64,000 nt of DNA from Anthoceros angustus (GCA_010909165.1 MU008163.1:1984001-2048000), one strand, 5' to 3'. Positions 1-64,000 are shown, numbered from the stretch's first letter. Notes: generated from the sequence alone by a model not told the origin. Numbers and translations are program-made.

Positions 1-2737
1 GTTTATCATGATGCATGTCTCTGATCTGAGAAGAATGGCCCCACTTTGGCTCTCAAAGACCCAAGAGGTTCGGGCTGACAAAGCTCACTGGCGAACGAAC
101 ATTACTGGAGACATCTACGAAAAGGGGTGGATCAGTGAAATGTATGGCTACTCCTTTGGAGCTGCAGAGGTATGCTGCGTGTTCCTTTGATTTGTTGAGT
201 TGCCTGAGCTGAGTTTGCAAAGCTGTTAATGTTGACCTTTCCTTGTGCAATTGCAGGCTAACGTACCAGTGTCAGATCTTTGGGAATGCTGATTCTAACC
301 TACCATGTCACCAGGTTGGTCTTCGTCACAAGGTCAATAATACGTTGATGATATATCCTGGGTACACTCCTACGGATGGAGTGGAACCTCAACTGTTTCA
401 CTATGGCTTGAGGTTTGATGTGGGGGAGTGGCATTTCAGCAAACTAGAGTACCATGAAGACAACATTGTCTACGACTGTAACCGTTTATTTCCTCCTCCG
501 CCCTTCCCTGAGCAGGTGAGAATGTGTAATTTGCTTATCAGATGTGTCAACAGAAGTGTCAATCAAGCTCTTGATGACTTCTGTTGCAACAACTTGCGCA
601 GGTGATTGCCATGGAGTCTGATTTCAGAAAACGCCGGGCTTTGCTTCTCAGCGTTGAGTGTGTCAATACCATCAATGAAGGGTTGATCCTGGTGCACAGA
701 CGTCGTGGTTGTCCGACACCCAAGAAGTCTCCCTACCTGACGTTTCTAGCAGAGGACCTATTACAGAAGAGCTCAGTGTTTGTAACAGAGGTAGGAGATC
801 TCCAGTTGGCTGAAGATGGAGGCATGGAAAATGCTGGTGACGGTAAGGGCTCACACACAGCAGAAGTTCAGCGGCTTCCATCCACAACTCAGAACAATCA
901 GACGAATGGTGCTAAGTCGGATATGAAACAAGACAAGAAACCCTCTGCAAATGTTCCTCGTCCCAAGATTCACACGTTGTTTTCTGTCGAGTGCTCAATG
1001 TACTTTGACTGGCAGACAGTAGGGATGGTGCACAGCTTTACTCTGAGTAGGCAACCTGGACCACTTACACGGTTGCTTAGCTGCACGGAGGAGGATCTCA
1101 AGACGTACAAGGGTATTGACCTAGCTGCCACACATGTTGTTCCATCCATGAGCAGGCACCCACTAACCGGCGACTGGTAATCTCTAGGTCTAGGCTTCGC
1201 TTTGTTGTCCTTGCCTCCTCTATGCAACGTTAACACCCTTCCTGCCTTAACTCTTTTCAATTTCTGCTGCAGGTATCCTGCTATCAATAAGCCCGCTGCT
1301 GTTGTTCATTGGCTAAATCACGTCGAGACGGATGCCGAGTACATTGTGATTCTTGATGCTGACATGATTCTCCGTGGGCCGATAACACCATGGGAATTAG
1401 GTGCTGCACCTGGCCACCCTGTCTCAGCTCCATACGAGTAAAATTTCTCAGCCCTATTTATCCATTTACCCTCGCTGTGGTCACTAGCATTGAAGGTGGG
1501 GTGCAATTCATGATCTCGTCTTCCTTGTGCATGCTGGTGGTCGCAGTTATCTTATCGGTTGTGACAATGAACTGGCGAAGCTTCATACAAGATATCCAAA
1601 GGCATGTCAGAAAGTGGGTGGGGTCATCGTGATGCACATCGATGATCTCCGGATATTTGCTCCACTCTGGCTTCACAAGACCGAGGAGGTTCGTGCCGAC
1701 AGGGCACACTGGAGGACAAACCTTACTGGGGACATTTATGGGGAAGGTTGGATCAGTGAAATGTACGGTTATGTCTTCGGTGCTGCAGAGGTGAGGAGCA
1801 TTTCTGCACAACACCGTGTTAGCTGCGTCAGGTGTCCTGCCTTTTGTTTGGTTTCATGATCTGGTCTGTTATGCACTGACAGGTGAAACTGAAGCACATT
1901 ATAAACCAAGACATCATGCTATATCCAGGTTACGTTCCTAGTCCTGGTGTAGAACCCCGTGTGCTCCACTACGGGCTGGAGTGGAAAATTGGCAACTGGT
2001 CATTTGACAAGGCTGAGTGGCGGACGAAGGACATGACAAACAACTGCTGGCAGTTCTTCCCTGAACCGCCCGACGTATCTACCTTGAACAGAACAGATGA
2101 GGATGAATTCCGAAGGGACAGCATATGTGTCGAATGTGTAAATACTCTCAACGAGGCCCTATACTTCCACCACAAGAACAGAGGATGCCCGGAGGACCAA
2201 GATGACCAGGATGCCGAGGAAAAACCCACCATAGACCAGATAGAAGCAGCAGAACATGGAGACCTATCCGCTGATTCTGGTGTGGGAGACCAAGACCGCA
2301 CAGACGAGGAGGAGCAAGAAGATCTCGCTGGAGACACCGAACAGGAGAAGGAGAGCTCGTACCAGGGCCACCATGATACACCTGTGGCAAGCAGCAAGAA
2401 AACATGGTCTCCACCTGCAGACCCTGATCCCTTGCTTGAAATGGGTGGCAAGTACCAAAACAGCAACAGCTCCTTCGAGGCACGAACTAGGTTCTTGGAG
2501 CATACCAGAATAGTCCCTGTGCACGTCAGCTACTGGAAGGTGGCTGTCTGGGCGCTGGTGGTCAGTGCTTTCCTCCTTATCGTCTCCACAGTCTCGAGGC
2601 ATCAGAGGCTGGATCAGCGAAGGAGGCAGAAGAAGGGCAAAGTAGAAGCAGGTAGCACAGACAGTAGTCCGAGTGTGGGGATCCCTGTCAGCTCGGAGCC
2701 TGGCATTGCAAGCTCTTCCGACAAGGACATCCCCTAA
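1..2737 (+). CDS. SERGT1: Peptidyl-serine alpha-galactosyltransferase (SERGT1/SGT1 family); 5' end lies outside the window; multi-exon
   Basis: The glycosyltransferase module occurs twice: PLWLxKTxEVRAD...GWISEMYGYxFGAAE at about 40-170 and 1660-1790. Also KIHTLFSVEC..YFDWQT, YPAINKP, ILDADMILRGP and a C-terminal TM helix (YWKVAVWALVVSAFLLIV). GT-AG introns join the frames; stop at 2735-2737. Confidence 0.92.
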
Positions 2738-3040
2738 AACTTTAGTCGACAGTCCATATTTCATTGCTTTAAACACATAATTTTATTCTCCCATGGCCAT
2801 CTCTTCAGAACGATGCAGACAGTGTTTACGTGGTTGCCTCGAACGGCCCACAACAATTGCAGACACAGATGTAATATACATGTTCGGCCTCGATTTGAGC
2901 GATGCAGTTACTTGGTGGTCTTTATTAACGTTTGTAGTTTCCAAGAAGATCATTAATGGCTTTGCCGGTGCGCGGGTAATGACTTGAACAGCCTCCAGCA
3001 TTTGGAATTTGGAACTCGGAAGGCGGGGATGATTCAAAAC

Positions 3041-3220
3041 GGCAAATCGCCCAACAAAACGGCAAATCGCCCAACAAAACGGCAAATCGCCCAACAAAAC
3101 GGCAAATCGCCCAACAAAATGGCAAATCGCCCAATAAAACGGCCAATTGCCCAACAAAACGGCCAATCGCCCAACAAAACGGCAAATCGCCCAACAAAAC
3201 GCCAAATCGCCCAACAAAGC
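3041..3220. repeat. Tandem array, 9 copies of a 20-bp unit (GGCAAATCGCCCAACAAAAC)
   Basis: Near-identical units at 3041, 3061 ... 3201. They explain the repetitive pseudo-ORFs on both strands. Confidence 0.97.
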
Positions 3221-3293
3221 GCCCGCATTGCGTGTTGTTTTTGTTGGTCTGTATTCACGAGCTGGGTCTCTGCGTTTTTCTGCTATTCTGGCC

Positions 3294-4032
3294 ATGGCTG
3301 ATGCAGGCCTGACCAAGGCTGAGCTGCGGAGTCTGAGGAAGGAGGCGAGGGACCCAAATCTTCGCCCGGCGGAGCGGATGGAGTTGCTGATGTTGTTGGA
3401 AATGCTGGCGCCTTCCGATCCCCAGGAGGAGCACGACCGCCGGTGGAGGAACATGGCCGCCTATGTGGAGGACTTGCCGGAGGCCCAGAAGCCCACAACA
3501 CTGGGCGGGCACCGCGACGTGCTGGCCATGTTCGGGTAAGGTGGAATGTGCGCTGGGAAATTGGACTGGCCTTGCCCGATCAGCAGTTCGTGATGACGAC
3601 TCTGGTGGGATTCCAGAATGGACTTGGTGAGGCCGATGTCGCCCGAGGATGCAGCGAAGACGGCGGACTTCGGGGTGTTCATGGAGGGCTATGGCGCGCA
3701 TGGCTTGCACATCGCGGACTCGTACGAGATGGAGGACCTGCCGGACGCTAAGCCCAAGTCTGTGTCGCCTGTGGCCAGCTGAGCCAAATTTCTGCTTGCT
3801 CGGAATGTGTTCGGGCCAGGAGTGGCTGCTGATCGTTTTGGTGCTTGTGGGCGGTAGGTGCGATCGCTGCAATATGGTGGGCGCTACCAGGCGCTGCAGC
3901 AAGTGCGGCGAATGGTACTGCTCGCGGGAGTGCCAGAAGGCGGCCCGGCGCAAGCACAGGAAGATCTGCAGGATGGTTTCCGGCCAACGCTTGATGAACG
4001 AGCTTTTCGAAGATCTGACTCTCGGCCTGTAG
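3294..4032 (+). CDS. Small MYND zinc-finger protein, probably 3 exons (about 3294-3535, 3617-3762, 3858-4032)
   Basis: C-terminal CDRC-x8-CSKC-x3-YCSRECQ-x6-H-x3-C MYND pattern. ATG at 3294. A GT-AG intron at 3536-3616 restores the frame (FG/MDLVRPMSPEDAA). The second intron donor is uncertain. Confidence 0.65.
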
Positions 4033-4457
4033 CGGCGTGACATGTACGTGAAGCTGGAAGAATGTCGGCTGTGTTAGGAAAAAACCTGCCATAAGGAAAA
4101 AGTCATGCGTAGGAGTCTCCATGACACATGAAAGTGTGTACTTCTATCTTGAGACTTATTGTTCAAGAAATCTTTTGTGGCTGTGGAAGTAGAAAACTAT
4201 TCCGACACGGGACCTCCACGCAAATGCTGCACAAACTCCTTGAACTTTGTTGTCATCCAAAATTTTTCTGACAAAATTTTGGTGAAATTATCCGCCTTCA
4301 TAGAACTTGGAGACGTATATTGGGAATCGATTACATCTTCTATCTTCTCTTGAATATCATGATGTTGAATATATCAATATGCTTCATATGCTGATGAAAC
4401 TCAAGATTATGTGTAACCTTGAGACTACTTTGATTATCCGTATAGAGAATTGTAGAT

Positions 4458-4807
4458 TACCGTACCTCGAAGGGTGGTTCAACAGGATAATGCCGAAATA
4501 ATTATTTTTTGAAAAAAACAAGGTTCAACATAAATATTTATATTTTTCAAAATTTCAACATTTACAAAAATAATTTTATCAAATTTCAACATTTATTAAA
4601 ATATATAGGTATATATAAAACTAATGGATATGTATAGATCTCCCTAAATAGGCCCTAATTTTCCACACAAACCCTAGTTTCCTTATTTTCGGCATCATAA
4701 ACTCATAAATTTTTACCTATTCAACATTTTAAGTATAATAATTTCTGGATTTTCAACTTTTACTAATTTTAATTAATTATCGCCGAATCACCCCTTGGGG
4801 TACGGTA
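4458..4807. mobile_element. MITE-like element, about 350 bp, AT-rich, TA-flanked (Tc1/mariner-type signature)
   Basis: The left end TACCGTACCTCGAAGGGTGGTTC and the reverse complement of the right end TACCGTACCCCAAGGGGTGATTC match at 19/23 positions. TA occurs at 4458-4459 and 4806-4807. No ORF. Confidence 0.7.
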
Positions 4808-5404
4808 TGTTTGAGCATAACCAAGCTCCTTTAGAAGAAGTCGCAACCAAACCGCCTCCTTAGCCGCCTCCTCGATAGCCGCCTCCTCGATATAGGCACG
4901 ACTTCGGAGGAATCCTGCATTTCTGAGACACACAAACAGGCCTGCATGTTGAGCACAGCTCCCTTAGTAGTAGCACGTGTTGCTGCCATGTATTCTGCCT
5001 ACGTAGAAGAGAGAGCAACAATAGGTTGTGACTTAGAACTCCAACTAACAAGCGAATTAAAAACATAAGAAGCATATCCTAAAGCAGAACGACGAGTTTC
5101 TTTATCTCCTCCCCTGATTTGTCTATAGTTGTTAATTTGATATGCAGACATGCCAGCAAGCTGTCCATATGGCTTAAAAAAATAAATTGTTGTTTGTTGC
5201 TTAGGCCAAATGGACATACATTTATAAGAACGTGTGATTAAGCATCATGAGCTTAGATCGGTACTTAGATGGGGTGCCTAAAGGGAGTGGATGCGGTTGG
5301 TGCAAGGAGCTTAGGCACACCATGGTACAAGTTGTTAAGTACCAAGTTCCATGACGGAAATCTGTCCTTAGTGGACTTAAATAAAATTCTTCTTCTTCTT
5401 CTTC

Positions 5405-5630
5405 GTCTAATGTTCATTTATAGCTGTTAATTTGATATGTAGACATGCCAGCAAGCTGTCTAATGTTCATTTATAGCTGCTGATTTGATATGTAGACATG
5501 CCAGCAAGCCGTCTAATGTTCATTTTTAGCTGTTAATTTGATATATAGATATGACAACAAGTCGTCTAATATTCACTTATAGCTGTTAATTTGATATGTA
5601 GACATGCCAGCAAGAAGTCTATTGTTCATA
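5405..5630. repeat. Tandem array of a 53-bp unit (4 full copies plus a partial one; an isolated partial copy at about 5125-5165)
   Basis: GTCTAATGTTCATTTATAGCTGTTAATTTGATATGTAGACATGCCAGCAAG starts at 5405, 5458, 5511, 5564 and 5617. Confidence 0.95.
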
Positions 5631-5980
5631 GGCAATGACCCAAGTGTATTTTGCGTTATTTGCGTGGAACTTCTTTTCATGGTTTATGTTTTGGTGATTC
5701 TACTGTTAACATTGCTGCGCCTTCATGACTTGTTGACTATTGTGATTCTCATTGGGGAGGAGATAAAGAGATTCGTTGTTCTACTTCGGGATATTCTTTT
5801 CATGTTTTTAATTCTCTTGTCACTTAAAGTACTAAGACTTTACAGATATGTAACAACAGCATACAAATACACAGCAGAGTGCACACAATCAGATGTATAG
5901 AACACTATCTTACAGACCTAATATCCTCTCCCCTTAAAAGTAGATGTATTCTTCTCACATTCTCGCCTCTCCAATCTAGT

Positions 5981-6245
5981 TACCGTCATGAGGGGTGATT
6001 CGGTATTAATTAATTAAAATTATTCAAAATTTTTAAAATCCAAAAATTACTATATTTAAAATGCTGAATGTGTAAAGATTTACGAGTTTAAAATGCCGGA
6101 AACAAGGAAAAAAATAAGGAACGAGCCGTTTAGAGGAGGTCTATATATATCTATAAGTTCTATATAGATACCTAGGTATTCTAATAAATATTGAAATTTA
6201 GTAAAATTATTTTTTATAAATTTTGAAAATTTGAAAAATAATGAC
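5981..6245. mobile_element. Second, diverged and truncated copy of the 4458-4807 MITE family, in inverted orientation
   Basis: Begins TACCGTCATGAGGGGTGATTCGG. Its reverse complement aligns by eye along about 4535-4807. No clear second TIR. Confidence 0.65.
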
Positions 6246-6342
6246 TATTTGGGCACTATGACTTTACATATGTATAAAGTTATCACTTTGCAGCTCAGAC
6301 TAGTTTTCACAATTTTGTACAATTTTGGACTTGTTCATTTCT

Positions 6343-8354
6343 CTAAATGGCCACTCTTGTGTCTTCGTCTGCCTCATTGTCTCTGATAGAGTTTTCAGCT
6401 TCTCTACGCAGCTCCTCCTCAAGTGTCTTGGAATTGTGCCCGAGAGCCTTGGTCACTCCCAGGACCCCGTCGTGCATCGCTATCTTGGATACTAACAAGC
6501 CGATTGTGATGGAGAGACAGATCACCACCGTGTTCATGACGAACGACATTCCTGAAACTACATCACCACCGCTGAGGAGGACGGTCACTCCCTGCACTCC
6601 TATGCCTCCTGGAAGCAGTACTTGAACCCCAGCCAAGATCATGCTCAGCGGGATATCGGTCGTAACTTGGGCTAAGATACCACCTGAGACAGCGGGAGAA
6701 GCCTGGCTCATCGGTTCTGTCTGTTGCAAATCACTCGGAATGGGTGTACGCTGTGAACAGGACTTATTACCTGTGACGCCTATTCCGATTGAAGCAATTG
6801 CAGCAGATGCCTCTGGTCGTAGAACAGTGCTGCAGGCTTTGTCTAGCAGAGTGCCGATTGCGGCAGCTGATGTCATCCCTAACCATTGCCGGTACCTTCC
6901 CTTCAACAGCACGTTTGCAGCAATTGAAAACCCAAGGAACCTGGTGATCACGTCACAGGGGTTATGAGCAGGTGACTATGTTCGAGGCCAAGTCTCAAGA
7001 TCTGGTAAGGTAAAAGGGTGGGTTACCAAATGACGTCCCACCAAGGAGACATGTCCGGTGATTCACAATTTTTGTCCACTGGCGTATCTGCCCACCATAC
7101 CAAGTCCTGTCCAATTGCCAGTCCAAACCCCAGTTGCAAGGTGATAACCAAGCCACGCATGATTCTGCCAGTTCCCGTGATGGAAGACTCTTCCACAACT
7201 TCACTGATGCCAACCGTCAGCAATTCACCTGCCCTCCTTCGTGAAGTGGAGGTGAGGCTCTTATCCACCGGAGCAAGTTTGGACACTTGTTATGATTCAA
7301 GCAAACTGATAGCCTTGAGTGTTGCATACCTGGGAGGAGCCACACCAAAGCGGAGACGCTTATCGCAAAAAAACACAGCTTGGAGTCTTCGAGATAGACA
7401 GAACATAGTCTGGCTACAATGGCGACCAGTAAGGCCGCTATAAACTCCAGCATGTGTCTAAAAACACGGGTGTTCTCTGCGAGTATTGCCAGCACCCCAA
7501 CACCCAGTCCGAGAAGCATTGAGATGAAGGCATCCAGCAATGTCCCTGCCCAGCATGTAGCTATCAGGTTCACCCTTGCAAAGATGACCATGATCGAGTA
7601 ACAGCAGGCAAGTAGGAGAGAAGAACACCAAGAACAGACCTGAGAAGAAAAGAGGGGCGGAGGTGAAGGAGGACAGTGCATAGGAGAGTAATTGGCTTTT
7701 CCGGCTAGTGAAGTACCCAGGAGAAGTTGCAATTGCTCTCAGCCGGCAATCTGCTGCAGAAACATTCATTCCCTCACGTCCAACCATATTGGCCAGTTCA
7801 TCGATTTTCTGCAGCTTGTCCACATTCACACTTCTCGCCACTGTGGTCATCACGGTGTCAGATCTAGCATCGTCAAGCCAAGCACACCCAGTCAGTCACA
7901 GACACCCACAAGCACGCCCCCATACAGCCTCATCAGCATTTCATCTCCACCTTCCCTACTTGTAATGATCGCTTATGGGAAACACAAGCAGAACAAGAGA
8001 TGAAAACACGGCCACATGGGCCTCTGTCTCCAACTTGTCGGCCGCCTTCTCCACCAGGTACTCCGTTCTTGGAGCGGAACTACCATAGCTCACCAAAGCC
8101 AGCGCCAACCGGATCAAAAACTTCTCCTCCAGGCTCCGATCCTTCTCCCCATCCCCTGCGGCACCGCACCCAAGCTTCACGGAATGCTGGACCGTTCATT
8201 GCGAAAATGCAAGAGATAATAACACACCGGAACCGGGCGAGCCACCAGAACCAGGCATCTGCTCAAAGTCATCCTCATGCTCCGCGGACACTAAGGGAAC
8301 ACCAGTCGCGTCTGAAATCTTCTGGGCAATGCCATAAAATGAAGAAGCAGCCAT
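6343..8354 (-). CDS. ThrE/PRM10-like multi-pass membrane exporter (threonine/serine exporter family), paralogue 1
   Basis: N-terminal ThrE motif KFLIRLALALVSYGSSAPRTEYLVEKAA, then LVWLLPG, GSGRIMRGLVITLQLGFGL and C-terminal LLPGGIGVQG..SITIGLL. About ten hydrophobic segments. ATG 8354 joins in frame through an intron to the 8160 exon; the start is moderately certain. Confidence 0.78.
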
Positions 8355-8701
8355 CTCTGGCCGGGCAGGTTCATCAGAGCTCCAGGCAGCTGATCACACA
8401 ACCCATTCCAGGCCGAATCTGGTTGCCCCCTTCCTGCCAAGTCTGCTCGCAACGTGGCTTGCTGCAGGAGACACAAATCAGCCTGCTGCAGAGTTCCACG
8501 TAACATAACTGGTCGCTTAACAGACGGGCGCTAGAGGGACTGAGTGCCCTAACGGGGAGCAGATTTCAAAATGTAGTCGTTTTCTTGTCTCTCTCCCCCG
8601 CCCGGCTCGGGAAACTGTCCAGGGGAAGGCCAAATGCTCCCGGTCGGGAGCGCGACCGAGCGTGCCCACGGCAGCAGCCAGCTGCAGCAGAAAACAGCCC
8701 G

Positions 8702-10398
8702 ATGGAGCAGGAGCAGGAGAAGGATGAGGGGCAGAGGCAGAGGAAGGGACAGAGGCAAGAGCCGGAGCAGAGGCAGGTAGCTGGAACTGGACAGAGACAG
8801 GGTGGTATGGACTCGCAGGCGCTGGTCGGACCACAGGGCTGGGAATCGGTGCTGAAGGATCTTCGGGAGGAGCGTGAAAGATACAAGGATTTCATCAGAG
8901 GTTGGAATGTTGTTCTGCAGGCATGTACTTTTTGAATAATTCCGGTGCCCGGCATGTGGAGCTCCGTCTGGAGCTTCGGCTAAACCTAGATGTGTCGTGC
9001 AGCTACGGAAGCGCATATAGCGAATTTAGAGAATGAGAAGGCGTTCTGGAAGGCGCAGGCTGAGCATTGGAAGGCGCAGGCTGAGGCTGCTGCTAGACAA
9101 GATGCTTTGCACAGGTGATGATCGCGTCTGCACTCGCAGGTGATGCATGGTTTATCTGCCATGGCTGGAGGTGAAGTTGCACAAGGGATCACTGGCTAAG
9201 AGTTTTGGCACTACTGTGTTCAGGTTGCTGGATCAAAACGCCAACTGGGGTGCGTTTTTGTTTCAGAAGTCCTGGGGTTGTTCTGACAGCTACATTCCGC
9301 CGCTTTGTTCTGCAGACCTGGGTTTATTTTAGGTGATGTTCATTCTGAACTCAGGCGGGAGCGTGAAAAGAGTAAGCATTCTGCGGTGTAATGCCGTGGC
9401 GTCTTGTGAAGTGCCTTCTGTGGAAGGAGGTGAGTGTGAGCACTAACACCTTGGCCGTGCGTGCGGCATGCAGATGAACATCTTTCGAAGGAGTGTTGGG
9501 ACATTAATATGCAGCTCAGGGAAACGCAAGTGACTCTAAGGGAGGCTCTAGTTGACCTAAGAGAGACCAAGAGCCAGCTGGAGGAAGCAAAAGCTGAGAA
9601 CCTGAAGTTGAAGGACTCTGGAGCTGTTGGTTCGAAAAGAAGGAAACATCCCGACTGTGAGCCTTGCCATTCTGTCGAGACCAGGGTGGACACTACACTT
9701 CCTATTCGAGGTATGTTCGAGGTGTCGTTCCCAGGAAAGTTGACAAGAAAGATTTCAGGTTACCAAGGGTGGAAGGAGAGGTCTAGGAAGTATGCGGATG
9801 ATTAGCAGCCAGATGTAAACGTGCATGACCTGCTTTGCGCACTCCAGTGTGCTTGGCTCCGGCAGCTGGCAAGTATATCATTGCTGTGCGACTGACATTT
9901 CTTCCAACTTGTGTTGACGTTTCCCTTGCAGAGGAAGTGCAAAATGGAAACAAATCGTTTGAAGTGCAACGTGGAAGCAAAGCATTTGAACTCACAAAAG
10001 AATTTATGGAGCAGCTAACAAGCATGGATTTCTCCGCTTGTGAAAAGGAGGCAACAGTATATGCGGTCTTCTTTCATCAATCCACAGGTAAGTTGGATGC
10101 TTAAGAGCGATGCCGGACTGGATGAATGTTGAGGGTTTATAAGACAGGCTCTCAAGCTAAGTGCATCTCTGTTCCAGGATTTTCTTTCAGACTGGAAGAA
10201 TGGGACGAACCACCTAATATCAGCGGGGGACAAAAAGTGATGCGGTACAAGCCTGTTTCTCTCGGTAGTTTAAAAAGTAGAGCTCCTAGTTGGATGCAGG
10301 ATGTCTTGTTGGTTGACATTGAGCAATTACCAATGTTGCTAAGAAGATTGTTATGGGTAGCTGGAGGTCGGTTTTTCAACCAGCCACTTGTACTTTAG
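8702..10398 (+). CDS. TTN9: TITAN9-like (Csm1/monopolin-type kinetochore) coiled-coil protein, 7 exons: 8702-8900, 9003-9114, 9224-9249, 9333-9371, 9474-9710, 9932-10087, 10148-10398
   Basis: All hand-assembled GT-AG junctions keep the frame. ERERYKDFIRATEAHIANLENE and FMEQLTSMDFS..FFHQSTG..GFSFRL..RYKPVSLGSLKSRAPSWMQDVL resemble the TITAN9 N- and C-terminal motifs as I recall them (QEEKFLNFVSAAEELI; HQSSGYSFSL; LYxxLSLGTFERVAPEWMR). Confidence 0.72.
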
Positions 10399-12261
10399 CT
10401 CATGAGATCTGCATGCCTAGCGTAGACAGTTACGAGATTCTGCTCATATTTATGTGACATTTTAGGAATGCATTTGGCATGTACATGTATGTTAGCTTAG
10501 TGGAAGGACCCGCAGTAGGATGTGGAACACTAGTTAGTAACAGCTGGGCAGAGCTTTGTACAGTAAAACAATCTTGTAAGATCATGTAACTGTGGGTCCT
10601 TGTGAGATGCCAATGAACCGCATTGAGGTGCTCATCTTAAGTTGCAACTGCGCCGCACCTGTTGCCTGGTGTTCGATTCGAGTACAGCTTATCGACGGTG
10701 AGGTGCGTGACGTTCCTTGCCCCCCCTTCTCTCAGATTTTCATAAGCATGTAACCGTCTATGTTCAGCTAGCAGACAGATTTCCGGGCACCAAATAGGAT
10801 TTGAAGCCGTCACTAACCCCCAAGATCTCAGGGCACGTTTTCATGTCTCACAATCTGACAACCTGCAGTATGGCTTTGCAGGATTTACTGTTGACAAGCT
10901 GACTGACTGCGAGATTCCAGTTCCAATACGAGCGTGGGCCCATTCCCAGATTTCACTCAGATCCAGTTTGCACGCCGAAGTAGGGAAAGGTGGTGCACCC
11001 GCAATCTGATGGTGAACAGGTGAGTGCACTTTGTGCTTCCAACCCATCTCCGGATCACTCCACCTTTACGCAGCCGCAGGAAAAGATCTGGCCATGTCTT
11101 GAGCTGCGTGCAGTGCTATTTGCCCCAGGTTGTTCGCAGGAGCTCTATCTTTCAAAACCAGTACACGACAGACCCTGACATGCTCTCGTCTCAACATCTG
11201 TCGTGTGCAGCTAAGTCAACTGCACAGGATCACGCATGGGCTCCCTCATCTCACGGAAGCCACTTGCGTCGGGCCTTGAATGAATCAATGTCGTACAAAT
11301 TCAGCCACCAAATTGCTCCCTGCTCTCCTCCAGGTTTACTACGGTATCTATGGTGTCACTGGCGACGCTACTAAAACGAAGCCCGGGCACATGGCAAAGA
11401 CCCGGTACCGGGCGGAGGAATAGCGCTGGTGGCCCTTCTCCAGCGCACCAGGAATAGCCCTGGCCCGAACCTCCAGTTTTCAAGTCACTGAAATTTAGAA
11501 ATCCCAGCTGCTACGAGTCGCAGCGTAGCATGGCTCCTGTGGCGCCGCCCTCTTGAGCAGCCAAGGGCAAGAGGTGGCTGCCCTCCCCATGCGCTTCGGG
11601 CTGCTCTCAGTGCTCTGGTTGGGGATCTGTCCCCGCGGCTGTTTCGACAGTCTGTCGAATATCTACAAGTAAAGCTGTATCTGCGGGGCTCAAACGAGTA
11701 ATTGCCGACAGCTAATCTCGTGCGAGACTTCTGTCTCGTCTGTTGGCCTCTAAGCTCATCAGTTCTTCCACATCGTCGAGGAATCCTATTTTCTTTCCCT
11801 GGAACGTTAAAGGGCGATCCAAAATCCAGCAGGATGGGAGGGCTTTGCATTTTTCGCCCAGTTCCCGTGATTGTGGAGCATTCCGCTTTTGGCCCAATCC
11901 GAGCTCAGAGTGCTGTTTGTGTCACATGTGCTGGGCCTCCCTCCCTCCCTCCTCGCCTCCCAGATTCCGCCTCTCTCTTGCCTTGTCAAGCTCTGTGCCG
12001 GAGGGATCTCTCTTATTACAGGCCCCGACTGCTACCTTAGTGCAGCTTTCTGTGGGCGGAGGAATCATTCTGACCTTCCTGCTCAGAATCTCTCAGGGAG
12101 CTCCTTCAGCTCCATTTCTTCCAAGCTCTATCGACTCCCAATGCTGAAACTGCCTGCCATTTGCTGGCGGTGGTCTGGACCCATGAGCCTGTGACAGCAT
12201 TTCCCCCGCCCCAGAGCTTCCCTCGCCTTGCCTGCTCGGCTTCTGCCTAACCATCCCCGAA

Positions 12262-14942
<2,681 letters not shown>

Positions 14943-15361
14943 TAAATGTCCTCTCCCCGTACCTTTGAGTGTAAGAGAGTGATATTTACAAGGTTAGGAC
15001 TTGCTTATTAGCAGTCACATCTCTACTTCTTTTATCTTGTTCTCTCAATTAAAATACTGTAAAATATTCCTGGACCCATGAAATGTTTGTACGCACATCT
15101 CACCGACATGTGTGTACGTTTCCTTGAACAAGAGTGATGAAAAATGCGACACCTTGTGTTGATGAACATAGAGGCAAATGTAAGAAACCTGTAATATTTG
15201 GGCATGTGGAGCAACGTTGCCGGAGCATAGATGTGTCTCTGAAATTGGAGAACACAATGATCAACAGGGCTGCACACTCTCGCACGACATCCCTAGGATG
15301 TTGGCCAAACCTTCTAGCTGACCTTTGGTTGGGTGGTCTTGAAACGTAGCTGGCAGAAGGT

Positions 15362-17705
15362 TTAGGCTGATACAACCTTGCTGCTGAACTTCGGTTGGGT
15401 GGTACTAAAATGTACCTGGCACACAAAGCCGTTGAGCAATTCGATCATCTTCTCTTGCTTCAAACAACGTGGTGGTTTATACTGAGCAAAGCTTCCGCCA
15501 TTGGCTATGGAGAAGTTGGCCAGCTCTTCGAATGCCCCTCCCTTCAGTATTCTGAGCTCCAGGGGGTTGATGAAGTTGGAGTTGCGTAACTTTTGGTACA
15601 CGTAGTCAAAGCTCTCCTCCATGGTCCGGCAGCACTTGTCCAGCAGATCCGACGTCAGCCTGGGGCCACGTTCCGATGTCTCCCAGAAAATGACGTAATG
15701 CCCTGCCGGTTTCGACTGCGTGTCAGCGAAGCTGGTGTAGTCCCGGAGCTGCAGCCCCACCTCCTGCAGGTGCTGGGAAGCTCTGGTGACGGCTTTGTGT
15801 AGGTCTCTGTCTGTGGTCTTGTCGTAGTCGATGCTGAGAGCCGCATTGGCCCTGCCCACGAAGTAGAAGGAAGGAGCCTTGTTGTGGTGGCCTGTGCACC
15901 TCAGAATGTCCCCCATCCGATATCGGTACAGACCTGGCGCATGATCCGACACAGGTGCCAGAGGATCAGTCCAGCCACACGTACAAGACTGACGGTGCAA
16001 TTAAATTCAAAGCAACATATGTATGTGGCATTGGAAGATAACTGGGGGATGGATTTGTCTGACTCGATCGCCACTACAAATGGAACTCACCAGCATAGTT
16101 GGTGACCACAAGCTCGTACTCCTCTCCAGCCTTGACATCCGCAAGCTTGATTGCCTGGGTGTTTTGTGGGCTCCCATCACATCCATTCTGCTCGGTCGAA
16201 TTCCTCCAGGGCACAAACTCGAAGTAGGCGATGCTGGGGATGAGGGTGTAAGACACGGCAGCGGGAGGACCCAGCGGGTTCAGGTTCACAGCCAGATAGC
16301 TCTCAGAAGACGCGTACAGCTGGTTGCTAATGAGCCTCACACAGCCGCCATACTCGTGCAGCGTCGGAATATATGCCTCCATGGTACCCGCGGTTACCAC
16401 ATCCATGAGCTTGGCATTGGGCCACAGCCGGGGGACGATCCCCTTCCACTGCCCACCTTCGCACTCTCTCCGCAATCTGGATGCCAGCTCCGGATTCGGC
16501 TTGCCCAGCAGCTTCTGACAAGCAAGCCTGGCTGCGGGATCGGTGACTCGAGAATAATGCACGGTTCCGGTGGCGATGTCTCGGCACAGCTGCTCCCACT
16601 CCTTTTCCAGAACTCGCATGGCCCGCACCAGGGTGGAGCCCATGACTGCCCCCAGTCGCACCACCTCCTCGGACTGCGCCAGCCCCAGCAGCAGGTGGCA
16701 GTACATGGCTTGCTCGCTGGAAGTGCAGAGAATGACATCGTCGGGAGAAGTGAGCTGGTAGGTCGGATCGTAGGGCCGGTTGCGGAAGAGCGTGTGCTTG
16801 TAGAAACTGCTGAGAACCGGCTGGTAGAGCAGGCCTGAAGGCAACTGGCCGGAGTCTCTGCAGAAGAGGAAATACAAGCATTTTCCCTGATCCAGGCCTG
16901 GGAAACTCCTGCCAGACGAGCGAGGATTAATCACAGATCGAATTGGGCCGGACAGTGCAAGTAGCACTAGAATCTTGCTGCCAGTGCTGCCACTGCTGAG
17001 GCCGCTCCGGACAAACAATCACCTGTTGAGCACGGGCCTCAAGAAGCTGTCAGCCAGGAATCGCCTTTCCGCATCCCCCTCCACACTGGGAAACAGCTTG
17101 GGCATTCCCTTGGACGTCCCAGAGCTGCCAATGCCAAGGTTGCAAAATTCCACAGCAGGATTAAGCAGCGGACGGCTCAATCATTCAACACCCACTCACC
17201 CTTGGAATCACCCCATCAAGTTCAATCGCCCACAATCGCCCACAATCGCCCACAATCGCCCACAATCGCCCACAATCGCCCAATCACGCAATCCCGCTCA
17301 CCTTTGCATGAACTCGATAGGAGGGTCGGCGCTGAGAAGGGGAGCCGTCTCACCGTTCGCCAGGCGCAGGATATCCGGTTCCACATCCTTGTACTCCACC
17401 AGAGGCAGCGCATCTCTGAAAGCATTCACATGGGCGTCGACATGAGTACCGGTACCGGTGCAGCCAAACCGGAGGAGGTATTGGGCGCCAGCATTCCTGC
17501 TTAGAATGTCTCGAAGAACTTCCTCCTGTGCTTCACCAGCGTTTCTGGTGATGTCTTCCAGATACCGCAAGACGTTCCCTTCCCATTCCGCAAACTTTGC
17601 GAACTTGTCTAGCCCGGGATCTGGCGTCGTGTTTGCCGTCACATTTCGGAAAGTAAGCAGCAGAGACGCCGGACGCCGGCCTCGCTCGCATTCCATCGTG
17701 TCCAT
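15362..17705 (-). CDS. GH3: GH3 acyl-acid amido synthetase, 4 exons
   Basis: All three adenylation motifs are present: SSGTSKGMPKLFP (about 17090-17125), YASSE and GLYRYRMGDIL. Also GHYVIFWE and YKPPRC. The substrate subgroup cannot be assigned by eye. Confidence 0.95.
17223..17282. repeat. Six copies of the 10-bp unit CAATCGCCCA in GH3 intron 1
   Basis: Directly visible; lies within the intron at about 17127-17299. Confidence 0.95.
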
Positions 17706-19294
17706 CTCTGCCTCTGCAATCGTCCCTGCTGATATCGCCTACATACTGATATCGCCGGTCCTTAGAACTGCTCGAGTTATTGATGCGACTGAGTGCAGAG
17801 GTGGGGCCCACTACCTCACCGTAGGCATCCATTGAGACCATATCCGCCCCATCCACATCTCCATGGATGGGGCGATACCTCCATGGATGGGTCGCGCATG
17901 CCATACCATGAACCATTTGGCAGGCACAGGTTTTTTTTAATTTCATATTTTGAAAATAAATTAAAACTAATCCGGGGGGAACCTTCAGCAAGGGTTCTGA
18001 TTCCCCGATGTGGCACTTAAGGCCAAAGCAGAGCCCTTCACTCATACAGCAGAGCCCTTCACTCATACATCACTAAAATTCAACGGCGTTTAGCTTGCTT
18101 GAAGACCTGCCATCACTTTGCAAAACATACTTGCAATACATAAGCTTGTAATGCCTAGTTGATACAGATGATGCACCGATGGCATGAACTTCTTCTCACG
18201 AGCTCATGGGCAGGCGGATAGAGGCGGTGGAGTTGAAACAACTACACACTTCTTCCAATGGGCAGGCGGATAGAGGAGTGAAGGTGGAACAAGTACACGG
18301 TAGAACACTCACACCAACGTAAGGAAGAGGAGCTGGTTGATACTCTTCGCTTGAGCAAACATATGCAACTCCTAGCTTCAAGTCACAGCTTGGGCAAAAA
18401 GGATCACGGTTTGCTTGGCTCATCGGACTAATTCGTCCACATAAATCCTATCTTCCCAAATTATCCCTTACAACGCTAAAAGATGGCTACCCAATCCTAC
18501 GTTTGTGAGGCGCCCAGGCCCCACAATCAAAAGGCGCATTCCTTTCATTCCTTGCATGTGCATTTGCATATGATTGTGAATGCGGGGCGGGCCATGCACT
18601 GTGAATGGCCTGGCGGTTCGCCAGGCCGTACACTCATGAACCGACATTGCCAGGCTCGTGGATATGTCCGATAGACGTTTGTGAATTTGAAGTGGTCTCC
18701 TACTCACACTAGTCTGTCACGGCACGACAGTGCATTATCACGGCCGGAATTCTGGACCTATCCCCACTGGTCTGTTACAGCACGACAGTGCATTATCAGG
18801 CCGAGGAGGAATCCAATCCAATCCGCGCCAAGCCATCCTTCTATTTTCTAGTTCTTCTGGTGTGTACCTTTTTTCCGAGCTCAAATTGAGCGATCCTGGT
18901 TGGGAGACCTTTACAGACTTTTCTCTACTCTGAGAAGCACCCTATCCTAGTATGTGGTCACCCGCCCCAGGGGCGCTTGACCACAGAGTTCCCAGGAACT
19001 CCATGCAAGAACTCCAAAATGCCAGCAACAGCTGAAGGTTTTAGTTTGTTTCGATTTTAGTTGAAGATTGGTACCAGCCGATCGAGGGTGCATTATATAG
19101 TAGTATCGGGCTGTTCTTCCACTTCGCATTCTCACACAAACAACCACAAAGCACTACCAAAGCACATCATGTCGGGCACTGGCCCCGATATACGTTGGGC
19201 CTCCATTCACCTTGTGCTGTTTGTTACCGTTTACAGGTTTTGGTCGACATCACGAACGGCGTTGGGGTTCTTTACTTGATGATGAAGAAGAAAA

Positions 19295-19570
19295 GAACAG
19301 CCTCCAGCATTTGGAATAATGCGATTTGGCATTGCAATTTGCATTGCGCTGTGTCTGTATGAAGGAGGTGATCGGGGCGACGGTGACAGAGCGGTGCTGC
19401 AACTCTCGTCATGGCTGATGCGCGCCTGACCAAGGCTGAGCGAACGACCCCGATCTACACCCCGGGGTGCGGATGCTGTTCACGATGGCGTTGGACATGC
19501 CAGCGCCGGGCACCGTGACGTGCATTAGGTTTCTCGCCTGATGTTTGGTATGTTAGGAAACCACCTGGTG
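19295..19570 (+). pseudogene. Internally deleted relic of the 2986-4095 MYND cassette
   Basis: 23 nt are identical to 2986-3008. ATGGCTGATGCGCGCCTGACCAAGGCTGAG at 19411 matches 3294; GGGCACCGTGACGTGC matches about 3507; TGTTAGGAAA..ACCTG matches about 4072. The MYND finger is absent. Confidence 0.75.
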
Positions 19571-19863
19571 GTTCCTCACAGAGCCCTAGAGAGGCAGCTT
19601 AGCTTAATTTGAAAGTTTTGAAATTCGAGAAGCCTCCCTTGGCTGCGACAGAATTCCACTTGCGAGGTTCACTTGCGAGGGCGAGCGTCAAAGGGATCAA
19701 AGGCACTGACCTTGAGTTTTCATCGTACACACCTCATGGACATGGATATGGCGGACGAGCAATTGAGCCAGACTTCAATCGTGCAGCTAGCACATTGCCC
19801 ACCTAAGTTAGCAGGTTGTGACTAGGCAGGGCTACCTGTTTCCTTGTGCTCAACTTACGAGTC

Positions 19864-22800
19864 TCAAATGGCCATGTCCTCTTCGTCAGATGATGAGCTG
19901 CTACTATCGCTTCCAAACTGTTGCACGATGGTTGCCTTGTTCGTAGCAGGGTGCTTCCCATTGCTCAACAAGTTAGAAGGGAAACAAATTTTGGACAGAA
20001 GCAGGCCCACGGTGATTGACAAAGCAACAACCACCATATCGAAGACAAAGCCCATTCCGGAAAGGACATCCTCTTTGAGAAGTGCAGCCACTCCTTGGAC
20101 TCCGATTCCCCCAGGGACTAGTAGGAGAATGCCTGATAGTACCATCACTAGAGGAAGGTCACCTGTGAAATACGAGTAACTTGTGCCTGGAAATGAGGAA
20201 AATGCACACAGTCAGTCCAGTTCGTGGGAAGAACAGATGCCCTTGCAAACAATTAACCATGAAGGTGCAGGAAGTTGAAGCATACCTGTAAGGCCCACGG
20301 CAAATGCAGCAACCACTGTGGAAGAACTGGAGTTCAACCATACGCCTGCCAGAGTCGACGACAAATAGCCTACGAATGCAGCTAAGGTCATTCCTGGCCA
20401 CTGGTCTAATCTTGCGTTCAGAAGCACGTTGGAAGATATCACATAGCCAATGAACCTGTGAACCAGGATGACGTCGTTGTTATTTCAACAGTCCCAGGAG
20501 TAGGTCATATTCTGGAAGTGACAAGCCTACTGTAACACGTATCCTACCACAAGCCGTTCCACCACCAAGCAAGGTTTGGTGGGCTGCATTCCGATTCCGG
20601 TGGTGCAGGCCGCCAGAATACAAGGTTATCGCCAACAGCAAGACCAAAGCCAAGTTGTAGTGCTGAAAAGAGAGCATTCATAATGCGGGAACTGCCTGTT
20701 ACTGCTGCCTTTGCTACCATGTCACTCACCCCAAGGGAAAGTGATAGTCCTGCAATATTCATTCCAGCACATTAACGTCCAATTGTTTAAGGCAACAGCT
20801 AATCTGCATCATGGCACACAGAAGTACCTGGAAGAAGCTGAACCAAGGAAGAAAGTGCCATGGGAAAGTAGCAGAGCTTTGCGAAGCCGAAGTACAGGGA
20901 AAATAGTTTTGCCAGAAATGACACGGAAAGAGCAGCTATGAACTCCATGACATTTTGAAACAGAGATGACTTGCATCCAACGAAATCCAGGATCCCCACG
21001 ACCAGACCCAGAATAATTGAGAAGAAACCATCCCACAAATTGCCTGCCAAACATAATACAAGGCCCACACAATTAGAAAGGAGTATCACCAATCACGTGT
21101 ACATTTTGCCTAACATGCGTCAACCGAAAATCTGCCTCATAAAGCAAAATAAGCTTCCCACCACCGAAGAACAGAACTGAAGCTGTTCCAGCTGCCAACC
21201 CGAACCCCATCAACCTCCACCAGATTCTCCCAAACTCAGGAGGCGACTTAACAATTGCCTTCAGCCGCCAATATGCCAACAATAGAGGAGTGTCTTCATG
21301 TCCAGCATTGTTGGCAAGCTCATCAGCACGCCCAAGTTTATCAACATCCAGGTCACTCTCAACCGTAAGGAGATGGACCTCCGATGGTCTGTTCAAATAC
21401 AGCACTATGAGTACACCTTAAAGAGCAGATAAACTGACATGCCTACATTCCATCCTCAGACAAGGTTGTTTTAAGCTAGACCATCTGATGTGAACAGCTG
21501 GATATCTCATGAACCAAAATGAACAGAACCTGGTAAAACGCCAAAGCTCTCAGACTAGACCTGTCCTGATTGTCATTGTCGAAAGAAAGAAGTATGAGTG
21601 CAGGAAAAACTGCAATACAGACATCTACATCCAGACGTCCTGCTGCTTTCTCAACGAGATACTCTGTCCTCGAGGCAGAGCTACCGTAGCTGTGCAGTGC
21701 TGTAGCCAGCCGGATAATAAACTTCTTGCGTAGGTTTTCACTTCCATTCGATTGAGGCTTACTCCTCCAACGCTGAACTGCCAAAATTCCACTAGAGGTC
21801 CAAACTCAGTGTGCAAGCTACGTACCCATACTCTCACGTCGGGGAAAATTCTGACTGCACTTCACGTATACTCTCCGAGCTGAGAATTCAAAAGGTCTAT
21901 ACCGACTTCATCCTCCGTCAAACTCGAAACCTTGCGGATGCCGTCCTTGTGTCTCGCCTTCCCCTTGTCTTTTCCATGACGTCCATTTGTGCTCGGTGCC
22001 AAAGCTCCCGCGGCTTGCAGGAGCCTTTCTCTAACACCTTTCCCACCCAGCATCTTGTGCTCTAGCAGGAACAACTAGCCCCTGTTCAACAACCGAAAAG
22101 ACCGTCTCACAACCACACAAGGTACTACAGTGACGAGGATTTCACTAGCTATTCGTGCCAACCGAAACCGAACTTTGCCAAAGTTTCTCATGAAACACTC
22201 AAACAGAGATCTGTCCACTCCCTGTCCCAAAAGTATCCGATGACGGAAAGCAAATGGATGACACACAGGCAACTCATGAAACTCCTGCTCCTTGAGAGAC
22301 CACAACACCTCTTTGGCCACCGAGAATGCCGCTCCGTCAACCAGATTTTCAGTCGTGAACGACCCACCAAACCAGGCAAACGTGTCGGCCCGACTATAGC
22401 TTCCAAACCAGCTCAATCTGACCTGGTCAGGACCTGAAATTCAGGATTTCACACCACGCTCGAATGAGCATGCAACACCTAACAAATGCGCCGACAATCA
22501 GGATAACCCCACCACTCTGGGCAGCGACTGCTCCATCGCTTCCTCCAAACCTTCCCGGACGACAGCTGAGCCAACCAAGTGTCAAGTGACTGCAGCCGTT
22601 GATGCAGGGAGATCAACCGTCAGGAATTCATCGGTCCGAGTCCCAGAGGAGACAACGCTTTCTTTATCAGGCCAGCTCCGCGTAGTGGGAGGTGCCAAGT
22701 GGATTTTGTCCTTTCCACTTGGCAAGGCATTTGCGGTCAGGACCGAGTTCATAGTTTAACGTTGAGAAGCAGATGCATTTAGGGCTGGACGAGGATGGTT

Positions 22801-23814
22801 TGAACCTTCTACAAAGGAGAAAATGACAGTGGAGATGTCTGCCAGCTGCTTTGAGTACGTCCAGGCACTAGTATGAAGCGCACAGAATTTTGTACAAGAA
22901 CAGAAAATTGTGACAGTCGCAATGTTGTGATGTAGTACAATTGAGATGGTGCAGGAACCCGGCACCATGTTGTAGCAAACGAATTCAAGGGGGCAGAAGC
23001 TCATCTCGGAGCAGGAGGTATACACAATTGGAGCACAGGGAATCATAATGTGGACATCACGGAAAACCAGAATCCGTCAAGCACAACCTGGGGCACGACC
23101 AGCTAGATCCTTGGCCATTCAGCAAAGCATGTCTGTTGCACTCACAGACAGGCATTGGAATGAGAGAAACCAGCAGCTTCAGTGAGTCATGTCGAGTGCC
23201 CTGCTATTTCAACAAAGTTGACACGAGCCAAGCTCCAGCAGGTGTCGTGGGCAGTAGAGCTTGGAGGTGCTTCACCATCCCAGGTGATGTATAATTGCAC
23301 GCAGAGAAGCGGCAATCAGTGCATCAAGCTCAAGATCACACAGCGTCGCACTGCCAGTGCAGCCGATGCATCGCAGCGTCCCGGTCAAGTGATGTCAACT
23401 GTTTGTGCGCTTCTGTGCATCCATGTCAAAATGTTGTGGGTTGTTGCTGCCTGTTTCACTGGCAATCTGAGCGGGAGGTGTGGACGGCGTTGTGGGGATG
23501 GCAAAATCCGGGGGTTTTGCGGCGGTATTCTCTAAGTCGCTACTGGAAGCTCTCTCACCTGGTGTTGCCGCGGAATCCTCTGGATCTGGCCTGTTTGGAG
23601 AGCCAGATCTCAACGGGGTGCTCTGTCCTGACGGGATCAGAGGCCTGCGGGGTAGATCTAAGGAGACAGACTTTGGAATAGGAAGGTGCACATGGTTGGA
23701 GATGGCGAAGTCATCGAAGTAGTCCTTGGAGGATTCCTCGACGCTGCGTCTTCGTTTGTACAGGGGATCGTAAATGGGTTCCTTGGGATCACGCCGGGAC
23801 ATTGTTACTGCCAT
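19864..23814 (-). CDS. ThrE/PRM10-like exporter, paralogue 2, with a long N-terminal extension (exons upstream of about 22430 uncertain)
   Basis: KKFIIRLATALHSYGSSASRTEYLVEKAA, LVQLLPG, TGSSRIMNALFSALQLGFGL and LVPGGIGVQG..SITVGLL. In-frame splice joins were traced back through the 21866-22070 and about 22145-22430 exons. A Ser/Pro-rich ORF at 23395-23814 is the likely but unproven first exon. Confidence 0.72.
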
Positions 23815-24761
23815 GGAATGTCTGCCTTACAAGAGTCTAGGTCTAGCATGACAGCCCGTGTTCCCTGCCAAGACTTCATATGACAGCTTTGTCTCCATCT
23901 GTTTTAGCCCCAGCTTGGCACATGAAGGAAGCTTTCTTGCTCCGGATCATCACTAGTGGCAGCGAGGTGATGCGTCAAGTCCAAGAATTCTGCAAAAATG
24001 CAGGCTTAAAAGCAGCAACACTGCTTGGAGAGGAGGCCGAATGTCCCCTTCGCAGGATCACACTCGCAGTAGAGGCACAGCAAGCTAAGTGGAACTTGTA
24101 GGGCGTTTTTCAATATCTTTGAGACTTACAGCCTTGAGTTGCTGGTTGTCTCCTGTCTGGTCAATTCTTCAGCCATCCAGGAAACTGGCATCAAGATTTC
24201 CTAGCTTCAAGACAATGCTTGCACTTGAGAGGAGTCACAGCGTACGTGACCTGCCTACAAGAAGGATGGCAACAGGCAGGAGGGCATGGGCGGCACGCCT
24301 TCCCGGCCACTGCGTCTCTTCCAGCTGTGCCCTTTCAATCTTTCAACATATGTAGTACCTTTTTAGACGAGCTAGCTTCATGCGCATAAACGCACACATT
24401 TCTCGCAAAATTCCAAAATTCTTAACCCATTTATCAATTTAATTTATAGGTTTTCTTATCGTATTACAATAAGCGATATTCATCTTGTTAACCTTCATTA
24501 TTTATTTTAATTAAATGGACAGTATTATCATATATATATCTATTTAAAATAATAGTATAGGGTTATTAAAATTCAAGATCAACAAAAGAAATATGAAACA
24601 ACAACAAAATAAATCTTAACCCTCCTAAATACCTAGTAAGGTGAGGTTTAGGTTTATGAAATCAACACAATGTGAATTAGCATTGAGTCCCAACAAATTG
24701 GAGCTCTTTATGTGTGGAGTAAGTGAGTGATGCGTTTCATGGGCTTAAACCCTCGCCAGGA

Positions 24762-26267
24762 ATGGGAACTAATGTTACTCCTGGAACGGAACCTTGGCCA
24801 TCATTATTAAAATACTCTAGCCCATGTATTGTGACAGCTAAGACTTCTAGTTCTGCAAAAGGAAAGGTATAAGACAATTCAATCCTTTGTATTTTTAATT
24901 CACACCATGTGGAGAAAGATTATTCATATATTTCATCATAACATATTCTGCAGAGTGGCAAAAGCAGCCCTGCAAATGAGCCAAGGGCTAGTGTATCGAC
25001 CACAGAAGATATATTGGATGCAATATTGCCTCCTAGGTGAGTATTCTCAAGTGATTAGTACTTCCCTAATTTTTCAATCATGTTTGGAAATAGTAATCTT
25101 TCTTTTAATTACTAGACAATGGACGGAAGATGGAACCATTTGGGCACAACATGTTTCCACAACCCCTGCAACTCGGCTTGATGTGATCAACTTGCAGGTT
25201 CATTTTTCTTATTCCAATAAGTGTATGGTGAAAATTTGAGTCGGACGCCTTATCTAAAATGTCATATATATTGCTTTTGCCAGGAAAAACTTGACCAACA
25301 ATTACAACATAGGGCTGCTCGTGAAACCGGAATTTGCCCTATAAGGGAGGAACTCTATGCACAAGTATAACTTCTGGTTTTTTTTTCCAATTTCATGTTC
25401 ACAAGAATGAAATTTTCTTCAGTTTGCATAAAACTTTTTAAATAATATCAAGAGAAGTACATTCATGTGAATTCTCAAGAGTAACATTTCATTTGTTTGG
25501 ACGTAGTGTTTTGATGAGCTCATAAGACAAGTAACTGTGAATTGTGCTGAACGCGGGCTCTTGCTTCTTCGTGTACGCGACGAGTTGAGGATGGTAAGCA
25601 TGTGCAATGACAATTTTTTGAGTTCATGAAAGAAATGCTTGAAAAACTTATATTGTCATAAGTGAAAGATGCCATGTAGTATGAGCTAAATTTTCAGTCC
25701 TCAAATAGCACAATATAGAAGGCATCTTATAATGTTGTAATCACAATTTCAACACTAACAGACCATAGCTGCGTACCAAACGCTTTATGAGAGTAGTGTG
25801 GCATTTGGATTGAGGAAAGCTTTACAGACTGAGTGTGGGAAAGCCAACATGGACGTCCGCATTCAACAAGTATGTTTTGGTTTTATTTTATAAAATATGT
25901 GATATATTTTGAATGGTAATTTAAAAGCTATCAGTAATCACGACTGAGTCCTCTAAACTGACGGCAGTTGGAAGCTGAACTCAAGGAGCTTGATAAACAA
26001 GTTGTAGAGTGGAAGGTAGATGTCGCTATTATTTTTACATCAAGAAAATTATCAAATTTTGATATGACTTCGCCATTTCAAGTTGATGGAAACTCATCCT
26101 TTAACTCTTAATGTATTCAGAATAAATGTGAGGTTAATGAAAAAAGAGATGCCGAAAGACGCACTTATGAAGAAAAGAAACACACAGAAGAAATTGCTTA
26201 CTTCACACGCTCTAATAAGCAACTTAAAGCTCAACTAGAGGCTTTCTTGGCTCCCACCAAAAAATAA
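24762..26267 (+). CDS. DNALI1: Axonemal inner-arm dynein light chain p28 (DNALI1/IDA4 family), 246 aa, 8 exons: 24762-24866, 24954-25036, 25116-25197, 25284-25364, 25507-25593, 25762-25869, 25968-26015, 26121-26267
   Basis: Hand translation gives SLLKY, EDILDAILPPRQWTEDG, TPATRLDVINLQ, ARETGICPIREELYAQCFDELIRQVTVNCAERGLLLLRVRDELRMTIAAYQTLYESSVAFGLRKAL and KKHTEEI..NKQLKAQLE. Exons total 741 nt with consistent phases and GT-AG ends. Confidence 0.95.
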
Positions 26268-26641
26268 TATGACATGGTGATTTCTTGGTACTTGTATAAA
26301 AATGAAGCTGCTTTTGCAGCACCATTTTCTCTTAAGGTTGAAGGAGCAAGAAGGTTTTGTAGAGCAATATGAACCAATTTTGAGAGTACTATCTGTATAA
26401 GTATTGAAATTTATACAAATTCAATATGGTTTGTTGGGAATGAAACAAATTAACTACTGAAAGTTTTCATTCCTCTAACGAGCAAAAGTACATTCAAGTT
26501 CACCCTAACGTGAACTTGAATAACAATATTATAGCCCAGAACTTTCCACCTGTAATATAACGATGTTTATTCTAGCAGATGTTGGTGTTGAAATTTTTCT
26601 CATTATTTTATATTATGGGAAAGCATATACATGCAACAAAA

Positions 26642-29202
26642 TCAAACCCTAAAATCTATCAATGCTGGGTTTATACAAACAGGTACATCCACATGTTTGG
26701 GATGTGCATCAAGCAACTTTGCAATAGTCTTGGCTACATCCAAGTACAAGCAATATTTGTGGCTGGCTGACGTATCTTCTAACTTCTTGATCATGTTTAA
26801 GTAAGAATCATGATTTTGGGAAAACCGTGACGGTAATATTGCTTGTGGGATGACTGAGTCCAGTGTACTTTTACATGTCCATTCCCCGGTATACCAATTA
26901 AAATTATATAAAGGGAGGAACCGTTGACCATATTCAGCTAGGAACTCAATGGCGGAAAGAATGAACTCAAATTCTTCATTGGAGATATAGTAGCCGAAGC
27001 TGAGCCTTGCCCATCCTGGCCTTACAGCACCTTTACCCTGAGTAGCATTCGACTGGTCAGATTCACGATCGTCTCAGAACATCTCAAAGCACAACGGAAA
27101 TACACAAACGTTCGGTCACTACCTGTTGTAGAGATTCGCGGATGGCCAGGGAACGTTGGTGGTTGATGTTGAGAAGGTAGTGGCCGTAGGGTCCAGCACA
27201 TGCACATCCTGCTCGGGCTTGAATACCAAACAGGTCATTCAAAAGCCTCACAACAAAACGGCAATGCAAGGGCTTCCCACGTTGTTCTGTGCTCAGCTTC
27301 TCCTTTTTCATGTCAGAGTTAAATGCGTATATGTCGATCTTGTCTGGAACACAGCAGCTAGCATATTCCTCGTCAAAGCTGCTCACTCTCCGTCGGTGTG
27401 CTTGAGGCTCCAGTTGTAGCTGGTGGGCGTCCCTGTTCTTCATCGGCTCTTTTGAGTCAACCACGAACGACAGGATAGCACAACGCTTAGCTTCAGTGTT
27501 GCCAAGTATGCGAATGTAGGGGTTCTTCTGCAACCGCTTGATAGCAGTGGTAATGAAGTGCTGCTCACGGGTTTCAATCAGATGAGAGCCGATAAGTTCC
27601 TTTACCCAGAAGGCGAGAGCAGCCCTGACCTTTTGCACAATGGGAGGAGTACCAGCGTCCTCCCTGTGCTCAACGTTCTCAATGTAGAGGGTATCCTGCA
27701 TCAACACAAGATAAAAATGTTGTGCTTTTAGTGTTTCATATGGTTTAGTCCAAACCTGTCAGATTCTGCAGTCTTCTTACCTGTCTGTTATATCCGTTCA
27801 CAAACTCTACAGTACCACCTCCGCAAAAGGATGGTGGACCATCCTTAAGCAGGTAAATCTTCTTGCTCATCAGCAAGATGCCGGGTGAACCTGGGCCTCC
27901 CACGAATTTGTGAGGGCTTAACACCAGAGCATCGTAACCATCCAACTGTCCAGCGCGCATATCGATCTTCACATAAGGGCCACTGTAACCAGAAAACAAC
28001 ATAAGACCTGGAGTTATGTGGACTTGAGCACCTGAGGTAGCTGCAGAGCACTGAATAAGCATGTTCTCACCAGGCAGCAAAGTCAAAACAGACAAAAGCA
28101 CCATGCTCATGGAGAAGGCGGGCAATTGCTCGGGTGTCACTCATAATGCCCGTCACGTTACTGGCTGCCGAGAAGGAGCCAAGCTTGGGTCGATCTCTGT
28201 ATTTAGGATCCTGCAGTCTTACCTCAAGCTCCCTCATATCCACACCACTGCCATCTTCGTGAATAGGTATCTCTATCACCTGCATTCAAATTGCACACCG
28301 TTTCACAATATTCGATAACAAGAAGCTCTCACATGATGCTGTCCATACTTGAGTTCCACTCTAAAGATTTAGCAGCTCGGGAGAAGTCCGATCAAGCTTG
28401 GTTGACGTGGTTGGGAACCTACCTCGGCCAAACTCTCCCGCCATGACAGCAAATTAGAGTGGTGCTCATAGGGCCCGAGAAACACCACCCACCTCTCGCC
28501 GGGGTCCAGCATACTGAGGACTCGTTCTCGGAGAGTAGAAGGCACGGTGATGGCCATGCAATCTTGAAGCTTTTTCAAAGCCGCTGTTGTCCCAGCACCA
28601 CAGAAGAAGATGGCCTCTTCCTCTGTTCCGCCCAGGCAATGCTTGATGAAGTCTCCAGCCTCCTGGACCGCTTGGCTCATCCTCTTGCCAACATGACTGT
28701 CTTCCGTGTGCGTATTCCCTGGCAAAAAAATAAAACGTGTGAGAAAGTTAACGAGCTTCATGTCATCGACGGCAGCTGGCGATCGCGAAGGACAAACTGC
28801 TACGAAGTGAGCTGTACCGTAAAATGGTAGCACACGTTGAGCCAAGATGTTCTCAACGTGCAGAAGGTGCTGTCCCGACGCTGTGTGGTCCGCGTAGGTC
28901 AGAAGCCGCTTGACACCAAGCGGTGTAGTGAATTCAACATTGCGTCCAATGATCTGAGACCTGAGCCAAGCACATCTTTCCGCTTCACTTTTCTCAGCAT
29001 TCTTCCACTGTGGTGGCAGAAGTTGCTCTTCATGGCCTAGAGTAAGCTTCGCAGCTGAAATGCTTTCACTTTCTTCTGCTTTCGTTCGCGAACCCTGATC
29101 AATCACAGGACACGTCTGCACCTTCCTCTCGACCTGATCCAACGTTTGATGATATGACGCCATCAAGGTTGGACTTCTCGGCGCCATTGAGGAAGGTGAC
29201 AA
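26642..29202 (-). CDS. PLP-dependent aminotransferase class V / cysteine-desulfurase-like protein, about 6 exons
   Basis: YADHTASG, NTHTE, FCGAGTTAA, GPYEHHSNLLSWRE, GSFSAASNVTG, LSPHKFVGGPG (PLP lysine), GTPPIVQ, GIQARAGCACAGPYG. A last exon absent from the ORF track reads RPGWARLSFGYY...PALIDFRV*. Confidence 0.9.
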
Positions 29203-29759
29203 TTGTCGCTGCGATTATGACAGAAGCCCTTGGCTCTAAGCCTCCATGCCTGCAGACGGTTCTGCGTGTTTCGAGATGATTTCAGAAGGTCAGAAGAACG
29301 TACGTACAGCTGAAGACAGATACATGAAGCGCAAATATACTCTTGTGTCTCCTATCGCTTGAAAGCAGCACAAGAGAGTTGAAGGACAACCGGCGGCTAT
29401 GAAGGACTGTCGGCCACTGGACTGGAGGGAGGAATCGGGTCTGACAATAGCCGGAATCAAGAGAACGCCATTTCAAAGGAGGCTACAATCATGATATATC
29501 GTATGGTTGAAGTGGACGAAGCGTGCTTATGCTTCCAACCGGAGAAGCAGACAGACAGAGCTCACAAGACTGTATCACGAAGATCTTGGCACTCCTAGCC
29601 TGGTTCCGAATGGAGGTACTCAGCATGCTTCCGTGGCTATTTCAACTTGGGTGGAGACGCTGCGGCAGCAAGCAGAGAGAGGAAAGCAAGATGCAGTTGA
29701 GGAAAGAGAGCAACACCATGCCTCTCACGAGTGCTGTTGAAATGCGTCGGGGCACGAGC

Positions 29760-30500
29760 TTCCTTCATCAGCTCAGCGGCAGCAAACGCCACTCCGCAAG
29801 CCATTTCTAGATCAACCGGAAGAGCTTAAGCGTGGCAAGCTCACCAGCGTCACTCACAGAAAGTGACAGAACAGCAAGGCCTGGTTCAAGTACAATCCCG
29901 GACATGGACAAACACAATCTTGCTGCAAGCGCCTTGAGCATTGAGTATGTCATGTCAGAGTCTAGGATGCCGCTGAGATTCGAACAAACAAAACAAATAT
30001 CAAAACTCCACATGTGCGATTCCGGCACCACAGCTAAACGATGTCTGCTTTCCGAGGAGTCCAGGACGCCGAGTAGCTGCGGTGCCGGAACCTCAGAGAG
30101 AGCGTGTTATGCGCACCCTCCCTAGCTGTACGCTGTACGCAGCCGGAGGAATTGCTACGAGAATGCCAATGGATTTCCGGACTGCGATTCTCCGGTTCGC
30201 GCTCCATCTCCACTGTCCGTGGCGCTCTGGACTCTGGAGTCTGCAACTGACAGCTAAAAGCAAACCCTGTCCCTGTCGCCACCAACTGTCGAGAGCTGGA
30301 GAGTGCCTTGATGCGCATCACCACCTTGGTCACTGACATGGCCAGGAGATTCTTCACTTCTTGGTAGGTAGTGAATGAACCTGGTCCAAGTTCGCTGTCT
30401 TGACCTCGGCACTGAAGAAGCATTCCTTCCATGCTGACCCTTTCCTTGAGGCTTGGAGAACTTTTCCTTTGCGCTTTTTTAGGACCGGTCTAGCGCCGCA
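29760..30500 (-). CDS. Possible small multi-exon gene or gene fragment of unknown product
   Basis: Coding-like frames (FTTYQEVKNLLAMSVTKVVMRIKALSS; GILDSDMTYSMLKALAARLCLSMSGIVLEPG) with plausible splice sites. No start codon or family recognised. Confidence 0.3.
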
Positions 30501-31058
30501 CGAAGAGCAAGACACGAGGATAATGTACATACGTAGGTGCTATGTTTCTAGTCAGTTTGATATTTAATAATATTATATAGGTGCCAAATTCTTTTTCAGC
30601 TTCACACTTTTGCAAATTATTTATATAAGTTTATTTAAGATGTAAGATGCAGCTCATTTTTTATCATTGGATGAATAGAGAAACTCGTATTCACTAACTA
30701 GAAAGAATGGACTAACTACGTAAAGGACACAAGATGAGACATACCCGGCCTTAGAGATACAAGATGGAAACACAAACACCCCCCAGTCACATAGATAGCA
30801 ACCGCAGATTAGAGACACGTGAAAGTAGGACACGAGGAAGATTAGAGAGGGGACAAAGCTAGGAGCTCACCCAACACGATTTGTTGACGACTGTGTGTGT
30901 GCCGTTTTATTGTGTGGACAATATGACCACCCACTTGTTGAGGAAAAATGTGACCACCTACACTGGTTTTCAACACGGAATGGAACGACTGCTGGCATCC
31001 GAAACGGGCACGTTCTTCTGGACGCGAAGAGAGGAATGCGAAGACGTAGGGATGAGTA

Positions 31059-33464
31059 CTACAAGTCTGCGAGCCGTTCATTTTCCCGCCGTAGATGCCG
31101 TACCTCCTCTATTAGTTCAGCCTGGAAATCTTGCATGTTTTTCATGGCAGCTTTCATCTCCAGGTGTTGAATGTGGAACTGGCGAAGTAGCTCAAGGTGG
31201 AGGTTCTGGACGTCTTCATGAATGGCTTGCTGTACCGCTCCAAGAGATTCATCTAGAGCTCGCTGCACTAGCTGGAGAGCAAAGGAAGGGGTCTCAGGCT
31301 GAGAATGACCTTGGGGTAGAGAGCTAATTGAGGAGACCTGTCCGACTGGAAGAGGAAGTTGCCGGGGCGAAGTTCCGGCGTCAGCTTTCGTTTCACGTGA
31401 GACGTCGCTTCCTTTTGCCAAATCCGCAGCCGATTTCGGTTTGCCGCTATCATCCTTGCTCTGGGGTGGAGGAGAGAGAGAGTTGACTGCTGTCACGCCA
31501 TCTCCAGCCTCAAGCGATTTCGCTTGCGAGAAATTCGGCTGCAACCTTTTGTCCCCAGAAGCCAGCTTTCTTGAAGAGACCATGAGCCTGTGATTCCCTA
31601 GTGATCCTGCAGGATCCACAGATCGCAACCCTTCAAATCCTGTCGGAGACCCGCTTGCTGAAGACAGATGTTTCAGACCTAAAGCCAGCCGAGATGAAGA
31701 CAAGTCCAGGTCCGAGTTCTGTGCTCCGTTAAAAGCGGCCCAGGGGGCTGCACCATTTGCTGCAGGCGTTCCCAATGAATCAAGCTCAGGAGGGGCTGAC
31801 TCTCCAGAATTAGCCACTTGAACGGGAGTCGAATATGCAAACCTTGAAATCAGGTGCCCTTGAATCGGAGCTGCACGAAACGTACCCCTGTCAGCTGGTG
31901 CATCCCCTCCCCAAGCCTCTGGAGGAGTTGCTGAAGGCGATCTTGCCAGAAGACCCATAAGTCTGCCCGTTCCAGGTGACGAGGGGGAAATCTGTGCTGG
32001 CGTGCCGTCCTTCTGTGCTGAACGGGGCTCGTCCTTGAAGTCTTCAAAGGTGGAAAGCCTCCTTATGCCAGGTGATTTCAGTCCCCAAGAAGACTTCTTC
32101 GCTCCATCCCCTGATGGTAAGTCTCTCCTAAAGTCATAGTTCTCATCCCACGAATTGAGCATGGAGGGCATGATCGGCTGCACATCAACCAGAGGCGAAA
32201 ACACCTCCATGTCATCATCTCCACCGAAAGCAGCTCGAGGGGTCTGCAGTCGTGTCACACCTCCGTTTGTCCACGGCTGGCTAGCCCTACTCCCGTCCAC
32301 AGCTGACCTTCCAGAGACTGCACCCGGCGCAGTTCCAGCACCATCCTCAGCACCCCTTCCTGCATTTCGCAAACTGGCAGCCGAAGTTAGAGAACGTCCT
32401 CTTGTGCTAGGAACTGTGGCTGGAAGAGGATCCGGCATGAGAACAGAGTCTTCTGTTGTGACAGATCCAAGTAAAGCGGTATCCAGATTGCAGTTGGCCT
32501 CATTCACAGCAACGGGGTTGCTACGCTGCCAGCTCAAGCTCGAAACAGCATCGGAGGCACCGTAAGCTCGAAGGATAGTGAACGGCTGCAGCTTGCCCCT
32601 AATGTCATAAAACACCACCCGACCACTGTTTGTACCAGCTGCTAAAACTCCACCATCATCCCTGAACGCCAAGGACGAAAACGGTGCTTCACACGGAACA
32701 CAATGCACAGGTTTCTTCAATCCGGGGTCAAAAGCATACAGCTTCTTGTCCAAACCAACGCTGACAATGAGCTTATCATTGCTCGGCGAGAAGCAAACCC
32801 CCGTAGTCGGAGCCAAATGCTGCTTCATCCAAGACATCTTCGGACTCCGACCCGTGGTATCCCAGAGGTGAACCGAGCCATCGTCCCCAGCTGTCACCAA
32901 CATGTGCCTGCTAACCCGCGAATACTCCAACACTCTCAGCACCTGGTTGTTCGGATCTTTCAGCTCAGCTGTGCGGGTGCCTGATGCCAGATTATGCAGA
33001 ATAAGATCTCCGCTCAAGCTCACAGACGCCAGCTGCTCATCCCTGCAATTATATCCTACGCCTGTGATCGTCTCCACATGACCTTTCAACCACTTGATGC
33101 ACCGCTTCCGCTGGAGGTCCCACACTCTCACCACTTTCCCTGAGCCACCTGAACACATGTATCTTGAACCCTTGCTGCTGAAACATATGGCCAGAATGGA
33201 CTCGTCGGCGGCCTCCACCGTGTCTGTGTTCAGCTCTGGCATAATTCCTACGGATTGTCCATTCTTCATCCATAGCGAGATCTTGCGGTCTTCTCCGGCA
33301 CTGGCAATCACCAAATTGGTGTGGTTCCATCGGACGCAGTTCACCAGCAACCCTGGGGTCGGCGTGTGCTGGAAAGCGCAAGGGTCTCCCCGCTCCACCG
33401 ACACGTCGAAGAGCTTCACGGTGTCGCCTCCGCACGCCGCGAGCAGGGACTGCGTCTGCGCCAT
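31059..33464 (-). CDS. NEDD1: NEDD1/GCP-WD gamma-tubulin ring complex targeting WD40 protein, 801 aa, single exon
   Basis: [59 protein letters not shown], and C-terminal [33 protein letters not shown] coiled coil. Confidence 0.95.
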
Positions 33465-33515
33465 GGCCGGGCAGTAGTAATTTTCGCAACTTCCTCAAAC
33501 AGGAGCTTCCCTCGC

Positions 33516-33532
33516 AAACCCTAAACCCTAAA
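33516..33532. promoter_or_regulatory. Tandem telo-box (AAACCCT)2AAA in the shared NEDD1/RPL36a upstream region
   Basis: AAACCCTAAACCCTAAA is visible. Telo-boxes are established elements of plant ribosomal-protein and cell-cycle promoters. Confidence 0.75.
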
Positions 33533-33642
33533 ATGGTCGGGGTGACAGCGTTTTTTCCTCTTTCGCTCCGAGTCTTCATCAGTTGCCTGGATTCTCTGCC
33601 GGCGCGGTTGGTTGCGGTGTTGGCTACGGGCCGCTTTCAGCC

Positions 33643-34260
<618 letters not shown>

Positions 34261-35267
34261 GTGTCTGTAGAATTGCAGGATTCAATTTTGAGCTCTTGTA
34301 TCCGTTGGCACATTTACTTTGTGCTGCTGATGGTGACGATGAGAGATGTGGCTGAGCTTGTGCTCAGTCTCCGGAAGTGTTGTGGATCTATGGGTTAATT
34401 AGCGGCCAGTTCCACACTCAATCCTGGCTGCAACGGTAGTAAAGAGCTAATCTCTTGTCTCAAAAGCCTTGTATTGCGTTCAGTTCGCACGCCCAATGGT
34501 CCGATTTGCACGACTCCCAGTGCTGGTGCTGTTGTTGCGTCTCGTATTCGCTTCCTTCCTTCCTTCGTGCACAATTTCATGCGCCAGATGTTATCTGAAG
34601 TGAGATGAACGCGTTCAACCCAGAGCTGGCGATGGCACAGCGTCGTTACATCAGGTATGTTGCTTGATATGACAGCATTTGCTAACCTTCTCGTGATGAC
34701 CTGACGGTTGATCGTAGCAAACTCCTTCCACCCTGTTGGTAAGTCTGTGCAGAAGCTCCTGACTTGATACTCAATCTGAGTATTTAGCTGAAACTGTGAG
34801 CCTACTCGTGTCAACATGGGCAGCTCACTGAGGCCGTTGAGGCTCTGGGAGCCTTGGTAATTACTAATGACCCGTGGTTGTACGTCCAAACCTCATTTGC
34901 TACGGTTCTGCTCTCACCTTGACGGAGGGGCATGAGTCGGACTTAACCCCTAGATGACGAACAGATTTTCCCCCTATTTCCCTGCTCATCAATTCACCCA
35001 AATTATGGTTCGTCAGCGTGATTTTTGTTCGTTTTTCTGATACCACAATAATTCCCAGCACTCGGCGAGCTTTGGAGTCTTCCATCTCCATTTAGAGGTA
35101 ACTCGGGGAGGTTAGGAGCTCGATGTTCCCCACCTTACCATGGAATCATATTGTTCTTTGAGCAATCTCACTATATGAACTATTTAACTAATTCCTGCAA
35201 TTTATGAAAGCATCAACGCCTCACCACAATGAGTGTCTTCCATGTTGTATTAAATACAAAACACGCA

Positions 35268-36480
35268 CAGTCAAGCGGCCAGAACCGAGCTTAACGTATA
35301 GTCTTAAATCCAAGATATTCATTTGTTTAAATTTAATAATTAAAATATTTAAATGATTTAAATTCAATAAATTGGGAGCACCAGTCAAGTCAAGTGGCCG
35401 GAACCGAGCTTCCGGTATAGTCTTAAATCCAAGATATTCATATGTTAAAATTTAATAATTAAACATATTTAAATTCAATAAATTGGAAGCAACACTTAAA
35501 GGGTTCGAACCAACAAGCTCACCTTCGTACATGGCAATCTAACAACTACTACTACTACTACTTCATTTATGTCCACGGAGGATGGAAGGACCATCATGGG
35601 ATAGAGATAGTATAGCCTAAAAAGAGATGAAACACGGCGTACACATACGTGCGTATGAACTAGAGGGACATAGACAGTTTGAGATGAGACCAAAAAAAAC
35701 AAAAAGGAGGGAAAGCTACAAGAAGGAAAAAAAAGGAAAAAATCTATAAACAGTCCAACCGGGTCTGCCGATAATCAAGAAGCTCGAAGAGACATAGACC
35801 AGTGAGCTTGGGAATATGAAAGGAAAAGAGTCTGCACAGGGAAAAACTAGCACACTCGAAAAGAAGCCTGTAACGAGCCTGAATAGGAGCATATGCAGGG
35901 CAAATCACTCAATTACAACAACAACAATAACTTTATTTATGTCTGCTTAGGATAGAAGGATCACCATGGGACAGAGATAATACAACGGAAAAGAAGTAAA
36001 AAATAGAGTACACATATGTACATCCAAATTAGAGACATAGGAAATGTTTGAGATAAGAGAAAAAAGATGCAAAAGATGCAAAAGCTAGAAGGAGTCCAAG
36101 AAGGCAATGATCAAGAAGCTCAAAAAGACATAGGCATGAGAGCTTAGGGATATGAAAAGAGAAAAATATGCACCATAAAAAACTTGGCATACTAAAAAAG
36201 AAGAGTGTATCAAGCCCCAATGTCACCGTAAGCGCGTGAGATGTCATTCATAAAAAGAAGTCTACAATTCAATCCATTACCGTAGACCAAGGTAACTTAG
36301 TATCCATAATTTTTCAGCTAATTAACTGGGCAAGCATCTCACTAAGGAAAGATAGGAGAGTAGAATCGCTATATATATGTAGCTACCATAATTTCCTAGC
36401 TAATTAACTGGGCAACGCATCTCACCAAGGAAAGATAGGAGAGTAGAATCTCTCTATATATGTAGCTACTCTAAGCTTAT
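35268..36480. repeat. AT-rich tract with several imperfect tandem duplications (about 120 bp x2 at 35268/35388; about 80 bp x2 at about 36304/36386; longer purine-rich duplicate at about 35580-36160)
   Basis: Repeated blocks such as GAACCGAGCTT..TATAGTCTTAAATCCAAGATATTCAT and GCTAATTAACTGGGCAA..CATCTCAC.AAGGAAAGATAGGAGAGTAGAATC. Probably transposon-derived. Confidence 0.7.
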
Positions 36481-37319
36481 CATAAGTTAAAATATGACCA
36501 AGGTAACTTTAACTCCGTGATCCAAGAAAAGTAATCCAAGCTCACGAGAGTAAGATCTCTATATATATAGCTATAAGCTCTTATCTATTATTCATAAGCT
36601 TAGTCTAAGTTAGAAATAAACGAGCTAAACTTTTATATCAAGTGGGAAGCCGGTGGAAGAAGTCTTAAAGTCAAGCTCTAAAATTTGATTCATTTGAGTT
36701 CTATTTTGAGCATCACGTGGGAGGTGCTAAACTTTGCAATAAGATTGTTTTTCTTAAGATGGTGGTAAAAAAGTGGCGATGTGGGTTAAGGGTCTTGAAG
36801 TGGTTTACAATCTTTACAGCTGGGATTGCTTATGTCACTGTGGGTGATAAGATGAATATTCATACCGATTTCTTGGATATCAAAGAGGACAAGCTCACAG
36901 TTGTTCCTCGAAAGAAAAGAGTTACATTTTCATTAGAGGATAATATATTTTGGATGCCACCACATACCCCATTGCCTCCATTGGAGCGACGAATACCTAC
37001 AGCAGCTAAACCGAAAGGAAGCGCGATGAAGAAGGGTGTATTGCCAGGTCCTATAAATGAAGTAGTGTCAACGCCATGTCAATGTCGTCAATGTGTGTCA
37101 ATGTGGTCAGTGTGTATTGTAATTTGAGTAGAAATGCTCATCAAAAGGTTTTTATTAAAGGAAGAGTGTGGAATCCTTTGTAAAATGGATGATCACCTTC
37201 ATGACTACTTCTCTCCTAAGGATCCTCTATTAATTTTTCGAAGCTCTTTATCCTGACGGTGGCTGTGGCGCGGGGGGAGAACCCCCATCGGATTTCATAG
37301 GTGTTGGGGGCCAGTAGTT

Positions 37320-37900
37320 TTGGCTATGGAGAAGCCCACTCCGGGGGTGCGCCCTATCGCCGTGGGAGAGGCGTTCCTATGTCTTATTAGCCGCAATATT
37401 GCCCTCCAGCTCAGGGAGCCATTCCGGGCTCATCTTAGCCCTCATCAATTTGGCATCGCCACCCCGGGGGGCTATAAGACAGTGAATTTTGAAGTCGAGG
37501 CAGTTCTCCAACTACATCCGGATTGGGTTGCCCTTTAGGTCGATGTTGAGAACGCTTTCAACATTGTATCCAGGGCGGTCATATTTCAAGAGCTTAAAGA
37601 CGCGGGCGGGCAACAGGCAAGTCTTATTCCTTTTGTTCGCTCTTTCTATGCTTCCCCGTCTAACCTATATTGTCAGCACGGCCTCTCAGTGGAGGGGATC
37701 TCCATGCTTGACTCCGCAACGGAAACCAGGTAGGGGGATCCCTTGGGGGGAGCTCTCTTTGCTATAGCGCATTTCAGGGCCTTGTCAATAACTACCTCCT
37801 CGGTGTGAAAGTGCCTCTTTCCGTCGATGGTCGACGACACCTACATCCTTGGGCCGGTAGACAAAGTCAAGGACGCTTTTGACCTCTTCTTGGAGATCTC
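37320..37900 (+). mobile_element. Decayed non-LTR retrotransposon reverse transcriptase fragment (CRE/RLE-type motifs)
   Basis: GVRPIAVGEAF, HQFGIATPGG, VDVENAFNIVSR, [Q]GDPLGGALFA and VDDTYIL, with in-frame stops at about 37536 and 37729. Confidence 0.88.
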
Positions 37901-38125
37901 CAAGAGAAGCATTATGGGCAGACACGGTATCAGCGGCACCAGTGGTAAGTAAGCCCTTCCCTAACTCGGACAACGACATCTTGGGGGCGGTTAGGGGTTC
38001 TAGGGTAGATTATTTAGTGCGGGGGCACGCCCCACCTGGCCTGGTGCCCCGTCGTGGGTTGTCCCCTTTTGCCTCGGGGTAGATGGGATTTCCCATCTCA
38101 TTCCTTTTATAAAGTCTCCACATTT

Positions 38126-38728
38126 TCTGGTAAAATGGATGCAGTAAATAGGAAAAAAATGTAGACATGTTTAATATAATTAATTGAGTGATCTTTGAGA
38201 AAAGATACTATAATACATTCTAGAATTATTCGTTGGTGGAGTAAGCATGTCATGCACCATTGTGCAAAATCGTAATAATATAATTGATAATTATTTGAAA
38301 TAAATAAATTAAAATAATTACAGAACAAGTTAACCGATTTAACCACTATCGAGGGCAAACTAACGAGAGCATCTAGCAACAATGGATGTATTGAATAATA
38401 GTGGCATATTATTCGTCCAATAAGCACAAACACAGAAGTATCATCTAATCCTCGTGCGGCAAGGGCAACGGGGGACAAGACTGCTTAGGTTGATGTTCAC
38501 TCTAAAGACAATTGTTGTAAGATAGAATGTGTTCTTAGCTACACCTTAGATTAACGATACAAGATGTTACATATATTCATGAAAGTTATTATTCTAAACG
38601 TATTCATTAATATAGTAAGCATCATTCTAAATTGTGTTGTAGGGTCTTTTCTCAAAGTTCATTCAATTAATTACATTAAAAATGTCTACATTCTCCTTTC
38701 TCCTATTTACTGTATCCATTTTACAAGA
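38126..38728. mobile_element. Non-autonomous element with about 100-bp terminal inverted repeats (foldback/Mutator-like)
   Basis: 38126-38226 is the reverse complement of about 38624-38728 (ATTTACTG.ATCCATTTTAC; TTTTCTCAAAG..CA.TCAATTAATTA.ATTAAA.ATGTCTACATT). The TSD was not resolved. Confidence 0.65.
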
Positions 38729-38840
38729 ATTCTATACTCTTCTTTTTATGAAACCTTTTGATGAGCATTTCTACTCAAGTGATATTGACGACATTGATAC
38801 AACGTGCACAATACTTCATTTACAATTCACATTATTTCAT

Positions 38841-40359
38841 TGACGGTGTGCAGGGGCATGAGGAGCACGAGGCGGGAGCGTGGTGCTGACCGTGGCCTGT
38901 GCAAGTATATGTCGGTGGTAGTGATGGAGGAAGGTCTATAAGAGGGGTGCGCAGTGGTCCCCCTCGATGCATGCAGGCTTGCTTCTAGAGCAAGGGGCCA
39001 ACACGGGCCCCTGCACGGGCGCGGCATGGCATGGCATGGCATGGCATGGCATGCTGGCCCCTATGGCCTCCGTCCTCGGCGGGCATGGCATGGCATGCTG
39101 GCGAGGCCCAAAGGGGCAAAAGGTTTGCGCGGGGAGGCGGCATGGCCTTTAGGGCACATGGCCCTGGTAGGGCCCAGTCCGTTGTTGCCTCCGCCCTTTC
39201 CGTACCACGCAGCCCCGGCTGGGGGGCAGCGTGCCCCGTGCGCCCGGGCTCCATCGAGGCATGGCGATGGCGATGGGGCTGTGGACAGTTGGGTTTCGCG
39301 GGGCCCGGGGGTTTTTAGGGTTTCTACGCTGTCGCAAGTGCGAGCGTGGGTTTGGTGGATTGTTCTGGGTTTTGGCGGGATGCGGCCACTCTGGGCGGGG
39401 GCCTCTGGCCAGCATATTAGGGCTCGCCATACTGAGTGCACACTCTGTATGCTCAGTCAAGGCCGAGGATTTTCTATCTCTGGTCCCTGGTGCCTCCTTG
39501 GCCCTGACTCTCTCGAGTCCTTTCGTCATCTGCACCTATTCTCTTTGCACACTTTTGCTGCAATTTGTCCTTTTCATTTCGGGTTTTTTCCATCAGTCTG
39601 TTAGCAACTATAGTTATCATTCCTGGTTATTCCCCCTAGCACTTTCTAGGTCCGCAAATTGTTGTGGGGACAGTTATGTGTTCTCCCCAATGGGGAGGTC
39701 CACACCTTTTGGGACCCTCAAGGACAATCCCTATTCGGTCTGTGCCCAGCTTTGCTGCGGAATTAAAGGGGTAAAAACCCACATTGGGCATGTGCATAAG
39801 GACTTTGACCAGACTACTTGGGCGACCAAAGTGTGTCTTGCCACCCTCACCACCTTTGCGGTGCAGGAACCGTTGTCTAGCTCCATTCTTCTAGAGATTC
39901 CTCTTTTATCTTGGGAATGGTTGTGGACCCAGCAAGATGACATCTTCGGGGTGTTTGAAACTTGCTTTCATTGCTCGCGCATCTTTCGCAGGCTTCCCAG
40001 GCACTTCCACGATGTCGCCCCCTTAGCATTTTGTCTTTCTCTAGACCGCCTTGCGCTTGACTCCTACTACGAGTTGGCTTGGTGTCTCCTTCTGCTTCTC
40101 CCTCAGTGGTGCAGGTTTGCATAGTACTGGGGGTGGGGTTTTTGGCCACGGGAGGTCGTTGATTGTCTTCAATGTTTTCGAGCCGGTGATTGGCCATATC
40201 TTCAAGAAGAGGCTTTGCGTGCTTCCAAGGCTCGTGCAAAACCTACGCAACGGATGGAACAAGCATAATTTAGGAAATGCGGCAAACCTGCGGTACCGCA
40301 AGTTGTTAGACCAAGTAGGTGAATATGCTTGGCTGCAAAGGCCCTTCATCCCCTCCCCT
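38841..40359 (-). mobile_element. Probable LTR (about 1.5 kb) with an adjacent polypurine tract; contains GC-rich (GCATG)n repeats
   Basis: TG...CA ends with near-inverted hexamers: TGACGG at 38841 and CCTTCA ending at 40348. On the minus strand AGGGGAGGGGA (40349-40359) abuts the TG, as expected for a PPT. No partner LTR found. Confidence 0.45.
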
Positions 40360-42954
40360 AATTAATAAAGTATTTCATCACTCCCACTCACTTTGAAGTA
40401 GGGCAGAAAAGAAGCTAGAAAATGAGCCTAATATGGCAACATAATTCCCACTGCAAAATAAGATGTTCAGCTAAAAAGGAAGACCAAAAGTAAGTCAGTA
40501 AACCAAAGAAATAACTTCTAATAGCTTAATAGGGATAACTGCCAAAATATAATAGGGCAATATCCTATAAGGAAAATAGGCTAAAAGGTAAATAGGCCAA
40601 GGGATAATAGGTGAGTGTCCCGCCTCTTCTGCAAGCCTGTACATGAAAAAAGGTTGCAGCTTTCAAAGTTTGACAGGTGCAGGGGCTTTGGCAAGGAGGA
40701 AGCAACCCCGACCGCGCACGGGGGATATGGCGCGAGGTCGCCATCGTCGCTGCAGGAGGGAGATGCTGTCAACGCGCCGTCATGCACGTGTCGCCTATGA
40801 CTCGCGTGCGTCCTTACAGCAGCGGGATGTTCTTCCCAAAGTCCTGTTGTAGAAGATGCCTTCCACCAAATACGGGGGATACGCGTTCCTATTGTCTCCA
40901 CAAGAGCACCACTAGAAGCTACGAATAACATTGCGAAGAGTACGTACATGACACTATCAAAGGAGCTCATATCCTCTATATCTCCAAGATGTAAAAGATG
41001 AGAAGCTTTGGCATACAACATAGTCTGAAGCATAAAGTAAATGACAGGATCCATATATAAAAAATAATACTAAATAATAATAAGTGTAATATGAAGGAAA
41101 TATGAAGTACTCAACACAAAGAAACACAAGTACATAGGGGCTTGGTTGCCTTCATGTAGGCAGTCTGGAGAAGGAAAAGGATTGGTTCCGCTTTATGAAG
41201 AGCGGGTTGGGCAAGGGAAGCAAAGGGCGGTGCCGGGTTGCCCTGGCTGTACAGCGGGTGTTCCTAAACCAGGCCATAAAATTAACGAGAAAAAGGCATT
41301 CACACAAATAACGAGTATGACACCTTTGCGTTCCTTTCACCTATACACGAGGATTTTATGGACGGAGGCACAACTCAATGTAAGTAGGCCTTGAGTCGGT
41401 GAGGAGCTGGGGTGTGCAGATTTAAATGTTTAATGGTCATAGTTTTATATAACTATTTTAAAATTTATATTTAAATTTGATTGGCTAAAATTTTTAAATT
41501 TTTTTATAAAATTTATATAAATACTTTTAGATACAGACAGAAATCCCATAACAATTGAAAGCCCCGCAATATGGCACTAACAATTGGCAGGACAAAGGGG
41601 TGGCAACTTCGCACACTACCGAGTAAAAGGAGCAGGGAATGAATGACACCCCATCCCAGCACTGATCCGTGCCAAGCACACTTATAGACTATGGAGAGTT
41701 CCCATGAACCCCATTAGTATATGGATGTCAGTCCTCGAAGGAAGGAAGGACTTGATTGTCCATAGGAGCTATCCTTGTCCATAGAGGCTATCCTGTGATG
41801 AGAGGACGTAAACTCAAAGCATTTGCGTATCCATGGACCAAGCATACCATCCGTGTACATACGCCTACGATTCTCTGCTACGGTTTCTCGAAACGATCGG
41901 TAATGGATAGGATACCTAACGGACGGATCGCTCATGCACGCGAAGCGCGGGCATCTTCCCGTACCGTCATTTACGGGCCTGGGTTCGGCGATGGCTCTGC
42001 AGGTGGGCTGGACATGGCTGTGCAATCTCTGGCGATCCGTTATCTTCGAATTGGAGATGCACATGTACATATATCTATCACCTCCACACGTACCGTTGTA
42101 CAGATGTAGCCGTCATTCATGCCAGAAGCTCCTGGAGGGCACTGGCAGGTGAGAATAAAAGGTGTGGAACCCTGGTTGCCTTCCCTCACGTGGTGTTTCC
42201 ACGCCATCTCACCTGCCCCTCATGTCTGGTGGACAACGACGAAGAATATCTTATTATTTACAAAGGAACGCCAGCCTAAGTGGACTGCAGCTGAAAGTCT
42301 CCATTCCATGCCTTTCCCTCTCCCGAATGTTGACGCTTGCTACTTGCGGGACCGAATAGTCTGATGAGCCGCGGTTGTTGACTGCCTACTACACCCAAAT
42401 GCAGATGCGGATGCGGATCAACGTGACTCACATTTGTACCGTGCCGGATTTGACAGCCCACCGGAGCCGAAGATGACCAAAAGCTTTCTTCCACCTGGCT
42501 GACAGGGGCCATCTCTGCAGAGCAGATTTTTCATTCGCCCAACAATCAGAGGCCCTGGAAAATATTTTCCTGTGTCCTGGGGGTCGCAGAGATGAAAGCT
42601 GTGAATGCTAAAATTATCCCAAGCACGACTCTTGACAATCCTGCCCACTGCCCAATTACAGTGACTACCGTCAACGTCGTCAGCAGACTATTCGTGGGCG
42701 ACGGCACCTGGATCGGGGGAAGCTGCTCTCGAATTGCTCTATGATTTATCAGATCGTTGATGTAGAGGAGTGTGAAGAGCCCGGTTTCCTAGACGCCAGC
42801 CCAGATCTCTCTCCGTTGCGGATTCTCTCTCCCCGGGAGCCTTCCATGATTGCTGGCTTGCCCGGGAGTCTGGAGGGAGGAGCTCGCAGACTGGGAGAAC
42901 CCAGCTCTCTTGTCGCATTGATGCGAAGGGTGTGAAAGCGCTTGGTGGGTGCTC

Positions 42955-45900
42955 ATGGCTCTGCAGCTTTATGCTCCCTCTGTTGCGATCTGGGAGACGC
43001 GGCGCGGTGTCGCTACCCCCGCCCCGGGCCAGCTCACGGGGAATTGGAGGGTGCGGGGCGGGGAGGTGGGATTCTCGGGGAGGCACAGGAATCCGATCCG
43101 GGTGGCTCGGTCCAGGAGGTCGAAGGTGGTGTGGGTGTCGGCGTCCGTGGCAGAGCGCGCGGCTGTAGCCCCCTCCAGGACGACCAGGTCGGGGCCCCTC
43201 ACATGGAAAGTGTCGATCTCCGCCGTGAAGCCCACAAGGCCGAATCCCGTGGGCGAGATGCTGCTGGCCCTGGAGGATTACGTCTTCAAGAGGCACATCG
43301 AGGTGGCCTTCATCAGCGAGGAAGTGGATCCCGGTACGTGCCTTGCCCAGAAATGCTGTATTGCTGAGAACGCTTGAGATTATCTGAGACCCAATGCCCT
43401 GGATTGATCAGCCACCGGGAGCGGGAGGAGGAGCGTGGCTCGCCCGGTCACCAATTTCTGGGAGAAGACCTTCGTGGGTGGCAAGGTGGAGTACAACGCT
43501 GAGGTGATGGTGGATGAGGATTTCGGGGTGCCAGGGGCGATCAGCCTGCTCAACAAGCATTCCTCGGAGTTCTTCGTGGCCTCAGTGAGCCTCGTGCCCG
43601 AATCGCCGCTGGCCAAACCCATCTACCTCAGCGCGCAGTCGCACATTCACAGCACCAAGGACTGCCCCGATCCCCGGATCATCTTCTCAAACAAGGTTTG
43701 GTTTGCTAGCTCATGGCACCTTGCGTGCCTGGAAATCCTCTGGTTGCCAGGCTTTGAGTGATTTGATCCTGAGCGTGCGTGCTGGTGGGTGCAGCCGTGT
43801 CTGCCTCAGGACACGCCGGAGGGGCTGGTGGCGGAGCGGGAGAAGGAGCTCGGCGTGCTCAGAGGAGATGGCAGCGGGGAACGCAAGTACTGGGAGCGCG
43901 TTTACGACTACGATACGTATAACGATCTGGGGAACGTGGATTTTGATTCCAAGCTCAAGAGGCCGGTGCTGGGGAACAAGGATTTGCCGTATCCCAGGAG
44001 GACGAGGACCGGCCGCCGGCCATCTAGAGGAGGTGACATTTGGAGTGAGAATTTTGTGGGCGGGCATTGGCAGGTCGGACTCCGAGTGTTTCTGAAATGG
44101 GCGTCTGTGGGTGCCTCCCTGCAGATCCGTGTCAGGAGAGCCAGACGATGGGGATCAAAAGAAACTACATTCCCAGAGACGAGAACTTTGAGGAGGTGAA
44201 GGGGTTCGAGTTCGTTGCGGATGCCCTGAGGGGAGTGGTGCTGGCCCTCATCCCGGCGGTTCAGACCGCGCTGACAGACACGCCCACCGAGTTCGACAGG
44301 CTGGATGATGTCGATGACTTGTACGTGGGCGACAATGGTGTGCCCAAGACCTTCATGAATAGGATTGGGAAGTGGACTGGCTATTGGACCAAGTATCCGA
44401 TTCCGCAGCTGCTAGTGGGTGAGTCGAAGCGTGGTGGATGGAATGCGGGTGCGGGTTTTTTGGGTTGTGGTGAGCTGGGATTTGGTGCTGATGGCTTATT
44501 CTTTTCTCTCTTTGGATTGGTGGGTATTCGCAGGAGATAAGCTGAGGTGGACCAGAGACGATGAGTTTGGGAGGCAGATTTTGGCAGGGATGAATCCTAT
44601 GGTTGTGCAACGGCTCAAGGTATGGGGTGGTTTTCGTTTTGGTGGCTGATGGGCAAGGTGGGTGCTGCATCAACGTATGTATGTGTGAGTTATGGTTGTG
44701 TTGTTGGGTAATGGTTTAGGTTTTTCCGCACAAGAGTTCTCTGGACGAGGCTGAGTATGGGCCCAGTACGTCTACCATCACGGCCGAGCACTTGGAGAAG
44801 AACCTCCAAGGCCTGACAGTGGAGCAGGTATGTGGTTGCTTGGAATCGTGGTTGAGAAGCTAGAATAAAAGCAGCAGCTCGAAGGAGTAAAATGTTAGTT
44901 GAGGAAGGATGAAGGTGCTGATGGGTTTGAGGTTTGCAGGCTATGGAGCAGAACAGGCTGTACTTCGTGGACTACCACGACGACGTCCTGCCGTTTGTGA
45001 ACAGTTTTAGGAGTATGGGGGATGGGAGGAAAGTATACGCGCCTTTGGTTATCCTGTTCTACACTTTGGAGGGTGCCTTCAAGCCTGTGGCCATCGAGCT
45101 CAGCCTTCCTCCTCCAGAGGCTGGGGGAAGGGGGCTGAAGAGGGTCTTCACCCCTGGAACGGATGCAACCAGTTCCTGGCTATGGCTGTTTGCCAAGATC
45201 CACTTTTCCACGATCGACTTGGCTTTCCACGAACTGTACAGCCACTGGTGAGGATTCTCATTGTCTGGAAGGCAGGCCTGCATGTCTACAACTGGTGCAC
45301 TGTCCTCACGGAAGGGAAGCTTTGCAATGCCTGCAGGGTCAGGTCCCACGCTGTTACGGAGCCTTACATCATCGCCTCCAACAGGCACTTGAGCGCAATG
45401 CACCCCGTGTACAAGCTGCTTCGCCCTCATTTCCGCTACACCATCGAGATGAACAGCGTCGGGAGGAAGACGCTGATTGCTTCAGGCGGCATCATCGAGC
45501 GGTGCGTGTTCACCGGCAAGTACTCCATGCAAATCGGTGCCCTCATGTACGGGAAGAAATGGAGGTTCGACCAGGAGAACTTTCCTGCAGATCTGGTGGC
45601 CAGGTATGCCGCCCAGCAGTTCCTTCAAATTTCCTTCATGAACTCTTAATTGCCGCTCACCCATCCCATCCTACCCTATCCGGGTGTGCAGAGGCATGGC
45701 CGAGTGGGATCCCCTGGCTCCTCAAGGCGTGAAGTTGCTGCTGGAAGACTACCCTTTTGGAGCCGATGGGCTGCTCCTGTGGGGGGCCATCAAGGAGTTC
45801 GTGCAGGACTACGTCTTCCTCTACTATTCTGACAGTGTCAAGGTGAAAGGCGATTTCGAGCTCCAGGCGTGGTGGGAGGAGATCAGAACGGTGGGGCATG

Positions 45901-46442
45901 CCGACAAGGCACACGAGCCTTGGTGGCCTGAGCTCAACACCAAAGAGGACCTCGTGAACGTGCTATCCACCATGATCTGGGTGTGCTCCGCCCACCATGC
46001 ATCAGTGAACTTCGGGCAGTACACTTACGGAGGATTTATGCCCAACAGGCCCTGCAACGCAAGGCGCTACATCCCGCAAGAGGGAGAACCGGAGTGGGAG
46101 GAATTTCTGGCACACCCAGACAGATTCCTGCTCAGCATGCTGCCAGACCAGCCGGAGTCGACGGTCCAGATGCTGGTGACGGCGTCTCTGGCGACTCATG
46201 CCGGAGACGAGGAATATTTGGGCTTCAGACGGGACCACTGGACAGCAGACGAGAAGGCTATCAAGCTCAGCAACAAGTTTGCCAAAGCCTTGGAGGCCAT
46301 CCAAGGGGTATTTGAAAGCAGGAACCAAAATCCCAAGAACAAATTGCGGTTTGGAGCTGGCGTCCTCCCCTACCAACTCCTTTATCCCAAATCTACCCCT
46401 GGATGTACAGGGCGAGGTGTACCCAATAGCATTTCCGTGTAG
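42955..46442 (+). CDS. LOX: Lipoxygenase (PLAT plus catalytic domain), about 9 exons, transit-peptide-like N-terminus
   Basis: [36 protein letters not shown]. Iron ligands [21 protein letters not shown] and C-terminal GVPNSISV*. Confidence 0.95.
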
Positions 46443-47030
46443 ACCCATAAACCTTGTACACACAGGAGGAACGATACCACAGCAGTGCAATTCAACAGTT
46501 ATTTTAGCTAAACATCGTAGAACTAACAGTTCGGCATTCCAAATTTCAAACTCCATGTCGCCTGTGAACACCCATAAACATGACTGGATGGTCAAAATCT
46601 TTCTGCCAACATGGCAAAGCTACCTAACAGGTGTCTGGATTATCTTGCCAGCAAACGGTAATCTCGGTTACCAGCCAGCTAGAGGCAGCTGAGAAGAATC
46701 TCCGATCCCTTCTCTTCACACAAGGAGATCAAGTTCTAAACCGTCTTGGAAGGTGGGCTTGACCTGATAGCAAGGCCTTCCAGATTAAATCTACAATCAA
46801 TGGAGTATTACAATGGCACCAACACAAAACTTACAATTGTCGATGCACTAAGCCAGGGAGCTCATTGACGTCCACTGAGAGGGTCGACGCTGCACAGTGG
46901 CCACTTAAGGATGGCCGTATGGAAACTCTCCGTGAAGGAACCTGATCCAAGCCAGCAGGTCAAGACTCGCACCCGACAACAAAGGCTAACCAACTGCTGG
47001 ACATAACCACCAGCTTGCAGATTTGTAAAG

Positions 47031-50000
47031 TTACAAATGTTCGTCCTGCGCAACTGACTGGTCATAGTCACTCCGCCAATAATTAACATCATTATAATCA
47101 GCAATCCCTACTCCATCCTGAGACCTAGCCTCTGCGTCTTTCTCAAGAGCTGCTCCCACATGTGGCAAAATTGGACCGGCTTCTCCCACGATGCCTTCCT
47201 TCAACGCCTTTTCCATTGCTTTGGCAGTACCATCTGGTTCCACTCCCACAAACTTCACAGGGCTTCCGAACAAACTCTCCCCTACCTTGGGGCCTCCAGG
47301 ACCTTCGTCTTTATGGTTTTCCAAGATGGGGGCTGAACTAACATCTGGAAAATCACTAGCACCAGGGTCTGCACTGCCTTCGAAAACTACCACTCGCTCC
47401 AACAGATCAGAGTTGGAGGTCTCCACAGGCTCCATGGAACCTCCAAATCTTGAATCAAAGGGATTGTCGAAAGGATTATTCTCACCAAGTGAATCTCTGC
47501 CTGATGTTCCCACAACATCCGCAGACTTCACAGAAAATGGATATGGATTCCGTTCATCCAACTGGAACAATGATAGACTATCTATCAACCCAACCTTTTG
47601 GAGATCATTTGAAAGATCCTGGACAGAATGGAGATTTGTGTCCCTGTTATGACCAAGCGCATCATCTTCTTGATCATCAAAATGAGCGTCAAAACCGCTA
47701 GAGAAAATATGATGGCTTGAGGACGTAGCTGTATCCACAAGGTCATCATCTTCACAAACCACCACTTCATCATCACTGCTGCTGCCACCGCTGCTATTAG
47801 GTGACGACGTCAGATTTTGGCCATCTTCACGAGAAGACAGAAAAAAGGGGGACAGTGACCAGCCAGGGTTGTTCCCAAACAGGCTGTCTTTCCTACACAC
47901 AACGAGAAAACCCCCATCACCCAAGAGTACCGGCAAGCTGGAGTGCAAGAGAACAGAGCTATTAGGACAAACTGTCAGGCATCCTATCACCCAGCCACTG
48001 TGTACTAACCACTCGACGTACAGAGCACAGATGAGTAACAGAGTACAGAAAAGTTACACACTCAGTAGCTTGAACCTACCTTTCAATTCCATCAGTACGA
48101 TGATATGGAGCAATGACCACTTCTTGCTCCTCATCAAAGAACATTTCCTGTACGTTGCCCAGCAATCAGAAACATACAAACTAATTCCATACCAACACCT
48201 ACAAGCAAAAGATTCCAGCTCCTAACAGATTGATGGACATCAAATATTCAAGAGACGAATAACATCCACCAACTCACATTTTCTCCATTTGCTCCAGGGC
48301 CCTGCAGAAAGGAAAAGAAAAAAGCATGAGGACAGGCTGTACATGCTTCACCCTTCTCTGAACCGAGCACACCCTGCCACTTCAAATATTCTGTTCCTCA
48401 TTTAACACATTGCACCAGTAACCACATACCTCTTCTACATCCTCATTGTCGAACATATCTGTGGTGCAATACACTTCACGAGTTAAGTTGTTGGTCATGG
48501 TGGAGATATCATAATCCCGCTCACGAAAATCGTCCTCATCACTATCAGCTCGGCGATCTATGGCTGTTGGCCGCCTACATTCCACAACAAGAATGTCAGC
48601 ACCTCCAAGACAGCACCAGCCACAGCACATAGAAACAGAATTTTCTGCAGTACAAAGCCAGCAGGAACCCGCTTCCCCTTCTTGTGTCGGTGAACCTTGT
48701 AAATCACTCACCCACAATTCCAATTGTATACATTCTCGATGCTATTACGGTCGGTAAGAGTACTAGTGACCCATTCGCCCCACTTTGGATTTGCCTGTTC
48801 AAGAAATAACATTGTAATCTATGATTTGTCATTCACAAACAACAGCAAAACATTCCTATTCGTAGAGACAAGAGAGAAGTCCAACCAGAAACTCCCAGAC
48901 ACACAAAATGCAAAAGTCAAGCAGGAAATGGCTTTTCGTGGCCAGGTCCAGATTAACTGGGCCAACGAGAAATGCTTCCCCTCTCCAAAGATGGGGAACA
49001 AAGTCACCAGAACTCAAAGTCACCAGAAATCAAGTTCTCAGTCACATCCACTCACCAGAATTCAAATAGATTATCTGCATGGTTAGATCACGGAACAACG
49101 TTGGCACACAAACCTGAAGATGCGCTTGTATCAAAGGGCCGGTGCTCTCAGCTAGCTTATTTGCAATTCTTGTTAGATGACCCATATTACCTATCCTTAT
49201 CTGACGTTTTCCTGGCGATACCTTGGGCTAACAAGACAAAGTTCAAAAAGTTAGCACTTCCAGAAGGCTCAGAACTGAAATAAGCTGCCAACCCACTGAT
49301 GGCATAGTCAGAGGAGGACAAAAGGGACGTTGAAGTGGCCTAAGAAGGACAAACCTCTGTGTGTCCCTTGCTCACAAAAGGTTCTTCATCCGCTTGAAGT
49401 AATCTTCCAAGAAAGTCACATTTGATGAACAGGTCATCAATTACTAGTTGCCTGTTACTTACGATACAAGAGTTCAAGATGCTCTCTACATGATGGTGCA
49501 ACATGTTGTTGAAAGGGTAGCTGCAAGGGCCAAAACACAGGTCAACAGAGACTCAAGCCTATTCCAAAGCGTGTCTGAATCCTGTGTAGTCCCACTTTAG
49601 ACTTGCTCAACTTAAACAACCACTTACTCAAAGAAGAGATTGAGGACCATCTCAGTTGCATTCTGACGGACTAGTTCCTGCTGGACTCCATCACTATTAG
49701 TCCTAAACAAGACTGCAATAAATTCGACAACCTGTTGCACCACAAATTGATTCACATGTCAGTACAACAGTTCAGACGCAGTCTCACGCCAATGACAAGC
49801 CTGCCAGAGATACACGTAGCTCCAAAAATGAGAACAGGCACACAGCTCACAGTCAGCCTAACCTTGAGCCTGTGAATTCCAAGAGGGGGTTTCAACTGGC
49901 CATAGGTCGTCGGCAGGATCTGTGCTTCATCACCCGATACATCCAATAACTTGAGCAACTCTCCTGTTGAAGCCAGACATGAGAGCCAACCCTACTCTTG

Positions 50001-52249
50001 AGCTCCCCATCCAGTGCAATAGCAAGAACAAAATACAACACAATCAAAGTGCTCCCAAGGAACAGTTCCCAATCATTGAGCGCCACTAATCCAACACACC
50101 TAAGTAGGCAGAAACAAATTGCACAGGCTGTCATTAAAGTCAGGCTCTCACCTAGCCTGGAAAGCATGGCATCTGTTGGATTCGCTGTGGGCAAGGGTTC
50201 TGAGAAGAGCTGTCCGCGTGCAGCAGCTGCAGCTGCTAGTGACGCTGCCCTCTTTGGATCCAAGAGAGCACAACACACAGACAGCGAGTGGACAAGGGTA
50301 GACTTGCACTGAGGGTCCTCCAACACATGATCAAACAGGCTTGCCACAAACCTGCTACATACAGTACGAGGAAAAACCTCAGAAACAGGATTCCCAAATT
50401 GTGACCCTGACTGTCATTAACTCCACAGGACAATGACGTTTTGTGCCAGTATGTACCTGGATGTTGCCAGTTTTGAAGCAAGAGCTGACGGAGCAATACG
50501 TGTCACTGCTGACAATGTGTCGGCAGCATTTGCATGTACCTCGGGAGGAAACTATGCAACGAAGCACACCCGATCAGATAAGATGAAGAAACAGAACAGT
50601 CTCAAGGTAATGCATGCTACATTGGAGCACACCTCTGGGCTTAATTTTTCCACAAGCAGTTCCAGCAAGTTTGTGTCAGCCAGCCATTGCAGGGAGACCG
50701 AGTGGAAAGCATGTATATGCTCATCAGCACCAACAAGCCGGATTAGCACCTGAAACAACACCATTGCATAAGGCTGTCTACCTCTCCAAGAACACACTGA
50801 AAAAACGCTCTGCCAAGGATAAACATTCATCACGCTGAATGTGAAGCAACTTTGAAACACATTGCGCACACAGCAGATAACTTAACTAATTTCAGAGGAC
50901 AAAAATACCTCCATAATCGAGGTGATATCAATCAAATTCACCAAATTGTTCAATATTTCTTGATGTGTCTGGATAGATTACAAGCTACACATGAAACCGC
51001 TGGCTGGGCCAAGAAGAAAAATGGAGATAAATTTGTTAGCTTAAAACAGAAGAAATAATCCCAAATTGCCTCACTTGCAAATATCGCATCACAGCTCCTG
51101 TCTTCCTGATTAGCAAACATATGACAACCTGTGAAACGAGACAGTGATGAATAAGGTACAAAAATGAAATCGACGTTCCTCTTGTGCTTAGTCCACAGGC
51201 CTCAATTTGCGCCTCTGTGTCCTTACAAACGAACCTTACTGAAGTATCCAGACAACAAAGTGCCATGCGGTCGGGACGGCTCCAAGAACCCAAACAGCAT
51301 ATTCATGAGCTGCAACGCAAGAAATACAATCTAGTGAATTGGCATAGCCTGCATAGCACCACCCATGGGAGCATGCAAACGTTTGACCCAAACTATCATC
51401 ACAGAGTAACAAACGGAACCCCTCTCATAGCAATAGACACTGACTATGCCAGGATACGCAAGTTGAAGCCACTGACCTCCTCATCCTCTACAAGAGTCTT
51501 GAAAATTGCATCAATTTCACATGTGAAGACCTCACAGGCAACAAATGGAAACCTGCAAAAGACTGGCAAAGATCACCAACAGAGTCCCTGGCCTTGACAG
51601 CCACCTTGTGGCCACAACCATACTCACTTAAACCTCTACAGATTTGCATGTAAGCAGAGTAACATCATACTTGTATGCACGCCCGTTATCAGCTTCCTCC
51701 GGAGGCTCCTCTATCACATACCGCAGCATTTGCTGTACTTGGGGCTTACCCCGCAGGCTGTAGGTTAAAAAACCCCAAGTTAGGCCAGAAGGAGTAAGGG
51801 CAGCGTATTGGCGGGTAAGAAAACAAACGATATGCCATTTCTCCTGCAGTTGCCCCTAAGCTGCTAATTCGCCACTTTACATGGAAAAGTTCGACGTTTC
51901 ACACCCACTCTTACACCTCCAAGTTTTTGAGACTTACAAGCTGATGAGGCGGCTGTTGACCGCTTTACACTCCTGTATGATATCCTCCTCATTGAGGAGC
52001 TCTTCAAGGGTGTACACATCCTTGTCAAGTATCGAATCGACCTACACCAAGATAGTATCCGTCAGAGCGTTCTCCAGTAACAGCTTAACCGGCATGATAC
52101 AGTCAGGTCCACTTGAGCAGATCAATAGCTGGCCTGGACAGAGATCCATGCCTCCGACCCATGGTTCGCAATCCAGACGGTAGGCCGATAAGCGAGCATC
52201 GTGCACTTACAGGTGACGTAGTAGAAATGCCAGCCACGCGCCAAAACAT
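47031..52249 (-). CDS. SIT4 phosphatase-associated (SAPS/PP6 regulatory subunit) family protein, many exons
   Basis: MFWRVAGISTTSP/VDSILDKDVYTLEELLNEEDIIQECKAVNSRL, LIRLVGADE, LQWLADTNLL..KLSPE, VHSLSVCCALLDP, KPPLGIHRLK, acidic tail and terminal NDVNYWR motif. Confidence 0.93.
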
Positions 52250-53248
52250 TTTCTTCAGAAATCCGTCTATGTCTGCAAAGTGTCTTTCCCCCGTGCAGAA
52301 GCACCGGGCGATCCCCAATCCACCAGAAACCCAAAACCTGCAATTCCCGCGTCACGCCCTCCCCAAAGATCTCAAAGATAGCGGTGGCGCCCGCCGCAAC
52401 GTCCACCGACCCGTTCAAGAACGCGAATTCCAAGCTGCGAGCTACAGCCTCAGACCTACGAAACGGGAGCCCCCGCGGCCTGCCCCTGTCCCGCCCGCTC
52501 CCACCACCTTCATCCCCCTGCCAACCCTAGCGCCCGACATCCCCTGCGATTCCCCCACGTGCCCGTCGCGTGCAGGGCCAACCCTAGCCCAGGGCGCCCC
52601 AGATCCGGGCCTCACACTCCCGCGCGCATCCACAGCCTGCACCGCCAGGGCCTCCGCATGGACCCGCCCCCGGGCGCGCGCGAGCTCTCTGGACGCGGCT
52701 GCAATGGCCGGAGGAGCTGCTATGTGTCCCCCTCCTCCTTCCGACGCTGCGGCCTGCTGCGAGCTGAGCTGCGGGCGCCGGAGCTGGAGCTGCTGCTGTT
52801 GCTGCGGCGGCGGGCGCGGCTGCCGCACCAGGAGCTCGGGACGCAGCTGCGAGCCCACGCGGAGTCTGCTATGGAGGCCGGCTCTGCGGGTAGATGGCAC
52901 GCGAGGGCTCGCTCGGGCGCACGCAGGTGAGACAAAGACTGCCTCGCAAAGTTGCCTTCCTTTCCAACGCGAGGAGAGAGAAGCACAGCACGGGCAAGTC
53001 TGGCCCTGGCACACCACCTGAAGCAGATCGCCTTCCCGGACCTGGTAACTTGTTACATACCTTCCTTTCGCATTACCCTTCAAACATGTACCACAAATCC
53101 TTCCCCACGCCAAATCACTCTCTTTGATACCTACATCTATGTATCCACGCCGACTGTATCCAATATAAACGTTTTCATTAACTGGCTGAGAGATCTGTAA
53201 CTTTGTCTCTCTCTATGTATCTATTATATAGATACGGATGGTTATAAG

Positions 53249-53288
53249 ACTCGAACTCGAATTCGAACTCGAACTAGAACTCGAACTC
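53249..53288. repeat. Hexamer microsatellite (ACTCGA)n
   Basis: ACTCGAACTCGAATTCGAACTCGAACTAGAACTCGAACTC is visible. Confidence 0.85.
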
Positions 53289-54301
53289 AATCATTATAGT
53301 CCGTTAACATGTACATCTTTTATTCGGTCTTTTATATACATTGTCCTTCGAAGAAGGTACATAAAAAATATCATGTGATATATCACTGAAAATAAGTATT
53401 TAATGACTTTTTCTGCCACCTGTATTAACTTAAAGACAACTACGGTCATACAAATAATGTTGCATATCATATCGTATACCCTCCGTCAGAGTATTGATGA
53501 CTATTTTCATTTTGTGCACTTCCTCCGAAGACAATTATAGGACTTTATTCAAAAAATCTCATTTGTTATGTACATATGCACTGGACTGTACTCTCTGAAC
53601 ACAAGTATTCAATGATTGTTTTCACCTCGTGCACTTACTTTGAAGACGACTGCAATTTCTATGTGTATGTACATATTTTGTGACTCTCTAACTAGGCACC
53701 TCACTTTACACTGAACTAAGACTCCGTTTGTTACTCTCTTCTAAGCCAACATGACAAACCTAGGACATGTTTTTCAAGTATGATGCATAACAAACTTAGG
53801 ACATTTGCCAAGATGTGTCTTTGTGATGGGCGCAGTGAACACCTTGCAAAAGTTCTACAATATGATCCACCAATGTATATCCGCATCTGTATACCCGATG
53901 TTTATATTTTATAGTATAAACCTTTAAAGGTAAATAGTAAAAGGCATTGACATTCGGAGATTCCAAGGGAGTTCCACAGTGCAAACCCACCAATGGATAT
54001 TGTCTCCCGATTTTCATATTTTATTGTATAAAAATTTAAAGGTAAATTGTAAAAGGCACTCACATTTAGAGATTCAAATCATTGTTTGTGGTCTCACTTT
54101 GGTGGTCTCAAATAATGCACATATATCTATTGCACATAATTTTTTTAGTGAATCTCTTTTAGATTATTATATAGAATAACAACAAATTGACAAATAGCCG
54201 AGAAGGCTAGAACTAGCTATGTTGGCTGTCCCTCCCTTATAATACGGTAGGATACTTCATCAACTAACGCTAACTTGAAAGCTATGCTTTTGCTAATATT
54301 A

Positions 54302-55930
54302 TTATGCATATTCAGTAAGGTTAAGCACGCGTTCCCCATTCACATAGAGACCAGGAACATAAGATCCCTCATCCATATGCCGCAACATAATATGGCCTCC
54401 TGCTGCAGATGAGGTGCTTACCCCCTCCTCCCGTGGACTACCCCTGACCGCATGAACCATGCCTTCGAAGGATGCCACGTCGCCTCCTGTTGCGCCGCTC
54501 ATGGTTGCCTCAGAGGCGGGTTCTCCAACGTCGGTGGGGATTTCCGCTACCCCGGTAATAGACTCCACGACGGTCGCCTGTTCCACGACCATGGTAGGGG
54601 TTTCTGTTACCGCGGTCGTCTCTCCCTTCATTCCAGTAGTGGCTTCCACTACCTCGGTAGTGGACCTGCTGCTCCTCTTCCCTTTTCCCTCTCCCGACGC
54701 CTCGGCCTGCTCCCGCTTATGGCCCCGCCAACTGGACCTTCTCCACATAGGCTACCTCTTGCTCTTGGGCCTGCAACAGTTCTCCCTGCATCTCCTGATT
54801 TGCTTCATGGGCATCCTTAATCTGAGCCATGAGCGATTCCTGCTGGCTCGTCATGGACTGTAACTCCTCCCGGGCCTTGCGTAAATCCTCCTGGACTTTG
54901 ATCCTCACCTCCTCCAGTGCCTGCTTGTCTTCCTCCAACTGTCTTCGCCTAGCCTCGTCCTCATCGAATTTAGCCTTCACCACTTCCTCTCGCCGCCTGA
55001 CATCGAGCTGTGAGTGCCAATGCAGCTTGGTCCAGCATGTCCGATTGAGCCTGAATCATGGCTGCTGTCAACTCCTGCAGATCCACTTGTTGAGGAGGGG
55101 CCGCGCCGGACGCCATCCCCCCGTCAAGCACCCTCTTACCCAGCAAGGTGCGTACCCGAACTATCTCCGCCACATCGACCTCGGTCGCCAAGGGAAATCC
55201 CTTGAAAATTTCTTCCCACCCAAGTGAGGGTTCCGTTGCTGGGGCCAACTGTGGAACGCAAAAGTTTGGGCAACTAGCTTAAATGAGTTCGTTTTGAAAC
55301 AGACCCACACTCTTTTGCTAGAAATGGTTTGGTGAAGACATGCAAGGAAATTTTTTTTTTGGACTAGGTCGGGAAGGCAGAGAGGATATGCAAGGGAAAA
55401 AGAAACAAGTCAAAACGACCTTCTGGTGAGGAGAAAAGGTAACCTACATGAGTGATAGGAGATATCCTATCACCGTAGGAGAAACTCCTACCATGGTAGA
55501 TGAGGGTAGAAGAGATCCTACCACCATAGAAAAATGACCCTACTAATGTTTTGATCACCTACCAGTGTAGGAATAGTTCCTACTATGGTAGGAGAGGGTA
55601 GAAAAAGATCCTACCACCGTAGGAGTAACTCCTACCATAGTAGGAGAAGAGGGAAAATGCCTACCATGGTAGGAAGATGTTCTACTGCGGTAGAAGATAG
55701 GTTGCTAAGGAAAATAGCTTATGTTTTAGGCAGGATAGGTTTGCTATATATAGGGTCTTTTAGTGGACTAGATAAATAGGCCAAAATAGGTAATTAGGAA
55801 ATTAGAGGCTCATTTTTAGCAAATAGAAATTAGGAAAATAGGAGAAAAAGGTATTTTAGTATAAGGAAATTAGGAAACTAACATCAATGGTGGGAGAGGT
55901 GCCACGTGGCACACATCCAAGGGTAGGATA
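54302..55930 (-). mobile_element. Probable LTR-retrotransposon 5' fragment: LTR-like region (about 55255-55930) followed by broken coiled-coil/gag-like ORFs
   Basis: Minus strand has TATATATAG at about 55745, then ...CCACA followed by GTTGGCCCC (weak PBS-like), then disrupted ORFs at 54970-55248, 54717-54983 and 54302-54748. No RT or integrase motif seen. Confidence 0.4.
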
Positions 55931-57989
55931 GAATGGTAGTTACTTTTTCTAACCCTTGGGTGACTTATAAAAGTGGCTGCAGGTGCCTACAGGAGGCCAT
56001 ATCTCAGAAACTCAACAAGACAGCCTCACTGCAGGAAGGCGCCGCTACATTGCAAGCTTCCCAAGGCCCCCATACAACAGCGCGCCGTACACGCGCCCGT
56101 GCTGAGGAGGAGAAGAAGGGCGTGGACTCAACAAGGAGGCGGAAATCCGCCAGGGTGCTTCAAAAAAGTTTTTGGCTGGGTGATGAAATAATTGTGCTTT
56201 CTAGATGAACTGATTTGATACATTACTAAAACGTTATTGATACATTTCTGAAGTTGTTGTGCTTACTAGTACATGAACCGATTTGGCATTCGTGGTGGAG
56301 AAAAAATGCATAACCTTTTCACTAGGAATTTCTCATTCTCATCAGACTTCGGAGGAGATGTTTTGTTTGGTACGTATTTTCCTCTCAGTTCTGTTATCTT
56401 CTTTTGTTCTGATGTCTTCAATCATTTTCTAACCATTGTGTTATTGTTGCATGTATGAGGAACGACTCTCCAAAAATTATAAAAATTGTCATGCACAATT
56501 ACCAAAGCGAGCACTTTTGCCTCAAAATTACAAAAACAATGAACAAGATGTCATTCAAACTTTTAGAGCTATCATCGACCACTTCCCAAGGTGGACAGAG
56601 AAGGATAAGAATTTGTCAATTCAAGGATTCCTTCTCAATTCTCCAATCGACAATGCAAGGTGTAATGTCAGTCTTTGGTTGTCTCTGGTTTCTTGTTTTT
56701 TCTTTTTAATGGGAACAAAGAGCACAGTGTATTTTTCAGGCTTGGCATGCCAAATTGCGAGTGTCGAAGAAGATGCCTTTTCGCTTCATGAAGACAATAG
56801 CTGAGGTTGCTCGTCCATAAACAAAAGTTGTCGGGTGACCATGATCACACATCTTATTATGACCCAAGTGCCTTCTGATGCTGGCAGAAGTGTGACAAGT
56901 CACAAGACAAATGCCGATTTTTCAATGGCAAGATAAGTAGGAAACTGCTAAAACTGGATGTGCATCCTCCTCAAGGGGAGGCCTCCGTATTTAGTCCTTA
57001 GGGAAAAATTATCTAAGTATCCGGAGTGGATGATGCAGTGGATCCGGAGTGGATGTTGCTCCACTGCACTCCAGATGTCTGTCTCACTCAGTTAAGGATA
57101 GAGACATCAATGAAGGTGACAAAATGCAACAACCCATGAATGAAAGGAACTCTCATAGACTTGCATACATTACTATGTACAAGATCCAAAATGCTCAAAG
57201 ACCTGGAAATAGACTTTATCGAAGAAGGCACCCCACGATAGTTGCCATTGATACAGTCTTTACAAAGAGACTCAGTAGTAAGAATTTCACGAATATGCAG
57301 ATCGAAGAGTTTGCATAACTCCGATAATAGGAAATTGAATATGACCCAATTGCACATTTCAAAGCTGTATTTGTTATTTGGAAAACTCACCATCCTTAGA
57401 CATTGTTACGAAGATTCCATATTTATGAACAACTCATGCGTTTTTTACAAGGCACAAACCTTTTTGGATTCTTGACATGTACATCTTACTGGCATTATAA
57501 GTTGCCAACTACACCCCCATGCCGTAATTTCTTTCCATTTTCCGTTCGCTATAACATTTCGTGTACTCTTGATCTTACTCAATTTGTTACTCATCACTAT
57601 TAGGCACTCCTATTCCCGCGCACTCTCATTCCCGCTCACACCTTCGCGACACACTTGATATTCTTGCTCACCATGGTCATCATTTCATATTCTTTTGCAA
57701 CCCCCCACTTCCCACACTCTCACTCCTTCCCCCTCCTTGCAAACTTGATTCTTGCTGGCTCTACCTCTGTCGACTTTGTGGCTCATGGGTCGAACTCCAT
57801 CTCATGATGATTGGGAGCACTTCCAAATCATAGAAACTCGTACATTTGGAGTTAAAAAAGTCACCTGTAATTTTTTGCTCAGTCTTTCCAAGGAACAAGC
57901 ATAAGGGCTAGATGTCATCTCATAGGTGTAGGAGGTGGAGTAAGAGCATGCTCCGCAATGCCAAGCGCATTGAAGGAGAAGCTTTTAAA

Positions 57990-58420
57990 GGGAGCCAGGG
58001 TCAATGTGATGTCTTCATGTGTTGCATCCACTAATTAGTCTAGCACTTCAAGTTCTCAGACAACAATGGAGAAGGCATGGGAGCTTCCAAGGAGGAAGTT
58101 TGTAGATGAAGTTGTAGCGAGGTGCTTTTATGCACGTGGACTATCATTCAACTTAATACGATCTCCTTTTTTAGTGACATGGTTGATGCAATTGTTAATG
58201 TAGGTCGTTCATATAAGCTCCCTAATTTTGATGCTTTGAGAACTACTTTGCTTCTATCAAATCATCAAAGCTTCATAATTGAGGTTCGTGGTTCAAGGTT
58301 CATGGAAATTATCAAAGGTTCGTGGTCAACTGGGTGCTCTATCTTAAGTGATGGTTGGAGTGATAGAAGAAACCACCCCCTGGTGAATCTATTAGTCTTC
58401 ACGTCAAGGAAATGTATTTC
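57990..58420 (+). mobile_element. Decayed hAT transposase fragment (DUF659-type)
   Basis: Frameshifted but recognisable: CFYARGLSFNLIRSPFF/SDMVDAI...YKLPNFDALRTTLL and GCSILSDGWSDRRNHPLVNLLV. Confidence 0.82.
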
Positions 58421-58454
58421 TATGAGCAGAAAATATATCTCGCCGGGAGAAAAC

Positions 58455-58670
58455 AAGAGTATTAGAGTTATCATGTCGAGATTGATCGTCCCGTGTGTCA
58501 ACAATATTCACAGTAGACAAATATAACCTACTCAAAATTGAAGAAAAAATCCAAATATGAAGAATATTAGAGTTATCGTATGGAGATTGATCTTCCTGTG
58601 CGTCAACAATATTCACAGTAGACAAATATAACTACTCAAAATTGAAGAAAAAACCCAAGTACGAAGAGTC
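58455..58670. repeat. About 105-bp tandem duplication next to the hAT fragment
   Basis: GTCAACAATATTCACAGTAGACAAATATAAC.TACTCAAAATTGAAGAAAAAA at about 58497 and 58602. Confidence 0.85.
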
Positions 58671-58946
58671 CATGTTAAGTACCAGATACCACCTAGGGGA
58701 TAAGACAATCTAACGTTTTAGACGTCAGATGAGGAAGAATGAAGTCTATTATAGTCCACTTGGACGGAATGTAGCGCCACCTGCTACCTACGTACCCATG
58801 TATGCCCCGTTCAATCCGATAGAATCGAATCCCGGTGGCGAAAAATATTAACGGAGAGCGGTTCCCGCATAGGTAGGTAGCTATGTAGTCAGGTAGGAGT
58901 ACTCGAATTAGACGAGCACTCAGACGCGCTTCCGTGTGTTGAGCAT

Positions 58947-60698
58947 ATGGAGAGCAGTCGTGGTGCTGCATCCAACTGGATCGTGCGGGATGATGGTGGG
59001 CCTGGCAGGCCGGCTGGATACGATCGGGGCGTTACGGTTGAAACTGTGAGCAAGCTGTGCGAGCTGGGGCAGCTCGATGAGGCAGTGGAGGGCCTTGGAG
59101 TTCTGGTGCAGACAGACTGTGAGGCTCCCAAGTCTCTCTTCTACACAGTCTCAAAGGGATGTTCTAGGGAGAAGGATTTACCTTTATGGCGCCGTGTGCA
59201 TGCCCTGGGGGTGATGAAGGGGTACGAGTCGGACACGTTCTTGTGCAACCACATGGTGCGGGTTTATGCTTCCCGTGCCAGCTTGGAGGAGGCCATGGAC
59301 GTGTTCAGCGCGGTGGAGGAACCGGATGCCTTCACGTGGTCGGCCATCATCTCGGCTCATGTGAAGCAGGGGCGGGACAGGCAGGCCATAGGGCTGTATC
59401 ATCGGATGCGGATGTCGAGTGTGCAGCCGGACGGGCATGTGTTTGTGGCAGCGCTGCAGGCCTGCGCGAGAGGAGCAGATTTGAGGTCGGGGCAGCAGGT
59501 GCATGTGGATGTGATTGCCAGTGGGGTTGAGCCTGATTCGTTTGTGTGCAATTGCCTGGTGGATATGTATGCCAAGTGCGGGAGCTTGGGTGAGGCAAGG
59601 AGAGTGTTCGACCGGTTAGGGCACAAGAATGTTGTCACCTGGACGGCTCTGATTGCAGGATACTCCCAGCAGGGCATGGGGCAGGAGGCTCTGCATCTCT
59701 ACAGGGCCATGCAGGAGGAGGGAGTGGCTGCTCCTAATTCTTTCACTTTCGTGTGCCTCCTGCAGGCGTGTGCTAATGTGGCTGCTCTGCATCTGGGAAG
59801 GCAGCTTCACGCACAGATCAAAACCCTAGGGCTGGAGGCCGAGGTGCTGGTGGCCACCAGCCTGATCAACATGTATGGCAAGTGCGGGAGCATGGAGGAT
59901 GCACAGCTGGTTTTCGATGCCTTGCCGGCAAGAGATGTGGTCACCTGGAGCGCGCTGATCGCAGGCTACACCTGCCAGGGAGCCAGCCAGGTGGTGTTCG
60001 ACCTGGTTCAGAGGATGAGACAGGAAGGCATACAGCCGAACGGAGTCACATTCCTCAGCATACTGACAGTATGCAGCCATGCAGGCCTGGTGGGGAAAGG
60101 GCAAGAGTTCTTCCGGGCCATGAGCAGACAGTACCGGATCCCTCCCACCGTCGGGCACTACACCTGCATGGTGGACCTCCTGGGCAGAGCAGGCCTGCTG
60201 GACGAGTCCCTGGCCTTGGTCAGGGCCATGCCCATCCCCCCTGACGCGGCAGTCTGGCTCACTCTGCTGAACGCCTGCCGAAAGTGGAGCAACACGGAGG
60301 TGGGCCGCCATGCTTTCGACCAAACCGTGAAGCTCGACAAGAAAGACGCCTCAGCGTATGTCCTCATGTCCAACATTTACACCGGTGCCCAGATGTGGGA
60401 GCAGGCGCGGGAGCTGCAGGCGTGGAGGAAGGGCATCGGGGCGTGGAAGCAGCCTGGTCAGAGCTGGTGGACGGACATGGCCGGGCTAGTGCATAGCTTT
60501 CTTGTTGGCGAGCGGAAGCTCCTCGAAGGTGAAGCAAGAATGACGCAGGTCTATCCCATATTGAATGACGAACAATGTGCGCCGCATCTGGGTTCCTTAA
60601 CCTTTAGGCACGTTACTCGACTCAGACGTTGTTTCAGTCATCATCTTTTTCGTTTCAATCCATCATTTTGGGGTCCATACTCGTTTTTGAAATTGTAG
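58947..60698 (+). CDS. PLS-class PPR RNA-editing factor with E domains and a WW-type PG box; DYW deaminase truncated
   Basis: Repeated NCLVDMYAKCGSL, VVTWTALIAGY, FVCLLQAC, then HYTCMVDLLGRAG, WLTLLNACRKW, AYVLMSNIY and KQPGQSWWTDMAGLVHSFLVGE. No HxE/CxxC downstream. Confidence 0.93.
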   Translation: MESSRGAASNWIVRDDGGPGRPAGYDRGVTVETVSKLCELGQLDEAVEGLGVLVQTDCEAPKSLFYTVSKGCSREKDLPLWRRVHALGVMKGYESDTFLCNHMVRVYASRASLEEAMDVFSAVEEPDAFTWSAIISAHVKQGRDRQAIGLYHRMRMSSVQPDGHVFVAALQACARGADLRSGQQVHVDVIASGVEPDSFVCNCLVDMYAKCGSLGEARRVFDRLGHKNVVTWTALIAGYSQQGMGQEALHLYRAMQEEGVAAPNSFTFVCLLQACANVAALHLGRQLHAQIKTLGLEAEVLVATSLINMYGKCGSMEDAQLVFDALPARDVVTWSALIAGYTCQGASQVVFDLVQRMRQEGIQPNGVTFLSILTVCSHAGLVGKGQEFFRAMSRQYRIPPTVGHYTCMVDLLGRAGLLDESLALVRAMPIPPDAAVWLTLLNACRKWSNTEVGRHAFDQTVKLDKKDASAYVLMSNIYTGAQMWEQARELQAWRKGIGAWKQPGQSWWTDMAGLVHSFLVGERKLLEGEARMTQVYPILNDEQCAPHLGSLTFRHVTRLRRCFSHHLFRFNPSFWGPYSFLKL

Positions 60699-61159
60699 GG
60701 CTCGGTACACATGTACATTGTACAATATCCGGGATGTCATTGGCGGTGTCGTGTACGGTATCGTCGACCTCGTCCTGGTCGTGGTCCTGTCAAGTCAGCG
60801 ACGCGGTGGTCGCTGCTGGAGGTCTCTAGAAATAACTAACCTGATGTTGGAGCCACGTCCCGGAACGGCTCCGTCGCCCTCGCGTTCTGGATTCCAAGCC
60901 TTGGACTTCCCTAAGTCCTGGCCTGCCGGCCTGCCGAGTGCTGTGCCAATCCGATGTGTTAGCGCATCGGAACAGGACTGTGGTGGTGAGCCGGGAAGTG
61001 CTTCTGGGGTTTTCGGAAGGCGACGCTCGATAGGCTTGGTTGCTGGCGCTGGTGCCGGCAGCATTGTGGCGCTTGGTGGGAGCCCCGGCCTGGCTCATCC
61101 ATAAGCTCCAGCGCAGCACAGACAGATTTTGGAAGTGCGCGTGGGCGTGAGCGGGGTGG

Positions 61160-62388
61160 ATGGATAGGCGGGCGTGCTCTGCAGCGCTGCTGTGCTGGGT
61201 CCTAGCGGTGGCCGCCTGCGGCAACGCGGCTGCTCATTCCGGGCATTCGGGGCATGGAGGGAGGAGGAAGCTGGCGCAGATTCCCGGGGGCCTGCCGGAC
61301 GCAGGGGTGTGGTCCGGGTTCGTGAGCCTGCTGGGGCTATCGTTGGGGGATTCGGCGCCGGGGCTGGGCGATCTCAAGAAGTACCTGGTGCAGTTCGGGT
61401 ACCTGGATCCCGCCGACTTGGACTCGCAGGTGTTCGACGCCCCGATGCAAAAGGCGGTGGAGCTGTACCAGCAGAGCTTCAGGCTGAGCGTGACGGGGAT
61501 CCTGGACTCGAAGACGCTGGCGCAGATGATGATACCGCGGTGCGGGAGGGAGGACGTTGCCAACGGCGTGGCCCTGATGCTTGAGAATCTAGGGCAGCCT
61601 CCATCCTCCCAGCCCGCGCCCGCGCCTGCGCCCGGGCCCTCGCCCTCGTCCTCTGCTCCTGCGCCTGCCCCGCCCGCGGCCGGGACGAGCCGGCGGCTCC
61701 TGGACAAGGGCGTCTCCCGCTACTCCTACTTCCCAGGACGCCCAAGTGGCGGAGCAAGTCCAGCCTCACCTACGCTTTCCAGCCGCAGAACGAGACGGCG
61801 CAGGTGACGAAGCTGCAGCGAGAGGAGGCCTTCTTCAACGCCTTCGCGGCGTGGGCTTCGGTGGTGCCCATCAACTTCACCCAGATCGCGGACTACAGCA
61901 AGGCGGACATCACCATCGAGTTCGCGTACCTGGGTCATGGCGACGGGGAGCCCTTCGACGGGGAGCTCGGGGTTCTGGCCCACGCCTTCTCTCCTGAGGA
62001 CGGCAGGTTCCATCTGGACAACGCCGAGCTGTGGACGGTGGACGTGAAGGACAGTAGGTCGCCTTACAATATCGACCTGCAGTCGGTGGCGTTGCACGAG
62101 ATCGGGCATCTCTTAGGGTTGGGCCATTCTGGGGACCCGGACGCGATCATGTACCCTAGCATCAGCCCGCAGAAATCCAAGCAGGTCCTCATGGCTGACG
62201 ACATTGCCGGTGCGCAGTCTCTGTACGGGGCGAATCCCAACTACGACCCGAATGCGCCACTGCCCACCTTCGACCCCAATAATCAGGCAGTTGGGAACAA
62301 CGGTGCGCATACCGTGCTTTCTCAGTGTACTCTAGTCTCCACCTCGCTGGCCACGTTGCTTGCGACGCTTACTCTTGTGTGGAGATGA
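61160..62388 (+). CDS. MMP: Matrix metalloprotease (M10A) interrupted by a 1-nt frameshift at about 61741-61745 (assembly error or pseudogene)
   Basis: Signal peptide, LKKYLVQFGY propeptide, cysteine switch PRCGRED, HEIGHLLGLGH zinc motif, Met-turn AIMYP and a hydrophobic GPI-like tail. Adding one base restores FPGRPKWRSKSSLTYAF. Confidence 0.9.
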
Positions 62389-62841
62389 GCCCATGGCAAG
62401 CCAGTCCAATCAAAGCAAGAGCATGTCGTTTCCTCGAGAAAAAATCATGATAGTTTTAAGTACGTATGTACCTACCTTCGGATCGTTGGCTTCACAAGGT
62501 CCTCACCCAATTCGTCACTGTTGAGTAGGTAGAGATTTATTACACGCTGCTTGTCCAACTTGTACCTACCACATACTGAATTTCCTAGACGGTACAAAAC
62601 TTGTTGAAGATAGACTTCAATATGCTACACACGCACACCAGACTAGCTGTAACGCGTAGTTAAGAGCGTGAACGACGAACAGTGCCCAGAATGTCATACG
62701 ATGGTACACCGGCAGCCGTTTCTGGAACCACATTGCAATCGAATGGAAGGGCTTGATTAGTGGCAGGCTCCAACCCGTGGACTGCCAACAGTTCGAAGAA
62801 CAATCAAAGCCAAGTATTAGCGCGAAAGAGAACAGTCTGAC

Positions 62842-64000
62842 CTACTTCAGCTGAAGTTGTCTCGCATGGGGCCTCAGAATTTTGAGACGAAACTCCGCCT
62901 GGGCTTGCCAGTAGGATAAAGTTGGTGGGGGTACGCCTTCATACTCAATCACTGCAGCACAGATCCAACTGTCGTCAGGATGGAATAGCCAACCCACAAG
63001 TCATAGGAGGTGGAGAGGAGCTGATGCCTTACTGAAGCTGGCGGAAATGGTTCCCCAGAGCGCGGCCGTGAGAAGGTTTCTTGTTTTCCACCACCCAACC
63101 AGGAATCCTCCACAGAAGCAGTTGCCGCATCCAGTGGGATCCACTACACCTCTCACGTCAGCTCCGATGTCATAAATCTGACCCTGGCTGCCTTCCGATT
63201 GTGCATCGACATTCTCTGTGTCAGATGGCAATCTCTTGGCATTGAACCTCTTGGATGAGAATCTGTTCGATCCCCGATCAAAGGTCGTGTGGAACGCAGG
63301 AACTTCCCAAGTCTCCCCAGTGTCTGACCTATCACACCAGAACAACCAACAAGCCGGTTGTTGCTGAGGCTATCCTGTTTCAAGCATTCTGTGGTTACTT
63401 CTCCAAGAAGTATCAAGGTGATTTGAAGTAGTTCACCTGTGAACAATGCATCCCAAGTGGCCACGTCTCAATGAGACCACCTGCTAGCAAAGGAACAGCG
63501 GAACTTTTGGATCAATACATGGATGTCTTGCCAGTTCATACGATTCATGTCTCTACCCGATTTCCCAGAGCACTCACCTCAGCACCCAATTCGACAAGGC
63601 GTCCAATGATCTCGAGAGGCGATCCTGGTCCCACTAGTGAAATGGCTTCTTTTTCGTTCGGAGAAAATATATTGGCTGCAGAAACAAGAGCCCTGCAAAT
63701 CCGCATGTCCGTGCCAGTACTAATAAACACACGTCCCTGTTCTAAAATGTCTCCATCGACAGAAAGCAGCTCAAGATACTCACATCAGTTCAGTCCGAGT
63801 AACAATGTCTTCAGCATGAGTGTACGTCTCAACGCTCACTACATCAGCACCTGTGCGACGAAGACTCCTGATAAAGTCCACATCACGTCCACTGGGGTGC
63901 ACTCCTGCATGGTAAACCTTCGCTTTCCTGTATGCAAGCAAGTACTTGTTAGTCCCACTTCCTAAGAGCCGACCAACAGTCACAAACAACAGAGAGAGGT
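62842..64000 (-). CDS. PfkB-family carbohydrate kinase-like protein; 5' part lies outside the window
   Basis: GADVVSVET, NIFSPNEKEAISLVG, VVDPTGCGNCFCGGFLVGW (PfkB signature 2). Last exon IEYEGVPP...RQLQLK* ends at 62842. Confidence 0.85.

Follow-up and report, generated by a model that had tools for sequence, protein, structure and literature searches.

A spliced and transcribed plant-type lipoxygenase gene with glycine at the Ala/Gly stereo-switch, a candidate for R-configured hydroperoxide formation

The window, a stretch of 64,000 nucleotides, carries a lipoxygenase (LOX) gene of nine exons on the + strand at 42955–46442 (Table 1). The exon phases are consistent and give an open frame of 904 codons for a protein of 904 amino acids, and a frame check places the start at the first ATG past an in-frame stop at 42919. 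Introns in the window are short and its GC content is about 50%; an intronless E-motif PPR gene is also present. A second (tandem) LOX copy was looked for within the window and none was found. The long ORFs between 34 and 58 kb gave no Pfam matches to CYP74, AOC or lipase, although split exons could hide some.

Table 1. Exons and assigned residues of the lipoxygenase gene (positions counted in the window; residue numbers are those of soybean LOX-1)
Feature	Position	Strand	Content and evidence
Exon 1	42955..43333	+	ATG at 42955; basic presequence of ~75-80 aa, then start of putative PLAT; X2/X9 spliced contigs
Exon 2	43412..43695	+	Second half of putative PLAT/LH2; RNA joint; homologous exon in L001-L004
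Exon 3	43795..44032	+	Start of lipoxygenase domain, Pfam positions 2-69; RNA contigs
Exon 4	44125..44418	+	Lipoxygenase domain, Pfam positions 75-147; RNA contigs
Exon 5	44534..44619	+	Lipoxygenase domain, Pfam positions 187-214; RNA contigs
Exon 6	44720..44827	+	Lipoxygenase domain, Pfam positions 216-250; RNA contigs
Exon 7	44940..45247	+	Ends HELYSH(W); Glu at Gln495 site, iron ligand His499; RNA contigs
Exon 8	45337..45603	+	His504, Gly switch, Leu546, Ile553, Cys556-Val557; RNA contigs
Exon 9	45692..46442	+	His690, Asn694, Gln697, Arg707, Leu754, C-terminal Val, TAG stop; RNA contigs
Glu at Gln495 site	45231-45233	+	Exon 7
Iron ligand His499	45243-45245	+	Exon 7
Iron ligand His504	45347-45349	+	Exon 8
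Switch segment	45431-45523	+	31-residue peptide
Gly at Ala542 site	45461-45463	+	GGG; Coffa (Ala/Gly) stereo-switch; codon read directly
Leu546	45473-45475	+	Invariant Leu, four residues past the switch
Val at Phe557 site	45506-45508	+	GTG; pocket-bottom site; codon read directly
Iron ligand His690	45996-45998	+	Exon 9
Iron ligand Asn694	46008-46010	+	Exon 9
Arg707	46047-46049	+	Exon 9; conserved, as are Gln697 and Leu754
C-terminal Val at Ile839 position	46437-46439	+	Stop at 46440-46442

Public contigs from a DNA run (X1), an RNA run (X2) and an RNA run from a sister organism (X9) were compared with the gene over positions 42700–46700. All eight introns are of the GT..AG type and are common to the spliced RNA contigs of X2, from the same organism, and of X9, which is about 93% alike. 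The X2 contig, at a depth of 370, has no other letter and no gap on any exon, and the X1 contig has no other letter against the gene; both runs come from the sample that probably lies behind the assembly and are therefore not fully independent of it. The original prediction, that the gene encodes a candidate R-specific plant LOX, called for its critical glycine codon to be confirmed in sequencing data. At this codon the RNA and DNA contigs agree with the assembly, and the absence of any differing letter in them indicates that the codon is not an assembly error. In the sister organism about 5% of letters differ in exons 2–8 with no gaps, while the introns diverge more and contain indels, a pattern that looks like that of a gene under constraint. 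The window LOX is an intact, spliced and transcribed nuclear gene. The common origin of X1, X2 and the probable source assembly speaks for a sequencing error at the glycine codon or a decaying pseudogene, yet such a reading is close to refuted by the length of the open frame, the eight canonical introns and the RNA without differences at its depth of 370. Further evidence against it comes from the sister organism, whose orthologue is expressed with identical splicing and has no gap that would break the frame in exons 2–8, and from the occurrence of the same glycine in two related genes from a different sample (L001 and L002, described below).

All searches were run exon by exon, with single exons as queries. 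Exons 3–9 match the lipoxygenase family PF00305 over positions 2–673, in order, with E-values from 2e-7 to 8e-93. Exon 2 alone matches PLAT at E 0.065, below the cut-off, probably because the PLAT domain is split between exons 1 and 2 and these were searched separately; the exons homologous to exon 2 in two related genes (L003 and L004) are called as PLAT. All five iron ligands are there, namely three His, one Asn and the C-terminal carboxylate, which is contributed by Val in place of Ile839. Alignment to soybean LOX-1 therefore bears out two earlier statements about the gene, that its iron ligands are intact and that its C-terminal residue is Val rather than Ile.

The switch segment in exon 8 translates to exactly the peptide on which the original prediction was built. 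The surrounding stretch (window:45329–45604) was searched with phmmer against all PDB chains and returned plant lipoxygenases, the top match being 8qdr/8qdq with an E-value of 9e-32. Residues 502–588 of soybean LOX-1 (1f8n/1yge/3pzw) correspond to query residues 5–92. As the sole gap in the printed alignments to other soybean LOXs falls after query residue 70, the Gly (query residue 45) lies on Ala542 and the Val (query residue 60) on Phe557; this alignment with a characterised enzyme, together with the codons, places both residues where they had been claimed to be. Leu546 is kept, Ile553 is conserved, and the residue adjoining Val557 at position 556 is Cys. For exon 7, the highest-scoring soybean LOX-1 entry is 1fgq, which has HELMSH at the HELYSH(W) motif of the window gene and which we take to be the Q495E mutant of soybean LOX-1. 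LOX-3 and 2iuk, another soybean seed lipoxygenase, read HQL at the same motif.

In the Coffa–Brash sense, Ala at the switch goes with S products and Gly with R products, a rule coupled to the invariant Leu one helical turn further on; Gly opens the opposite end of the pentadienyl radical to O2 (PMC13059375). The window gene has the R-type features in this sense, Gly at the switch together with the invariant Leu546. Gly in this position is rare. A full HMMER scan with exon 9 covered 1.84 billion cluster representatives, none of which is more than 55% identical to the exon. The switch is covered in 79 representatives: Ala occupies it in 68 and Gly in 6, Ser, Thr and Cys occur once each, and two are unreadable. 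The Gly set includes LOXs of Adiantum capillus-veneris and A. nelumboides, a Selaginella moellendorffii LOX cluster and proteins of the green algae Bryopsis and Monoraphidium, as well as a Hibiscus protein and a Vaccinium fragment, for both of which the alignments are less certain. The Selaginella proteins carry automatic names of the 'linoleate 9S-lipoxygenase' kind, which have no assay basis. Gly at the switch is thereby rare among LOXs, yet not unique to the window gene nor among land plants. The literature searched contained no natural Gly or R LOX characterised from a land plant or hornwort, nor any sign that a member of this Gly set has been characterised. The C-terminal Val is a minor variant, since 3 of the roughly 56 Ala-type representatives that extend to the C-terminus also have it.

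Exact look-ups in protein collections gave no match for the exon-9 ORF or for either of two intronless ORFs, and a word search with the exon-8 ORF returned one fragment only, at 56%; the organism and its sister seem to be absent from these collections. When proteins of similar length were word-searched with exon 9, two fragments came up at 66–67% identity (P0160 and P0161), both from a single Logan sample, SRR33208241. The corresponding contigs, L001 and L002, contain LOX genes with the same nine-exon layout as the window gene, at 56–67% identity. Both read EINAIGRKTL(I/V)A, so that the Gly and the RKTL that follows it are kept as a GRKTL motif. The Phe557 site is Gln in both rather than Val, and both end in Ile, which makes the C-terminal Val private to the window gene among these three Gly genes. 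The next relative on the tree, P0164 (gene L003), comes from the same sample and has Ala542, Thr556 and Phe557, as do the metagenome loci L004–L006.

The three Gly genes were compared column by column with their sisters, in soybean numbering. Four positions separate them from L003 and L004–L006 alike by one residue on each side: position 495 is Glu against Gln, 556 is Cys against Thr, 747 is Gln against Leu and 751 is Thr against Val, in addition to Gly against Ala at 542 itself. Next to the switch, position 541 is Val or Ile in the Gly genes and Ala in all the sisters, while position 557 is Val (window) or Gln (L001, L002) against Phe in L003–L006. The sisters differ between themselves at the three other positions, where the Gly genes have Leu491 (Ala in L003, Ser in L004–L006), Tyr497 (Ser in L003, Val in L004–L006) and Arg707 (Lys in L003, Gln in L004–L006). 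These columns show that the Gly switch is part of a coordinated and conserved remodelling of the pocket in the clade. That Gly has been kept at about 60% identity, with Ala and Phe in the sister paralogue, speaks for selection acting on Gly and against a substitution by chance.

Trees were computed with quick IQ-TREE on exon 9 alone, over about 250 columns. They unite L001 and L002 with the window gene in one clade (support 100/99), and the Ala paralogue P0164 is sister to these three with support of 90–94. Together with P0164, the three Gly genes are sister (97) to a set of 13 representatives, among them a protein named 'linoleate 13S-lipoxygenase 2-1, chloroplastic-like' (P0006). The window gene is therefore found beside type-2 plastidial 13-LOX representatives and not in a type-1 grouping, and it carries a basic extension of about 75 residues. 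The clade is a small lineage-specific subfamily adjoining the seed-plant plastidial (type-2) 13-LOXs. The Gly clades of Adiantum and Selaginella lie elsewhere on the tree, and at least six state changes are needed at the switch. A single old clade of land-plant Gly LOXs is rejected by the AU test (p about 1e-40), in which the united group was one named after the tree had been seen. Gly at the switch arose repeatedly in non-seed plants and algae.

The N-terminal extension that had been described for the protein is present: it is about 75 residues long, basic and unconserved. The first 75 residues contain 13 R/K and 3 D/E, and only residues 82–126 of exon 1 match relatives, the first 75–80 residues being free of such conservation. 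Both this composition and the position on the tree fit a plastid transit peptide, and the enzyme may be targeted to plastids.

Plant LOXs with an enlarged pocket typically have small residues (Thr or Val) at its bottom, and these may expose Arg707 to the substrate carboxylate and so allow head-first binding (PMC6587457). From the Val at the Phe557 site the original prediction had drawn a likeness to 9-LOXs. The Val itself is confirmed, but the 9-LOX-like reading is weak, because the relatives have Gln at this site, position 556 is Cys and the clade lies beside 13-LOXs. In place of the Thr-Val pair of 9-LOXs at 556–557, the window gene has Cys-Val with Arg707 present, and its relatives have Cys-Gln. 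The type-2 13S-LOX pattern of Ala542 with a bulky Phe or His at 557 is likewise replaced by Gly and Val. Since Val557 is absent from the relatives, the sequence does not reveal which way round the substrate is bound or which position would be oxygenated.

Taken as a whole, the data are best explained by a working iron LOX of a Gly-switch subfamily that forms R products, a reading to which we give a probability of roughly 0.55. In the mechanism proposed, the clade is a subfamily of iron LOXs in which Gly has taken the place of the Ala that normally directs O2 to the S-face end of the pentadienyl radical. The pocket residues Leu491, Glu495, Tyr497, Val/Ile541, Cys556, a non-aromatic residue at 557, Gln747 and Thr751 have changed alongside, with Arg707 and the invariant Leu one helical turn past the switch retained. 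By the Coffa–Brash rule, O2 would then gain access to the opposite end of the pentadiene. The R-configured hydroperoxides that this would yield are the most likely predicted outcome for the window enzyme, if by a modest lead over even odds. Carboxylate-first entry, which Val557 and Arg707 suggest, would yield 13R products from 18:2 and 18:3. Methyl-end-first entry, as needed for esterified plastid lipids, would yield 9R products, or 11R or 8R products from C20 acids. The canonical jasmonate route uses 13S/11S hydroperoxides, and either R product would presumably fall outside that supply.

Ala-to-Gly mutants of LOXs often give mixtures. An ordinary S-specific or mixed enzyme, in which Gly is tolerated without inversion as in zebrafish LOX1, would be explained by the other pocket changes repositioning the substrate or the path of O2. 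The rule has documented exceptions, namely the mini-LOXs of Anabaena and Nostoc and zebrafish LOX1 (PMC13059375). The many other pocket substitutions in the clade, whose net effect is unpredictable, also favour such an enzyme, as does the repeated origin of Gly in plant-type LOXs, none of them characterised in the literature searched. Nevertheless, R specificity prevails among the natural Gly LOXs studied so far, and plant LOX A-to-G mutants gain R products; the A542G mutant of soybean LOX-1 yields 9R next to 13S hydroperoxide from linoleate (PMC13059375). The conservation of Gly in the clade, with Ala in the sister paralogue, in addition fits a functional split, and we regard an S-specific or mixed enzyme as rather unlikely.

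The main job of the enzyme might also be something other than the formation of simple hydroperoxides. The remodelled pocket (Glu495, Tyr497, Gln747, Thr751 and Gly542) would then serve the formation of bis-allylic hydroperoxides, lyase-like cleavage or epoxy-alcohol chemistry, which have been reported for some bryophyte and cyanobacterial LOXs. The 13R manganese LOX of fungi combines Gly at the switch site with a C-terminal Val, which counts in favour of such chemistry, and so does the presence of Glu at the second-sphere Gln495 site throughout the clade. Side reactions are known from non-seed plants, where MpLOX7 forms C6 aldehydes (PMC13364333). Set against this, the window protein has the same ligands and core motifs as standard iron LOXs, L001 and L002 do not share its C-terminal Val, and a main function of this kind appears improbable.

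Formation of R hydroperoxides, the preferred reading, may be set beside known systems. Like the type-2 plastidial 13S-LOXs (P0006), the window protein combines a probable PLAT domain and a lipoxygenase domain with an N-terminal extension, all iron ligands, Arg707 and the Leu546/Ile553/Leu754 set, at about 50–55% identity in the catalytic exons. It differs from them in having Gly for Ala542, Val for Phe557, Glu for Gln495 and a C-terminal Val for Ile, and for these reasons the 13S product used for jasmonates is not expected from it. It shares its plant scaffold, the same Gly and the invariant Leu with the Ala542Gly mutant of soybean LOX-1 (Coffa et al., 2005, via PMC13059375). That mutant, however, carries one designed substitution in a seed enzyme that is cytosolic and has Phe557, whereas the Gly of the window gene occurs naturally, is conserved in its clade and comes with about nine further pocket changes. 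The R-LOXs of animals and corals, such as the 8R-LOX of Plexaura homomalla and 11R-LOX (3fg1, 2fnq, 3vf1), also have the Gly switch and the Leu one turn on, and the exon-8 segment aligns to these chains over residues 4–63. They are very distant, with E-values of about 1e-10 on exon 8, where plant LOXs reach 1e-21 to 1e-32; their substrate is arachidonate, they are without the plant-type N-terminal region, and they have a Gly of independent origin. The LOXs of Adiantum (P0019, P0151, P0152) and Selaginella moellendorffii (P0027 cluster) are land-plant enzymes with Gly in the same column, but they belong to separate clades, keep Phe557 and have different other pocket changes.

To our knowledge, every characterised land-plant LOX makes S-hydroperoxides, and the downstream enzymes of plant oxylipin metabolism are understood in that context; a natural R-type LOX of a land plant was not found described in the literature searched. 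The window clade could, as a tentative proposal that we hold at somewhat less than even odds, be the first natural R-specific LOX subfamily of land plants. In that case a plastid enzyme in a hornwort-like lineage would have diverged from a canonical 13S paralogue and exchanged Ala for Gly along with coordinated pocket remodelling, and it would supply an R-oxylipin branch outside the CYP74/jasmonate route.

An expressed and conserved Gly subfamily, with a canonical Ala paralogue in the same organism, constitutes a natural experiment on the evolution of stereocontrol in a plant scaffold. The window gene is also a concrete candidate source of new oxylipins in bryophyte-grade plants. Were its products to prove S-configured, the gene would be a further exception that helps to delimit the Ala/Gly rule. 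If the enzyme is R-specific, R-oxylipin chemistry could have appeared repeatedly among non-seed plants and gone unnoticed there, because Gly arose independently in ferns, lycophytes and green algae too.

Among the differences listed between the sister organism and the lipoxygenase (LOX) gene of the window, the larger replaced stretches are intronic, two of them falling in introns 2 and 6 (Table). Exons 2–8 of the window LOX are matched without gaps by the RNA contig of the sister organism.

Downstream of the LOX gene, a convergent open reading frame (ORF) without a match in a Pfam search lies on the opposite strand (Table). The RNA contig of run X2, which is from the same organism as the window, is 5.4 kb long and extends approximately 1.5 kb beyond window position 46700. 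This extension suggests that the convergent ORF may be transcribed, with a 3′-end that overlaps the LOX gene. The window also holds two intronless genes, encoding a PPR and a WD40 protein, and an exact look-up in the gene-position collection returned no identical sequence for either of them.

Table. Features of the window, the sister organism and run SRR33208241.
Feature	Location	Strand	Description
ORF	window 47031-47990	-	319 aa; acidic, Ser-rich; converges on the 3′-end of the window LOX
PPR protein	window 58947-60698	+	PLS-type with E motif; intronless; 583 aa
WD40 protein	window 31059-33464	-	intronless; 801 aa
Intron 2 replacement	window 43711-43777		65 nt replaced by 67 other letters; sister organism DNA contig (X4)
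Intron 6 replacement	window 44843-44892		48 nt replaced by 17 letters; sister organism DNA contig (X4)
Canonical LOX	L003:2483-5777		Logan SRR33208241; Ala542/Thr556/Phe557

Three Adiantum LOXs (P0019, P0151 and P0152) combine Gly542 with Leu at Gln495, Asn at Gln697 and Ser at Arg707 (soybean LOX-1 numbering). The same three proteins carry Glu at position 541 and end in Met, and their metal second sphere is strongly altered. Throughout the P0027 LOX cluster of Selaginella moellendorffii, the Ile553 site is occupied by Ala and position 556 by Gly. Two of its members, P0157 and P0158, have Asp instead of Gly at the Ala/Gly switch, which is odd, as an acidic side chain is unexpected in a fatty-acid pocket.

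In the tree, the canonical LOX on contig L003 is the sister of the Gly-LOX paralogues L001 and L002, and all three come from Logan SRR33208241. L003 and L001/L002 represent a natural paralogue pair, Ala versus Gly, within one organism.
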